DNA of 64,000 nt, from positions 1 through 64,000 of the forward strand of contig JALGVJ010000016.1 in NCBI GenBank assembly GCA_029838195.1, read 5' to 3'. Below are positions 1 through 64,000 of the stretch, piece by piece; the stretch's first letter is position 1; every line of letters starts with the position of its first letter. Below the pieces are notes generated by a model, which worked only from the letters and a program-made list of their open reading frames with translations, searched no databases and was not told where the DNA came from. Made by a program: the position numbers and the translations under genes. The stretch comes from Promethearchaeota archaeon. GTDB lineage: Archaea; Asgardarchaeota; Lokiarchaeia; Sigyniarchaeales; SOKP01.

Positions 1-2
1 AT

Positions 3-62
3 TTCACATTGCGTGGTAGATTAGAGGAAAGAGAAAAAAGGATGGGTAGAGCACGTCAATGA
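3..62 (+). CDS. 3' end of an upstream CDS (partial, unknown)
   Basis: Open frame from the window edge, FTLRGRLEEREKRMGRARQ, ending in TGA at 60-62. Confidence 0.45.
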   Translation, partial: FTLRGRLEEREKRMGRARQ

Positions 63-102
63 ATGAAGAACCACGAAAAGATTTATAATTCTTCATTCAT
101 TT

Positions 103-675
103 GTGAAATTACCCGAGAATCCCTATATTTTAATTTTTTTATATAAATTTGATCCCGACATTAGAGATGATGAAGATGTTTTATTAAATATCGAATTTTT
201 AAAGGATAAAATAAATGAATTCCTAAATGACAAACCCTTGAATTATGAAATTCATTTAAGTTCTATTTATTCCATGATTTCTAATGAACCAGAATTTTCC
301 AAACTAATAAAAGATACAATGAACGTACATTCGAGCATTACCAGTCCTGACCAATTAAAAATAAATGAATTAGGAAAACTAGTAGAATCGGCACTTAATG
401 CAGTAGTTCAATTAAGTTCTCATTTAATGCAATTAGAACAAAGACTTGAAAATTTAGAAAAAGGGAAAAGGGGGAAAAAAGTAAAAAGAGAACTACTAGA
501 AGGAATGCCGAAACCCGAATATTCGAAAATCTCTGTTCCACCTCCTCCACATCCCCCTAATGTACCAGGAGTATCGAAAAAAAGAATACATGAGGGAAAC
601 ATCAGAATGGCAATAATGTCAGAACTTAGAGAGATGTTTGTAAAAAAAGATCTTACAAGAAAAGCAGAATCATGA
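103..675 (+). CDS. Hypothetical protein: coiled coil, polyproline tract, C-terminal WH2/VASP-like amphipathic helix
   Basis: 190-aa ORF; heptads LGKLVESALNAVVQLSSHLMQLEQRLENLE, then VPPPPHPPNVP, then NIRMAIMSELREMFVKK. Confidence 0.75.
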   Translation: MKLPENPYILIFLYKFDPDIRDDEDVLLNIEFLKDKINEFLNDKPLNYEIHLSSIYSMISNEPEFSKLIKDTMNVHSSITSPDQLKINELGKLVESALNAVVQLSSHLMQLEQRLENLEKGKRGKKVKRELLEGMPKPEYSKISVPPPPHPPNVPGVSKKRIHEGNIRMAIMSELREMFVKKDLTRKAES

Positions 676-725
676 ATTAATTATTTTATTAAGATCTTTA
701 AGATATAATACGCGTGTTTAAAAGG

Positions 726-2924
726 TTAAAAAAGATCCAAAAATTCATCGGAGGATATAGGATAATTCTCTTGAACTTTTGGAATAGTAAACGTGAACGT
801 GCTTCCTTTTCCTAACTTGCTTGTAAACGTTATAGTACCGCCATGCAGGTGCACTAATCTTTTAGTTAAAGACAGTCCTAAGCCCGTTCCGGGTATGGAA
901 TTCACGAGAGGCAATTCCGCACGTTTAAAATCCTTAAATATTTTATCAAAATCTTCTTCAGCAATTCCAATTCCAGTATCTTTTACTGAAAAAATCCAAT
1001 TTTTACTGTCTTCGGAAAAAATAATCGTTATGCTCCCTTTTTCGGTAAATTTTATCGCATTACTAATTAAATTATATAAAATTTCCTTCAATTTTATGGG
1101 ATCGGCGATGATTTTATTTGTTGTTTTTAATCCCTTTGTTTTAAACTTTAAATTTTTTTTTTCAATGAGAGGTTTCACTGAAGAAACTATTTGATTAATT
1201 AATTCATTTAAATTAATAATTTTAGGTTTTAATTCTTCTTGACCTAGTTCGATTTTCGATATGTTCAAAATATTACTTATCATATCAAATTGATGCTTTG
1301 CAGAATTTTTAATATCATTGAGAAATTCTAATTGTTCAGGAGTTAATGGTCCATAGGTTTCTTCTAATAACAAATCTGTAAATCCGATTATGGCATTTAA
1401 GGGAGTTCTTAATTCATGAGACATTGTTGCAAGAAACTCTGTCTTGAATTGGGAAGCCTTGCTAATTTCTTCAGCATATTTTTTTTGTTGGGCTAAGGTT
1501 TCATTTAGCTTCTTGGTTCTTGCTTCCACCTCTTGTTCTAATTTTTTAGCAAAATTGCGTCGTAAGAGAGCATTTCCAATAATTTTTGAGCTGATATTTA
1601 ACAAGAATAGCTCGTCATATTTCCATTTCTTTTCTGCTTTAATCTTTTCAAATCCAATAAATCCCATTAATTTCTCATTTAATTTAATGGGAACAATGAA
1701 AATTATATTAGAATTTCGCTGTTTTATTACCTCTTTTATTGGATTTTTCTCTTGAAAAATGTTTATTTTATTTGAAATTATTAGTGCCTCTCCCTTTTTT
1801 AATTGTTCTAAGCACCAAGAAAAATTTTTAGTGGAGAAATCTTGAAAATCCTCCTTTTTTGAAACCACGCGAGAAGCACACCATTCATGCGTGTTATTCA
1901 TGCTTTTAAGATCATTGTCAAACAAGAATAAAAAGGAACGAATGGCTCCGGTATATCTTCCAATCAATTTTAAAGATCGATTAATTATTCGGTCTATATC
2001 GTTATCTTTTAGAAAATTGGACGAAATAACATGAATTAATCGTTCTAATTTAATTCTTCTCGTGATTATCTCCGTTCTTCGTACGTGCTCAGAGATGTCA
2101 TTCATTACCACCAAAATATTTACTAATGAATGACTCTCATTAAAAGATGGAATTAATTTTATATCGAGAAATTTGGTCTTATTGTTAAATCCATTGGAAA
2201 TTGTAATAACTTTTTGAAAAATCTTTTGTTCCTTAATGCATTTTAAAAACTTTTCGGGTAAATCTGTCGAATGAAAGGGCTCATCCACTAAAATGTTTAA
2301 AAAAGGAAGTCTTTCAATATTGTCAGAAAGATTTAAATATTCAATGGCTTTCTTGTTAATATTAATTATAAATCCATCTTTATCACAATTGATTAATCCA
2401 ATAGGCGTTTCTTGAAAAATGGTTTCATATTCTTGCTTGCTTTTTTTAATAAATTCGACCGAATCTTTTGTTTGAAGAAGATTCCAAAATTGAAACTGTG
2501 GAAATAGTTCTTTTATTCCTTCTAATTTATCGTTTAATTTATCAATGATTTTCTGTAATCTTTTTCTTTCAGTTATGGGTTTAAAAATCACGAGAAAAAT
2601 GTTTTTTCCTTGTTTCTCCTCATTTTTTATAGGAATTCCATATCCTTCAACATCAAGCACTCCTTTTTTTGATGTTTTGATTTGAAAATAAAAATGATTA
2701 TTCGCCTTTTCTAATTCATTAATAAAGTGAAATACATCCAAATCATCAAGTTTATTATTATTTAAACGAATGAAATGTTTAATGCTTAATTTTTTAATTT
2801 TTTTTAATTTATTTGGGAGGAATAGTTTTTTGAAATTTTCATTTGCCTCAAGAAGATTCCCATTATGATCTATTATAACAACAGGATCTGATGCGAATTT
2901 TAAAAAATGCTCCAGAGATAACAT
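726..2924 (-). CDS. PAS-PAS-GAF sensor histidine kinase
   Basis: H-box FLATMSHELRTPLNAI, N-box NLISNAIKF, G-boxes DTGIG and GTGLGL; PAS and GAF (NTHEWC) segments. Confidence 0.95.
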   Translation of the reverse strand: MLSLEHFLKFASDPVVIIDHNGNLLEANENFKKLFLPNKLKKIKKLSIKHFIRLNNNKLDDLDVFHFINELEKANNHFYFQIKTSKKGVLDVEGYGIPIKNEEKQGKNIFLVIFKPITERKRLQKIIDKLNDKLEGIKELFPQFQFWNLLQTKDSVEFIKKSKQEYETIFQETPIGLINCDKDGFIININKKAIEYLNLSDNIERLPFLNILVDEPFHSTDLPEKFLKCIKEQKIFQKVITISNGFNNKTKFLDIKLIPSFNESHSLVNILVVMNDISEHVRRTEIITRRIKLERLIHVISSNFLKDNDIDRIINRSLKLIGRYTGAIRSFLFLFDNDLKSMNNTHEWCASRVVSKKEDFQDFSTKNFSWCLEQLKKGEALIISNKINIFQEKNPIKEVIKQRNSNIIFIVPIKLNEKLMGFIGFEKIKAEKKWKYDELFLLNISSKIIGNALLRRNFAKKLEQEVEARTKKLNETLAQQKKYAEEISKASQFKTEFLATMSHELRTPLNAIIGFTDLLLEETYGPLTPEQLEFLNDIKNSAKHQFDMISNILNISKIELGQEELKPKIINLNELINQIVSSVKPLIEKKNLKFKTKGLKTTNKIIADPIKLKEILYNLISNAIKFTEKGSITIIFSEDSKNWIFSVKDTGIGIAEEDFDKIFKDFKRAELPLVNSIPGTGLGLSLTKRLVHLHGGTITFTSKLGKGSTFTFTIPKVQENYPISSDEFLDLF

Positions 2925-3308
2925 CGTTCTTCAGATATTTTAAGATATCCATTCGACAGATTAGTAGAAAAGATCCGAATCTGCTGTAAATTTTCTTATA
3001 TAATTAATAAAATTTAAGGTTTGAATATAAATTCTTAATCCTTGTTAGTCTAATTCATTCAAAAATCATTATTTTTTACTTGAAATATTTAAAGAAAAAA
3101 GTATAATTTATTTTTTTTGAAAACGAAAAAAATTAAAAAATTTTAATCAAAAGGATTTTAAAGAGATGAAAGCAAAATATCGTGATATCAAGGAATATTT
3201 TGTATTCAATATATACTAAAGCATGGTAATTTTAAAATACAATATTTTTACCGTCCTAATTAATTTTATCCGCCATTTAAATACGCATTACGTTCACTTA
3301 TTGATAAA

Positions 3309-3674
3309 TCAATTGCTCTCTCCCATGGCTTTTTTGATTTCTTCAATTAATTGATTTATCGTGAAAGGTTTGTCTAAAAAAACACATGCTCCTAGCGAAA
3401 GCGCTTCTTCTTTAGCACTATCATCAGCACTCGTAAAAATGATTTTTACAGAATTATCAATTCGTAAAATTTCTTGCGTGGCGATAATTCCGTTCTTTTT
3501 TGGTAATCGGTAATCCATTAAAATTACTTTCGGTTTTTCCGGAAGGGATTTAAATAAAGACACGGCTTCTTCCCCATCTCTCGCAATTCCGGCTATTTTA
3601 AAATTATTCAACGTGAGCACTTGCTTGTAAAAATATTGTAAGGAGGGTTCGTCTTCCACAACGAAAATGCTCAT
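3309..3674 (-). CDS. Stand-alone response regulator receiver (CheY-like)
   Basis: VVEDE, ILMD, FTSAD, KPF motifs. Confidence 0.95.
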   Translation of the reverse strand: MSIFVVEDEPSLQYFYKQVLTLNNFKIAGIARDGEEAVSLFKSLPEKPKVILMDYRLPKKNGIIATQEILRIDNSVKIIFTSADDSAKEEALSLGACVFLDKPFTINQLIEEIKKAMGESN

Positions 3675-3677
3675 TGG

Positions 3678-4808
3678 TCAATAAGCCCTCCACTCTGGGA
3701 TTAATAATATAAATTTACTTCCTTTTGAAGGATCGCCTTGGATTCTATCTTCTACCCAAATTTCGCCATCATAATTGTGCACGATGCGTCTTACAAGTGA
3801 TAACCCCAAACCTGAACTGTGAATTGTTTTTTCTTCGGAATAACCTCGCATGAATATCTTCTCTTTTCTTTCATCCTCTATGCCCATTCCATTATCAATA
3901 AATTCAATTTTAATATAGTCAGTCGCATTTTTTTTCTCTTTTGAAATATGAATCTGAATTTCCACCAAGTAATTCTTATTATGCATGACGGCATTTAATA
4001 AAATATTATCAAAAATATCCGATAAGAAATCATTGCCCCGTATCATGATGTTCTTGCTATACAATTTGACACTAATATCCAAATCACGGGAAGAAATCTG
4101 ATTTTTAAGAGAATTAATCGATCTCCTTAACACGGCACAAAGATCCATGCTTTTAAACTCGAATCGTGCTCCATTAAGGGTGGAAAATTTCATGACATTT
4201 GAGATCAAATGGGTACCTTTGAGAACTTGTTCTTTTAAGAAATTTATGTTATTGATTAATAATTCCTGGTCTCGATGTTCTTTTAATAGAGATTCATTTA
4301 CTTCAAGTCCCATTAAAATGCCTTGTAGAATATTTTTCATGTCATGGGCTAAAAGGTCCTTATAAAATTCTTCCTTCATGTAAGCTTTTCTATAAAGCGC
4401 TTCTGATTCTTTTAATTTTGATTCGAGATTCTTCCGATCGGTTATATCAATAACAATTCCCATGATTCCTTGAACGTTTCCCTTATTATCAATGGCAGGA
4501 AATTTATTTGCAAGAGCCCATCGCGTTCCTATAGGAGTTTCAAAAGGTTCTTCAATGTAAATTTTTGGCCGTTTATTATTAATCACTTCCATATCGGCTT
4601 TTATAAATTGTTCTGCTTGCTCCCTAGGAAAGAGCTCAAAATCATTTTTTCCAATAATTTCCTCTTTTGACAAATTGAACGTATCTGCAAAGAATTGATT
4701 AACCCAAACATAAATTCCATTAAGATCTTTATAGAAAGTCAGAAGTGGAATGTTTTCAAAAATGTCTTTTATTATATCTTTAATCATCATCGTGCTTTTT
4801 TTATTCAT
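3678..4808 (-). CDS. PAS sensor histidine kinase
   Basis: PAS/PAC (DITDRK), H-box LLAHDMKN, NILLNA, DNGMG, GLGL. Confidence 0.93.
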   Translation of the reverse strand: MNKKSTMMIKDIIKDIFENIPLLTFYKDLNGIYVWVNQFFADTFNLSKEEIIGKNDFELFPREQAEQFIKADMEVINNKRPKIYIEEPFETPIGTRWALANKFPAIDNKGNVQGIMGIVIDITDRKNLESKLKESEALYRKAYMKEEFYKDLLAHDMKNILQGILMGLEVNESLLKEHRDQELLINNINFLKEQVLKGTHLISNVMKFSTLNGARFEFKSMDLCAVLRRSINSLKNQISSRDLDISVKLYSKNIMIRGNDFLSDIFDNILLNAVMHNKNYLVEIQIHISKEKKNATDYIKIEFIDNGMGIEDERKEKIFMRGYSEEKTIHSSGLGLSLVRRIVHNYDGEIWVEDRIQGDPSKGSKFILLIPEWRAY

Positions 4809-5271
4809 CTAGTTATCAATTTTATAGGAAATTATGTTGTTCAAACTTGGAGCTTCTTGAGAAATAACTTAAATTACTTCATCTAATTAATAAAAATTTA
4901 AAATCCAATTATATTCCATGCAGGTAATTTTTGTAAATAGTTAGAAGTTATAAAAATAATACAAATCAAGGTTTAATAAATATTTGTCTCGTTCTTGAAA
5001 TGATATTGAAATTTTAGTAATCCTTGAATTTTTGTAGATAATCGAAAATTTTTTAAGTAAATAAAATGGCAGATTTAAGATTTTTTATTATTAACGTGTC
5101 TTTTCTAATTTTTTAAATAAAAGAAAAAAATTCTTATTCGACTTATCTTTGTAATGAGTTAAAAAAGATTTTTTATTAAAAAAGCACTCATTTAATTCTT
5201 AAAAACAATTTACAAGCATCATTATTAATAAATAAAAAATCTATTATTAGAAAGCTGGGGATTTTAAAAAA

Positions 5272-5778
5272 ATGAACGTGTCAGAAGTAATAGAAAAAAG
5301 AAAAAGTATAAGAAAATTCAAGCAAGGAGATATATTACCAGAGCATTTAAAATTAATATTAAAAGCGGCTCAATTATCGCCGTCAGCATCAAACATGCAA
5401 CCTTATCACTTCATAATTGTTAAAGACCCAGAAATCAAAAAGCAATTGGGAAAATTTGCTGCCCATCAAAGATTTATCGCAGATGCCGCAATAATTATCG
5501 TTGGATTGGGAGATTTAGAAAGAGAAAAATGGTATAAAGTGGATTTAGCCATAGCCTTTCAGCAGATGATCTTGCAGGCAACGGAATTGGGATATGGTTC
5601 TATTTGGATTGGTGCTTTCGATGAGAAAAAAATTAAAACCTTGCTAAAGATACCAGATAGATTCGAGGTCATTGCATTATTACCAATTGGCATCGCAGAT
5701 CAAGACCCCCCTGCACGACCAAGAAAATCGCAGAAAGAACTATTTTCTTTAAATGAATATGGCATTCCCTTAGGTTAA
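5272..5778 (+). CDS. Nitroreductase family protein
   Basis: RKSIRKF, SPSASNMQP, GYGSIWIG. Confidence 0.93.
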   Translation: MNVSEVIEKRKSIRKFKQGDILPEHLKLILKAAQLSPSASNMQPYHFIIVKDPEIKKQLGKFAAHQRFIADAAIIIVGLGDLEREKWYKVDLAIAFQQMILQATELGYGSIWIGAFDEKKIKTLLKIPDRFEVIALLPIGIADQDPPARPRKSQKELFSLNEYGIPLG

Positions 5779-5892
5779 GATAATGAATAAATTTTTCTTT
5801 CACTTTTCCGAATTCACTTACTATTATAATTTACCCGCTTCTTTTTTTCTAAAGAAAAGATTTAGTTATCTTTAACAGGCGGATGATTTTTC

Positions 5893-6708
5893 ATGAAAAT
5901 ACAAGTACGTCAAGTAAAATCAATCTTTACTAAGAGCATGATTCCGGGAGTAGATTTTGTCATTAATCCATTTGTAGGATGCCAACATGGATGTATCTAT
6001 TGCTATGCCGAATTCATGAAAAGATTCACGAATCATGGAGGCGACCAATGGGGAAAATTTCTTGATATTAAATTGCTTGATTTTAATCGAATAAAGCCAC
6101 ATAAATATGATGGAAAATCCTTGTTATTAAGCTCGGTCACGGATCCATATCTTCCTTTAGAATTAAAATATCAAAACACCCGAAAGATTTTAGAAAAGCT
6201 AATATGCACGACAGCAAGTATTACGATTCTCACCAAATCTAAGCTCATGGTAAGGGATATTGATTTATTTAAAAAATTTAAAAACATAGAAATAGGCATA
6301 TCCATTAGCACGTTAAATGAGAAAATCTCGAAAATAATCGAACCTATTGCTTCAAACCCCTTGGAACGCCTTAATGCTCTTAGAGAAGTTCATGAACAAG
6401 GCTTAAAAACATTTGTTTTTATTTCGCCTTTGTTCCCAGTAATTACCAATTATCAAAAAATCATAAATGAATCAAAAAAATTTACCACCTATTACATGTT
6501 TGAAAATCTTAATTTTCGCCCCCATAATATTCCTCGTATATTTAAATTTATCAAGGAACAATTTCCAGAATTATTAAAACTTTATAAACAATTTAAAAAT
6601 AATCCGGACCAGTGGGATTTAATCGAGAGAGATATCGAACGGTTTTGTCAAAGTAATGATTTGAGATTCTCGATTGAATTTCATCATGGCGGGTTTTCAA
6701 AATCTTAA
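5893..6708 (+). CDS. Radical SAM protein (SplB/DNA-repair photolyase-like)
   Basis: INPFVGCQHGCIYCYA (CxxxCxxC), SSVTDPY, ILTKS. Confidence 0.88.
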   Translation: MKIQVRQVKSIFTKSMIPGVDFVINPFVGCQHGCIYCYAEFMKRFTNHGGDQWGKFLDIKLLDFNRIKPHKYDGKSLLLSSVTDPYLPLELKYQNTRKILEKLICTTASITILTKSKLMVRDIDLFKKFKNIEIGISISTLNEKISKIIEPIASNPLERLNALREVHEQGLKTFVFISPLFPVITNYQKIINESKKFTTYYMFENLNFRPHNIPRIFKFIKEQFPELLKLYKQFKNNPDQWDLIERDIERFCQSNDLRFSIEFHHGGFSKS

Positions 6709-6985
6709 ATCATGGATATACTTTTAAAAAAAAGAAATTAGGACAATATTCCAGTTCAGAGGAATTATTTTATTTAAGGTAGAGCTTTATTTTACTCTCT
6801 AAATTTTAAATAAATTTATTCATTTTTCCCCTTTTTCTTTCCATGTAAGTCTAAAAAATAATTGAAATTAAAAGAAATATTTATTAATTAAATAATTATT
6901 AAAATTGAATAAATACAAGTTGTAGATTTAATATTTTATGAATTGACTTAAAAAAGTCATGTAAAAATAATAATGAATTGAAAAA

Positions 6986-7522
6986 ATGGAAAAAAATACT
7001 GATATCTTAGAAGATTATGACCGAATACCTTATATTTTCAGGGACTTTCTCTATAATTTCATTCAGGCTTTAAAAAAAGAATATGGAAATAATCTTTTAT
7101 CTGTTGTTCTGTATGGGTCAATAGCAAGAGGTACGTGGAACCTAAGTAGTGATTTAGATTTATTCATGATCTTTTCTAATGAAACAAAAGAAAAGAAAAA
7201 TTTAAGTAAGGATGTGTTAAAAATAATCATGGAATTCGAGAAATTTAATACTATGAATACCGGTAAGAATTTAAATTCATTTCTACCGATCCAAGACATT
7301 TCACTTAAATTAAAGGATTTAGAGAATTTTAGAACATTATTTTATGATATAGCAATGGATGGCATTCTAATTTACGATACGAATTCAATTGGAGCTACAT
7401 TTTTAGAAAAAATTAGAAATCGAATAGAAGAAAAGGGCCTTCAGCGGATCTTTATTGGGTACGATGATTTTTATTGGAAAAGAAAGGAAAATGTTAAATT
7501 TGGAGAAATTTTTGAATTATGA
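6986..7522 (+). CDS. Minimal nucleotidyltransferase (MNT antitoxin)
   Basis: LYGSIARG...SDLDL; overlaps the start of the downstream HEPN gene. Confidence 0.9.
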   Translation: MEKNTDILEDYDRIPYIFRDFLYNFIQALKKEYGNNLLSVVLYGSIARGTWNLSSDLDLFMIFSNETKEKKNLSKDVLKIIMEFEKFNTMNTGKNLNSFLPIQDISLKLKDLENFRTLFYDIAMDGILIYDTNSIGATFLEKIRNRIEEKGLQRIFIGYDDFYWKRKENVKFGEIFEL

Positions 7523-7842
7523 ATAATATACAAGTTTCTTTTGAAGCTCTAAAAAGAGGAAAACAATGGTATGGAGGAGCCATTGAAGCTTTTAAGCATA
7601 AAAGATGGAATGACGTTGTATACATGTATCAAATGGCAATAGAGCAAGCGATGAAATCAATATTAATTTTAGACGGAATTGAATATCCAAGAAGGCATGA
7701 TATGGATTATGGGAAAGATGATTTTAAGGAGGAGGCATTCTTTTATAAAGAACAAGTAAATCAGATAATTCAAGATTGTACACGATTATTAAATGATTTT
7801 CTTAGAAATTATGAACAAAATATTAATCCTGAGAAAAATTAG
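7519..7842 (+). pseudogene. HEPN-domain protein with apparent internal deletion
   Basis: HEPN N-terminal half (QMAIEQAMKSIL..GIEYPRRHD) runs straight into the terminal helix; only 107 aa and no R-x4-6-H/RY motif. Confidence 0.65.
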
Positions 7843-7959
7843 GAAGAATAAGAGCATTTAAAGAAATAATACTAAGGCTTTTCATATAAAATTCTAATTT
7901 ATGAATAATATATATGAAACCAGGGTTAGAAATTAAAAGAATAAGGTTTTTTGGGCGAG

Positions 7960-8328
7960 TTAATGAGGATAACTCTCTTTAGCTTTATTAATTATGGTTA
8001 TTAATTCTTTTACGCCAAAAGGTTTATCCATGAACAAGCAAGCTCCAATATTCAAGGCTTCTTCTTTAATACTATCATCTGCACTTGTAAATATGATTTT
8101 AATGGATTTATCTATTTGTAAAATTTCTTTAGAAGCATCCAATCCATTCTTAATAGGCATTCGGTGATCCATTAAAATTATTTTTGGTTTCTCAACAAAT
8201 GATTTAAACATGATAACTGCTTTTTCGCCGTTTTCAGCCACACCCAAGACGTCAAATCCATTCACTTCTAAGATTTGCTTATAAAAAAATTGAAGAGAAG
8301 GCTCATCTTCTACAATAAATATTTTTAT
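7960..8328 (-). CDS. Stand-alone response regulator receiver (extended upstream of the ORF-track start)
   Basis: The frame continues upstream as IKIFIVEDEPSLQFFYKQILEV, colinear with the paralog at 3309; probable ATA start at 8328 behind GAGGTGA. Confidence 0.85.
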   Translation of the reverse strand: MKIFIVEDEPSLQFFYKQILEVNGFDVLGVAENGEKAVIMFKSFVEKPKIILMDHRMPIKNGLDASKEILQIDKSIKIIFTSADDSIKEEALNIGACLFMDKPFGVKELITIINKAKESYPH

Positions 8329-8332
8329 TGTT

Positions 8333-9451
8333 TTAAATCACCTCAGGAATCAAGAGAATAAAATTACTTCCTTTAGAATAATCACCAGCGATTTTATCCT
8401 CCACCCACACTTTTCCCTTGATTTTTTCCATGATATGTTTAACCAATGAGAGCCCCAAGCCGCGGCCATTAATTTTTTTATCATCACTATATTTTCTTGA
8501 AAATATGACTTTTCTCCGGCTATTTTCGATACCGATCCCATTATCCTTGATTTGGATTTTAATATATTTTTTTTGTTTAGTGTTTACTTCGCGTGAAATT
8601 ATAATTTTAACCTCGACAATTAAATTTTTATTGTGTTTTACTGCATTATCTAAAATATTTTCGAAAACTTCTTCAATAAGTGCATTTGCCATTACGTAGA
8701 TTTTATCATCAAAAGGATTTACTTCGATGTTAATTATTCTCTCGTTATATCTATTTTTTATGTAAGAAATAGTATTTTCGAATATTTCAAGAAGTTCAAT
8801 CTTCTCAATTGAAATTTCTTGTTTTTCAAGATTAGAAAGTTTGCGAACATTAGAAATTAATCTGGCTGCACGTTCAAGTTGTTCTTTAATGATTTTAAAA
8901 TTTGACTTTAATAATGATAATTTTTCTGGATTCTCAAGATATAATTCATTTAATTGAATTCCTGAATAAATACTCTGTAAAATGTTATTAAAATCATGGG
9001 TAAGTAAATCTCTATAAAACTCTGATTCAATAAATGCTTCACGATATTTTTTTTCAGATTCTGCTATCTCTTGTTGTAATTTCTTCTTTTCCAATAAGTC
9101 TTGTACTCTTTGAATGATATCCTCAATAATAAGAGGTTTGAGATAATACCCATTAGCACCATTTTTAAATGCTTGAACCGCATTTTGAAGATTACCATAC
9201 CCCGTGATAAGAAAGTATGATGATTTTGGATATTTTAATTTTAATTCCTTAAATAGCGTCATTCCATTCATGTCAGGAAGCCTAATGTCTATAAACATTC
9301 CATCAAAATTTTCTTGGCTTGCGATATTTAAGGCTTCCTTACCGGTTCTTGCGATTTTTACCGCATATCCTTTTTCTAAGAAAATATCTCTAATTGTATC
9401 ATTAAATTGATCGTCATCATCTATTATTAATACTTTAAATATGATTAGCAT
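8333..9451 (-). CDS. Receiver-histidine kinase hybrid
   Basis: N-terminal receiver (IIDDD, FIDIRLPD, KP); H-box LLTHDFNN; HATPase_c. Confidence 0.93.
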   Translation of the reverse strand: MLIIFKVLIIDDDDQFNDTIRDIFLEKGYAVKIARTGKEALNIASQENFDGMFIDIRLPDMNGMTLFKELKLKYPKSSYFLITGYGNLQNAVQAFKNGANGYYLKPLIIEDIIQRVQDLLEKKKLQQEIAESEKKYREAFIESEFYRDLLTHDFNNILQSIYSGIQLNELYLENPEKLSLLKSNFKIIKEQLERAARLISNVRKLSNLEKQEISIEKIELLEIFENTISYIKNRYNERIINIEVNPFDDKIYVMANALIEEVFENILDNAVKHNKNLIVEVKIIISREVNTKQKKYIKIQIKDNGIGIENSRRKVIFSRKYSDDKKINGRGLGLSLVKHIMEKIKGKVWVEDKIAGDYSKGSNFILLIPEVI

Positions 9452-9471
9452 TTCCCCCCCAATCTTTTGAT

Positions 9472-10230
9472 TTAATCTGAATTTATTTTTATTTTTATCT
9501 CCTTATATTTTTTTAATAATGAAAATACGTGTTGAAAATCTATAGGCTTATAAAGGCAAGCTTCTAGCCCATTTTTAAACGCCTCTTTAATTAATTCTTG
9601 CATTTCTTCCTTATAGCCTGTTACAAAAATACCTTTTATTGAAGAGTTAATCTTTTGCATGGCAAGAAGTAGATCCAAACCGTTTAAATCAGGTAATTTT
9701 ATATCAATGAAAACAAGATCAATATTAATGGCTTTAACAATCTTTAAGGCGTCCTCCCCAGTTGCACTTGTAAATATTTTATATTTTTTTTCATGTAAAT
9801 TTTCCTTAAAAGTATGCAAAAATTCAAGATCATCATCCACTAATAAAATTTCTATCTCATTTTTTAGTTTTTCAATGATCTGAATAAGTTGTTCTATATT
9901 TAATGGTTTAAATAATACTCGGTATGCCCCCTCTTTTAATGCTTCCCCTATCCAGTCTTCTTTTTCGTTAGTAAAAGCTGTCATCATAAAAACTTTTATA
10001 AAGGGTTTTATCGATTTAATTTTTTTTAAAGTTTCAATGCCGTTTAATCGGGGCATCTTAATATCCATTAAAATTAAACCATAATTTTGAGATATTATCT
10101 GTTTAATCGCGTCAAAGCCGTCATTTACAGCTTCTACTTCGTGATTTTTTTCTTTCAAGATATCTAATAATGTATCAGTCATTCTAACATCATCATCAAC
10201 GATTAGAATCTTCATTATGGACTTATTCAC
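9472..10230 (-). CDS. Tandem double receiver-domain protein
   Basis: Two complete receivers (IVDDD..MDIKMP..KPL; LVDDD..IDIKLP..KPI). Confidence 0.93.
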   Translation of the reverse strand: MNKSIMKILIVDDDVRMTDTLLDILKEKNHEVEAVNDGFDAIKQIISQNYGLILMDIKMPRLNGIETLKKIKSIKPFIKVFMMTAFTNEKEDWIGEALKEGAYRVLFKPLNIEQLIQIIEKLKNEIEILLVDDDLEFLHTFKENLHEKKYKIFTSATGEDALKIVKAINIDLVFIDIKLPDLNGLDLLLAMQKINSSIKGIFVTGYKEEMQELIKEAFKNGLEACLYKPIDFQHVFSLLKKYKEIKIKINSD

Positions 10231-11525
10231 AACTTTTCACTTTTTGCTATTGTTGAAATAGGTATATATAAGATGAAGGTTGCCCCTTCATTCAGGGTGC
10301 TTTCAACCTTAATTTTTCCTCCATGTTTTTCTAAAATATCAACTACGATGGATAAACCTAAACCAAATCCTTTTGATTTTGTCGTAAAAAGGGGGTCAAA
10401 AATTTTTTTTAAATTCTCATTTGGAATTCCAACACCCGTATCTTTAATTATTATTTTTGCGAAATCGTGTTCTTTTATCGTATTAATTTCTAATGTGCCA
10501 CCGTTCGGCATCGCATCTACTGCGTTAGAGATGATATTTTGAAATGCTTGCTGCATTAAGGAGGCATCTAATAAAAGAGGGGGTATATTATCATCAAAAT
10601 TTCTAATAATCGTGATATCATGGGGGATTTCTATCTCTTGAATTATACATGCAATTAATTCATTTATTGCGCATTCTTCAAAAGAAGGTTCTTTTGCTCT
10701 CGTAAAATCAAGAATGTTAGAAATAATCTTTTCAGCTTTAGCAATCTGCTCATTCAGAATTGATAAATGTTTTTTTACTTTTTCCTCCGGATTTTTTAAT
10801 TTCATGGTTAAATAATAAACAGCGTTATTCATTACAGCAAGAGGACCCCGTAATTCATGACCGATGGCACTGGCAAATGTCCCCAAATGTATTAATTTAT
10901 CCTTGCGTATCATATCTTCTTGAAGTTCTTTAATTTCTTCTACCCGCTCTTCTACTTTCCTTTCTAATTCCACGTTTAATTTTAACAATTTTTCTTCATA
11001 TTCCCGCTGTTCCGTGATATCTTCAAAAGTGAGGAGAATCATGTCTGATTGTTCCCTTTCTTTAATTAATTTTCTGGCATTAAGAAGTAGGATTCGTTTG
11101 CCTAGATCTTCAGAATCATACTCTATCTCATACCCTTCAAAAGTGGTATTTTTCGGAAGAATGTCTTCGAGTAATTGGCGGAGTTTAGGAATATTCCATT
11201 GGTGCTTTTTTAATTCATAGAATAATTTATTTTCACATTCCAAAGATGTGAGCTTAAAAGTGTCGGAAAAACTTTTATTTGCCATGATAACGCGCATGTT
11301 TTTATCCAAAACGATTAATGGTTCGCGTACCGTTCTTATAATACTTTCTGCTAACTCCAATGCGTCTCTAATCTCTAATTCTAAGTTTTTTTTCTCGTCA
11401 ATATTTCGACACATTTTAAAAAAATTTTTAAAACTATTTTTTTTATTAAAAACAAATCGCTTAAATCTTCCAAATAATGAACCTTTTCTAAAAAATCGAA
11501 AAACTATTTGACATTTTTTTGTCAA
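10227..11525 (-). CDS. PAS sensor histidine kinase (start uncertain, N-terminus possibly truncated)
   Basis: H-box IGHELRGPL, NIISNAVDAM, DTGVG, FTTKSKGFGLGL; PAS VREPLIVLD; orphan PAC-like RNIDEKK near the N-terminus. Confidence 0.9.
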   Translation of the reverse strand: MTKKCQIVFRFFRKGSLFGRFKRFVFNKKNSFKNFFKMCRNIDEKKNLELEIRDALELAESIIRTVREPLIVLDKNMRVIMANKSFSDTFKLTSLECENKLFYELKKHQWNIPKLRQLLEDILPKNTTFEGYEIEYDSEDLGKRILLLNARKLIKEREQSDMILLTFEDITEQREYEEKLLKLNVELERKVEERVEEIKELQEDMIRKDKLIHLGTFASAIGHELRGPLAVMNNAVYYLTMKLKNPEEKVKKHLSILNEQIAKAEKIISNILDFTRAKEPSFEECAINELIACIIQEIEIPHDITIIRNFDDNIPPLLLDASLMQQAFQNIISNAVDAMPNGGTLEINTIKEHDFAKIIIKDTGVGIPNENLKKIFDPLFTTKSKGFGLGLSIVVDILEKHGGKIKVESTLNEGATFILYIPISTIAKSEKL

Positions 11526-11729
11526 ATTCCAACTATAATGTAATATTCATTAGCGTATAAATATATTTACTTTTTTTTTCATAAATCAAATTCCTCTTAA
11601 AAGTAATTCATTCTTACTTTAAATAGATCGCATACATGACACACTTCTAAATCAAATATTTGAATTTTCTTATTTTCCTCATGAAGAGACTTCTGATTAT
11701 TGGAGCAAGGGATAACCCATATAAAAGCT

Positions 11730-11956
11730 CTTGGATTTATCATGGGAAAAAAAGATGGTGCGATAGTTGGATTAACGAGTTTTGTTATTTTTGTATTGGT
11801 CCAATCGTCTTTATGGGAACATTAAATGCCTTTTTCATTTACTATATTTCCGAAATCCTATTTATGACGTTACATTTAATTGGTAATACATTAGGATTTA
11901 TTTTTATATTGCCCGGATTGATTCAAGTAATTTATAAGATCTTAAAGCAAACTTAA
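11730..11956 (+). pseudogene. Fragment of a membrane protein, ECF S-component-like
   Basis: One frame reads LGFIMGKKDGAIVGLTSFVIF and another ends ..LHLIGNTLGFIFILPGL; the frame is broken and there is no plausible N-terminus. Confidence 0.4.
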
Positions 11957-12383
11957 AAAATTAAATTGTTTTTTAAGATTTTTTTTTTAATGCTTTGACC
12001 TAATAAACCTAATTATTTACATGTTGCATTAAAACACACTGAAAGATAAATTACATGTTCACTTTAGCTTTACCGGTTTTATTCAATTAATATTTATAAC
12101 TCTTTAATAATTGATTGAATTAACCATGAAGAGTTCTTTTTTAATGGTTTATATTGGAAGTTCCATAAAATTAAGGGGGATATTTAATTTTAATTGTTTT
12201 TTTAATGCATTCCGTAGAGAGCAATCTACGGTCCACCTTTCACTAGCATTTATTGAGAGGTATCATTCCATTATTATTATTTTACTTGAAATAATGCTTG
12301 AAATATTCATGTTCTTTCCCATATTTTTTTCGTATAATGGTTTTTAACGTTCCAATGTCCGCACGCTGTTTTACTTTTTCTCA

Positions 12384-12749
12384 TCAACATCCAGGGTCAG
12401 GCTGTAAATCAATTACGCTATCTGGATATAAATTGAACTCAATATTTTCTCTTAAAGGCATGAATTTTCTTAAATTTCCTTCCTCATCAGGGCCATACGC
12501 TTGAAGTCCTACATCGTCATATATTTTATTCTCTCGGGGATCCCAAAATAATTGGAGATAGTTTTGTATGTAGCCTTTAAAAAGAGGAAATATGGAGTTC
12601 TCAGGATGTTCTATGTCTTGCTTGTCGACCATGGCTAATGCTTCCACGAAAGTTGCGTCGTCTTTAACATGTACAATAAATTTCTTTCCTTGCGACATTC
12701 CGCTTAAATTCACGCTAATGTTAAAGGTAATCTTCTTTAATTTACTCAC
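12384..12749 (-). CDS. Ubiquitin/MoaD-like beta-grasp protein ending in Gly-Cys
   Basis: Beta-grasp pattern (ITFNISV..KFIVHV..ATFVEALAMV..FNLYPDSVIDLQPDPGC); GTG start behind AAAAGGGAG. Confidence 0.6.
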   Translation of the reverse strand: MSKLKKITFNISVNLSGMSQGKKFIVHVKDDATFVEALAMVDKQDIEHPENSIFPLFKGYIQNYLQLFWDPRENKIYDDVGLQAYGPDEEGNLRKFMPLRENIEFNLYPDSVIDLQPDPGC

Positions 12750-12882
12750 CTCCCTTTTAATTTTTATTCATTATATGAAGTTATATTTTGAAATTTTCTT
12801 ATTAGATTATATTTTAATTTCCGTGGTGATTCTCTTATCTTAGGGGAATACCTGCTTCAATTATTTGCATGATCTATATTGT

Positions 12883-13347
12883 TTATATCTCCTTTTCTTT
12901 TTCGGATGGAAGGCTACAACACGACGATCCTAAATACGGTTTGATAAATTTTTCATCAGATTCCAAGAAATTCTTGTCTGTTTCCGAATTCTTTAATGGA
13001 TCTTCTAAATTGCAGCACGAATTTCCCATATCACCACAACAATTATTAATTGTACCGGTTATCTTATTGTTTTTTACTCGTTCCCTAGCATCCCATAAGC
13101 ATCCACAGCCCTGCTGTTCTTGCATTATGATGGCATTCTCTGGACAATTTTTGAAATATGCACCACATTCAATACATACTTCTTGCTTAGTTATTCCGTA
13201 TTTTCCGTCCTCCTTGGGCTCCAGCAAACCAAATGGGCATACTTCAGCACATTTTCCGCAACCCACACAAGCAGCAGGATTGATAAAAACCCTTAGATTT
13301 TCTATTTGGGCATTTAGTTTTGTTGGAATGGTTTTATTTATTATCGT
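12883..13347 (-). CDS. HgcB-like 2x[4Fe-4S] ferredoxin with Cys-Cys-rich tail (possibly decaying)
   Basis: CVGCGKCAEVCP and CIECGA(Y)FKNCP, then GCGC and three CC pairs; no in-frame ATG upstream of the first Cys, but ACG at 13347 follows AAGGAG. Confidence 0.7.
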   Translation of the reverse strand, partial: TIINKTIPTKLNAQIENLRVFINPAACVGCGKCAEVCPFGLLEPKEDGKYGITKQEVCIECGAYFKNCPENAIIMQEQQGCGCLWDARERVKNNKITGTINNCCGDMGNSCCNLEDPLKNSETDKNFLESDEKFIKPYLGSSCCSLPSEKEKEI

Positions 13348-13701
13348 GATAATCTCCTTAATATAATTTAAATAATTAATATTAAAGTTAACATTAATAG
13401 CTCCAGCATGGTGAAAGGTTCGTGTTTGGACATGACATTGAAGTCGCCTGGAATAAAAAAATATTTACATCATTTGCTTAATTTAGAAAAACTTCTCTCT
13501 TTCTTGAAAATCTCTCTCTTTTTAAAGCTATTTCATGTTAAGCGTATCCTTTAAATAATATTAATATAAGAAAAAGCCTAATTAGATTTATACTTATCGA
13601 TTTGGATGTAGATGACGTTCTTTTTCTATAAAAGAAGTAAATATAAATAAATTCTTTTTTATATTAGTAATAACAATGTAAAACCTTATTTTTAAAGGGA
13701 A

Positions 13702-14094
13702 ATGAAAGCAGAAAGAAAGGAAGAATTAATTGGCATGCTAGGTTCCTGTTGTTTAAAAGATACTCCATTAAATTATTTTAAGAAATTAAGAGAAAAAGGA
13801 CGAGAACTTCAATCCTTGGTAAAATTCTTGAATTTAGCCAATTTTGGTTCTGCGATTTCTTCTCGCGAGCGATTAATCCTTTTAACGGCTTTAAACGAGC
13901 AAGACCTTTGCGTGTGCGAATTAGAAATTATCTTGCATAAATCGCAATCAACGGTATCCCATCATCTACGGAAACTTGAAAGAGCTAAATTAATTAAAAG
14001 TTATAAAAAAGGTAATTATACTTATTATCATTTGGAAAAAGAAAAATTAAGGGAAATTATTGACTTCCTAACTACTACTTTTTTTGAGAACTAG
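13702..14094 (+). CDS. arsR: ArsR/SmtB family metalloregulator
   Basis: DLCVCEL alpha3 site, SQSTVSHHLRKL HTH, N-terminal CC. Confidence 0.9.
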   Translation: MKAERKEELIGMLGSCCLKDTPLNYFKKLREKGRELQSLVKFLNLANFGSAISSRERLILLTALNEQDLCVCELEIILHKSQSTVSHHLRKLERAKLIKSYKKGNYTYYHLEKEKLREIIDFLTTTFFEN

Positions 14095-14387
14095 AACTCC
14101 TTTTAATTAGAATTTACGCATTTCCATGAGACTTTAATTCTATGAGACTTTAAAACTATCTTTACATGAGTCTCAAAATTCCTTGAAGTGCCTCTATAAT
14201 CAGTTAATTCTCCCAAATTCACTCCCACTTGGAGCAATAATACTTTTTTTTCTAATACATGAATAAAAATAAAAAACTTAAAACACGTCGTTCTTTTTTT
14301 TCCGAATATTTTTCTTGAATCACGGATTAAAAATTCTAATCAATTATTTCATGTGATTAACAATATAAAAAGGAGCACAAAAAATCC

Positions 14388-15344
14388 ATGCAAAAAAACA
14401 AATCAAAAATTCCTTTAATCATGGACACGGACATGGGGCCCGATGATTGGTTTGCCATTTTATATTTGGGTAAAAGAAACGATATCGAGTTAAAAGCAAT
14501 TACAATAAGCGGAACAGGAGAAGCCCATGGACCTAAGGGGGCCATTAATTGCCTCAAATTGCTAAAATTGATAAATAAGAATGATATTCCCGTGTCTTTT
14601 GGTCCTGATACTCCCTTAATTCATGACCATCATTTTCCTAAATTAATGCGCTTTGTCATTGATAAAATGTTATTTTTAAAACTTCCTAAAACGAAAAAAA
14701 GACCCCATAGCATGTCAGCTGTAGAATTCTTAAACCAATTCCTTATCAATTCCGATGATAAAATTACTTTTTTAGCAACGGGGCCACTAACTAATTTAGC
14801 ACTTCTATTTAATCGTTATCCTGCCGTGAAAGATAAAATCGCCAAAATATATCTCATGGGAGGTGCAATTGACGTGGCAGGTAATATTTCAAGCGTGAAT
14901 AAATCTATTAATAATCCGCATGCTGAATGGAATATTTATTGCGATCCTAAAGCAGCGAATATTGTTTTTCAATCCAGCATTCCCATCGTGATGGTCCCTT
15001 TAGATGCCACGAATCATGTTCTTGTAGATGAGGAATTTGTACAATTTGCTAAAGAAAATAATGATAATCCGATTTCAGCTCTCCTCTTTCGCCTTTTAAA
15101 ACGATTTGGTTCCCGAATAGAAAAAGGTATGGTTTCCTTATGGGATGCGGTAGCAGCTTCCGTAATTGGAAGAGAACATGTCGCACAAATAGAAGAGCGA
15201 AAACTCATCGTGATTGAAGATGAAGGACCAGAGTCGGGGCGCACGAAAGAAGATCTCCAAAAAGGCGTTCTCGTGAATGCGTGCATGAAAATTGATAAAG
15301 AACAATTCGTCTCGCATTTTTTTAAAACGATTCTTCAAGAATGA
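14388..15344 (+). CDS. Inosine/uridine-preferring nucleoside hydrolase
   Basis: DTDMGPDD, TGPLTNLA, MGG, AEWNIYCDP, PLDAT, LWD. Confidence 0.92.
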   Translation: MQKNKSKIPLIMDTDMGPDDWFAILYLGKRNDIELKAITISGTGEAHGPKGAINCLKLLKLINKNDIPVSFGPDTPLIHDHHFPKLMRFVIDKMLFLKLPKTKKRPHSMSAVEFLNQFLINSDDKITFLATGPLTNLALLFNRYPAVKDKIAKIYLMGGAIDVAGNISSVNKSINNPHAEWNIYCDPKAANIVFQSSIPIVMVPLDATNHVLVDEEFVQFAKENNDNPISALLFRLLKRFGSRIEKGMVSLWDAVAASVIGREHVAQIEERKLIVIEDEGPESGRTKEDLQKGVLVNACMKIDKEQFVSHFFKTILQE

Positions 15345-15477
15345 TTTTCTATTAAAAACTCTTTATGCCCTCAAGATTATTCGAAAAAATAAAAAAGAAA
15401 AAAAAGACTTAAAAACGGATAAAAAACCCATTAATAATACTTATATAAAGTTTCCACCAAAATTTTGCCATTATCCG

Positions 15478-17166
15478 CTATTTCTTCTTAAATTTATTCA
15501 CGACTCTAACCACGCGCTCGTGAGTGGCTTCATTTCCAAAATTATCCATGACCTTCACTCGAACCTTATAACTTCCCGCTTTTCTGTAAGCATGAATCAT
15601 CAAGAGATTATCTGAAATGGTGCCATCTCCTAGATCCCATTCATAAGAAACTAAAATGCTTTCGGGATTAGAAATTACGGATGGGACAAAGAAGCCAAAA
15701 TCTCCAACCGTTAAAATCTCAGGAACTATATGAAAATTAATAAAGGGTTTTTCCACATTTTCCTTTCGCTTGATAAATTTTTCCATTTCGATGGGTTTCT
15801 GATCCACTTTTTTGATATCTTCGGCCGGAGTTGCATGTATTTTATTGATAATCTCAACATGCGCCTTGGCAGAACGTTCTAGCTGTTCCGGGCGAATTAT
15901 TTCTAATGTATCTAATTCCGTATGGTATAAGGGCGATTTCCCGATGATCAATAGCGAGGGGACTCCTTTCACGGCAAAAGGAGCATAATCTCCTACTTTT
16001 AGTGCCAGTGCAGATAGATACGCTGCTGGTAATAATTTATATTTTAACACGGCATCCGCTGCAAATGAATATAGAAGAGCATTATCCGTAAAAATCCCCC
16101 GTCTCTCATCTAAATTGGTAGGAACTAATCCTCCATCTGCTTGATTGTAATATCCATTGCTTCCAAAGCCATCCAATTCAATAAATGTGGCAATTTTAGA
16201 TACGATGTCCGGATGCGTTTCTGCGAATGATCTAGATCCGATAGAATCGCATTCATGGCCCGTCCATCCTGCAAAAATCATAGTTTTTTCTCGCTTTTCT
16301 AATGGTAATCGTGCATAATATTTCGCAAGAACGATTAATCCTGCATTAGCGGCAGCATTGTCCATGGCTCCGGTAAAAGTGCAATCCACATGAGTTCCCA
16401 AAAAGATGATATCTTCCGTTTTGCCGGGTAGAGTCCCAATTATGGTGTTGCTCAATGCGGGTTCCGTTTTTGATACAAGAGTAAATCTCACCTTTAATTT
16501 CTTATGATATCGGGTACAAAGATGCTTTAGATATTGGCCATCATAATTATTTACGCATAATACCGGTAAGGAAAGAGAAGGAACGGTATCAAGAGACGGT
16601 AAATCATACATGCTAATATAATTCGTATAAGAAATGGTATCTAAGGGAGAACCATTAATACAAATAACAGCAAGTGCCCCTCTCTTTTGAGCTGTTTGAA
16701 TGGTGTTAAATAATTTCATGCTATGTGTCGGATAAAAATTCAAGAGCAATTTTCCTTCTATTAACGCAATCTTTCCTTTCACGTCATTTTCTCTAAAATC
16801 ACTTTTGGTTCCATATCCTGCCCAAACTACCTCTTCTTCTATTCCTTCTAAAGGTGTAGAGGGACTCCACCAAGACGGAAATGTTTTAATCACGTGATCT
16901 TCTGAAACTGCTGGTGTTTCATCTGCTAAAACCATTAATTCATGATTTTCCGCATGCCAGCGTGTAAAGTTTACTTGCTCTTTCTTAACATCTTCAAGGC
17001 CAACTTCTTTGAGCTTATCATAAATGTAGTTTTCCGCTTCCCGTGCAGGAGCCGTCCCCGCACGCCGATATCCAAAATTGCATAAATCTTTAGCAATTTG
17101 ATATAACTCGTCTCCTTTAATATCAATATTAGTTGAATTTTCCATTATGCTACCTCCATTAAACAT
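15478..17166 (-). CDS. M28-family hydrolase with PA domain and C-terminal PKD domain
   Basis: GTHVD, GAMDNAA, YHTELDT; PA (GYG..DVKGKIAL); PKD WDLGDG..HAYRKAGSY. Confidence 0.85.
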   Translation of the reverse strand: MFNGGSIMENSTNIDIKGDELYQIAKDLCNFGYRRAGTAPAREAENYIYDKLKEVGLEDVKKEQVNFTRWHAENHELMVLADETPAVSEDHVIKTFPSWWSPSTPLEGIEEEVVWAGYGTKSDFRENDVKGKIALIEGKLLLNFYPTHSMKLFNTIQTAQKRGALAVICINGSPLDTISYTNYISMYDLPSLDTVPSLSLPVLCVNNYDGQYLKHLCTRYHKKLKVRFTLVSKTEPALSNTIIGTLPGKTEDIIFLGTHVDCTFTGAMDNAAANAGLIVLAKYYARLPLEKREKTMIFAGWTGHECDSIGSRSFAETHPDIVSKIATFIELDGFGSNGYYNQADGGLVPTNLDERRGIFTDNALLYSFAADAVLKYKLLPAAYLSALALKVGDYAPFAVKGVPSLLIIGKSPLYHTELDTLEIIRPEQLERSAKAHVEIINKIHATPAEDIKKVDQKPIEMEKFIKRKENVEKPFINFHIVPEILTVGDFGFFVPSVISNPESILVSYEWDLGDGTISDNLLMIHAYRKAGSYKVRVKVMDNFGNEATHERVVRVVNKFKKK

Positions 17167-17184
17167 TAATTTTTCAAGCTATTT

Positions 17185-18588
17185 TTACTTCAAATCCTCT
17201 CGAGTTAATTTATCAATTGACCGAATAATATCTATATACGCATTCACCACGGGCTCAAATATTTTTACTGCTAGTTTATCCATCGTATCAATAGGATTGT
17301 AAATATAAAATGGAGCGGAAGCTAAACTAATGACAGTTACATTTTCTCGCTCAAAAGGCCCTCCCTCCGTTGGAACCCCTCCCAAAGGATTATCCGTGGG
17401 TAAAATTAATGAGCGTTTTAAATCATGATTTATTACCGCATTTTTTACAATCGACACGAGAGGATCAAAATCAGAAACGAAAATGGCACGAGGTTCCGTC
17501 AGACCTGTTAAAACCAATTCACCATTTTGCTCCAAGCATTCTTTAGCAATGTGTTCAATGTGAATGGAAGTGAAAATCTTTGGAATCCAATCGTTTTTAT
17601 GAATCTCAAGGAATTTCTTGCCCCCAATCTCTTCGTAAAAATGTCCCGCCGTGAATAAAAATAAAAGTGTTTTGTTAAATGTCTTAGGAGGAAATTGAGC
17701 AAAATATTTCGCTAAAGCTAAGACCATGCCCGATCCCGAAGCGTCTTGGACGGCATTATTAAATGGAGCATCATGATGAGAAGACACTAAGATGATGTCA
17801 TCCGTTTTACCGGGAATAATTCCCATTATATTAGAAGTAGTACCCTTCGATTTCTTCCCCTTTTGAATTAGCGTGCCTTTAATGGGGGTATCTTTATTTT
17901 CTCTCAATAATTTTTTCAGTTTTTTACCCTCTTCACGACCCAGATATAATCCCGGAATAGGTCGAGGATCGCTAGCAGTATCATCTGCCGGATAAAAATA
18001 TTCTTTCAATCCCCCCGGATGATCCTTGAGGATTCCTATAACACCTATTGCCCCGTTTTCAAACGCCCGGTAAAATGCATCCCAATTCAAGAACCGAAAA
18101 GTAGCCGCATGAGAATACGTGTCAGGAAGTGTATTATCCGGGTCATGAACGTGATAAGCTATCTTTTTTAGCGGCCCGACTGATAGGGGAGGATTCCGGA
18201 AATCTATAACAGCGATCTTCCCTTTCACGTCATGTTTTTGAAAATCCACCTCTCGTCCTGTTTGAACCGCTACCAATTCTCCTGTAATCCCTTCTGGGCC
18301 CGTGAATTCCGTATATACAAAAAAATAACAAGGAATTTCCTCTTTTTTTCCATCCACTTCTATGAAAAATTTCCAATCCTCCGGCTCCCAGAGCGGTATT
18401 TCGATATCTTCCCTTCTAACATCTGAAATTCCAAATTCTCTTAATAACCTCTCAAAATAGTTTTCCACCTTCTTATCCGCTTCCGAACCAGGTCTCCTAT
18501 ACCCCATATCACATACATTTTGTATCCAAGACAAAATCTCTTCTTTCTTTGGTACGATAATATTTTTTTCGTTCATGATTTTTTTCAA
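17185..18588 (-). CDS. M28-family hydrolase with PA domain (atypical active site)
   Basis: SSHHD, AVQDASG, DVKGKIAV; paralogous to the neighbouring gene. Confidence 0.82.
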   Translation of the reverse strand: MKKIMNEKNIIVPKKEEILSWIQNVCDMGYRRPGSEADKKVENYFERLLREFGISDVRREDIEIPLWEPEDWKFFIEVDGKKEEIPCYFFVYTEFTGPEGITGELVAVQTGREVDFQKHDVKGKIAVIDFRNPPLSVGPLKKIAYHVHDPDNTLPDTYSHAATFRFLNWDAFYRAFENGAIGVIGILKDHPGGLKEYFYPADDTASDPRPIPGLYLGREEGKKLKKLLRENKDTPIKGTLIQKGKKSKGTTSNIMGIIPGKTDDIILVSSHHDAPFNNAVQDASGSGMVLALAKYFAQFPPKTFNKTLLFLFTAGHFYEEIGGKKFLEIHKNDWIPKIFTSIHIEHIAKECLEQNGELVLTGLTEPRAIFVSDFDPLVSIVKNAVINHDLKRSLILPTDNPLGGVPTEGGPFERENVTVISLASAPFYIYNPIDTMDKLAVKIFEPVVNAYIDIIRSIDKLTREDLK

Positions 18589-18685
18589 ATCTTTTTTAAA
18601 TTAATAATTTTATTTACCATCCTAATAAATAAAAATACGTGTATCTATAAATTATAAAAAAAAAAAATTGTTATGATTTGGGACA

Positions 18686-20092
18686 TTACACCTTTAATTC
18701 CATGATCTTCTCTCTAATCATCTTCGCTTTCTCAGGTGTAATATCATAGAATATTAAAAAGATAATAAAGCCCACCGCCATCGTAATTGCCGGAATGATT
18801 CCAAATAAAAGCAAGATTCCTGTCTGTGCCAAGGGCGGCTGAGTATCTGCACCCTCTACAAATCCCGTGAGATCGTGGACTAATGAAAAATAAAAGGCTT
18901 GAGTTACCTTTGCTAGATTCCCAAAGAAACGTCTGAGTCCGGAATATAGCCCTTCTCTTCGCATACCCGTATTGGCGATGGACTCATCGATGACATCACT
19001 GTATACGACATAGTAGAAAGTCCAAAATCCTCCGAGTGCCATACCCCATATAAAAACGAGAACCATCAAGTTAGTCAAGGTATTGATGAAAGTAAAGAAT
19101 ATGGTGATAACGATTAAAGCGATGGCCGAATAAATCATGGTTTTCCGATTATCTCCCGATTTTTTATTATATAAAACCCATATTGGAATTCCACACATGA
19201 CGCCAACAAGTAGTAAGATCATTACATAAAGGACATCTCCTGTATCTCCATATATAATAAACCGAATCCAATAAAGAAACGACGCCTGAACCATGTTTGT
19301 TAAATTAAGATATAACAAGTAAAAGATTAAAAATGCAAAAAGCGATTTGTGTTTAAAAACAAATTTTAATGTTTCTTTAAGTGATTCTTTTTCTTTTTTG
19401 CCATAATTTTCAATGAAAAGTTCTACCATTTCTTTATCGTCTTTTGAACCAGGAAGCATTAAGAAAAAGCAGAAAAAATTAATTATAACGCATAGTAATG
19501 CCATTAAAGTATAAGTGCCTCTGTCGCCGAAGATAACAATGGAAGGGGGCAATAGATTAGCGAAAACAACTCCAACTATTCCAATATAAATGGAAAAAGC
19601 AGATACTTTACGGCGTTCTTCATTTGTCCTGAACTTGTCAGGATATAACGAAAAATAATTATTTGTGAAGAATGTTTCACATGTATCAAAGAGACATAAG
19701 GTAAATACGAGCCATCCAAAAATAATTCCCGGGTTTTCTTGGCCGCTCACGTTTGGAGGATTAAAAATGAGCAGAAATGATATTAACATGGGAATAAATC
19801 CGAAAATAATCCATGGAAAGCGTCGTCCCCATTTTCTCGTGAATCGGAAAGGCCTATCACTGATATATCCAAGCAAAGGGTCATTTATAGCATCCCATAG
19901 GCCATATATTATCAATCCTAACCCCGTTAGCCAAGAAGACAATCCTAATTCGACTTCATAAAAGTAATACAAAATAAATATGAGTACACCTTGAATGAAC
20001 TCATTAATATAAAATCCCGTGCTATATGAGAGCATGGACAAGGTGGAATGGTGGACTTCTCCAATTACAGTGTTCTTGTTCCTATTACTCAA
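18686..20092 (-). CDS. MFS transporter, GPH (MelB-like) family
   Basis: WDAINDPLLGYISDR, WGRRFPW, DVIDE..RREG; about 12 TM segments. Confidence 0.92.
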   Translation of the reverse strand: MSNRNKNTVIGEVHHSTLSMLSYSTGFYINEFIQGVLIFILYYFYEVELGLSSWLTGLGLIIYGLWDAINDPLLGYISDRPFRFTRKWGRRFPWIIFGFIPMLISFLLIFNPPNVSGQENPGIIFGWLVFTLCLFDTCETFFTNNYFSLYPDKFRTNEERRKVSAFSIYIGIVGVVFANLLPPSIVIFGDRGTYTLMALLCVIINFFCFFLMLPGSKDDKEMVELFIENYGKKEKESLKETLKFVFKHKSLFAFLIFYLLYLNLTNMVQASFLYWIRFIIYGDTGDVLYVMILLLVGVMCGIPIWVLYNKKSGDNRKTMIYSAIALIVITIFFTFINTLTNLMVLVFIWGMALGGFWTFYYVVYSDVIDESIANTGMRREGLYSGLRRFFGNLAKVTQAFYFSLVHDLTGFVEGADTQPPLAQTGILLLFGIIPAITMAVGFIIFLIFYDITPEKAKMIREKIMELKV

Positions 20093-20415
20093 GTTTTATC
20101 CCCTATTTTTCCTTTTTTCGTTAGGAAATTTTATATGTAAGTAACATTATGATTAAGTATTATAAATAGGTTTTCTTCGAGGGGATAAATTTTGAATGAA
20201 AAATGTTCAATGAATTTTTCATAAAGTCATTAACATTATTGTAAATAATTTCGTAGTAATTTTGTGAAATAGAATTTTAACCATAGAATTTTATCTCATA
20301 TAAAAAGTAGATATGGAAATATTGGGGAATGGGAATCGAGATTTAAAAATCGAGGAAATTAAAATTATTTCTAAAAACTCCCAAATAAAACAAAAAAAAT
20401 GCTAATTAGAAGACC

Positions 20416-22332
20416 TCACCCTTTAGGAAGAGTTATGATTATCTTGGTGCCCTTAGAATGATCTCCTGGAATCTTATCTTTAATCGTGATGGTTCCATTA
20501 TAGAGGTCGATAATTTTTTTGACTAGTGTCAACCCAATTCCCATGCCTTTTTTGAACTCTCGTAGTTCATGAGACTCGTGGAAGATTTCATGTTTTTGTT
20601 CATCGGGAATGCCGATTCCGTTATCTATGAATTCAATTTGGATCCAAGGCTTCCCATCTTTATTAACTTGGGATATTTTAATTAATATTTCGATAATGGG
20701 ATTGATACAATATTTTATGGAATTAATGAGGAGATTCTCAAACACGTGCGAGATTAATTCATTTGCTTGCACGATGAATTTTTTTTTTCGAGCTTCGATA
20801 TTGATTATTAATGGTTTATCTTGAAAACTTTTTTTAATATAATCAACACTCGTAAGTAAAAAGTGATACAGATCTAAGGGTTGGAGAATAGGAGAGCCTT
20901 CTTCCAATTTAGAAAGGACTTGAATGTTAGAAATCAATTGTTTAGCTCTTGTCACTTGTTCTTTGATTCGAAGATAATTACTATTTAATTTTTCAGGATG
21001 CGGGGTATCTTTTAATAACTCTAAATTTAATTCCGTGAATCCTCCAATAACCCCGATGATGTTGGCGAAATCATGAGCAAGCAAATTCTTATAAAAGGTA
21101 ATTTGTTGGTAAGCTTCCCGATATTTTTTTTCGGATTCTTTTAATTTCAGTTCGATCTCTTTTAATTCTGTAACATCACGACAAATGCTTCCTAGTAGAT
21201 ATCCTTTTTCTGTTTTAATGGGAAATATGACTTGTTGAATGTATTTTTTATTTCCATGGGCGTCTACTGTTTCATAATCAAGTAATTTTTTAATCCAAGA
21301 TCCTTTTCCCGTCTTTAAGGCTTTTTTTACAAACGATTTGAATTCTTTTTTACTGTTTAGAGTTCTATATCTCAAGGGAGTTATCATGAAAAAAGATTCC
21401 CATGCTGGTTTACCCAATACTTCTGAGGACTTGTATCCAAAAATCTGTTCTTGCGCTCTATTCCATTTAATAATTTTACCTTGTTCATTTATAATTACAA
21501 TCCCATATACCGACTCGTCAATAAATTGGCGAAGCAGTGCTTCATTTCTCTGAATTGTAGAAAGTTCTTTTTTGCGTTCTGTAATATCACGAGAAACAAT
21601 GAGGCCTTTATATTTTCCGTCTAGATCTTTAAATCGTTTTCCCTTGATTTCTAACCACACGTAGTGGCCCTCACGATGTTTGAATCTTAGTTCAACAATA
21701 TCTTCTCCTTCTTTAATTCCTTTTTTAAAAGCATTAATGGCTTTTTGTTTATCCTCGGGATGTATGAATTGAAGAGTATTTTTATGAAATATTTCTTTTA
21801 GAGAATATCCCAAATTTTTTTTAAGAATCGGTTCATTTGTATATTCTAATTCATAGTTTTCATTAATAATGGCAATCAAATCATTCGCATTTTCCATAAT
21901 GAGGCGATATCTATTTTCAGATTCTCGTAACTTTTGTTCAATTTCTTTCTGACGAGTTATCTCACATCCTAAAATTATAATTTTTTTTTCTTGTCCGCTC
22001 TCATGAAACATTGATACTAATAATTCAAACCAATAATAGGCACCATTTTTATGGCGGATTCGCACTTGAAAGATGTTCTTTTCCTTTATAAAGTCTTCCT
22101 TTACAATATGCTTGAACTCTTCGGTTATATCATCGGGATGTATAAATTTTAACAAGCTTTTCCCTACAATTTCTTTTCCCTCAAAACCAAGCATTCTCTT
22201 GTATGCGGGAGTATTGATATATTCAAAAATAAACTCATCATTAATGATTCCAAATAGTACGTTTATATTTTTTGTTATTAAGCGATAAATTTCCTCAATA
22301 TTATGGATGATGGGTTTTTTCTTTTTTGCCAT
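20416..22332 (-). CDS. Triple-PAS sensor histidine kinase
   Basis: Two IHPxD PAS domains plus a third PAS; H-box LLAHDFAN; DNGIG, GMGIGL. Confidence 0.93.
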   Translation of the reverse strand: MAKKKKPIIHNIEEIYRLITKNINVLFGIINDEFIFEYINTPAYKRMLGFEGKEIVGKSLLKFIHPDDITEEFKHIVKEDFIKEKNIFQVRIRHKNGAYYWFELLVSMFHESGQEKKIIILGCEITRQKEIEQKLRESENRYRLIMENANDLIAIINENYELEYTNEPILKKNLGYSLKEIFHKNTLQFIHPEDKQKAINAFKKGIKEGEDIVELRFKHREGHYVWLEIKGKRFKDLDGKYKGLIVSRDITERKKELSTIQRNEALLRQFIDESVYGIVIINEQGKIIKWNRAQEQIFGYKSSEVLGKPAWESFFMITPLRYRTLNSKKEFKSFVKKALKTGKGSWIKKLLDYETVDAHGNKKYIQQVIFPIKTEKGYLLGSICRDVTELKEIELKLKESEKKYREAYQQITFYKNLLAHDFANIIGVIGGFTELNLELLKDTPHPEKLNSNYLRIKEQVTRAKQLISNIQVLSKLEEGSPILQPLDLYHFLLTSVDYIKKSFQDKPLIINIEARKKKFIVQANELISHVFENLLINSIKYCINPIIEILIKISQVNKDGKPWIQIEFIDNGIGIPDEQKHEIFHESHELREFKKGMGIGLTLVKKIIDLYNGTITIKDKIPGDHSKGTKIIITLPKG

Positions 22333-22713
22333 TTTTTTTCTTCTTAGTTCTTTTTTCGCAACGCTCTTGCTTTCTTATTACATGAATACTTGTTTTTTTA
22401 AACTAATAGAAATCCCCTAAAATTTTAATAAAACAAATGTTCATTCTCATGGATATGTCTGTATTTATTTTTTAAGAATTCTTGAACTCATAATGAACAT
22501 TCTTTATTAAATATTTTATTAATTTACGATTAATAAAAAGATTCGCATATGAGGCTTGAAAAAAATAGAAACCCCCTTTAATTTTAAGGAAAAATAATAT
22601 TTTACTTTAAAATTGAATAAAATTTTTAATGTTCAATAAAAACACTCCCACCTCGAAAATCTTTTCTTCTACACGATAGAAATAATAACACCACATTCTC
22701 ATGCTCTCTTATA

Positions 22714-22956
22714 TCATTTTTCAAACGACTTCATGACGACATGAGTATTGGTATTAATTATTCCTTCAATGGGATCGATATTATTTTCAAAAACATCATA
22801 GAGGATTTCAGGAGATTCTACATCAATTTCTGCTAAAATATCATAATCTCCTGTTAGAGAAAGTACTTTTTTAATTTGAGGAATTTTTTTTAACTGGTTT
22901 ATCACGTGTTTCATGGCTTTATGTTCAATTTTACAAAAAATCAAGGCTCTTATCAT
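22714..22956 (-). CDS. Stand-alone Lrp/AsnC ligand-binding (RAM) domain protein
   Basis: LTGDYDILAEI..IEGIINTNT; no HTH. Confidence 0.88.
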   Translation of the reverse strand: MIRALIFCKIEHKAMKHVINQLKKIPQIKKVLSLTGDYDILAEIDVESPEILYDVFENNIDPIEGIINTNTHVVMKSFEK

Positions 22957-22996
22957 GTTTTACTTGACCCCTATTAAATTGGTGTTCTTTACATCC

Positions 22997-24328
22997 TTAT
23001 ATGGTTTCTAATTTATTAATTTGAGTCATAAATAAGATTTCAACATCATCCATTTCTAATTTTGTTTTTAATTCTGTATTGATTAAATAATACAATTCTT
23101 TAATGGAATTTGTTTTCACGGTAAGTAATAAATCGTGTGTACCAATGAGAGACTCCACGCGCGTGATTCCATTTAGTTTTAACAGTTTTAACGGCAATCC
23201 TTTAAATAAATGAAATTTATATTTTAATAAAATTAACGCATTCACCTTGTTTCTCGATTCATGAGCATATCTTAATAAAATTGAAATGCTCAATAGAAAT
23301 AACACGATAATTAAGAAATCTAAAGGGAAAAATTCTCCAATGAGGAGTACGCCGAAAAGAATTCCACCAATGGGCTCGATTAACATGACAATGCTTTCCC
23401 ATTGAGAAAAGGTGAGGTAATATGGATTCCAATTCACGCTTGCGATGAAAAACAGCAAATAAGGAATCACGGTGGAAAAAATAATTAAAAAAAGAATTTC
23501 CCATTTAATTAGAATTGAGGGTAAAATAGTAAGTTCAAACAAAAATTGCATTAATTCTTTTGTTAAAATCATGGAAAAAGGAAAAAAATAAACAACAAGT
23601 AAAAAGGGAATCATGAATAAAATACCCGTTAAAAACACGAGAGAAATTTTAAATAACAATTTTACCATTTTAAAATTTTTATTTCGATTTGAAAATTCAA
23701 TCTCTTCCTTGGAAAAAGATTCTTTTCCCATAGAAATATTTAAAAAACTCATGCAAATAGCCATTGAGAACACGTAGAGAAAACCTAAAAAAGAAATAGA
23801 AACTGGTTGCTTATGTTGATAAAGTTGAAATTGAACATGACTAATAATGGATATACAAAAAATTAAAATAATTAAATATAATACCTTAAAAAAGTCTAAT
23901 TTTTCAGCTTCCACGCCATGCTCATAAAAAGCGACTAGAATGATTGAAATTTGATATCCAATCATCGTGAAGGCGATCGTGGTTTCTTTTAACGCAAGGA
24001 AATAGAAAATAACTTGAAGGATGATGCCGAAAAACCCTAAAATGCAATAATAATAAATGAATTTAACGTTAAAAAACCGTTTATTTCGGTGATTAATATA
24101 TTTGAAGAGATTTCTTAATAAAATTCGCATTTGGGGGTCGTTCATCTTCTTATTATTAAAAAAAATGAATAACAAGGCTAAAAAAAAGAAAAAAATGCCC
24201 GCAATTAAAAATCGAAGAAATAATATCGTGAAAATAGAGAGTTGGTCAAATAAATTAACCACTATAGCAGGAATGAGGCTCCACAATATACTTGCGAGAA
24301 TCAAATTAAAAATATATTTATTTTGCAT
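22997..24328 (-). CDS. EamA/DMT transporter fused to a C-terminal Lrp/AsnC (RAM) domain
   Basis: About 10 TM segments with LFLRF, ALKETT, IEPIGG..LLIGE; C-terminal LNGITRVESLIGTHDLLLTV. Confidence 0.78.
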   Translation of the reverse strand: MQNKYIFNLILASILWSLIPAIVVNLFDQLSIFTILFLRFLIAGIFFFFLALLFIFFNNKKMNDPQMRILLRNLFKYINHRNKRFFNVKFIYYYCILGFFGIILQVIFYFLALKETTIAFTMIGYQISIILVAFYEHGVEAEKLDFFKVLYLIILIFCISIISHVQFQLYQHKQPVSISFLGFLYVFSMAICMSFLNISMGKESFSKEEIEFSNRNKNFKMVKLLFKISLVFLTGILFMIPFLLVVYFFPFSMILTKELMQFLFELTILPSILIKWEILFLIIFSTVIPYLLFFIASVNWNPYYLTFSQWESIVMLIEPIGGILFGVLLIGEFFPLDFLIIVLFLLSISILLRYAHESRNKVNALILLKYKFHLFKGLPLKLLKLNGITRVESLIGTHDLLLTVKTNSIKELYYLINTELKTKLEMDDVEILFMTQINKLETI

Positions 24329-24891
24329 TAAAACGTACCTTCTCTAAAACTCACCATGGTTTAATGAGGTTTTAAATATTAACATTTAAAAGAATTTATC
24401 TTTTACTAAAGTTCGACAAGTCCTATTAATATTTGCCTTCTCGCTTAAGGAGGGTCTAAAGCATGTGGATTCCCTCCATGGATTAACGTGTATATAACTC
24501 GAGCCATCTTGCACGCCCTACATCTTCTTTTAAGGAGGTAATCCAGGCGCCAAAGATCCCCTCGTGAAATGTTCTTCAAAAAAATTTATGATAAGTGGGT
24601 TTTTTTCCACGACTAGCATGTGAAGATAAAAGGCTCTCCCTTTCTTATAAAAGCGTGCATGATGAGGGTGATATGTCAAGCTTTTTCCACGTGAGCCTTT
24701 CTCATATCATTAGAAGGTACTTTAGAAGATAATAATGAATTTTCCTGAAAAAAAGTGCTAAAATTCGAACTTATAACGAAATGCGGGTGAAGAATGATAT
24801 TTAATTTTTTTTTCTCTTGAATAATTCACTACGTAAAACCTTAAAAAAAACCTTTGAAATGAAGTAATTCAAACCTATTATGAATTCGTTT

Positions 24892-25518
24892 TTATCCTTC
24901 TTTCATCTCATTAAATTTCTCAAGGGGAGAAATTGATTTTACACTCCATAACCATTTTTCTCTAAGCCGAAATCCCGGAATGAATCTCGATTTTAACCAT
25001 TCTTCTTCTTTATGTGAAGTATAATTTTTATTTTTCCAATATATTTTGACTTTTTTTTCCATTGGATTAATTATCCAAATTTCTTTTACGCCTGAATCTA
25101 AATATTTTGGCAATTTTTTATTTAAATCATTATCTTTAGTAGAGGGTGATAAAATTTCAAAAGTTACGGTCGCTGGCCCATCTAAATAATTTTCTTTTAA
25201 ATTTTTTTCATCTTCTGAAGTAATAAACATTATATCCGGTTCTGGAGCCCATGTTGAAGATAACCTCATTGTAAATCTCGAGCCCACAACCAACCCTAAT
25301 TTTTTCCCTTGAACGTGTAATTCAAGAAGGGTAAGTAAAAATTTAAAAATTAGTTCGTGTTCTAAGGACGCTGGAGATTGAATAATTAAAACCCCATCTA
25401 TTAATTCACATTTAATATCTTCGTGGGCATATTCCAGGTATTTTTCAAAATTAAAATTTTGAATATATATTGTATATGGTTCTGGTAATGGCTTGTTATG
25501 AAATAAAATGCTCATCAA
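24892..25518 (-). CDS. Uma2 (DUF820) family PD-(D/E)xK endonuclease
   Basis: ELIDG, PEPDIMF, FEILSPST, GVKEIWIINP. Confidence 0.9.
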   Translation of the reverse strand: MMSILFHNKPLPEPYTIYIQNFNFEKYLEYAHEDIKCELIDGVLIIQSPASLEHELIFKFLLTLLELHVQGKKLGLVVGSRFTMRLSSTWAPEPDIMFITSEDEKNLKENYLDGPATVTFEILSPSTKDNDLNKKLPKYLDSGVKEIWIINPMEKKVKIYWKNKNYTSHKEEEWLKSRFIPGFRLREKWLWSVKSISPLEKFNEMKEG

Positions 25519-25704
25519 TTGCTCACCATTCTATTTATATTTATGATAGTATATATTCTTATTCCTCAGATAAGAAAAAGCCTCTTCTCATTTTCTCTAA
25601 GGTATGTTAAACCCAATCTTAAAACATGGATGAATTTGCCCTAAATTATTGAATATTTAATTGAGTGAAAATATTAAAAAATCCATTTAGTTTTTTTAAA
25701 AAAA

Positions 25705-27381
25705 TTAAAAAATTTGGATGCTTTCATATTTGCCATAGACTTCTCTTAAAATATCGCAAATTTCTTGAACAGTCGCCAGAGCTTTTACAGCAGTAATGAT
25801 TGAGGGCATGAGATTTTCATTATTTTTTGCGGCTTCTTTAACTTGATTCAAGGCGTCAGTAAGTTTAGCATTATCCCGTGTTTTTTTGAATTCGTTTAAT
25901 GATTCAATAATTTTTTTTTCTGCATCATCATCATGTATAAAAATTTCCATTGTTTGCTTTTCTTCAATGCAGTACATATTAACACCAATTCTTTTCAATT
26001 CACCAGTTTCAATTTTTTGCTGTTCCAAATATGCATTGTTTTGGATTTCTTGTTGGATGTATCCTTTTTCTATCGCTTTTACCATGCCTCCCAGCTCATC
26101 AATTTTCTTTATATAATTTATGGCCTCTTGTTCTAATTTGTTGGTAAGCCATTCTAAATAGAAGGAGCCTCCTAAGGGATCTACCACATCGGTAACACCA
26201 GATTCATGAGCAAGGACTTGCTGAGTTCTTAAAGAAAGTCTTACGGATTCTTCCGTGGGGAGAGAGAGAGCCTCATCAGCTCCGCACACGTGAAGGGACT
26301 GTGTACCTCCTAATACGGCAGCGAGTGCTTGCATGGTAGTCCTGATAATATTGACTTTTGGTTGTTGGGCTGTTAAAGTCACTCCGGCGGTTTGCGTGTG
26401 GAAGCGGAGCCTCATGGATTCTGGTTTTTTTGCTTGAAATCGATTTTTCATGATTTTAGCCCATAATCTTCTCGCAGCTCTAAATTTTGCGATCTCTTCG
26501 AAAAAATAATTATGACATGCGAAAAAGAAAGACAAGCGAGGAGCAAAAACATCCACATCGATTCCTCTTTTAATCACTTCTTCCACGTAAGCAATGCCAT
26601 CTGCTAAGGTAAATGCTATTTCTTGAACGGCAGTGCATCCCGCCTCTCGCATGTGGTATCCACTAATGCTCATGCTATTCATGTTTGGTAATTCTTTAGC
26701 ACAATATTCAATAACGTCTGCTACTAATTTTAAAGAAGGCCCAGGAGGGAAAATATAAGTACCTCGGGCAACATATTCTTTTAATATATCATTTTGAACC
26801 GTCCCTCTCAATTGTTCTGGTTTTACTCCTTGTTTTTCTCCTACTGCGATGTACATGGCTAACAATATGGCTGTAGGGGCATTTATTGTCATGCTAGTTG
26901 ATACTTTATCTAACGGAATGCCTTCAAAAATCTTTTCAAAATCTAGTAAGGAATTTATTGTCACGCCGATTTTACCCACTTCTCCTAAACAAATTGGATT
27001 GTCAGAGTCAAATCCCATTTGCGTGGGCAAATCAAACGCGACCGAGAGTCCTTTTTGTCCTTGAGAAAGTAAATACTTGAATCGTTTATTTGTTTGAGCC
27101 GCATCCGCAAATCCGCTATATTGTCGCATAGTCCACAATCTCCCGCGATACATGTTCGGATAAACGCCACGTGTAAAGGGATATTCTCCGGGAAATCCTA
27201 AATCCTCCACGAAATCCAAATCTTTATTATCCTCAGGAGTATAAATGAGCTTTAATGGAATACCTGACAAAGTTTCAAATTTTTCTTTTCTCTCTCCTTT
27301 CGCAATGACTTTTGATAATACTCCTTCTTCCCAATCCTTTCTTCTCTTTTCAATCTCCTCAATTTTTTCTTTAGAATACAT
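25705..27381 (-). CDS. Methylmalonyl-CoA mutase, large (substrate-binding) subunit
   Basis: [55 protein letters not shown]; no B12-binding domain. Confidence 0.95.
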
Positions 27382-27407
27382 TTTTCTTCTAAAAATGACA
27401 TGCTTTT

Positions 27408-27761
27408 TTACAAGGGATAAAATACATGAGTATATATTTCTTGACCATTTAAATCATTACAAATTTTTTCATGGCGCACCTCTACTTCCATCCCAATTTC
27501 TAAATTTTCCTCCCTGCTTAATTGACCTAAGGCTTTAATCCCATTTGGAAACTCTACAATTCCTAAAGCATAGGATGGTTTATCACGAAATTCCATTGGA
27601 GGTGCTTTTAAAATCGTGAAAGTTAATAATTTTCCTTTTTCAGGTAGTTCAATCAGTTCAAATTCTACATGCTTACATTTTAAACAGCGCAGGTGGGTTC
27701 TGAACTGCACGTGCCCACAATTTTTACATTTTTTCCATTTCTCCTCTTTTATCTCTGAAAT
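27408..27761 (-). CDS. DUF35 Zn-ribbon/OB-fold protein (thiolase partner)
   Basis: The frame extends upstream to [24 protein letters not shown] (two CxxC); [17 protein letters not shown]; probable ATT start at 27761. Confidence 0.85.
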
Positions 27762-28042
27762 AACACATCACCAAGGAAATGAGTTCTTACCTATCGTTTC
27801 ATGGCGAAATATATAAAAAGACATGATTAATGGAAGAAAATCAAGAAAAATTTAAAAATTCATTGCTGTTCTGGTTTTTTTCCGAGATGATTCTTGTTAT
27901 AATTGAAAAAACAAAACTTATCTTGATAATAAAAATTTAATCTTTAAATCTAATGTTCTTGTTCTTTTTACATGAAAGTTTTACATGCTATCTAAAAATA
28001 AATATACATGTTTCTTTCATATACATTCTTTTGAGTTCATTC

Positions 28043-28088
28043 TAAAAAGAATGCAAGTTTTATTTTAAAAAGAATGCAAGTTTTATTT
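28043..28088. repeat. Perfect 23-bp tandem duplication TAAAAAGAATGCAAGTTTTATTT x2
   Basis: Copies at 28043-28065 and 28066-28088. Confidence 0.9.
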
Positions 28089-28303
28089 ATTTTTGAAAAA
28101 ATAATGAGATAATTATATTCATTATGATTTAATTCTTGCTAATTCTGGTTCGAAATTAAGATTTTTAATCTAAATAGACAATTCTTCTTCCGGAATTCAT
28201 CTTGCTTCCTTTAATTTTTATCAACGCTCCATTAAAATAAAGTTTGATATGCATGATGTTATAAATCTTTATTCCATTCTTTTTTTGTTTAAATTTATTT
28301 AGA

Positions 28304-29074
28304 CTAATTTTTTGAATGCTTTTTTGGATAAGCAATTTCCGGGTGTTTCATTATAAATGATTTTTCAAGGTTTATAGCCATGAGATTAGCAATTGGGAGG
28401 GGGATTCCTAAAGATAAGTAATCTTGAGGAAACCAGCTATTACCCGTAGGATCCGTAGGGCCAATAATTGCTTTTTCTTCTTGTCTATTTAATAAATTCG
28501 CCGGATAGGTGACGAAAGAAGCACAAGAAGGGCCCCAAGGCATTTCTATGACAAAATCCTTTCCAGATTGAAAATAAATTAAAGAACACAAGTTTCTTAT
28601 TTGTTCTGAATTACCAAAACACAAGAATGACTTGACATCAATATTCTCATCTTCGATTGAGGTTGATTTTTGGATTATTGTACACGTGCTTAATGGGTTG
28701 ATCGTTCCAATTGAATCGAGTTTTTCTTGGGCAAGATCGGGATCTGCTAACAAAAATTCAGCAGCTCCTCCTCTAAAATCCTTGGAACCCGTGGAAAGAA
28801 AGTATTTTAACTGAGGAATGAAAGATTTATATCCAAACCAAGCTTGCCCTCCCGGACAGCATCCCTCCAGTGTTTTTTTATCCAGATAAATCGCATCAAT
28901 TTCCTTACTTATGGATAAAGTAAAGATTGCTTTAGCAATACAACGATTAATTTTTACTAGTGGTATGGCATTTTTAGGAATAATTTCCGCCCCATATATA
29001 CATAATGGCGTGGTTTCTAACCTCCCAGCCATTTTCAACTTGATTCCAATTTCTTTTATATTTAGTTCATCCAT
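28304..29074 (-). CDS. DUF169 family protein
   Basis: CCPGGQAWFG, FGNSEQIRNL, WGPSCAS pattern. Confidence 0.75.
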   Translation of the reverse strand: MDELNIKEIGIKLKMAGRLETTPLCIYGAEIIPKNAIPLVKINRCIAKAIFTLSISKEIDAIYLDKKTLEGCCPGGQAWFGYKSFIPQLKYFLSTGSKDFRGGAAEFLLADPDLAQEKLDSIGTINPLSTCTIIQKSTSIEDENIDVKSFLCFGNSEQIRNLCSLIYFQSGKDFVIEMPWGPSCASFVTYPANLLNRQEEKAIIGPTDPTGNSWFPQDYLSLGIPLPIANLMAINLEKSFIMKHPEIAYPKKHSKN

Positions 29075-29199
29075 GAAAGGATGTAATGCATTTAAATTAA
29101 AAAAACTAATGAAATGCTGAGTAAACGGTTAGATACCTTTCCAATGGAATTGAATTGCAATAATTGCACCAGGTCACGTTTAAAATTCAAGAATAAAGT

Positions 29200-29403
29200 T
29201 CATTCTAATAAAGGAATGCCTTCCTCTAATATAGTAAGAATAAATGGGTTTTCTAATTCTTTCATTTTTTTAAATTCTTGGGGTGTATATACCAATACTT
29301 CAATAGAGAGACCCGGTGGAGTTAAATCTAAAATGGCTCCGATTCTATCAAAAAAACGTTGTTTAAAATTTCCAATTATAACGAGATCGAAATCTTTTTT
29401 CTT
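29200..29403 (-). pseudogene. 5'-truncated minimal nucleotidyltransferase
   Basis: KDFDLVIIGNFKQRFFDRI..IEVLVYTPQEFKKM..NPFILTILEEGIPL*; an in-frame TAG precedes it and the GS..G motif is missing. Confidence 0.8.
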
Positions 29404-29433
29404 CTAAAAAAGATTTAACCTAAATGTTTTGAG

Positions 29434-30303
29434 TCAGTATCCTTTTAATTTTTTTATTATTATTTTTGGGATCTCCCAAGGAAATTCTGCTATATGAACT
29501 CCTGCTTCTCTAAGAGCTTTTATCTTTCCTTGAGCTGTACCAGCGTTTCCAGAAATAATTGCTCCTGCATGGCCCATCCGCTTGCCTTGAGTAGCATATT
29601 TTCCAGCAATGTAAGCAACCACCGGTTTGGAAAAACCATTCTTAATATATTCTGCTACTTTTTCTTCCTCATCACCTCCGATTTCTCCTATAAGAACAAT
29701 AAATCTCGCTTGAGCATTTTTTTCATGATATTTTACAGCTTCCAGCATCGTAATGCCTCGAACGGGATCCCCTCCAATTCCAATAAATGCCGTTAGCCCT
29801 AATCCCGAAACTTTCAAAAAATGAGCAATTTCATAAGAAAGAGTACCACTCTTTGAAATTAAAGCAATTTCTCCCGGTAAACTCAAGTCATTTGGCATGA
29901 TTCCTAATTTTATTTGATTCGGAATTAGAATTCCTGGCGTATTAGGACCCAAGATACGGGCTTTTCTTTTTCTTGCCAAGTCAATGATTCGAATTACGTC
30001 ATGAACGGGTATATTTTCCGTGATAATACATATAAAACCTATTCCGGCGAATAAACTTTCTTCAACGGCTTCTCGAGCAAATCTCGCAGGTACAAATACA
30101 ATGCTGGTATCAGCATCGTGTTCTTTAACCGCTTCTTTGACAGTACTATACACGGGAATTCCATGGATTTCTTGCCCTCCTTTATTGGGAGTAACACCAG
30201 CTACTACATTCGTGCCGAAATCTAACATTAACTTGGCATGAAATTTTCCTTGATTTCCCGTAATACCTTGAATTATAACTCGAGAATTTTTATTGATATA
30301 CAT
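29434..30303 (-). CDS. sucD: Succinyl-CoA synthetase alpha subunit
   Basis: QGITG, GVTP, GPNTPG, SKSGTL, GIGGD, GEIGG, MGHAGA (phospho-His). Confidence 0.95.
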   Translation of the reverse strand: MYINKNSRVIIQGITGNQGKFHAKLMLDFGTNVVAGVTPNKGGQEIHGIPVYSTVKEAVKEHDADTSIVFVPARFAREAVEESLFAGIGFICIITENIPVHDVIRIIDLARKRKARILGPNTPGILIPNQIKLGIMPNDLSLPGEIALISKSGTLSYEIAHFLKVSGLGLTAFIGIGGDPVRGITMLEAVKYHEKNAQARFIVLIGEIGGDEEEKVAEYIKNGFSKPVVAYIAGKYATQGKRMGHAGAIISGNAGTAQGKIKALREAGVHIAEFPWEIPKIIIKKLKGY

Positions 30304-30326
30304 GGTCGTTTTTACTCCTAATTATT

Positions 30327-31448
30327 TCAATGGATAATTTCTTTTATATTGTTAATGGCTTCCATTAAATCTTCATGAGCATGTATTCCTTCGCTTTTAA
30401 GAAGTTCTATTCCTTCACGATTCTTGTTTCCCATGAGCCGGATGATAAGGGGTGGCATTGTTTTAAAGGATTTTATTCCTTGAAGGATACCTTTAGCTAT
30501 AACATCGCATCTAGTTATTCCTCCGAATACATTAATGAATATTGCTTTAGGATTTAAATCTAAAATTAAATGCAATGCTTTATAAACTCTCTGAGAACTT
30601 GCTCCTCCACCAATATCTAAAAAATTTGCGGGTTTAATTCCCATATCACGCAAAATATCAATCAAGGCTAAGGTGAGACCTGCTCCATTTCCTATAATGC
30701 CCACGTCTCCATCAAGTTTTACGAAAAAGAGATCATTTTCCTTAGCATATTTTTCTAGTTTCGAGTATTTCTTTTCTTGAAGTTGTTGTAAAAATGGCTG
30801 GCGATAAAAGGCATTTTCATCTACAATAATTTTTCCGTCTAATGCAACGAATCCTGAAGGTGTTAATGCTAAAGGATTAATTTCTACCATTAATGCTTCA
30901 ATATTCGTGCAAATCTCCCATAACTTAAGAAATAGATGAGTAAACTCCTCGATTTGTCCATTTTTCACTCCCAAATTAAGGGCCATTTCTCGAGCCTTTT
31001 TCTTGCTCAATCCTTCCGTAAGCGTGAAATTTGTTCTAAAAATTGCACTTGGATTAGCCCTAGCAACTTCTTCAATTTCTATGCCGCCTTTAGCACTAGC
31101 TAATAGAGAAAATTGCCGTTCTGAAGCATCCAATACAATAGAGCAGTAATATTCGTGAATTATATTCGCTAATTTTTCAACTAAAGTCGCTTCTACCGAA
31201 TATCCTCCAATCTTTTTGTTTAAAAATTGTTTACAAAGACTAATTCCTTCTTGGTAATTTTTAGCAATTTTTATTAACCCTGCCTTTTTCCTACTCCCGA
31301 TCGCAATTTGAGACTTAATTATTGCTGGAAAGGAAAATATTCTTAATTTTTTCTCGGGATCATCGCCTCGAGTCACCAATAATCGTTCTAACAGAGGAAT
31401 TCCAAATTGCTGGAAAATTTCCTTACTTTCATGTTCAAGTAGTCGCAT
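30327..31448 (-). CDS. sucC: Succinyl-CoA synthetase beta subunit
   Basis: MRLLEHESK, GGIEIEE, EINPL, GNGAGL, ANFLDIGGG, NVFGGITRCD. Confidence 0.95.
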   Translation of the reverse strand: MRLLEHESKEIFQQFGIPLLERLLVTRGDDPEKKLRIFSFPAIIKSQIAIGSRKKAGLIKIAKNYQEGISLCKQFLNKKIGGYSVEATLVEKLANIIHEYYCSIVLDASERQFSLLASAKGGIEIEEVARANPSAIFRTNFTLTEGLSKKKAREMALNLGVKNGQIEEFTHLFLKLWEICTNIEALMVEINPLALTPSGFVALDGKIIVDENAFYRQPFLQQLQEKKYSKLEKYAKENDLFFVKLDGDVGIIGNGAGLTLALIDILRDMGIKPANFLDIGGGASSQRVYKALHLILDLNPKAIFINVFGGITRCDVIAKGILQGIKSFKTMPPLIIRLMGNKNREGIELLKSEGIHAHEDLMEAINNIKEIIH

Positions 31449-31451
31449 TTA

Positions 31452-31700
31452 TCATCTAACTCCTTTTTTATAATGAGATCCAAAAAGGATTGCGTCTGAA
31501 TTTTTAATAATATCGAACGATTTTTCGGGAAGTGGAGTTCCGTGTTTTTTATAAACACCAGCTCCGGCGGATGCTTTATGAAACTTAAATTTAAAATCGG
31601 TATATTTAGAGATTACTTTTAATATTTTAACTCCTTCTTCCACTACTTCGGGTCCAATTCCATCTCCCCTAATAATTACAATTTTAGAAGCCAAACTCAT
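31452..31700 (-). pseudogene. N-terminal fragment of an isocitrate/isopropylmalate dehydrogenase
   Basis: IRGDGIGPEV..G.PLP..SDAILFG, then an unrelated 8-aa tail; only 82 aa. Confidence 0.88.
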
Positions 31701-32116
31701 TTAACACTTCTCCACAATCTTTTTTAACTGCTCATGAATCTCCTTGTTTTTTTCTAGAGTTCTCCTTGTTAATGGAAAAAAAAATAATAATTCAGATAAA
31801 AGATAAAAAATTCTTTAATATAAAAATCTAACATGACATTTCATGATTTAATTAAATAATGGATGATTTTTACCTATCAAAAATTTATAAAAAGATAATA
31901 TTCGGAATGATGGATACCTATTACTTTAATTTAAGAATCTACAATAATGAGAAGAAAAAATTCTATTCTATTTTGGAATCAATTAAAATTAGCTTCATTG
32001 ATTTCTTCTCAAATCACGATTTTCTTAGAAGTCTGCTAAAAATCTCCATTTTTTTATAAAAAAAACAAAATAGTCTCTTCTATTCTTCTTGGAATATTTA
32101 AGTTTTTCTGTAATTT

Positions 32117-33340
32117 CTACATTCTTTCCACTAATATTGAAAGGATATTATTACCAAACCCTCCAAAATTACAGGTTATTCCGGTTGTAGCGCCCTCCAC
32201 TTGCCTTTTTCCTGCTTCACCACGCAACTGCCAGACCAATTCTACTACCTGTGCCACGCCTGTAGCTCCCAAGGGATGCCCTCTTGCCTTTAAACCGCCC
32301 GAGGGATTAATGGGGATCATTCCTCCAATTTTTGTCAATCCTTCATGAGCCGCTTTGGCGCCCTCCCCTTTTTTGAAAAATCCAATATCCTCACTTTGTA
32401 CTGCTTCTAATATTTCGAAAGCATCATGAAGTTCTGCAACATCAATATCTTCAGGTGTTTTATGAGCCATTTTATAGGCTTGTTGCGAACAGAGACGAAG
32501 TGCATTTAAAACGGTAACATCCTCCCGTTCATGAACAACGTGCGTGTCTGTAGCTTGTCCTATTCCTGAAATCAAAATGGGCGTATCACTGTATTTTTTT
32601 GCCAATTTTTCCTTACATAAAACTACTGCAGCAGCACCATCTGAAATTGGACAAATGTGAAAGAGTCTTAATGGGGCGGCTATTATTGGATTCACGCTAT
32701 CATCTTTTAAAAATTCATGAACGTTATTCCATTGTCCCTTTCCCTTTTTCATCGCACTTTCCATGAAATCATGAATAGTTCTCTGAAAGTGGGCATATGG
32801 ATTTAATGCACCATTCTCATGATTCTTGATGGCTATGTCTGAAATCCATTCTAGTTTAGCATTATATTTTTGAAGATATGTTCTTGTTAGCAAGCCAGCA
32901 AATGCAGGAAGCGAAATGCCATGAATTCTTTCTGCTTCGGGATGTGTAATAGTAGCCACAGTCGACGTTATAAAGCCAGGGGTTGTAACATGGGTCATTT
33001 TCTCTCCTCCCACGACTAATACTAAATCTGCCATTCCCGATGCAATCGCTTGAAAACCCGCCTTAATCGCCGAAGAGCCACTGGCAGGACCATTTTTAAT
33101 GTGATCGGCAGCGGCAGGTATCATATTTATTTTATCGACTAAGGCAGAGGCAATTCCCGAAATATTATTCAAAGCATCCGAACTCATGGCTCCCACGTAA
33201 ACGGCATCAAAATCTTCTTGACCGGTGTTAGAATCTTCCATTGCCATTAAAGAAGCTTCCGCAAGTAGATCTACTAATCCTTTCTCTTTTAAAATGCCGA
33301 ATTTTGTATGCCCTACACCTATAATACATGCTTTTTCCAA
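32117..33340 (-). CDS. Archaeal thiolase-family protein lacking the nucleophilic Cys
   Basis: GGEKM, CPISDGAAA, ELHDAF, NPSGGLKARGHPLGATG; NGPASG in place of ACASG. Confidence 0.9.
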   Translation of the reverse strand: MEKACIIGVGHTKFGILKEKGLVDLLAEASLMAMEDSNTGQEDFDAVYVGAMSSDALNNISGIASALVDKINMIPAAADHIKNGPASGSSAIKAGFQAIASGMADLVLVVGGEKMTHVTTPGFITSTVATITHPEAERIHGISLPAFAGLLTRTYLQKYNAKLEWISDIAIKNHENGALNPYAHFQRTIHDFMESAMKKGKGQWNNVHEFLKDDSVNPIIAAPLRLFHICPISDGAAAVVLCKEKLAKKYSDTPILISGIGQATDTHVVHEREDVTVLNALRLCSQQAYKMAHKTPEDIDVAELHDAFEILEAVQSEDIGFFKKGEGAKAAHEGLTKIGGMIPINPSGGLKARGHPLGATGVAQVVELVWQLRGEAGKRQVEGATTGITCNFGGFGNNILSILVERM

Positions 33341-33461
33341 ATAAACACCTTATCTATAATATTCTTGGAAAACCATGGAGGTAAAAATTTAATGTGAAAA
33401 ATAAATTTTCTTAAAAATTATCGAGAAATTAATCTTGAGATCTTCCCCTCATTCATTCATG

Positions 33462-33520
33462 TTCATGAAAAAATCCATGAGTTAACGAAAATTTCATGAA
33501 TTAATGAAAATTTCATGAGA
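33462..33520. repeat. Three imperfect ~19-nt repeats containing (T/C)CATGA in a divergent intergenic region
   Basis: ttcatgaaaaaatccatgagttaacgaaaatttcatgaattaatgaaaatttcatgaga. Confidence 0.6.
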
Positions 33521-33563
33521 TAAAACCAAAAAATATATTAAATTACCGGTATTTTAAAAATTA

Positions 33564-34241
33564 ATGGAGACAAAATCAAATAATAATTCTACACCAACGT
33601 GTCAATCTACTTTAAACCCTACCAACTGGAATGGTAGATCCATTGAAATTGACGATGCGGGTACGGGTGATCTGGTAGGAGATGCTTTTATTGGGTATCG
33701 AGATACCGGTAGTGGAAAAATCATTTTTAAAGCCGTACCAGTAGAATTTTATAAAGAAAAATATCGAGGAGAAGATCGTTCGAAAGAATGTATTCTAAAA
33801 CTTACGCTAGAAGCCCTCGAAGAGTTAAAATTTAGCAAAGAAAACGATAGAATCTTGCTTTGTAGGGGCAATTGTTTTGATCGAGTAAGAGAATATTTTG
33901 AAGAAAATAAGATCTATCATGAACCCGCCATAATTGAAGGCGAATTACAAGAAGCCGTTGAAACCAAGTACATTCAACATTTACGTAAGTTAGGTGTTAA
34001 ATCTAAAAACTTAACTACTGAATCGGGGGCTAAACGTTATTTTATTCTTTTTAATTGGGTTTGTAGAGATTTTCCTAATCGCGAAAAATACGTTAAAACG
34101 GGATTTCCTTCGTGGAATAAAAAATGGAGAAAAATAGCCATGGAAAGATATGAAAAATATCAAAAACCTAAGAAAAAAGATCAAAAAATAAAACAAATCC
34201 GAGAAAGAGCAAATATTATTTTAAAGAACTTCTCCAAATAA
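33564..34241 (+). CDS. Conserved hypothetical protein with an RNase HII-like N-terminal motif
   Basis: IEIDDAGTGDLVG resembles GIDEAGRG..G. Confidence 0.65.
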   Translation: METKSNNNSTPTCQSTLNPTNWNGRSIEIDDAGTGDLVGDAFIGYRDTGSGKIIFKAVPVEFYKEKYRGEDRSKECILKLTLEALEELKFSKENDRILLCRGNCFDRVREYFEENKIYHEPAIIEGELQEAVETKYIQHLRKLGVKSKNLTTESGAKRYFILFNWVCRDFPNREKYVKTGFPSWNKKWRKIAMERYEKYQKPKKKDQKIKQIRERANIILKNFSK

Positions 34242-34267
34242 AAAAATGTAATTTTTAAACTTAATTT

Positions 34268-36254
34268 GTAATTATAAAGTGTTCTGATCAAAATAGAGGT
34301 TACTAATCCTAATTAATTAATCTACCTGATGAAATAAATTGGGATGATCAATGGTTCAAAACGTGGTATCCGTTCAAGAACATCAATCCTCAAAACCCAC
34401 GTTTAGCCTGTATCACGAAGAAAAAGCACTCTTTTGAACCTTCTATCCACTACCCTGCGCTATCGATACGTTTCCTAAATTAATGCTTGAAAACCGTTTA
34501 AAAGCCGATCGCTTTCAGCACGGGGGTGATCTTTCCTAAAAGCACCAGGTGTAAGGCTTTCCCGAAGTCCATGCCATGTTTCTTACAGGTCTGGAGGAGG
34601 GAGAGGTATAAAGTAAAAGAGTCCATGACCTCCTCGCTCTTGAAATCGTAGCTTGTTTTTCGCATGATGACAAAGGGACGGAGTTCCCTTTCCGCCGCAT
34701 TGTTATCGGGCGGGATGCCGGGATGCTTTAAATAGGTGAAGAGATACGGTTCATGGCGCCTCATTCGTTCAATGAGGCGCTTTAGATCGCCGTCCACCGC
34801 CCCCTCGGCTTCTATTTTCTCAATTAACGCTCTCAATTGCCGTACGGCATCCTCTTCCGTCGCCCGGATCTCGGGTTTGGCTTGATAACTAAGCGGGGTA
34901 TTTTCATCCCCCCAAGCTTGTTTAAAAAACGAGTATAATAAGAACGCATGCTTCATTTTTTGCCGTTCTTTCCTGATTGTTTCCTCACATTCCTTGCGCT
35001 CTTCCTCGGAGAGGGGTATCGGGCGCTTCTTTGGTCGCCCCCGCTTTTTTTTCACGGTATTTTCTTTCATCTTCTCTTCTTTTTGCTGGGCATCCTCCTT
35101 TAACCGGGCTCTGAGCTTTTGGCACGTGGATTCCCCCTTCATCATGATGACCTTTAAGTCTTTTACCAGGTGAGCCAAGCATTTCTGTTGCTCCTGCGTG
35201 AGGCCAAGATAAGGTCTCCAAAAATCCGTGATCAACACTCCTCCAAAATCCTCGAAGAATTTCTCAATTGCCCTACGGCTTCTCGAGGCGTGCGGGAGAA
35301 ACAAGGTGAAAAACGTGGTAGTAATGACCCAGAGCCACCAATTTCCTCCCTTCATCGGCAATCCTGTCTCATCAGCATGAACGTACCTTGCTTCTTTTAA
35401 CTTTTTCAAGCATTCTAAATAAAATTCTTCCAGATGAGCACCATGTTTCTTGAACCAATCAATAATGGAGGTAATTGAAATTAAACGGTTCAAATGAGGG
35501 ATCCAGCGTTCAAACTCCACTAATATTTTGGAGTAAGAATGCTTGGATTCGATGCGGGATTGCATGACGGTAGCGATGAAGCCGAACCCAAAATGACAGT
35601 TTTTTAACACCCCGAAATCGATATTCACGAGCTTTTTACAAGCTTTACAGCGATAGCGATGGAGGATATATTTCGTAATCACTAAGGATCTATTGTGCTT
35701 TCCAACGACCAAATCCAGCATCACGTGGTCCCAAGTACCGCCCGCTTTTCTCAGCTTGTCGCTCCCGGCACCGCATTGCGGGCATTTTTTAAGGTGAACG
35801 TGGACCACGGAATCGATTTGTTCTTCAGGCGGTCGCCTCCACGTGTCGCCGTTACTCCCCTTGGGCTTGCCTCGCTTTTTTCCCCTGTCATTTCCTCCTA
35901 AGTCCGGGCTATCACGCCTTTTGCCCTTGTCTTTTCGCTGCTTCCTCTTCTGCTCGAAATGCTTACGGGTTTTTTTATTTTCTTCCTGCCAGGTCTCAAT
36001 CAATTCCTTTTTGACTTCTTTTTTCTGGCGTGTAAGATTAATTTCGGGCGGCTCATCCGGCATGGAGTGAGCCAAGCACCGTTCCGCTCTCAACTCAAGA
36101 TATTTTTTGGCTAAAATGAAGAGACCGAAAAGTAATAAAAAATGGAGGATGTAATAAACCAGCATGTCATGGAGATATTACATGCCTTGGTATAAGAAAC
36201 AGAATATCACGTAGAAAATATATTTATAAAGGGATCAGAATACTTTATAATTAC
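34268..36254 (-). mobile_element. Complete IS66-family insertion sequence (single ORF, ISBst12-like), 1987 bp
   Basis: 22-bp TIRs GTAATTATAAAGT(G/A)TTCTGATC at 34268-34289 and 36233-36254; 8-bp TSD CTTAATTT at 34260-34267 and 36255-36262; visibly richer in GC than the flanks. Confidence 0.95.
34498..36165 (-). CDS. tnpC: IS66 family DDE transposase
   Basis: CPQCG/CKAC Zn finger, HADETG, WLWV, LITD, QKCLAHL, PPDNNAAERELR. Confidence 0.95.
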   Translation of the reverse strand: MLVYYILHFLLLFGLFILAKKYLELRAERCLAHSMPDEPPEINLTRQKKEVKKELIETWQEENKKTRKHFEQKRKQRKDKGKRRDSPDLGGNDRGKKRGKPKGSNGDTWRRPPEEQIDSVVHVHLKKCPQCGAGSDKLRKAGGTWDHVMLDLVVGKHNRSLVITKYILHRYRCKACKKLVNIDFGVLKNCHFGFGFIATVMQSRIESKHSYSKILVEFERWIPHLNRLISITSIIDWFKKHGAHLEEFYLECLKKLKEARYVHADETGLPMKGGNWWLWVITTTFFTLFLPHASRSRRAIEKFFEDFGGVLITDFWRPYLGLTQEQQKCLAHLVKDLKVIMMKGESTCQKLRARLKEDAQQKEEKMKENTVKKKRGRPKKRPIPLSEEERKECEETIRKERQKMKHAFLLYSFFKQAWGDENTPLSYQAKPEIRATEEDAVRQLRALIEKIEAEGAVDGDLKRLIERMRRHEPYLFTYLKHPGIPPDNNAAERELRPFVIMRKTSYDFKSEEVMDSFTLYLSLLQTCKKHGMDFGKALHLVLLGKITPVLKAIGF

Positions 36255-36506
36255 CTTAATTTTTTTAAAAACTTAACGAAATGCATATTTCTTCTTAAAA
36301 ATTATTTCTTCTAATATATAATTGAAGTTCAATTCAATACTTCATGTTTTTTCAATGGTATTTAATATTTAATGCTTTTTCATAGATGAAAAAGTTTTGA
36401 CAAAACCATTAATAAACAAATGAAATCAAGAATTTAATACGAAAATACATGGAATTGATTAAATTATGATTTATTAATTCAAATTACGTTAAAACTTCGA
36501 AGAATT

Positions 36507-37373
36507 CTATTGTTTTAATAATTCAAATGCAGTCATCAGTACCCAAGTAAAAATATTTATCGTCAAAATCCATTCCACTAAGGGATTAAAGATAATGAGG
36601 AGTAAGAGCAAATTAGGCATGGTTAAGAATCCAATGATGACGTGATATAATTTATAAGCTTTTGATTTCAACATTAAAAAACTATAAAGAGTAATGTAAA
36701 TTCCCGAGCCGATGAAACTAAAAATTGCTACAACCCCATGAAAAATGAGAAAATAATCATAATAAACGGGATCGGGAAGAATTCCTACTAATGCTATGCA
36801 TACTCCCGTAAGAACTGCAGTCCCTGTAGCAATCCTTCGAATGAATTCATTAAGTCCTACCAAAGTTTTTTCTAAATATAATAAAAAGGGAATTCCCAAA
36901 GAACCTGAAACGACAAAAGCAATGCTAAAAAGAGTCCTTGCGGTTCCATATCCTAATGAACTCACGGTATTATATAGCGGATTATAATTTGGTGTTAATA
37001 TAATTGATATAATTATAAGAATAAGAGCTATTAATGTTCCAATCAGTCCAAAATAAATTTCTAATTTGGATAAATGCGCCTCTACTATATGAATTAGTCT
37101 TTCATCAGATAAATCCTCACTAAGTAATTCTCTAATGAGCACTGATTTTTTTGGTAATACAAATAATTTATTAATTATTTCTTCAACTCCCTTTATTTGC
37201 CTTATTAATTTTTCAGCCCTACTTTTTTGCCATATTGCAGTTAACGTTCCCTCTAAGGTCACTATCCCATCTTTCACGGTTGCTCTTATCTTGGCAACAT
37301 CGATCATTTTATCTTTTTTAAGTTTTTTAATTACTTCGTATTTAATTTTTGAATCTTTTTGATTTTCACTCAT
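36507..37373 (-). CDS. BON domain + DUF998-like membrane domain fusion
   Basis: BON: IRATVKDGIVTLEG..GVEEIINKL; then YNPLYNTVSSLG, VGILP, HGVVA and about 5-6 TM segments. Confidence 0.75.
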   Translation of the reverse strand: MSENQKDSKIKYEVIKKLKKDKMIDVAKIRATVKDGIVTLEGTLTAIWQKSRAEKLIRQIKGVEEIINKLFVLPKKSVLIRELLSEDLSDERLIHIVEAHLSKLEIYFGLIGTLIALILIIISIILTPNYNPLYNTVSSLGYGTARTLFSIAFVVSGSLGIPFLLYLEKTLVGLNEFIRRIATGTAVLTGVCIALVGILPDPVYYDYFLIFHGVVAIFSFIGSGIYITLYSFLMLKSKAYKLYHVIIGFLTMPNLLLLLIIFNPLVEWILTINIFTWVLMTAFELLKQ

Positions 37374-37549
37374 CTTAGTTCCCGATTAATTTTTGATTTC
37401 ATTAAAATATCAATGGTATAAACATACCATGAAATTTAAAAATTAAAAATCTAAGGTATTATAGATAATTTTAAGATTTTTTACTGATAAATATTTAATA
37501 AAATTAAAGAAAAATTAAAAAAATTAAATGAAAAGCAAATTTTTTCTTT

Positions 37550-38950
37550 CTATTCTATTTTTTTCCTTTTCAACTCATGCAATTTTTTCGCTTTCTCTGT
37601 TATTTCATTATAAATTTCCTTAGTAAGAGGAGATTTAATCATTGCGATTAATCCAATTAATAAAAAGATTGCAGGAAAGATAAAGAATAAACTTCTTAAA
37701 CCAAAAATCGTTTGTTCGGATGTTCCAAGAGGATCAAAAATTGCCCATCCAACAGAATTAAAAACCAATGCGATGCAAAGAAAAACAGCAACATTAGTAA
37801 GTTTTGCAATGAATCCATTAATACCATAGAAGCCTGCTTCTCTTCTTATACCATTTATTAATTCATCTTGGTCAATAATTGCAGAAATATTCACATCTCT
37901 AACAAATAAGGCTCCAGCTAATCCAATTCCTAATAAGAAAAAAAATATAAATGCAAAAAACGCTCTAGAAATAAACATGAAGGGTACAAGGTTAAAAATT
38001 AAAATGACTATTGTTGCAATGAAAGCCTTTTTAATCCCAATTTTTTTGACCACGTGCTGCCAAAAGAATATAAATATGGCAGCAGAGATAAAACCAATTG
38101 CTAAAAACAGCGAAAGTATTAACGAATCATCAATCTTTAGTACAAAACTTCCATATAACGGTAATATGGTCGGGATCATCCCAAAAACAAACCATACAGA
38201 AAAAGTTCCAACAATATGATGACGGAATGCTTTATTTTTAAAGGTATATTTTAGAGCAGTTAAAAAGGAAGGAGCGTTTTCTGGATCTTTTGAAAATTCT
38301 TTTCTTTCTTCGATTCCAAATTTAATAAAAATGGTTGCAGAAACACTGCATAATATAGAAATGAAAATGGCTGCAAAGATGTAATTTTGATAATATTGAG
38401 GATCATCATATTTGGGAATGAAAAAGCTTGGTAAAATAAACGCAATCATCAAGGAACAGATTTGAAAAAATTGAATGATTGTATTGGCTTTTGCCCTCTG
38501 TTCTAAATTTCTAAACATTTCTGGAAATAGGGCTGTTTGATTTACACTCCACATTGTATAAAAGAATTCCCACGTAATGATGATGATTAAAAAATATAAA
38601 AATATGATTATCTGATCTCCAATTGGAGGTGTCCATAAAAAAATGTTAATTATCAATAATGGAATAATTCCTACAATAATGTAAGGTAGCCGACGCCCCC
38701 ATCTTGTGCTTGTTTTATCTGAAATCGTTCCTAAAAGAGGATCATTAATAGCATTCCAAAAACTCCAAATAATGAAACCTATTGTGATGAGATTCACGTT
38801 TAATCCAATAACGGCATAATAGAAGGTAAAAATGAGAAAGCTAAAAAATTGAAAGAGAACAACATCTGTAAAGCCAGCAAGACTATAAAAAATAGCTTTT
38901 TTCGTCGTATACTCATTAATTTTTCTGTTTTTATTGTTCTTAACATTCAT
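37550..38950 (-). CDS. MFS transporter, GPH family
   Basis: WNAINDPLLGTISD, WGRRLPY, IIDQDE..RREAGFYG. Confidence 0.92.
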   Translation of the reverse strand: MNVKNNKNRKINEYTTKKAIFYSLAGFTDVVLFQFFSFLIFTFYYAVIGLNVNLITIGFIIWSFWNAINDPLLGTISDKTSTRWGRRLPYIIVGIIPLLIINIFLWTPPIGDQIIIFLYFLIIIITWEFFYTMWSVNQTALFPEMFRNLEQRAKANTIIQFFQICSLMIAFILPSFFIPKYDDPQYYQNYIFAAIFISILCSVSATIFIKFGIEERKEFSKDPENAPSFLTALKYTFKNKAFRHHIVGTFSVWFVFGMIPTILPLYGSFVLKIDDSLILSLFLAIGFISAAIFIFFWQHVVKKIGIKKAFIATIVILIFNLVPFMFISRAFFAFIFFFLLGIGLAGALFVRDVNISAIIDQDELINGIRREAGFYGINGFIAKLTNVAVFLCIALVFNSVGWAIFDPLGTSEQTIFGLRSLFFIFPAIFLLIGLIAMIKSPLTKEIYNEITEKAKKLHELKRKKIE

Positions 38951-39151
38951 AAGATATCGTTTTTCATGAAATAGTTAATTAGTATTTAATAGTGAGAGCA
39001 TATATAAAGGATTAATTCTTTTCTCAATACGATTAATAAAAAAGAGAAAGAATATAATTAACACTAAAAAGAGTTGAAAAAGAAATTTTAACTATTTGAT
39101 CACTTATTTGAATAGAAAATATTTAATATGTATTAATTTATAATAATTAAA

Positions 39152-39562
39152 ATGGGAAATTCAGAGCAAGCAGAACGCTGGATAAAACAAGCTAAAATCG
39201 ATTATGAAAGTGCAATAAATAATTTAGAATTTAAGTCATTTGAGTTAGTTTGCTTTTTATCACATCAAGTTGCAGAAAAATCATTAAAAGCATTGTTATA
39301 TAGCATTGGCCTAAGACCTTTTGGGCATTCTCTTAAAGAACTAGCAGAAACAATTGAAAAAGAAAACATGAACATAAAAATTCCTAAGGAATGCGTACTT
39401 GAATTGGATAAGCATTATATTGCCACGAGATATCCGGATGCTTTTGTCTCGGGAATACCCCATGAATATTATTCAAAAAAAAATGCATTAAATTGTTTAA
39501 AATGGAGCAAAAAAATATTAGAATTAGCAAAAGATTACTTGAAAAGCATTGTAAAGAGTTAG
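39152..39562 (+). CDS. HEPN domain protein (toxin)
   Basis: HQVAEKSLKA, GHSLKEL, HYIATRYPD. Confidence 0.92.
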   Translation: MGNSEQAERWIKQAKIDYESAINNLEFKSFELVCFLSHQVAEKSLKALLYSIGLRPFGHSLKELAETIEKENMNIKIPKECVLELDKHYIATRYPDAFVSGIPHEYYSKKNALNCLKWSKKILELAKDYLKSIVKS

Positions 39563-39975
39563 TGATTCTAAAAGAATTCATAAATAAAACCCATCAAGCC
39601 TTAAAAGATAAATTCATTTGTGCAATTTTAATTGGTTCGAGAGCTCGTACAGATTTTAATGAAGGGAGTGATATTGACTTAATTTTAGTTGGAGCATGGG
39701 ATAATGAAATTCTGTTTGATAGAATTGAAGAAATTCAAAATAATACGCCACTTCCTCCCTTACCCATTGATTTCTTCCTATATCGAGTGGAAGAAATTAA
39801 AAAAATGATACAGCAAGGAAATCCGATGATTTTGGATGGTTTTAGGGAGGAGGGAATTTGCTTATATAATGATGTATTCTTTCAGAATGTTCAAGATCTT
39901 ATTACACAAAAAATCAGTGAGGGTTTTTTGGAGAAAAAGAATGGCATTTGGAAAGTAAATACTCTTTCTAAATAA
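39562..39975 (+). CDS. Minimal nucleotidyltransferase (MNT antitoxin)
   Basis: IGSRARTD..GSDIDL; likely GTG start overlapping the HEPN stop (TAGTG); the ORF track starts it at 39493. Confidence 0.88.
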   Translation: MILKEFINKTHQALKDKFICAILIGSRARTDFNEGSDIDLILVGAWDNEILFDRIEEIQNNTPLPPLPIDFFLYRVEEIKKMIQQGNPMILDGFREEGICLYNDVFFQNVQDLITQKISEGFLEKKNGIWKVNTLSK

Positions 39976-40141
39976 AATTAACAGAAAAAAGAAAAAAAAA
40001 TTTATTCTTCAAATAATTTCAAGTGAGAAACTATTTTGTGATTAATTTAGTATCATCAGAAAGAGATTTATTTTATAAAATCAAATTAAATAACAAAAAT
40101 GTTTTTCTCTATTTTTTCTTTATTTGATTTAGGTGTTTTAA

Positions 40142-41674
40142 GTGAATAAAATTCAAATTAACGAGGCAGAATATCTTAATAAAGTACAAGCCTGTTGGTT
40201 GGGTAAAAATATTGGAGGAACATTAGGCGCTCCTTATGAAACAAAGAAAACCATGAATGACCTTACTTTCTATGATCCTATTCCGGAGAAACCCGCACCA
40301 AATGATGACCTTGATCTCCAACTCATATGGTTAATAATGTTAGAAGATATTGGCGTTAATCCTTCATTATATCATTTTGCTGAATATTGGAAAAAATATG
40401 CGATTGCTTATCCTTGGAATGAATATGGATTTTTACGACGTAATTTAAAGCGTGGTTTAATGCCTCCAATCGCTGGATGTTTTGAAAATTATTTTTTAGA
40501 TGAGATGGGTGCCCCCATTAGAAGTGAAATATGGGCGTGCATATCTCCCGGAGATCCTCAATTAGCAGCGGCAACGGCATGGAAAGATGCTGTACTTGAT
40601 CATGCAGGAGGAGAAGGAATGCATGGAGAAATGTTTTGGGCTGCCGTAGAAAGCGCAGCTTTCGTAATTAATGACCCTAAGCAGTTGATCGAAATAGGGT
40701 TAAATATGATTCCTCTATCCTCGGCAATTTCTAGAGTTACGCGAGAAGTTCTATGGTGCCATGAAAATGGATTGACTTGGAAAGAAACGCGGAAACGTAT
40801 TATTTTATATTATGGCCATAATTCTCCTTGTCATGCGCCTCAGAATCATGGATTTACTCTATTAGGATGGCTTTACGGTAATGATTTTGGAGATAAACTT
40901 TGTAAAGCGGTGAATTGCGGATATGATACGGACTGCACTGCCGCAACATTAGGAGCTCTTCTTGGAATCCTCAATGGTTTAGAATATATTCCTAAAAAAT
41001 GGAGCGATCCAATAGGAGAAAAGATAGTTCTGCATTTATTAACAAGAAAAGGGAACTTGAAAAACCCACCCCGCAATATTCACGAATTAACAAATCGAAT
41101 TTTTAAAATAACAAAGCAATTTTTAATTAAAAATTCTAAAACTTCAATTTTAGGAGAAAAAACTACATTACCCGAAAATTTATACTCTTTATTATTTCAA
41201 AATGAAAAAGCACATCATGTATTGCGTTCTGATATCCATGCAGCAGTATCCCTCGTAAATGATATTGAAATCACCCTATATTATTTTGGTGAACCAGTAA
41301 TAAAACCAGGGGTTGATAAAATATTAGGAATCTCTTTGAAAAAAAATGGGTTCAAATTAAAAAATAATGTTTTTCTGGAAGTACCAAATGGCTGGGAGGT
41401 TCAATTTTTAGATGATGAATTTGAACAAAAGCGTTTTATAATTCGGGCATCGGAAATCCAAAATTTTAATATCATCCATGTTTGCTTACCACAAATAAAT
41501 GAGAATAAAAAGATAAAATTCGTTATCTTAGGTCCAAATGAAGCTCAAGGATATCCTAGCGGGATAAATATTCCGAGACCTTCCTTTAAAGGTTCTGATA
41601 AAGAATGGCTTGAAAAAATAGGAATTTCTAAAAAAAGATTAAAAGAAAATTCCATTAGAAAAAAAAATGATTAA
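40142..41674 (+). CDS. ADP-ribosylglycohydrolase family protein
   Basis: GKNIGGTLGAP.E, NDDLD, MGAPIRSE, GYDTDCTAAT.G. Confidence 0.88.
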   Translation: MNKIQINEAEYLNKVQACWLGKNIGGTLGAPYETKKTMNDLTFYDPIPEKPAPNDDLDLQLIWLIMLEDIGVNPSLYHFAEYWKKYAIAYPWNEYGFLRRNLKRGLMPPIAGCFENYFLDEMGAPIRSEIWACISPGDPQLAAATAWKDAVLDHAGGEGMHGEMFWAAVESAAFVINDPKQLIEIGLNMIPLSSAISRVTREVLWCHENGLTWKETRKRIILYYGHNSPCHAPQNHGFTLLGWLYGNDFGDKLCKAVNCGYDTDCTAATLGALLGILNGLEYIPKKWSDPIGEKIVLHLLTRKGNLKNPPRNIHELTNRIFKITKQFLIKNSKTSILGEKTTLPENLYSLLFQNEKAHHVLRSDIHAAVSLVNDIEITLYYFGEPVIKPGVDKILGISLKKNGFKLKNNVFLEVPNGWEVQFLDDEFEQKRFIIRASEIQNFNIIHVCLPQINENKKIKFVILGPNEAQGYPSGINIPRPSFKGSDKEWLEKIGISKKRLKENSIRKKND

Positions 41675-41680
41675 AAAGTT

Positions 41681-42226
41681 TCACAAATAATCGTATCCTT
41701 TCTGATATGCTTTAAAATTTAATTCCCAAAACTTAACAGGAATATTCTGCTTAATTGCTTGATATATGAATTCATTACTAACGAGATTTGAAATTTTAAT
41801 TAATCCACCTAACATTATAAAATTAATTCCTTTCATGAATTTTAACTCAGATGCAAGATCATTTGCTGGAATCTTATATATATTTCCTTTATTTTCCGAA
41901 AAATGAATGAGATTAGAATTAATCAAGATTTTACTCTCTCGGGTAGTAGAAGAATAAAAATAATTAAATGCATCTTCGGAAAATGCAATTAAAAAATCAA
42001 CTTCATTAATAACGGGATAATTAATCTTATCCATGTTGGAAATTATTACATCACTCTTTACTCTCGTTCCTCGCTGTTCTGCTCCATAAGACTGCGTCTG
42101 AATAGCATTTTTATTTTCTAATATTGCAGCTGTTCCCAATATAATACTTGCAAGGATAACGCCCATTCCGCCCGTTCCACAAAATCTAATATGAAATTCA
42201 CTATTTTCTTTTTTCCCAAAATTCAT
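41681..42226 (-). CDS. korC: 2-oxoacid:ferredoxin oxidoreductase gamma subunit
   Basis: GTGGMGV, QSYGAEQRG. Confidence 0.92.
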   Translation of the reverse strand: MNFGKKENSEFHIRFCGTGGMGVILASIILGTAAILENKNAIQTQSYGAEQRGTRVKSDVIISNMDKINYPVINEVDFLIAFSEDAFNYFYSSTTRESKILINSNLIHFSENKGNIYKIPANDLASELKFMKGINFIMLGGLIKISNLVSNEFIYQAIKQNIPVKFWELNFKAYQKGYDYL

Positions 42227-43076
42227 TCTTTATTCTCTCTCGCATTTGTTCATATAATTGATGAAAATCGGGTTTCTCTAAATTAGTGATTTCTCCAATT
42301 ATTATCTTTCCTTCATAATGTGCAGTAAAACATTCACTCAAATCCCGGAAAACATGAGAAGAATATTCATCTTTACATTCCGTGCTATATTGGATGGTTT
42401 CATTCAATAAAAAATTTAAATATTCTCGTGTATTCGAAAATTCCTTTCTATTTGTAGGACACGGAGATATTAACTCAATGAAAGCAAGTCCTTTCTTTTG
42501 TAATCCTTTCTTAATGGATTTTATAGCTTGAATTGAATGAGCTGTTGTCCAGCGAGCCACATATACCGCTCCAGCAGCTTTAGCCAAAAAAGATAGATTA
42601 AAAGAATGTTCAATATTTTGATATGGTGTAGTTTTAGTAATATAACCCATGGGCGTTGTTGGACTTACTTGTCCTCCCGTCATGCCATAATTTTCATTAT
42701 TAATGCAAATTACCGTAATATCAATATTTCTTCGAACCGCTTGTAAAAAATGGTTTAATCCAATCGCCGCTAAATCTCCATCGCCAGTAAAAACAATGAC
42801 CGTTAAATTGGGATTCGAAACTTTGATGCCAGAAGCAAAAGCAATGGCACGGCCGTGAGTAGTATGAACTCCATATGCTTCAAGGTAAGCGGGTAATCTT
42901 GAAGAACATCCTATCCCAGAAACAAATACAAGATTGTCTTGCGAAATATTTAGATCATCTATCGCTCGAATGACGTAATTCATGACCTGTCCAATACCAC
43001 ACCCTGGACAGAACATGCTAGGCAATAAATCCTTCCGTAAATATTTTTCCCGTAAATATTCTGAAGATTTTATCAT
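42201..43076 (-). CDS. korB: 2-oxoacid:ferredoxin oxidoreductase beta subunit
   Basis: FCPGCG, SGIGCS, HGRA, GDGD, NENYGMTGGQ.SPTT. Confidence 0.94.
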   Translation of the reverse strand: MIKSSEYLREKYLRKDLLPSMFCPGCGIGQVMNYVIRAIDDLNISQDNLVFVSGIGCSSRLPAYLEAYGVHTTHGRAIAFASGIKVSNPNLTVIVFTGDGDLAAIGLNHFLQAVRRNIDITVICINNENYGMTGGQVSPTTPMGYITKTTPYQNIEHSFNLSFLAKAAGAVYVARWTTAHSIQAIKSIKKGLQKKGLAFIELISPCPTNRKEFSNTREYLNFLLNETIQYSTECKDEYSSHVFRDLSECFTAHYEGKIIIGEITNLEKPDFHQLYEQMRERIKNEFWEKRK

Positions 43077-43079
43077 GTT

Positions 43080-44252
43080 TCATCCCTTTTTAATTAATTT
43101 TAATATTTCTTTAGGCTTAGGTATAGCACCCCCGATTTTATGAAATCGGTCCACATCACAATGCCCTTGAGAATGTTCCAATACTTTATGATATATTTGT
43201 CCTAAATTCATTTCCACAACAATATATTTTCGTATTTCTAAAGAAAGATCTAAAATTCTTTCGTGAGGAAAAGGCCATATCGTAATCAATCTTAAATAAC
43301 CTGCCCTATATCCTTGTTTGCGAGCCAATTCAACCGCTTCTAATGCTGAACGAGATGCTATTCCACATGAGACGATAATAATATCTGCATCTTCCGTATA
43401 TTTTTCTTCGATGTCTATGATGTCTCGTCGATTATCAGAAATCTTTTCATAAAAACGCCGCACCAATTGCTCATGAACTTCACTATTATCCGTAGAGGGA
43501 TATGCTTTCCAATCATGAGTAAGGCCCGTTAAATACGTGTGATATTTCTGCCCAAAAGCATCCATTTCCGGAACTTTTGAAGGATGCGTGTATCCCGTCC
43601 GAAATGGATGATATTTTTTCTTTTCAATGGTCACGGGCACCCTTCTAATGATATCCACTTCCTCTTGATATGGAATCTTCAATTTTTCACGAGTATGGGC
43701 AAGAGCTGCATCAGAAAGAAAGATAACGGGTACTCGATATTTATCTGATAAATTAAATTCGCGAATGATCATCTCTAAGGATTCTTGAACCGTATTAGGA
43801 TAAATTGCGATGATATAATGATCACCATGGGTACCCCAACGTGCCATCATGAGATCTCCCTGAGCGGGTTTCGTTGGTTGACCCGTAGACGGACCCGAGC
43901 GCTGAACGTTAACAATCACGCAAGGAGTCTCCGTCATGCAAGCATACCCAATGTTTTCTTGCATCAAGGAAAAACCAGGTCCGGAGGTAGCAGTCATCGT
44001 TCGAAAATTATTCCAGCTTGCCCCGACAATTGCCGCAATCGAAGCAATTTCATCTTCCATCTGTAAACAATAACCATTTTTCAATAGCGGTAAAAACCTC
44101 GCCATTAATTCGAGGATTTCCGTTGCTGGTGTTATGGGATAACCCGCAAAAAATCTACAATTAGCTAAGAGAGCCCCATAAACGATGGCCTCATTACCAG
44201 AAGCAAATTGAATTTTTGGCTCCAAAATATCATCTACCGTAATTTCTTTCAT
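43080..44252 (-). CDS. korA: 2-oxoacid:ferredoxin oxidoreductase alpha subunit
   Basis: GYPITPATE, QMEDE, TSGPGFSLMQE, QRSGPSTG. Confidence 0.94.
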   Translation of the reverse strand: MKEITVDDILEPKIQFASGNEAIVYGALLANCRFFAGYPITPATEILELMARFLPLLKNGYCLQMEDEIASIAAIVGASWNNFRTMTATSGPGFSLMQENIGYACMTETPCVIVNVQRSGPSTGQPTKPAQGDLMMARWGTHGDHYIIAIYPNTVQESLEMIIREFNLSDKYRVPVIFLSDAALAHTREKLKIPYQEEVDIIRRVPVTIEKKKYHPFRTGYTHPSKVPEMDAFGQKYHTYLTGLTHDWKAYPSTDNSEVHEQLVRRFYEKISDNRRDIIDIEEKYTEDADIIIVSCGIASRSALEAVELARKQGYRAGYLRLITIWPFPHERILDLSLEIRKYIVVEMNLGQIYHKVLEHSQGHCDVDRFHKIGGAIPKPKEILKLIKKG

Positions 44253-44524
44253 TCTTCTACCGCCTCCCTTTCTTCTCTAAGAATCACGCTAATTGCCATT
44301 TCCGGGCAAATCAATTCGCACTTTTTGCAGCACAAGCATTCTTCAATATTTTGAATGGCCGGCAAGGTATAACCTCTCTTATTTCGCTTAGCGGATTCAC
44401 TGAATATCTTTTTCGGGCAAATTTCAATGCAATATCCGCATCCTTTACAAAAATCCTCTTCAATTTTAATTAATAGGGCTTTATTCGTTTTATTCATCGT
44501 CGAAAAGATAAATTCTTTAGACAT
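44249..44524 (-). CDS. korD: 2-oxoacid:ferredoxin oxidoreductase delta (ferredoxin) subunit
   Basis: CKGCGYCIEICP, CLCCKKCELICP. Confidence 0.92.
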   Translation of the reverse strand: MSKEFIFSTMNKTNKALLIKIEEDFCKGCGYCIEICPKKIFSESAKRNKRGYTLPAIQNIEECLCCKKCELICPEMAISVILREEREAVEE

Positions 44525-44965
44525 TTTAAAAAAATTTCAAGATTTCTTACTTTAATATTATCATTCATTAGTAAATATTATTAATATATAAGAAATGTTC
44601 AAAAACATTATGATTAAACACTAAAAATTTTAACAATGTTCAAAAATATAACGTGGCGCTAAGAATTATTACATTTCCCAGAATATAAAGTTAATTTTTA
44701 TATTAATATACTTGATATAATAGATTTTCATGGAAATTGTTCATTCATAATGGATTTCAAAAGGCAATAAATTTTCCTATTCTAAATAATTTAGTTCAAA
44801 ATAAAAAATATGAATGTATGAATGGAAGGTCCATGAGGAAGTGATTCATATTAACTCAGCAATGAATGCGTTAAAAAGGGCTATATCATGGGAAAAAAGA
44901 ATTCATGATTTCTCTTTTATCCTGGTATAAGCCGTAAATCTTTTCTTAAATTTGAGGAAATCACG

Positions 44966-45820
44966 CTAATTAGAGAAAAATTCTTTAATTCGGGCGATTA
45001 TCACTTCGGGAGCATCATGCATTGCCCAATGAGAGCTCTTTTCTATTTTTTCAATTCTTAAATCCTTGACCCAATCTGCTAACCCTTCTAAAACTACCGG
45101 TTTGACAAAATTATCTTTCATTCCATGGATGACAAGAGTAGGCACCTCAATAATTCCTGAATAGGGATCAATATTGCGGTTAGCTCTATAATAATTTACT
45201 CCGCATAATATCGAATTCGGAATGGACCATGATTCTAAGTATTTTTTCTTATCTTCTTCCGTAAATGCATTTTTTTTCCTTGCAGTTCCAAATACTGCTG
45301 CTTTCAGCCCCATCATGTCGTTTTTCAAGAGACTTTGTTCTCCTCCCGGTTGTATTAATTGAAAAATGTATCCTGAAGCCCTTCTCTGAACTTCATTCGT
45401 TGCAATTTTATGTCCAAAAATTTTGGGATGAGGTGCATTTATTATCACGAGTTTCTTCATTAATTCCGGATATTTAAATGCAAAAGACCATCCGATGACG
45501 CCACCCCAATCATGTCCTACTAAATAAAAATGATTGAAACCTAATTTTTCTGCTAAAATTTTAATATCTTCAACGAGGTGTTCTAATTTATAATGTTCAA
45601 CGCCTTCTGGCTTGTCACTTAAATTAATACCCCGCGTATCCGGAACAATTAATCGGAAATGCTCTTTTAATCCAATTATCACGTTTTTCCAGCCATACCA
45701 AAAATCCGGAAAGCCGTGCAATAAAATAATGGGGTCTCCTTTTCCAGCGAGAATTACATGCAATTTTACTCCATCATGACATGTAATATATTTTTCTTCT
45801 AAGTCTTTTAACCCTTCCAT
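44966..45820 (-). CDS. Alpha/beta hydrolase, epoxide hydrolase-like
   Basis: HGFPD, GHDWGG (Asp nucleophile), NYYRA, SHW. Confidence 0.9.
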   Translation of the reverse strand: MEGLKDLEEKYITCHDGVKLHVILAGKGDPIILLHGFPDFWYGWKNVIIGLKEHFRLIVPDTRGINLSDKPEGVEHYKLEHLVEDIKILAEKLGFNHFYLVGHDWGGVIGWSFAFKYPELMKKLVIINAPHPKIFGHKIATNEVQRRASGYIFQLIQPGGEQSLLKNDMMGLKAAVFGTARKKNAFTEEDKKKYLESWSIPNSILCGVNYYRANRNIDPYSGIIEVPTLVIHGMKDNFVKPVVLEGLADWVKDLRIEKIEKSSHWAMHDAPEVIIARIKEFFSN

Positions 45821-45876
45821 TTAATTAAACCTATCATTTAAATATATTAATAAAAGAAATTATTAAGAAAATCTCT

Positions 45877-46806
45877 TTAAAACACGTCCAAATCATTCGC
45901 GCATACAACCTCTCCATTAAAATAATTTTTAACCGTACGCTCTATATATTCTGGTGAAGAAATTGTAGGCACGATATGAGTTAATACAAGTTTTTTTGGT
46001 TTTATTTCATTTAAAATGTCAATTAATTGTGGAATTGTTGTGTGAGAGTTAATAATAAAATCTGCCGTTGAATCGTTTCCCAAGAGGAATTGATTAGATA
46101 TAGCAAATCTAATAACATCATCCAATATTACTTCATGAACTAAAACATCGACGGGTTTCAATTTAGCTAATTGTATTAGATTTTCATTTTTAGTAGTGTC
46201 ACCAGATAACAAGATAGATTTCTCTGGTGTATCAAAGCGAAAACTAAAGCATGGCATTGTCGGTATGTGCGATGTTAAAGCACAGGTAATTTTAATTCCT
46301 CCAATCTCCCATGAAAATCCTTTTTCAATCTCATGAACCTCCGTTTCCAATCCCTCAATATTTATTCCCGCGGTCATGCGATCTTCTATATCATTTTGAT
46401 TAAAAATCTTAATTGCATTAATTACTTCCTTGGTACCTACGGGACCCCATATTTTCCATGATTTTGTACGACGAGTGAAAATCGAATCCATCCATATTGT
46501 AGGCCATGCATTGATATGATCTTGGTGGAGATGGGTAAAAATCAATCCTTCTATTTGATTGAAATTTATACCTGCTTCTATAATTCTCATGGAAGCCCAT
46601 CGTCCGCAATCTACAAGAATGCAAGTCCTTTTATATAATATTGCATTTGAGGGGCCCGCACGGGCGACATCTGGTACGGGTGCCCCGGTTCCCAATGTTA
46701 TTATTTTTAATTCTTTTTCACGTCTAATAGGCATTCTTATGGGATTTCTCCCGGGCTCTTGAACACTTTCCAATTTATTTATTATCATATCTCTATATTC
46801 TGACAT
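45877..46806 (-). CDS. Metallo-beta-lactamase fold, RNase Z/arylsulfatase-like
   Basis: LGTG.P, DCG, THLHQDH, SGDT, HE, SHT, LTH. Confidence 0.87.
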   Translation of the reverse strand: MSEYRDMIINKLESVQEPGRNPIRMPIRREKELKIITLGTGAPVPDVARAGPSNAILYKRTCILVDCGRWASMRIIEAGINFNQIEGLIFTHLHQDHINAWPTIWMDSIFTRRTKSWKIWGPVGTKEVINAIKIFNQNDIEDRMTAGINIEGLETEVHEIEKGFSWEIGGIKITCALTSHIPTMPCFSFRFDTPEKSILLSGDTTKNENLIQLAKLKPVDVLVHEVILDDVIRFAISNQFLLGNDSTADFIINSHTTIPQLIDILNEIKPKKLVLTHIVPTISSPEYIERTVKNYFNGEVVCANDLDVF

Positions 46807-46821
46807 TTTTCCTCCTCTTTT

Positions 46822-47940
46822 TTAAATAGACCTGTTCTCTTGATATATTTTTTCCATTAGTTGTAAATGATTATCAATAATTTTTGTTCGCTCCCATCGA
46901 TGTAATTTAATTGCGCCGTTAGGACATCCGACCGCACAAACGCCACATCCGAAACATTTATTTGAATCTATGAGGATTTTTTCATTTTCAACGGAAATAG
47001 CGCCGAAGGGGCATCTTTTCAGGCAAGTTTTACATCTCTTACAAGCATTCTGGTCTACTTTCGCAATGAAATTGGATTTAGCAACACAATTTTCATTTTT
47101 ATCTTCAAAACGAGTCATCCCTCTTAATAAGGCGCAACAACAAGCACAGCAGGAGCAAATTACAAAATGATTAGGATCTTTTACGTTTTCAGTTGTAAAT
47201 ACTAATCCCATTTTTGCATATTTGTTAACTAACTCATGAGCTTCCTGAGTAGTTATTTTTCTTCCTTCTCCCCGCTTAATGAAATATTTACCAAATAATC
47301 CTACTTGGAAGCACGTCTCCTCAATAGGAAATTTACCTTTACATTCTCTAATGCCTAACATTTCCGTGCGATTTCTACAGGGGCAATCTGTAACCACAAT
47401 AGGACCTGTACAATTGTCTAATACACCATGTATTTCTTCAAGATTCAGGAATTGAGACTGATGCGCAATAGCTGTATTAACGGGAACTATTCTTGTCATT
47501 GAAGTTCCAGCATCTGATGATTCATAGCGTTTATAAAATTTTTCCTTAATAAAGAATTGCTGATATAATTCAGCTCCTTTCTTTCCTAATCTTTTTAATG
47601 CTTTCGAATACTTGAAACCAATGTTTAAAAGATGTGCCATTGCGAGGAAAAAGGAATATCCTCCAATATCTTGAATGATGCCCTGGTCTGCCATGGCGTT
47701 CAAAATTGCCTTCGTCTCTTTTACGCTCTTACCAATTCTCTTTGCAATGGTTCCCGCAGATAAAGGTTTGATTTCCAAATGTTGAGCAATTTTAGCCTCT
47801 TCCGGAGTAAAAAGCAGCTTAATGTATTCACGAAAAGCGTTTGATACATTTCCATCTACTAAAGGAATATCAGAAGGATATTCTCTCATTTTTTGTAATA
47901 TAATCTCGTACGGATCCTCTTTCTTAAGTGCCATTTTCAA
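46822..47940 (-). CDS. 4Fe-4S ferredoxin-domain protein with an N-terminal helical/wHTH region
   Basis: CPCR, ICSCCACCC, CKRCKTCLKRCP, CFGCGVCAVGCP. Confidence 0.85.
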   Translation of the reverse strand: MKMALKKEDPYEIILQKMREYPSDIPLVDGNVSNAFREYIKLLFTPEEAKIAQHLEIKPLSAGTIAKRIGKSVKETKAILNAMADQGIIQDIGGYSFFLAMAHLLNIGFKYSKALKRLGKKGAELYQQFFIKEKFYKRYESSDAGTSMTRIVPVNTAIAHQSQFLNLEEIHGVLDNCTGPIVVTDCPCRNRTEMLGIRECKGKFPIEETCFQVGLFGKYFIKRGEGRKITTQEAHELVNKYAKMGLVFTTENVKDPNHFVICSCCACCCALLRGMTRFEDKNENCVAKSNFIAKVDQNACKRCKTCLKRCPFGAISVENEKILIDSNKCFGCGVCAVGCPNGAIKLHRWERTKIIDNHLQLMEKIYQENRSI

Positions 47941-48269
47941 CTTATACTTAAAATCAATTTCAATTTACTTAATTAATTAGTTTTCCCCATTTTTCTATTA
48001 AAGATTTAGTTGATTGGGGCTAAAAGGTTCATTCATGCTATATCAAAATATTGAGAATTGTACCTTTTGCTTTACTTAATATTTGTTTAATATTTGTTCG
48101 TGTTAAAAAAATCACCTTAACGAGAAGAAATTTTCTTTATTATTAAAACTTATCAATGGTGTAAAGCTTAAGCATTACCATTAAACACCTTAACCTTGAA
48201 GGAAGTGAGCCGATTGTTAATGCGATAACTTTTTTCGAAAAAAGAAAAGAAAAAGGTATAAATCTTATT

Positions 48270-49553
48270 TTATGATTTAAGTTCCTCAATTTTCATTTTT
48301 AACTCTTCAATTCCGTTATAATAACTATTTCTTGCGATAAATGAAATCTCCTCTCGAGCTTTCTCCTTTAAGATCTTAGCCTTTATTTCATAAGCTTCAA
48401 GTAGTAAGTTCTTTTGGACTAACTCTTTTCCTTTAATGAGCACATCAAGCATGTGAAGAGCTAATTGAAGCTTGCCTCTCTTATAAAGTTCCTTCCCATG
48501 TTCGAGAAATTTTTCCGGAAGACTAACATGAAGATATTCTTTGGCAATTTCTTCTGAGCGTGCTGGAAAAAGATCAGTTGGATTACCCGTGTTATACCAG
48601 CCATGATAAAGTCGATAAGCCGCATGGATTCCAAATCGATAACAGCCATACGTATCTCTCAAAAATTCATGGTTTTTAAATTTCGCGGGATAAATATCCA
48701 TCATTTCATGATAAATCTGCTCGAACCACTTTCCCTCATTTAATCTTTTTACGACCTCATCATGGATAAAGTGCATGGCTTCTGCTCGAATGGACAGAGC
48801 TTCCTTAACATTTTTTTTTCCCTCGATGAGTTTTCCGTGACCCGGAACAATAAATTCCGCATCTTTTTCTAACATTTTCTCCATCGCAATAGCCCAATCA
48901 TAGGGATATCTTTGAACTTTATTTGGATTTCCTATATTTGGAAATGAGGGGTTCATGACTAAATCTCCGGCGAAGATAGTTTTTTTATCCGGTACCCATA
49001 CCCATAGAGAATCGTCCGTTTCGCCTTTATCATGAAATACTTCAAAAGTCGTATTTCCTAAAGTAAATTCATGATGAGCATCATTTCCTTTAAGCACGAT
49101 GGTAGGATTCAAGGTTTCTCGAGCTGAAACGGGATTTTTCTGAGTTTTTAACCCAATAGAAGAGAATTGCTGGCTATTAAGCCAGACGTGATATTTTTCT
49201 AATCTCCGATATTTTTCAAATCGACGCAAGATATTTTCATGTGCTATGACATCTGGCCTGTCCCAGCCTTTCTCTTCCGCTTCTTTTATAATTGAAACAT
49301 ATCCAAAACAATGATCAAAATGCCCGTGAGAATAAATGATGTATTTCACGGGTTTGGTTGAAAATTTTCGCAAGGCTGTAAAAATACGTTTATGATACTG
49401 GCGGGGAGCAACATCTACTAGTACCAATCCGTCATTCGTCTCTACGGCGCCTACATTTCCAAATGCACCAATGATGTAGCATTTTCCATCAGCAAAAGAC
49501 TTGGGAGGAAATAGTCCAAAAAAATCATTCATATCTTTAGTGGTAATATCCAT
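48270..49553 (-). CDS. Alkyl-sulfatase-like MBL-fold hydrolase
   Basis: SHGHFDH, GETDD, AGD, PNIGNP, PGHG, GWY.GNP.DL. Confidence 0.87.
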   Translation of the reverse strand: MDITTKDMNDFFGLFPPKSFADGKCYIIGAFGNVGAVETNDGLVLVDVAPRQYHKRIFTALRKFSTKPVKYIIYSHGHFDHCFGYVSIIKEAEEKGWDRPDVIAHENILRRFEKYRRLEKYHVWLNSQQFSSIGLKTQKNPVSARETLNPTIVLKGNDAHHEFTLGNTTFEVFHDKGETDDSLWVWVPDKKTIFAGDLVMNPSFPNIGNPNKVQRYPYDWAIAMEKMLEKDAEFIVPGHGKLIEGKKNVKEALSIRAEAMHFIHDEVVKRLNEGKWFEQIYHEMMDIYPAKFKNHEFLRDTYGCYRFGIHAAYRLYHGWYNTGNPTDLFPARSEEIAKEYLHVSLPEKFLEHGKELYKRGKLQLALHMLDVLIKGKELVQKNLLLEAYEIKAKILKEKAREEISFIARNSYYNGIEELKMKIEELKS

Positions 49554-49884
49554 TATTATTTTCTCACATGTTATTTCAAAATAATTTTATAATTCATGTA
49601 ATATAATTTAGTGTTGAAATTTTTTTATTTTTATTCTTTTTAAAAAAGAAGATGCTAATAAATTTTCATGACATTTCTCTACTACTGACCGTGAAATGTC
49701 TCTTGAAGAATATGATCTCTCTGATTTTCAATGTTTTATTTTTACGGGAGGTTTTTTTTCATGTGAGGATTCTATGAAAACATCACCTCATGGAGAATAA
49801 TTTTTAAACTAGAAGAATCTAAGAACTAATAAAATAACGATATTATCTTAAATCCAGTCCTGAAAAATTTATAGGAAAAATTTA

Positions 49885-50598
49885 TTATTCTTTTTGTTCC
49901 AATAAGATTTTCACGCATTTTTCTTTAACATCAAGGTTCAAGATTTCAGCATGAATGTTTTTTTGAAATACCCATGATAACCCTCTCTCCAAAATCCCTG
50001 TTATAATATAATAATGATATTGAAAATCTTCTGATACTTCAAGCATCTCCAAATTTTTAAAAATAAAGACCCCCTTATTCTTATCAGGCTCTATTTTTTC
50101 TTCAATGGTCACATTCTCGTTTATGATAAGATCCAAATACGGATAGAGCTTAGGAAAGTAAGTTAGAAAATCATTAAAACTTTTAATTTCTGCTCTTAGT
50201 GACTTTGGATATTGATTTATCAACTCCCTCCTCATGCCATCTGCAATTATATGCCCTAATTTCTTAAATTCTTCAAGATTGGTGAATTTATTTTTCAAAC
50301 CTCTCAAAATACCGTTATAATATTTCGACATGAATCTCAAGGGCAGAACAATTCGGTCAGAACAATAATATAATTTATATAATCCGACTTCTCTCGCAAA
50401 AACTTTTCCTTCATCTTGGAGCATTTTTATGTATTTATATACCGTGACTCGGGACGTGGAAACGCCTTCTGCGATGTCCTTAATTGTTTGGCCAAACGGA
50501 TTTTCTCGCAAGTAATTATGAATCTCATCCGCCCAATTAATTCCTTTTCGAAATTTTCTCTTAGTTTTTTTATTTATGATCATTAACTTTACACTCAA
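49885..50598 (-). CDS. wHTH transcriptional regulator with a V4R-like C-terminal domain
   Basis: GQTIKDIAEGVSTSRVTVYKYI..G..KLY; C-terminal IITGILE pattern. Confidence 0.75.
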   Translation of the reverse strand: MSVKLMIINKKTKRKFRKGINWADEIHNYLRENPFGQTIKDIAEGVSTSRVTVYKYIKMLQDEGKVFAREVGLYKLYYCSDRIVLPLRFMSKYYNGILRGLKNKFTNLEEFKKLGHIIADGMRRELINQYPKSLRAEIKSFNDFLTYFPKLYPYLDLIINENVTIEEKIEPDKNKGVFIFKNLEMLEVSEDFQYHYYIITGILERGLSWVFQKNIHAEILNLDVKEKCVKILLEQKE

Positions 50599-51066
50599 GT
50601 AAAGTATTTGAATATTTTAGTTATTAAAATTAATAATGGTTTTTCAGTTTTATTCCATGCCATCATATTTTTTGTTTACTCCAATGATCATTAACCGTAC
50701 ATGATTTAGGGAAAAAGAAAAGATCCTCAATTATATTTAACAAGAGTAAAAATCTCGAAACAGGATTAAAGGGAATCAACAATTAATGATTCTCGGAAAA
50801 TTTCAAACTAATTCTTAAAGGTGCTATTAGTGTAGAAAATTCTGCATTATTAAAACAAAGCAAATGGAAAATAACAACATTGATATAATTAATATTTCAT
50901 TTAAAGATTCATCCAATAAAAAGAAAAGAAGTTGAATAATTCATGTGAAATTCTAGCAAAAATTTAATGGTTCAAATGTTTTCACGAAAAATAAAAATTT
51001 CCTAACTCCTTAATAGTATTCGATTCTTTTTCTAATTAATATCTCTTTAATTGGTTAAAAGATCCC

Positions 51067-52326
51067 ATGTCGAATCCACAAACTTTTATTGAATTAGACT
51101 ATAAATATGGTGCAAATAATTATCATCCGCTTCCGGTCGTGCTTTCCAAGGCGAAAGGATGCTGGGTATGGGATGTTTCAGGTAAAAAATATTTAGATTT
51201 TCTTTCTGCTTATTCTTGTCAAAATTTAGGACATTGTCATCCCGAAATCATTGAAGCAATGATCAGCCAAGCACGGAGAGTAGCCGTGACTTCCAGAGCG
51301 TTCCATAATGATAAAATGGGGCCCTTCCTCAAAAAATTATGTGAAATCATGAAACCTCATGTCAATGATCCTGAAAATGTAGGAATAATGGCTTTACTCA
51401 TGAATACTGGAACGGAAGCAGTTGAAACGGGTCTTAAAATTGCTCGTGCTTGGAGTTATATCCAAAAGAAAATTCCAAAAAATAAGGCTCAAATCATTGC
51501 CTGCGAAAATAATTTTCACGGACGCTCAATAACTATTGTGAGCTTTAGCACGAACATGGAACATGGAAAATATTTTGATAATTTCGGACCATTTACGCCA
51601 GGATTTCACGTGATTAAATATGGAGATGCTAATTCATTAGAAGTTAAAATCAATGAGCTAGGCGAAGAAAACGTGGCGGCTTTCATCTTAGAACCCCTGC
51701 AAGGAGAAGGAGGAGTAATCGTTCCGCCGAAAGGATATTTAAAAAAAATAAGGGAAATTTGCACGGCGCATGATATCTTATTAATAGCAGATGAAATTCA
51801 AACAGGGTTGGGTAGAACAGGCGCTCTGCTTGCTTGTGATCATGAAAATGTTCAGCCAGATATTTTGATCTTAGGTAAAGCTTTAGGGGGAGGCGTCTAT
51901 CCGGTTTCAGCCGTAATGAGCAGTAAAAACATAATGGGTCCTGAAATTATTAAACCTGGCACCCATGGTAGTACTTTTGGAGGAAATGCTCTGGCTTCTG
52001 CAATCGCAATAAAAGCCTTGGATTTATTACTCGAAAATAACTTAGCTGAACGAGCTAACAAGTTGGGATCTTATTTCTTGGATAAATTAAAAGAACTGCT
52101 TGCTTCTAAAAATACGGTAGTGCCCATAAAAGAAATAAGAGGAAAGGGATTATTAATTGGTATAGAACTTGAAGCACAAGCTCGTCCAATCGTGGAAGAG
52201 CTCATGAAAAGGGGTTTATTAGTAAAAGAAACGCACGATACTATCATTCGATTTGCTCCTCCCTTAATTATCACGCGAGAAGAGATCGACCTAGCACTAA
52301 AAATCATTAAAGGAGTCTTATTATAA
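51067..52326 (+). CDS. rocD: Ornithine aminotransferase
   Basis: NYHPLP, SAYS, SRAF, MNTGTEAVE, EPLQGEGG, DEIQTGLGRTG, LGKAL.GG, HGSTFGGN. Confidence 0.93.
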   Translation: MSNPQTFIELDYKYGANNYHPLPVVLSKAKGCWVWDVSGKKYLDFLSAYSCQNLGHCHPEIIEAMISQARRVAVTSRAFHNDKMGPFLKKLCEIMKPHVNDPENVGIMALLMNTGTEAVETGLKIARAWSYIQKKIPKNKAQIIACENNFHGRSITIVSFSTNMEHGKYFDNFGPFTPGFHVIKYGDANSLEVKINELGEENVAAFILEPLQGEGGVIVPPKGYLKKIREICTAHDILLIADEIQTGLGRTGALLACDHENVQPDILILGKALGGGVYPVSAVMSSKNIMGPEIIKPGTHGSTFGGNALASAIAIKALDLLLENNLAERANKLGSYFLDKLKELLASKNTVVPIKEIRGKGLLIGIELEAQARPIVEELMKRGLLVKETHDTIIRFAPPLIITREEIDLALKIIKGVLL

Positions 52327-52347
52327 TAATAGTTATTTCTAAAATTT

Positions 52348-52863
52348 TTAACCTCCGGCTAATAATGGAAAGATCGCTACGACATCATTTTTTTTTAAAA
52401 TATAGTCGGGCGAAATATGGGGTATCCCATTTACCATGATTTTCACGTTCTCTTTATCTAAAGGAATATTATATTTCTTTAAAATAGTGTTTACCGTGCT
52501 TCCTTCTGGTACAAGCATGAATGCTTTTGGAGGCCCATATTTTTGTAAAGTAGCAAAGAATTTTACCGTGATGGGGATTGTGTTATTAGTAGCAATTTCG
52601 ATAAAATTAAGTCCCATTCTACGAGGAAAAATTCCGATTCTATCCCCATCCTTAATTTCTTTTCCGGGACCGCAATATTTTCCATTAACAAAAATATGAC
52701 TAATTTCATTTTCGGTTATTCCAAATTCCTTGAGTACATCGCTTACGGTCTTTTTCTCATTTTTATCAATGTTAAATTTTAAAGGAGGGGTTTTTCTCTC
52801 TTTTTTTTCTTTTGCTTTTTCCAATAGATCTCCGTATAAATAAACTTGAAGTGGCATGTTCAT
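52348..52863 (-). CDS. Tandem di-domain MoaD/ThiS (SAMP-like) ubiquitin-fold protein
   Basis: Two beta-grasp units (VNG..DGDRIGIFP; VNG..NDVVAIFPLLAGG), C-terminal GG. Confidence 0.88.
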   Translation of the reverse strand: MNMPLQVYLYGDLLEKAKEKKERKTPPLKFNIDKNEKKTVSDVLKEFGITENEISHIFVNGKYCGPGKEIKDGDRIGIFPRRMGLNFIEIATNNTIPITVKFFATLQKYGPPKAFMLVPEGSTVNTILKKYNIPLDKENVKIMVNGIPHISPDYILKKNDVVAIFPLLAGG

Positions 52864-53093
52864 GTATAAAACTGCAAATTTTTAATAAAAATTTACCGAT
52901 TATATTAAATAAACTTAAATTAATGATTATTTCCTAATTCCTAATATATAAAAATCACGGCAATATTATTAGCATTAGATTCATCATCATGAAAATTACC
53001 GCATCCCATTTTTTTAATTATAATCACGTTATACTGATGGCAAGTACCGTGATCGCATGATGATTAATAAAATAAAATAGAGGTGGTTTTATC

Positions 53094-53537
53094 ATGGAAG
53101 AAAAAGCTGAAATGTTAGTAAAAGAAACAAAAATATTAAATATCGCCCGCTTAGCAAAAATGTTAGTGGATCTATTTGGATTAGAAGAACCCTTTAGAAA
53201 AGTTGGCAAGAGAGAGGGACAAGAGATAGAAATGTTCATGCCCGCTTTAAATGGATATATTACCTTTATTTTGAGTTCAGATAAAGAAAATTTCGATTGT
53301 AAGGCTACTCCAGCAAATAATCCCGTTTCCAAAATTATTATTAACGTGAAAGAAGAAAAGATCTTAACGATCTTAAGTAACATCATCCGTTCAAAAAATA
53401 ACATGATTGGATTAATTAAATTGTTAAAATATCTTCTCCCAGGAAGGATAAAAGTGAAAGGGTCCTTTATCGCAGCCATTAAACTCGTTAGATGTTTGAT
53501 GATTGGTACAAATCCAATTTATAAAGAAAAATGGTGA
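53094..53537 (+). CDS. SCP2-like sterol/lipid-binding fold protein
   Basis: C-terminal GRIKVKGSFIAAIKL resembles the SCP2 signature. Confidence 0.6.
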   Translation: MEEKAEMLVKETKILNIARLAKMLVDLFGLEEPFRKVGKREGQEIEMFMPALNGYITFILSSDKENFDCKATPANNPVSKIIINVKEEKILTILSNIIRSKNNMIGLIKLLKYLLPGRIKVKGSFIAAIKLVRCLMIGTNPIYKEKW

Positions 53538-53550
53538 GGTAAGACATGTC

Positions 53551-54708
53551 ATGGATTTTGAAAATGATCCCTTTTTGAAGATTGCGGATGGAATTCAAGA
53601 GTTTAACCCCTACTTGAATGAAGGGCAAACAAATTATCATAAAAAAATTATTGGATATTATTGTACTTACATTCCGGAAGAAATTATTCATGCGGCAGGT
53701 CTACTCCCCTTCAGGATTCGTGCGACGGGTCATGATTCAACAGAATTAGGGGATATCTACATGGTTAGATTTACATGCTCTTTTGTTCGAGCCACCTTAG
53801 ATTTAGCATTACGAGGTAAATATGATTTTCTTGATGGACTTGCAATCTGTAATTCGTGCGATCACTCTAGAAGGATGTTCGAATTGTTTGATTTAAAAGT
53901 ATTTAACCGAAAAGATTTTAAGAAAAAAGTGCCCAGGTTCTATATATCCATGCCTCACGTGATTACTGATGAAGGTTTTGAATGGCTTAAATCAGAAATC
54001 GAAGAATTCAAAAATTCCTTAGAATCCACGCATGAGATCAAGATAAGTAATGAAGATCTCATCAATTCAATAAAACTTTATAATGAAAATCGAAAAATAT
54101 TAAGGCAAATTCATGAACTCAGGATTTTAGATACTCCGAAATTAAACGGAACAAATGCATTACGCTTGTTCATGGCAAATAACTCCATTCCAAAAGAACG
54201 GGCAAATCAAGAACTATCAAGGATACTAAGAGAATTAAAAAATGAGGAAGGAATCTCCCATGTAAAAAAGAGAATCCTTCTTGTGGGAAGCGTAGTTGAC
54301 GATGTGAACTTCATCAAGTTAATCGAAGAGGCGGGGGCCACCGTGGTATCGGATTTCCTATGCTTCGGAACCAGAAATTTCATGGATGACATTAAATTAA
54401 ACAATAAAAACAACCCCTTGGAAGATATTTCAAGACGATTATATTACCGCCTTTCTTGCCCTCGCATGATGGACGATCACGAGCGAAGATTGAAGTTTAT
54501 TCAACAAGAAATAAAGAGAGCCAAAATTGATGGCGTAATATTACAAAGAATTAATAATTGCGATTTACACGGATGCGATAATATGTTATTTGAACACGAA
54601 CTCAAGAAACTGGAAATTCCTGTTATCAATATTGACCGAGAGTTCTTTCAAGCCGATACAACACGATTGCAAACCAGAATTGAAGCTTTCTTAGAAATGA
54701 TTACTTGA
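53551..54708 (+). CDS. 2-hydroxyacyl-CoA dehydratase/benzoyl-CoA reductase beta-type subunit
   Basis: YCTYIPEEIIHAAG, FTCS, NSCDH, CFGTR, NNCD, TRIEAFLE; ATG at 53551 behind GGTGAGGT. Confidence 0.9.
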   Translation: MDFENDPFLKIADGIQEFNPYLNEGQTNYHKKIIGYYCTYIPEEIIHAAGLLPFRIRATGHDSTELGDIYMVRFTCSFVRATLDLALRGKYDFLDGLAICNSCDHSRRMFELFDLKVFNRKDFKKKVPRFYISMPHVITDEGFEWLKSEIEEFKNSLESTHEIKISNEDLINSIKLYNENRKILRQIHELRILDTPKLNGTNALRLFMANNSIPKERANQELSRILRELKNEEGISHVKKRILLVGSVVDDVNFIKLIEEAGATVVSDFLCFGTRNFMDDIKLNNKNNPLEDISRRLYYRLSCPRMMDDHERRLKFIQQEIKRAKIDGVILQRINNCDLHGCDNMLFEHELKKLEIPVINIDREFFQADTTRLQTRIEAFLEMIT

Positions 54709-54771
54709 ATTTATGATTTTTTTAATATCCTAAAATGATAACATTCTCATAAAACAAAAAAGTACTTCATT

Positions 54772-56055
54772 ATGATTTTCAACCGAGAAAATAAAGCAAT
54801 ACCGTATAAAATGTTAATCAAAGCTTTATCTACTACTAAAGAATTGGTAGAACGAATCTTACCCGAACATGGAATGCCTTCCCTAAGAATTGGATTGAAA
54901 TATATTTTATCCTCCCTCAATAAAAATAAAGAAAAAATAAATAAAGGTAAACCCATCGTTGGTTATCACTTCGCATTTCCCGCAGAATTTCTCCGTTGTT
55001 TTGATTGCGTACCCATTTGTTTAGAAGGAGTAGGATATTTTTTATCCACGCTTTTGTTACACGGCGTGGAAAAATATTATGACCTTATTGCTGCATTCGG
55101 GCACCCATTTCACACTTGTACGGCTCAAAAGGGTGCCATGGGCATGACTCTGGATAATCTGTTTGAATTTGATGCAATCATCACGCCTAATAGCCCTTGT
55201 GATTCGACTTGTGCCTCCTATCCTTGGTTTAAATATTATAAGAAATTCCCCATCGTTATTGCTGATATGCCCTTTGAATATAATGAAAAAGGGTATCGCT
55301 ATTATGCTACTCAATTGAAATTGAGTCTTGAGAAACTCGGTCGCTTGATTGGACAAGAACCAGACCATGAAAAACTAAAAGAAGCTCTCCGCATCGAAAA
55401 CGAAGTCCTAAAAATTAAATTAGAATTATTCGAGTTGATAAAATCAATACCAAGTCCGATAGAAAACATGTTTAATGCGGTTTCTGCAGGAAGTTCTATT
55501 TTAATTCCGGGTACCCATGAAAACCTTAATTTTTACCGAGACATGCTACAACTCGCTAAAATGCGGTATAAAAAGAAAATTCATCACGGAATTGAAGAAA
55601 AAATACGTACGATTTGGCCCTACATGCTCACTTTTTTCGACATCTCGTTATGTGAGTGGTTAGATCGTAAATTAGGAATGAGCGTACTATTTGATATTTT
55701 TAATTATACATTTAGCGATCCAATTAATCTTTCCGGGAACTTGAATGAAATTTATTACGGAATGGCCAAAAAAGCAATGCAAATGCCGATGGTCAAACAA
55801 TCGGGAGAATTTTTTTATACTTTTTTAGAAGATTCGGTAAGACTCGCTAAAGAATTTAGTGCAGATTGCTTTATCTTCACCCAGAGCCTTGCTTGCAAGC
55901 AATTCGGAAGCGTCCCCCAATTATTAAGAGAAGTACTCAAGGAAGAGGTCGGTATTCCCATGCTAATCATAAATTTCGACGTGGGCGATGCCAGAGTAAC
56001 CTCCATTAAAAAAATTAAAGAAACTATTACCCAATTTGTCCATACTTTATTGTAA
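54772..56055 (+). CDS. 2-hydroxyacyl-CoA dehydratase alpha-type subunit, paralog 1
   Basis: PAEF, HTC, SPCDS, ACKQ, DVGD.R. Confidence 0.87.
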   Translation: MIFNRENKAIPYKMLIKALSTTKELVERILPEHGMPSLRIGLKYILSSLNKNKEKINKGKPIVGYHFAFPAEFLRCFDCVPICLEGVGYFLSTLLLHGVEKYYDLIAAFGHPFHTCTAQKGAMGMTLDNLFEFDAIITPNSPCDSTCASYPWFKYYKKFPIVIADMPFEYNEKGYRYYATQLKLSLEKLGRLIGQEPDHEKLKEALRIENEVLKIKLELFELIKSIPSPIENMFNAVSAGSSILIPGTHENLNFYRDMLQLAKMRYKKKIHHGIEEKIRTIWPYMLTFFDISLCEWLDRKLGMSVLFDIFNYTFSDPINLSGNLNEIYYGMAKKAMQMPMVKQSGEFFYTFLEDSVRLAKEFSADCFIFTQSLACKQFGSVPQLLREVLKEEVGIPMLIINFDVGDARVTSIKKIKETITQFVHTLL

Positions 56056-56095
56056 ATACATTTTTTACTTGAAAAGTAGTTAAAGAATAAATAAA

Positions 56096-57406
56096 ATGAA
56101 AAAGAATGACCCTACAATGAGTAAAGAAAAAGCATTAGAAAATAGGATTATTCCCTATAAAATGCTATTAGAAGGGGTTTCTACCACTCATGCCCTTGTA
56201 GAGGGCATCTTACCCGAACATGGAATTCCTTCTTTAAAAATAGGCTTAGAAAACCTTATTTCATTGTTAAAAGACTTGATTCAAAAGGCGAAAGAGGGAT
56301 TGCCGGTTATAGGGCATCATTTTTCCTTTCCAACAGAATATTTATATTGTTTTGATTGTGTTCCCGTCTGTATTGAGGCTACTTCCTATTTAATGGCCGC
56401 CTTATTACCTAATGGCTCCGAACCATATTATGACCTCATAACTTCTTACGGACATCCTTTTCATACGTGCACTTCACAGAAAGGCACCATGGGAATGACC
56501 ATGGATGGCTTGTTCAAGTTTGATGCAATCATTACGCCCACCGCTCCATGTGATAATACCTTTGCAAGTTATCCTTTTTTTAAGTTTCATGAAAATGTAC
56601 CTCTCATCCTTCCAGATTTGCCATATCTAAAGGCCGAGAAAAGCATTCCTTACTATGCCGAACAACTTCGCCTAGGATTGGAAAAATTAGGAAAAATAAT
56701 TGGTCAAGAACCTGATTATAATAAATTGAAAAAAGCAATTGAGATTCAAAATAAAGTTCATGAGTATCAAATGGAGCTTTTTGAATTAAAAAAAGTCATT
56801 CCTTGCCCCGTAGAAAACATGTTAAATCCCATGGCCGCCGCTGCGGCAATTTTCATGGCCGGCCGGCCGGAAATCTTGACTTTTTATGAGAAAATGCTCG
56901 AAGTTGCCAAATATCGATATAACAACAAAATTTATCACGGAAATGAGGAAAAAATCCGATCTATTTGGCCTTACATGATTATTTTTTTTGATTTAGCCTT
57001 ATGTGAATGGTTAAATCGTGAAATGGGCATGAGCATCCTTTTTGACATTTTTAATTATAACTTTAGCGATCCTATAAATATTAATTCAGATCTGGACAAA
57101 TTATTTCATGGCATGGCAAGACACGGTCTTGAGGCGCCCATGGTAAAACAATCGGCAGAGTTTTATTATCCTTTCATTGAAGATTGCGTCCATTTAGCAA
57201 GAGATTTTTCCGTAGATTGTTTTATTTTTACCTCGCACGTGGGATGTAAGCAATTTGGATCGGTGGCACAACTATTAAGAGAAGCCTTAAAAGAAGAGGT
57301 CGGTATTCCTTTATTACTGATTGATGTGGATGTGGGAGATCGAAGATTTGCTTCCGAGAAGGTTATCCGGGAAAAAATTAAACTATTCATCCAAACCTTG
57401 CTATAG
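56096..57406 (+). CDS. 2-hydroxyacyl-CoA dehydratase alpha-type subunit, paralog 2
   Basis: Colinear with the previous gene; HTC, APCDN, GCKQ, DVGDRR. Confidence 0.87.
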   Translation: MKKNDPTMSKEKALENRIIPYKMLLEGVSTTHALVEGILPEHGIPSLKIGLENLISLLKDLIQKAKEGLPVIGHHFSFPTEYLYCFDCVPVCIEATSYLMAALLPNGSEPYYDLITSYGHPFHTCTSQKGTMGMTMDGLFKFDAIITPTAPCDNTFASYPFFKFHENVPLILPDLPYLKAEKSIPYYAEQLRLGLEKLGKIIGQEPDYNKLKKAIEIQNKVHEYQMELFELKKVIPCPVENMLNPMAAAAAIFMAGRPEILTFYEKMLEVAKYRYNNKIYHGNEEKIRSIWPYMIIFFDLALCEWLNREMGMSILFDIFNYNFSDPININSDLDKLFHGMARHGLEAPMVKQSAEFYYPFIEDCVHLARDFSVDCFIFTSHVGCKQFGSVAQLLREALKEEVGIPLLLIDVDVGDRRFASEKVIREKIKLFIQTLL

Positions 57407-57860
57407 ATTGAACATGCGAACAATTTTAAATGGCTGATGTACCAAAAATTTCTTTATCTCACGCTCCTTTTTTTTAAAGTCCCCTTTTTAAAAAGCTTCT
57501 TGGTTACATTCAAAAAGCCAGAAAGCTTTTAGATGTGCTTTTATTCTATATTAAGGTTAGAAACGGGAAAAAAAAGGTGAATTTAAAAAATGAATAGATC
57601 ATTCCATGTCTCTAATCAAAAATTTGGCCAATCTATATGGTAATAAAAATGCAAAGGAGAATTCAATCAAACTAGACGTCAGCAAGAAATATGCGATGAT
57701 AAGAAATACAAGATTAACGAGAAGTAAAACGTGAAGGGATGAGGCAATTAAATTCCGAACAAGCATTAAAAAATGGGAGTTTTAACAAGCTCTTTCAAAC
57801 TATAATACTGAAAAATAAAATTGCATAAAATTGAATTGCAATTTTTGATTTAAATTCACG

Positions 57861-58754
57861 ATGATGACTCAAATTGTTGAGCATGAAAACGGGAATATTA
57901 TAGAATGGAAATGGGCTTCAGATAATGAATTAATCCCCGCCCCATTTTTTACGTCAGTGTATTTTATTGATGGTATCTTGATTGATGCGGGAGCTCCCGG
58001 GGGGGTAAATGATTTTCGTGAATTCATTCAATTAATTTTGAAAAGAGAAAATGGGACCATAAAAGCATGTGTAATAACGCATGCCCACGAAGATCATTGT
58101 GGAGGAGCTTGGTTATTACAAGAAGAATTTAAGATTCCCATCCTTGCTCACGAGCTTGCGATAGAAAAATTGGAAAAAGAATACACTTATCCGCAGTACC
58201 GTCAAATAACGTGGGGCAAAATGCGATTACCCGTAAAGAACGTGGAAATCCTCCCGGAGATTTTAACATCGAAATCCAAAAAATATACGTTTGAATTAAT
58301 CCCCATGCCAGGACATGCACCTGAACAAGTAGCATTAATTGAAAAAAAAGCACAATGGGTATTTGTAGCAGACGCTATTCAACCTAAATATAAAATGTTA
58401 TTTGGAGGAAATAGCGATATTCAAGAAGATATCTCCATGATCTATGATTCTATTGAACGGCTCTATAACTATACTGCTAATTTGAATAAGCTAAAAATCT
58501 TCATGAGCCGTTCAGGAGTTCAAGAGGGAAGGGAATTTTTAAAGGAAAAATTAGATGAAATCAAAGCATTGCACCTAAAAGTCCATCAAGCGTGGGAAAA
58601 AGAAGCTAAACACAATATAAATCAAGAAAAAATTTTGCGAAAGGTATTGAAAAATGTTTTTGGAAAAGAAACTATGGTTGAAAAATTATCCAATGGAGAT
58701 TTATCCACCATGAATCTCGTTAAATCTTTATTAAAATGGGAATTAATGGAGTAA
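57861..58754 (+). CDS. Metallo-beta-lactamase fold hydrolase
   Basis: LIDAG, THAHEDH.GG, PGHA, VAD. Confidence 0.88.
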   Translation: MMTQIVEHENGNIIEWKWASDNELIPAPFFTSVYFIDGILIDAGAPGGVNDFREFIQLILKRENGTIKACVITHAHEDHCGGAWLLQEEFKIPILAHELAIEKLEKEYTYPQYRQITWGKMRLPVKNVEILPEILTSKSKKYTFELIPMPGHAPEQVALIEKKAQWVFVADAIQPKYKMLFGGNSDIQEDISMIYDSIERLYNYTANLNKLKIFMSRSGVQEGREFLKEKLDEIKALHLKVHQAWEKEAKHNINQEKILRKVLKNVFGKETMVEKLSNGDLSTMNLVKSLLKWELME

Positions 58755-58875
58755 GTTTTTTCCTCCTTTTCGATTTCATTTTTTTAAAAAAAGCAACAAT
58801 CCGAAAGAGAGGTTTGAAATTAAAATATAAAGAATAAAAAATTATATCAAGAAATTCAAATCCTACTTCCTTTTT

Positions 58876-59001
58876 TCAGAGGGTTTGATCAATTTCTTCA
58901 CGAGTTTCCTGAATTAAAAATTGAATGATCAAGGTAGTTGGAAATCCCAAAATAAAACCTACAATGAATCCTTGCATCCCAGCAAGGAAAAAGTAAAATC
59001 C
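58876..59001 (-). pseudogene. C-terminal remnant of a membrane (MFS-like) protein
   Basis: GFYFFLAGMQGFIVGFILGFPTTLIIQFLIQETREEIDQTL*: a TM helix followed by ET(R), with no N-terminus. Confidence 0.35.
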
Positions 59002-59395
59002 TTGGTGAAACGGGCAAGATTTATCCCTCCTTCTTTTACATGATAAGATTCTTCTTTCTGCGAAGCTATCTTTCTTCTAATTTGAGATAGTATTTTAAGG
59101 TTCTTATCGTAAAGCGACTAGAAATAGAAGCCGGCCTACCCTCCATTTCTATTGCTATATTCTTCTCGATTTTTAAATATTTTTTCTATCTCTTTCATGT
59201 TAGATCATTGGAAAGTAATCTTAATAATATCAGTTGTCCTTATCAATTCATATTTTTTCAAATTTAGAGTCATTGGCAAGTATTAAAAGATTTAACCAAG
59301 TGCATGCTATAAAAGGGTCTCAATTATTAGCAAAACTATAAAAAATATAGAGTTTTTAACCATTCAATAAATAATACTTTATCTATTCAAATTGA

Positions 59396-59917
59396 ATGCC
59401 CATGAATGAAGAATTAAATTCACTTTCAAAAGAAGAATTGATTCAATATATTGAAGATCTTTCTAAAAACTGGTTAGCTATTGATGGAACGTGGTTCTTG
59501 GCTGCTGAGGAGAAATTTGGAATGGATATAGCAATTGAACTTGATACGAAATCGTGGGAACGATTCACGGTAATTGAAGCGGAAAGAATAATGAAACGGT
59601 TTCATGTTCCCAAAAATGGCGGAATTCCTGCCCTGATGAAAGCATTGAAATTTCGCGTGTATGCTAATATTAATAAACAAGAGATCATCGAGGTTTCAAA
59701 AAAGCAATGCATTTTTCGCATGATAGATTGCCGGGTGCAATCGACTCGTAAAAGAAAAGGATTACCTGACTTTCCATGTAAAAAAGTTGGATTGGTTGAG
59801 TATTCTCTTTTTGCAAAAACCATTGATCCTCGAATCGAGGTTAAATGCCTTGCGTGCCCTCCTGATGACCATCCCGAGAATTATTATTGTGCCTGGGAAT
59901 TTAGTATAAAAGAATAG
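59396..59917 (+). CDS. DUF6125-like (V4R-related) protein
   Basis: WLAIDGTWF..E..G.D.A, CRVQ..R..GL..FPC, C.ACPPD.HP..YCAW.F. Confidence 0.8.
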   Translation: MPMNEELNSLSKEELIQYIEDLSKNWLAIDGTWFLAAEEKFGMDIAIELDTKSWERFTVIEAERIMKRFHVPKNGGIPALMKALKFRVYANINKQEIIEVSKKQCIFRMIDCRVQSTRKRKGLPDFPCKKVGLVEYSLFAKTIDPRIEVKCLACPPDDHPENYYCAWEFSIKE

Positions 59918-60038
59918 TCCTCCTCCTCAGTTTTAAAATCTAATCATTTATATTAATTGGAAAATCTATTTATACAAAAGAATTATTTAATAATTATTCA
60001 ATTAATTTTAAACAATAAATTAAAAGAGAAATAATATC

Positions 60039-61064
60039 ATGTTTGATCCATCAAATTGTTCGTCATGTTCTAATATTGATTGTTTAATGCGCTGCCAATG
60101 GATTAATTTTGAGAATATTGATGAAGCAAGAACTGAAATGATGAAAATGATTAATGAAGAAGAATCAAGGGTACTGCAAGAATGCGTGACGTGCTTCGCC
60201 TGTGAAGAATATTGTCGAAAAGGCTCTCATCCTTTTGATTTGATTACCACCTTGCAAGAGAAATATGGATCCCTAAATATCAATCCAAAAATAGTTGATG
60301 CAACAGTAAATCGATATAAACCTCATGCGGAATTGCGCTTGAAAGAAATTGATCCCAACAAACCTGTTTTAAATAAGTGTGCATTTGGAAGAACAAACGC
60401 TGAAAACATGAAAGGTAAGCTTTTTGATGAGCTTCAAGCTGTTGGGGGGTTATCTTATTTCTGTAATTTAGTATATCATCATTATGCTAAGGATTCTGTC
60501 ATTAGAGAACGAGCCCCCATTATAGCGGAAAATATTAAAAAGCAAGGAATAAAGGAAATGATCTGCTTCCATGATGAATGCTATGGATTTTATAACTCAT
60601 ATTTTCCAAGAAATAATATTCCCTTGCCGGAAGGGTTTAAACCCATCCATTTGTTTGAATATATCCGCGATTTCTTGAAAGCGCATGCAACCGAGATAAC
60701 CAAACTTAACTTGAAAGTAGCATATCAGAGACCCTGTTCAAATAGGTTTTCTCCTCATGTTGATAAGATCGTGGATGAAATCTGTGAACTGATTGGAGTA
60801 GAAAGAGTGGCACGAAAATATGACAGGGAAAATGCTTTATGTTGTGCTGGAGTCCTTGCTACTCTTGGTAAAAGTAAATTAATGAGAACGACTCAAGATA
60901 AAAACATAAAAGACATGCTTGATCACGGTGCCGAGGCGGTTGCTTATAACTGTCCCATGTGTCTTGAATCTTTAGGCTCTAAAGTTAAGAGAAAGGGATT
61001 AAAAAATTATTTACTAAGTGATTTATGTCGACTTGCTTTAGGGGAGAGCGTTCCGGATAGATGA
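60039..61064 (+). CDS. Fe-S oxidoreductase with CCG domain (HdrD/GlpC-like)
   Basis: CVTCFACEEYC, CFHDEC, YQRPCS, ALCCAG, NCPMC. Confidence 0.85.
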   Translation: MFDPSNCSSCSNIDCLMRCQWINFENIDEARTEMMKMINEEESRVLQECVTCFACEEYCRKGSHPFDLITTLQEKYGSLNINPKIVDATVNRYKPHAELRLKEIDPNKPVLNKCAFGRTNAENMKGKLFDELQAVGGLSYFCNLVYHHYAKDSVIRERAPIIAENIKKQGIKEMICFHDECYGFYNSYFPRNNIPLPEGFKPIHLFEYIRDFLKAHATEITKLNLKVAYQRPCSNRFSPHVDKIVDEICELIGVERVARKYDRENALCCAGVLATLGKSKLMRTTQDKNIKDMLDHGAEAVAYNCPMCLESLGSKVKRKGLKNYLLSDLCRLALGESVPDR

Positions 61065-61196
61065 TTCTCTAAACCGGTATTTAATTAAATATTGATTTAT
61101 AGAAAACGTTAAATAGTATCTTTTCTTGAAAATACATGATAATCTTTTTTTAGATTAATTCTCATGAAATCTAAATGTTTAATAGAATAATTAAAG

Positions 61197-61610
61197 GTGA
61201 AATTAATGAATGAGGCAGACATAAGAAGTAAAATATCCGCAAAAGAAGATGAGATAACTAAAGTAGAAGAGGCTGCCAATAAAAAGGAAACAGAAGCGGA
61301 AAATCAAATTAAAGGAGAATATGACCCTAAAATCGACGAAACCTCGAAGAAACTTGCTGAGGAGCAAAAATTACTTGATGAGGCAATCCAAAATTTTAAT
61401 CAATGGAAAGCAAAGATGGAAGAAAAGAAAGCGGTAGTTAAAAATTTAGAAAAAGAGTTAAAAACGCTCAAATCCACGAAAGATAAGGCTCTGAAAACAA
61501 AATTAAAAGAAATTCAAAAGGAAAAAAGCACGAATATCAAGGCGATTCAAAAAGAAATAAAAGCACTTCAGAAAGAGCTGGCAGCTTTACAGAAAGCTTC
61601 TCAAACATGA
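61197..61610 (+). CDS. All-alpha coiled-coil hypothetical protein
   Basis: Continuous K/E/A-rich heptads; RBS-like AAGGTGA before ATG 61206. Confidence 0.75.
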   Translation: MKLMNEADIRSKISAKEDEITKVEEAANKKETEAENQIKGEYDPKIDETSKKLAEEQKLLDEAIQNFNQWKAKMEEKKAVVKNLEKELKTLKSTKDKALKTKLKEIQKEKSTNIKAIQKEIKALQKELAALQKASQT

Positions 61611-62089
61611 ATTGATTAATTTTTATTTATCCTCAATGATGTTATTAAATTCCAGTTTTATTTTTTTTATTTTTAATACAATTATCTCCTTACTTAAATA
61701 TTAAAGATTAAGGGGTAATTTTTTCCCTTTTTCTTTTATTTCATTTTTTTTATTTACGGGTTGTATAGAAATTTCTTCAAAAATCCAATTTATTAGTCTT
61801 AGTCTCGCATTATAAAGTTCTCTTTCTATTTCAAATAATTTCAAGATAATAAGCCTCACGATATCCTCATGTTACAATGATAATAGGAAATTCTTTTATT
61901 AATTAAAGTAATATATACATGTACATTTAAGAGGAATTAAAACAAGGAGGATGCTAATATTAATAATTTTTCGCTTGGTTAAATGCTATTTTTAACTTTA
62001 AATCTACCTTTAGAACTTAAAATGAGATTTACATTCAATATTCATCTTAAAGGTAGCTCCTTCATGCGAAAAATGAATCCTTAAAATTC

Positions 62090-62314
62090 TCAATTCATTA
62101 ATGTCAATTCGTTGATCATTAAGATTCTTTTTTGACATTTTTCTTGCTTGGTATTAAAGTCAATTTCAAAAATTTCGATGACTCCCTCATCATCTTTAGG
62201 GATGTAATCCATGATGGCTTTTACGACTTCTTCCATGGTATAACGATTAATTTTTAAACTTTTCTTTCCCTTGCCTTTAAATATAGCCCGATAAAATTTA
62301 TTATAAGACTGCAT
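62090..62314 (-). CDS. Small hypothetical protein
   Basis: 74-aa ORF alone in an intergenic gap, with protein-like composition. Confidence 0.5.
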   Translation of the reverse strand: MQSYNKFYRAIFKGKGKKSLKINRYTMEEVVKAIMDYIPKDDEGVIEIFEIDFNTKQEKCQKRILMINELTLMN

Positions 62315-62545
62315 GGTAAAGAACCTACAAATGTTAGGTAATAGAAGATGTATTTAAATCCAAACAAAAACAAACATTTATATACCATGAATCAAATCTA
62401 CCATGAAATGAAAGTTAAAGGGATTTGAAAATAATGCAGTGTCTGACCCCTAATTCTTGAAAAACTTAATTTAAGCTGCCGGATAAGAATAAATAAATTA
62501 TAAAAAATATTTTCTAATATATTTATAAAGGATGGCTTAAAAAAC

Positions 62546-63457
62546 ATGAAGCAGAAAAGTACTCTTCCGCAACCAAAAGATAATCTTAAATTTATTGACG
62601 TCCATTGTCACCTTCCTTTTCCAAGACCGGCAAGAGATACACTTCCTTCGGATATGGCCCAGATAGAATCTTATTTCAAAATGGGAGGTCTCTATCTGAT
62701 TTCTAGTACCATAGACATGTATACCCTTAAATTAACGTTAAAATTTAAAAAAAATATGAAAAATTATGGGTTCACCTGTGGATGGGCGCCTCAAACCGTG
62801 ACATATACCTCGAAAAAGGAGCATGAACTCCAATGGAAGGAATGGAAGAAATATGTAAACGACCATCCCCATGAATTTTTAGCCATTGGAGAAATTGGCT
62901 TAGATTTTCATCATGCTACAACCTTGGAAAAGCGAGAAAAACAAGTAGATGTGCTGAAAAAAATTTTTGAATTTACAATTCCCTTAGAAAAACCGTATGT
63001 ATTACACGTGAGAAATGCCGCCGCCCCTAAGGAGATAGATAAAGCCCATCCTGATCATGAATTTAATCATGAAGATGGCGCAAACAAAGAAATTTTAAGA
63101 ATTATTAAGGAATTTCGCATTCCTCCTCAAAGAGTCATGTGGCATTGCTTTTCTGGCCCTCAGAAGTATGGTAAGATCCTTTCTCAACAAGGTTTTACAT
63201 TATCCGTTCCGAGTTCGGCATTTGGCTTCAAAAAATGGAGAGAAGTAATCAAAGAAGCCTCTTTAAGTTCGTTAGTTACGGAAACGGATAGCTATTATCA
63301 ACATCCTTTCAAAAGAGGTCCCATAAACGTTCCAGCAAATGTGAGATATTCTATTGCGGCCATTGCTTTTACTCTTGATGTATCCCAAGAAGAGGTAAGC
63401 AAAACGACAATTGAAAACGCTAAGAATTTTTTTAATCTTGAACTTGAAGCCTCTTGA
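62546..63457 (+). CDS. tatD: TatD family metallo-hydrolase/DNase
   Basis: IDVHCH, AIGEIGLDF, LHVR, HCFSG, ETDS. Confidence 0.92.
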   Translation: MKQKSTLPQPKDNLKFIDVHCHLPFPRPARDTLPSDMAQIESYFKMGGLYLISSTIDMYTLKLTLKFKKNMKNYGFTCGWAPQTVTYTSKKEHELQWKEWKKYVNDHPHEFLAIGEIGLDFHHATTLEKREKQVDVLKKIFEFTIPLEKPYVLHVRNAAAPKEIDKAHPDHEFNHEDGANKEILRIIKEFRIPPQRVMWHCFSGPQKYGKILSQQGFTLSVPSSAFGFKKWREVIKEASLSSLVTETDSYYQHPFKRGPINVPANVRYSIAAIAFTLDVSQEEVSKTTIENAKNFFNLELEAS

Positions 63458-63484
63458 AAAACACGACGAGATCTTATTTTAATG

Positions 63485-63877
63485 TTATTTTCTAGTTTCT
63501 AATACGTGGTGTTTTGGTATGAAGCAAGTGAATTCTCCCTCAAACACGCTTGAATTTTCAAATCTCACGTCGACATGAACAAAAATTTTTTTCCCTTCCT
63601 TTTTGGTAATAATGGCTTCAGCAATAATTGTTTGCCCTTCTCTGACAGGTTTAAGAAATTTAACATGTGCCGCTCCTAATACCACGTTTGGATGATTTAT
63701 TGCAAGCATTGCAGCATGGTCGGCTAAACTAAAGATGAATCCCCCATGTATGAGCCCGGTCTTATCTGCACGCATTTTATTAGTTGTCAGGAGTTCTATT
63801 TTGCTATATCCTTCTTGTAATAAAATGGGTGTTCCGCTTAACTCTTTATTAATCTCTTCATGTGTTTGTTGTTTCAT
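63485..63877 (-). CDS. PaaI-family hotdog-fold thioesterase
   Basis: HGGFIFSLAD, FLKPV. Confidence 0.92.
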   Translation of the reverse strand: MKQQTHEEINKELSGTPILLQEGYSKIELLTTNKMRADKTGLIHGGFIFSLADHAAMLAINHPNVVLGAAHVKFLKPVREGQTIIAEAIITKKEGKKIFVHVDVRFENSSVFEGEFTCFIPKHHVLETRK

Positions 63878-64000
63878 GGACTCACGTCTCTTATCGTTCT
63901 AAATAATAATTTTAGAAAAAAAAAGGTGAGAAAATAATGATTTATTACTCATCCATTATTTTTCCATATTATTAAAAAAACCTTGAATGATAAAAAAAAT

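What the first reader, a model, noticed from the sequence alone, without database searches (positions are those of the whole stretch)
103..675. Candidate archaeal actin regulator: coiled coil, polyproline, WH2/VASP-like helix
Seen: a coiled coil (aa ~88-122), a basic linker, VPPPPHPPNVP (nt 535-567), then a terminal amphipathic helix NIRMAIMSELREMFVKKDLTRK (nt 598-663). Established: oligomerising coiled coil + polyproline + actin-binding helix is the layout of eukaryotic actin nucleation/elongation factors. The helix resembles the WH2 pattern RxALLxxIR..LKK, the Ena/VASP F-actin-binding motif LMEEMxAMLARR and the WASH central helix LMSDLF. Asgard archaea have actin and profilin. Inference: this may be an undescribed Asgard factor that recruits profilin-actin. 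Short motifs can match by chance.
Basis: partly seen in the sequence, partly recalled or inferred. Interest (0 to 1): 0.85.

Follow-up and report, generated by a model that had tools for sequence, protein, structure and literature searches.

The report
Transposon-split Asgard GTPase with docking tail
The supposed stand-alone actin regulator is really the back half of a small GTPase gene cut in two by a jumping element, but its tail (a coiled coil, a floppy arm and a strongly conserved end helix) belongs to an undescribed module found across Asgard archaea that may, unproven, grip actin.

Summary
The window starts at a contig end; nt 1-114 are the end of an IS6-type element (8-bp target duplication at 115-122) that supplies the GTG start. 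The 5' half lies at the end of contig C84; rejoined, the frame is open and 67-75% identical to an intact 425-aa Rag/Arf-like GTPase of a sister genome. The gene is probably dead here; an intact paralog exists. In the family the end helix is conserved (88% to the ortholog, linker 38%), the polyproline is not (2 of 25). The same coil-arm-helix module is a single-copy stand-alone ~150-aa protein across most Asgard families. A profile built only from Asgard helices scores the human VASP F-actin-binding helix above all 1.1 million control windows, but WH2 (LKKV), EVH1 and acidic motifs are absent. This scan has noted the module before on other DNA; the IS split and the VASP score were tested here.

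The parts
1..114 (.). One end of an IS6/IS240-type insertion sequence; the contig (and window) begins inside the element
   Evidence: 95% copy on C39; the other end is at the tip of contig C84 and is 98.9% identical to L151, which carries a 452-aa DDE_Tnp_IS240 transposase over the Pfam cut-off; a 1550-nt public contig overlaps nt 1-82 with no difference (record 6)
82..114 (-). Terminal inverted repeat (~33 bp, GG-ended); its last 12 nt give the ORF's GTG start and codons V-K-L-P
   Evidence: 94% match to the repeat at C84:142-174; 97% to L151:438-470
115..122 (+). 8-bp target-site duplication GAGAATCC, also present beside the element end on C84
   Evidence: junction bridged without differences by a contig of run X4 (52-203, record 22)
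115..288 (+). Last third of a Rag/Arf-like G domain (strand 5 with the G4 K-x-D at nt 145-153, helix 4, strand 6/G5), ortholog residues ~242-300
   Evidence: rejoined frame open, 358 aa, junction at ortholog residue 243/244; ortholog matches Gtr1_RagA E 2e-22, Arf 1e-19, LokiRagO 8YL2 Z 22.4, 39% identity
292..462 (+). Short helix plus coiled coil (aa 64-75, 87-120): head of the shared module
   Evidence: model helices 301-312 and 319-359 of the ortholog; profile-profile match to the stand-alone family 97.8%, E 1e-12; best PDB sequence matches of the stand-alone profile are trimeric coiled coils
463..597 (+). Basic then Pro-rich disordered linker (PPPP at 538-549); poorly conserved
   Evidence: pLDDT 33-40 in the ortholog model; 38% identity, pN 0.44; 4+ Pro in 2 of 25 homologues
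598..663 (+). Conserved amphipathic, basic-ended C-terminal helix, family pattern R-x-x-[IL]-[MLQ]-x-E-L-K-x-L-F-x-K-R
   Evidence: column frequencies from 75 Asgard representatives: R 80%, K 94%, L 72%, F 74%; 88% identity to ortholog; helix in both models
726..2924 (-). Convergent PAS-GAF histidine kinase; context only, same neighbour in the sister genome

Best explanation
SHOWN: this ORF is the 3' half of a ~425-aa Asgard (Lokiarchaeia-type) small GTPase gene, interrupted at codon ~243 by an IS6-family element; the assembly breaks inside the element, so the halves lie on two contigs. The intact protein is: ~125-aa N-terminal helical domain, Rag/Arf-like G domain, helix + coiled coil, floppy linker, conserved end helix. 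The last three parts form a portable module that also exists as a single-copy stand-alone protein across most Asgard families and on HEAT-repeat and other proteins. INFERRED (about 0.85): the copy here is a recent pseudogene, backed up by a paralog on C22. INFERRED (about 0.8): the module is an adaptor: the coil oligomerises (likely a trimer, possibly with the stand-alone protein), and the arm presents several copies of a docking helix to one conserved partner; the fusion puts that docking under GTP/GDP control. INFERRED (about 0.4): the partner is Lokiactin, bound through the hydrophobic face of the helix with the basic end on the acidic filament surface, as for the VASP F-actin-binding helix or the arcadin-2 tail, so that clustered helices tether, bundle or sequester actin rather than nucleate it WH2-style. 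Profilin loading by the Pro tract is not needed and is unlikely for this GTPase form.
For: IS anatomy and rejoined open frame; synteny of both flanks with the intact ortholog; 59 of 61 relatives match, the strong hits lying in 400-480 aa frames; tree places the rejoined protein with L004 and L005 at 100/99; the 5' half also lacks about 130 nt and the first ~55-70 codons relative to the ortholog; shared coil and helix; stand-alone gene in 54 of 61 relatives, strong hits (E<1e-15) in at least 14 Asgard families and recognisable divergent members in more; G000 has Lokiactin (96-98% to family, 70-79% across the phylum), Loki profilin-1 (5YED, E 1.6e-50) and gelsolins; the VASP FAB sequence taken from PMC10340426 scores 16.9 bits on an Asgard-only matrix, above the maximum 15.0 of 1,111,481 control windows and level with this ORF's own helix (16.4), shuffles 5e-5; archaeal precedent for core + linker + C-terminal helix binding an actin groove: arcadin-2 (PMC5173319).
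Against: No direct binding evidence. The FAB comparison was chosen beforehand by eye, the control is one archaeal proteome, and FAB scores far below family members (median 38), so convergence of amphipathic basic helices is possible. No PDB sequence of a VASP/WASP/WH2 protein was picked up by the helix profile. The Lokiactin co-IP in L. ossiferum enriched an ARF GTPase (PMC13716822), but that genome (G055, contig length 6,035,313 = the published size) showed no GTPase with this tail, so that result does not support this protein, and the paper's text names no protein like the stand-alone one. No actin gene neighbours any locus I inspected. That the insertion is fixed in the population is not shown.
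Confidence: 0.5

Rival explanations
1. Same anatomy, but the end helix docks on a non-actin protein partner (a trafficking, ESCRT/MIT-type, roadblock/longin or repeat-domain protein), or folds back on its own coiled coil as an autoinhibitory latch.
For: Near-invariant E-L-K core implies a specific protein surface but does not name it; the module rides on Rag/Arf-like GTPases, HEAT and LRR proteins, which in eukaryotes serve trafficking; it replaces the roadblock domain that Rag GTPases use for docking.
Against: The pattern lacks the L-x-x-R-L-x-x-L of MIM1 (from my knowledge of MIM1, not a tool test); in the single-chain model of the stand-alone protein the helix is separate behind a disordered arm (pTM 0.36, monomer only); the VASP FAB score.
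Confidence: 0.4
2. One reading: ORF 103-675 is itself an expressed 190-aa WH2/VASP-like factor that recruits profilin-actin (for instance driven from the IS end, or from an internal Met that would recreate a stand-alone module).
For: The frame is still open with a GTG start; internal ATGs at nt 274 and 319 lie near where the stand-alone protein begins; an AT-rich stretch sits in the IS end.
Against: Start and first codons come from the IS repeat; aa 5-60 are a third of a G domain that cannot fold alone; only 3 proteins found by the length-matched search, the other two being cut GTPases; polyproline not conserved; Loki profilins reported not to bind VASP polyproline; no LKKV.
Confidence: 0.05
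3. The end helix is a membrane-targeting amphipathic helix (MinD/FtsA type) that anchors the GTPase, which lacks lipid modification.
For: Hydrophobic face with a basic end at the extreme C-terminus; Asgard ArfR proteins use amphipathic helices for membranes (10.1101/2024.02.28.582541).
Against: Near-invariant R, E, L, K across the phylum is more than a lipid anchor usually needs (inference); several members have acidic extensions or carry the helix internally or in several copies.
Confidence: 0.1

Closest known systems
Asgard Rag-like small GTPases, LokiRagO (PDB 8YL2) and LokiRagM (9M28/8ZLA)
   Same: G domain: E 4e-31 by sequence, Z 22.4, 39% identity over 168 residues for the intact ortholog; G1, G3 and G4 motifs present
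   Different: Extra ~125-aa N-terminal domain; after the G domain a coiled coil, disordered arm and end helix instead of a roadblock fold; the copy in this window is broken
Ena/VASP proteins (EVH2 F-actin-binding helix, proline-rich region)
   Same: Helix pattern scores above all control windows; the stand-alone relatives have GP/PPPP-rich arms and a coiled coil; some members read almost like FAB (L102, L111)
   Different: No EVH1, no GAB/WH2 (GAB scores -35.7), coil is N-terminal and looks trimeric rather than a C-terminal tetramer; no overall sequence homology detected
WH2 domain / WASP, WAVE, WASH nucleation-promoting factors
   Same: R-x-A-hydrophobic helix start; coil + Pro-rich + helix order; weak sub-threshold CCDC53 (E 0.017) and HSBP1 (E 0.005) hits in 4 and 3 of 30 members
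   Different: No LKK(T/V), no acidic Trp tail, Pfam WH2 silent; the weak coil hits are among 102 generic coiled-coil families
Arcadin-2 of Pyrobaculum (PDB 5LY3; PMC5173319)
   Same: Core + non-conserved linker + short conserved C-terminal helix that binds an archaeal actin groove and depolymerises filaments
   Different: Crenarchaeal, encoded beside its actin; sequence likeness to this module not tested
IS6 (IS240-type) insertion sequences
   Same: DDE_Tnp_IS240 transposase, GG-ended repeats, 8-bp duplication
   Different: Repeats (~33 bp) somewhat longer than typical by my recollection; full element not assembled in this genome

Membership tests
Rag/Arf-like small GTPase (Asgard) | P-loop G domain with G1-G5 motifs | tested here: met
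   Invariant G-x-x-x-x-G-K-T, D-x-G-G-Q and K-x-D columns in 25 homologues; Pfam Gtr1_RagA and Arf over cut-off; the window holds only G4-G5, the rest is on C84
Rag GTPase | C-terminal roadblock domain | tested here: not met
   No strands after residue 289 in the model (low confidence there); region is homologous to a long single helix of the stand-alone family, pLDDT 89-97; structural match to 8YL2 stops at residue 302
ArfR / Arf family | Short N-terminal amphipathic helix and placement in the ArfR clade | tested here: inconclusive
   N-terminus is a 125-aa domain; HodArfR1 matches less well than LokiRagO (Z 14.4 vs 22.4); no tree with reference ArfR/ArfL/RagGtr sets was built
WH2 domain | Helix followed by LKK(T/V)-type motif | tested here: not met
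   No such motif conserved in 60 tails or 75 representatives; no Pfam WH2 hit; VASP GAB scores -35.7 bits
Ena/VASP | N-terminal EVH1 domain | tested here: not met
   No such domain in either form
Ena/VASP | FAB helix sequence pattern | tested here: inconclusive
   FAB 16.9 bits, above all 1.11 M control windows but far below family median 38; resemblance, not proven homology
Ena/VASP | C-terminal tetramerising coiled coil after GAB and FAB | tested here: not met
   The coil precedes the helix; the helix is terminal
Ena/VASP | Profilin-binding polyproline | tested here: inconclusive
   4+ Pro in 2 of 25 GTPase forms and 13 of 30 stand-alone forms; binding not testable; Loki profilins reported negative, Heimdall/Thor weakly positive
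WASP/WAVE/WASH | VCA: WH2 + central helix + acidic Trp tail | tested here: not met
   Only one helix, no WH2, no acidic Trp tail in alignments
WASP/WAVE/WASH | WHD/CCDC53/HSBP1-type assembly coil | tested here: inconclusive
   Sub-threshold hits only
Actin-binding proteins (any) | Binds actin or changes polymerisation | not testable with these tools
   The co-fold job was not run by the tool; needs experiment
Arcadin-2 | Sequence homology of core and tail | not tested
   Sequence not available from the tools; only the architecture was compared
IS6 family | DDE_Tnp_IS240 transposase, GG-ended inverted repeats, 8-bp duplication | tested here: met
   (transposase read from the 98.9%-identical copy L151, not from this gap)

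The most novel reading that the evidence does not exclude
The coil-arm-helix module is an ancestral Asgard actin filament-binding/elongation unit, a forerunner of the VASP FAB and WASH/WASP central helices, and the GTPase fusion (of which this ORF is a broken copy) is a one-chain link from a Ras-superfamily switch to actin, something eukaryotes build from separate GTPases and nucleation-promoting factors.
Probability: 0.25. Interest if true: 0.88.

Novelty: new variant of a known kind. Interest (0 to 1): 0.48.

Why it matters
Asgard actin regulators described so far are mainly profilins and gelsolins; a 2026 paper on Asgard crawling notes the lack of formin or Ena/VASP-type polymerases and expects more regulators (PMC13716822). 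A near pan-Asgard, single-copy protein with an almost invariant docking helix, reused as the tail of a Rag/Arf-like GTPase, is a cheap and directly testable candidate (a 20-residue peptide; the cultured L. ossiferum genome carries the stand-alone gene, L116). I found no description of it in the papers searched. This particular ORF, however, is the wrong reagent: it is an IS-broken fragment; work should use the intact ortholog, the C22 paralog or the stand-alone gene.

Tried and rejected
PDB sequence searches with the helix profile and two single tails: nothing meaningful (twinfilin, plastin, spectrin at E 0.5-4 taken as chance). Pfam profilin did not ring in G000; profilins were found through relatives instead. 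Idea that the ARF GTPase in the Lokiactin co-IP is this protein: rejected, no such fusion found in L. ossiferum or the MK-D1-sized genome with these queries; supplement not held. BAR-like neighbour of the stand-alone gene as an ancestral partner: syntenic in 26 of 30 same-family loci but not found in 20 more distant loci. Sequencing runs: no RNA holder listed; contigs too sparse to show an IS-free allele. Many weak phylum hits of profile A7 (E 1e-4 to 1e-9) are generic coiled coils, so 233 of 251 overstates the range. The N-terminal domain of the GTPase was not folded alone, so its fold is unassessed. No public names for the proteins.

Full report
Observation. Heptads run from I87 to K120, the Pro tract is at nt 535-567 and the end helix at nt 598-663. 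Pfam gives nothing above cut-off. The window is the first 64 kb of contig C34 of a 4.5-Mb genome that encodes Lokiactin, Loki profilin-1 and gelsolins; atlas clusters of its proteins are Promethearchaeota, so the Asgard setting is correct.

The ORF is half a gene. The first searches returned longer proteins with a GTPase domain in front of the same sequence; 59 of 61 relatives match, the strong hits lying in frames of 400-480 aa. The closest, L004 from the same genus, is an intact 425-aa protein. Its residues 71-260 match the tip of contig C84 and 245-436 match the window. C84 ends and C34 begins in the same element: both carry a ~33-bp GG-ended inverted repeat flanked by the same 8 bp, GAGAATCC (window 115-122). 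Removing the element and one copy of the duplication gives an open frame of 358 aa, 75% (5' half) and 67% (3' half) identical to L004, and both flanking genes are syntenic with L004. The GTG and codons 1-4 of the ORF are the last 12 nt of the repeat. A metagenome contig, L151, holds the C84-side end at 98.9% together with a 452-aa transposase of the IS240/IS6 type. A public contig bridges the element-gene junction without differences, so it is not an assembly slip. The 5' half is also about 130 nt short and has no open frame over the first ~55-70 codons of the ortholog (AT-rich, so the exact lesion is uncertain). I read this as a recent pseudogene; an intact paralog lies on C22 (L001).

The intact protein. 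The model of L004 shows a helical N-terminal domain (1-125), a G domain (132-302), a helix and long coil (301-359), a disordered arm and a terminal helix (402-424). The G domain is closest to the Asgard Rag-like LokiRagO by sequence and fold and has all G motifs, but the roadblock domain of Rags is replaced by the coil-arm-helix tail. An atlas cluster of 82 archaeal proteins matches the whole length and bears only an automatic name. The tree puts the rejoined protein with L004 and L005 (100/99). Between G000 and L004 the end helix is 88% identical (pN 0.08), the coil 65% (pN 0.18), the linker 38% (pN 0.44), with pS 0.65-0.77 throughout. Runs of four prolines occur in only 2 of 25 homologues. 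So the helix is the selected element and the polyproline is incidental in this form.

The module. The genome has a third carrier, a 150-aa gene on C23 made only of helix + coil, a GP/PPPP-rich arm and the same end helix. It is single-copy in 54 of 61 relatives with an invariant end. Its coil is homologous to the GTPase coil (97.8%). Profiles find it strongly in at least 14 Asgard families, and inspection shows divergent members in more; weak hits are partly generic coils. It is present in L. ossiferum (L116; genome identified by its exact published length). The module also ends HEAT-repeat proteins, its coil heads an LRR protein, and one protein has several copies of the helix. The coil profile best matches trimeric coiled coils; the monomer model is a long helix, a disordered arm and a free end helix.

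Is the helix actin-binding? For: a matrix built only from 75 Asgard tails scores the human VASP F-actin-binding helix (sequence from PMC10340426) at 16.9 bits, above every one of 1,111,481 windows of other G000 proteins (maximum 15.0) and equal to this ORF's helix (16.4); the VASP G-actin (WH2-like) site scores -35.7. Arcadin-2 shows that an archaeal core + linker + terminal helix can bind an actin groove (PMC5173319). The range parallels that of Lokiactin. Against or neutral: FAB is far below the family median of 38 bits and the comparison was picked in advance; LKKV, EVH1 and acidic motifs are absent; Loki profilins were reported not to bind polyproline; the ARF GTPase of the Lokiactin co-IP cannot be tied to this family because no such fusion was found in that genome. 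The co-fold was not run. I put actin at about 0.4, another protein partner or self-docking at about 0.4, membranes at about 0.1.

Mechanism proposed. In the intact protein the G domain switches, the coil oligomerises, and the arm displays clustered docking helices; the stand-alone protein is the unswitched version and may co-assemble through the shared coil. The anatomy is shown; oligomer state, nucleotide control and partner are inferred.

Novelty. The GTPase fold and the IS are known kinds; the tail module and its fusion were not found in the papers searched. This scan has noted the module many times on other DNA; those notes are leads, not support. Verdict: the ORF is a broken fragment and not a new nucleation factor; the module it carries is real, undescribed and worth a peptide experiment.

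Noticed in passing
L002:5329-5781 (-) = G000 C23:84325-84777: Intact 150-aa stand-alone coil + GP/PPPP arm + end-helix gene, the better candidate for any actin test.
   Followed up: yes
L002:6080-6766 (-) = G000 C23:85079-85765: 228-aa all-helical protein with a weak FCH/F-BAR hit (E 7e-4, under cut-off) directly upstream of the stand-alone gene; syntenic in 26 of 30 same-family loci, not in 20 more distant ones.
   Followed up: partly
L001:5677-6987 (-) = G000 C22:41673-42986: Intact paralogous GTPase with the same coil and end helix but no polyproline.
   Followed up: yes
L014:1486-2757 (-): In another genome a homologue has an in-frame TAA between the G domain and the module, leaving a 113-aa module-only frame: a second, independent split or a sequence error.
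   Followed up: no
L161:1315-2244 (-): 310-aa frame with three or more copies of the end-helix motif and Cys pairs, reminiscent of tandem-motif nucleators.
   Followed up: no
L163:1492-2721 (-); P0129; P0130: The module is fused behind HEAT repeats, and its coil in front of LRRs.
   Followed up: partly
L209:892-1854 (-): Divergent 321-aa member in a closed 3.1-Mb Asgard genome with two candidate end helices, the first closer to a WH2 start.
   Followed up: no
G024 C10:627058-630297; G060 C11:698034-702065: Tandem arrays of three to four paralogues of this GTPase family.
   Followed up: no
G000 C27:734-1342 (+): 202-aa protein with a Cys/His knuckle, coil, Pro-rich stretch and a helix loosely like the motif; did not score with the core profile.
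   Followed up: no
G000 C39:36327-36646, C73:5069-5992, C25:12188-12579: Other remnants of the same IS6-type element; the C39 copy abuts a second repeat found at several contig ends.
   Followed up: partly
L205:235-843 (-) = G000 C69:3934-4542: Profilin-like domain (7PBH E 6e-12) with an ~80-aa C-terminal extension.
   Followed up: partly
window 142-144: Tyr stands where the family has a nearly invariant His just before the G4 Lys; possibly a sign of decay.
   Followed up: no
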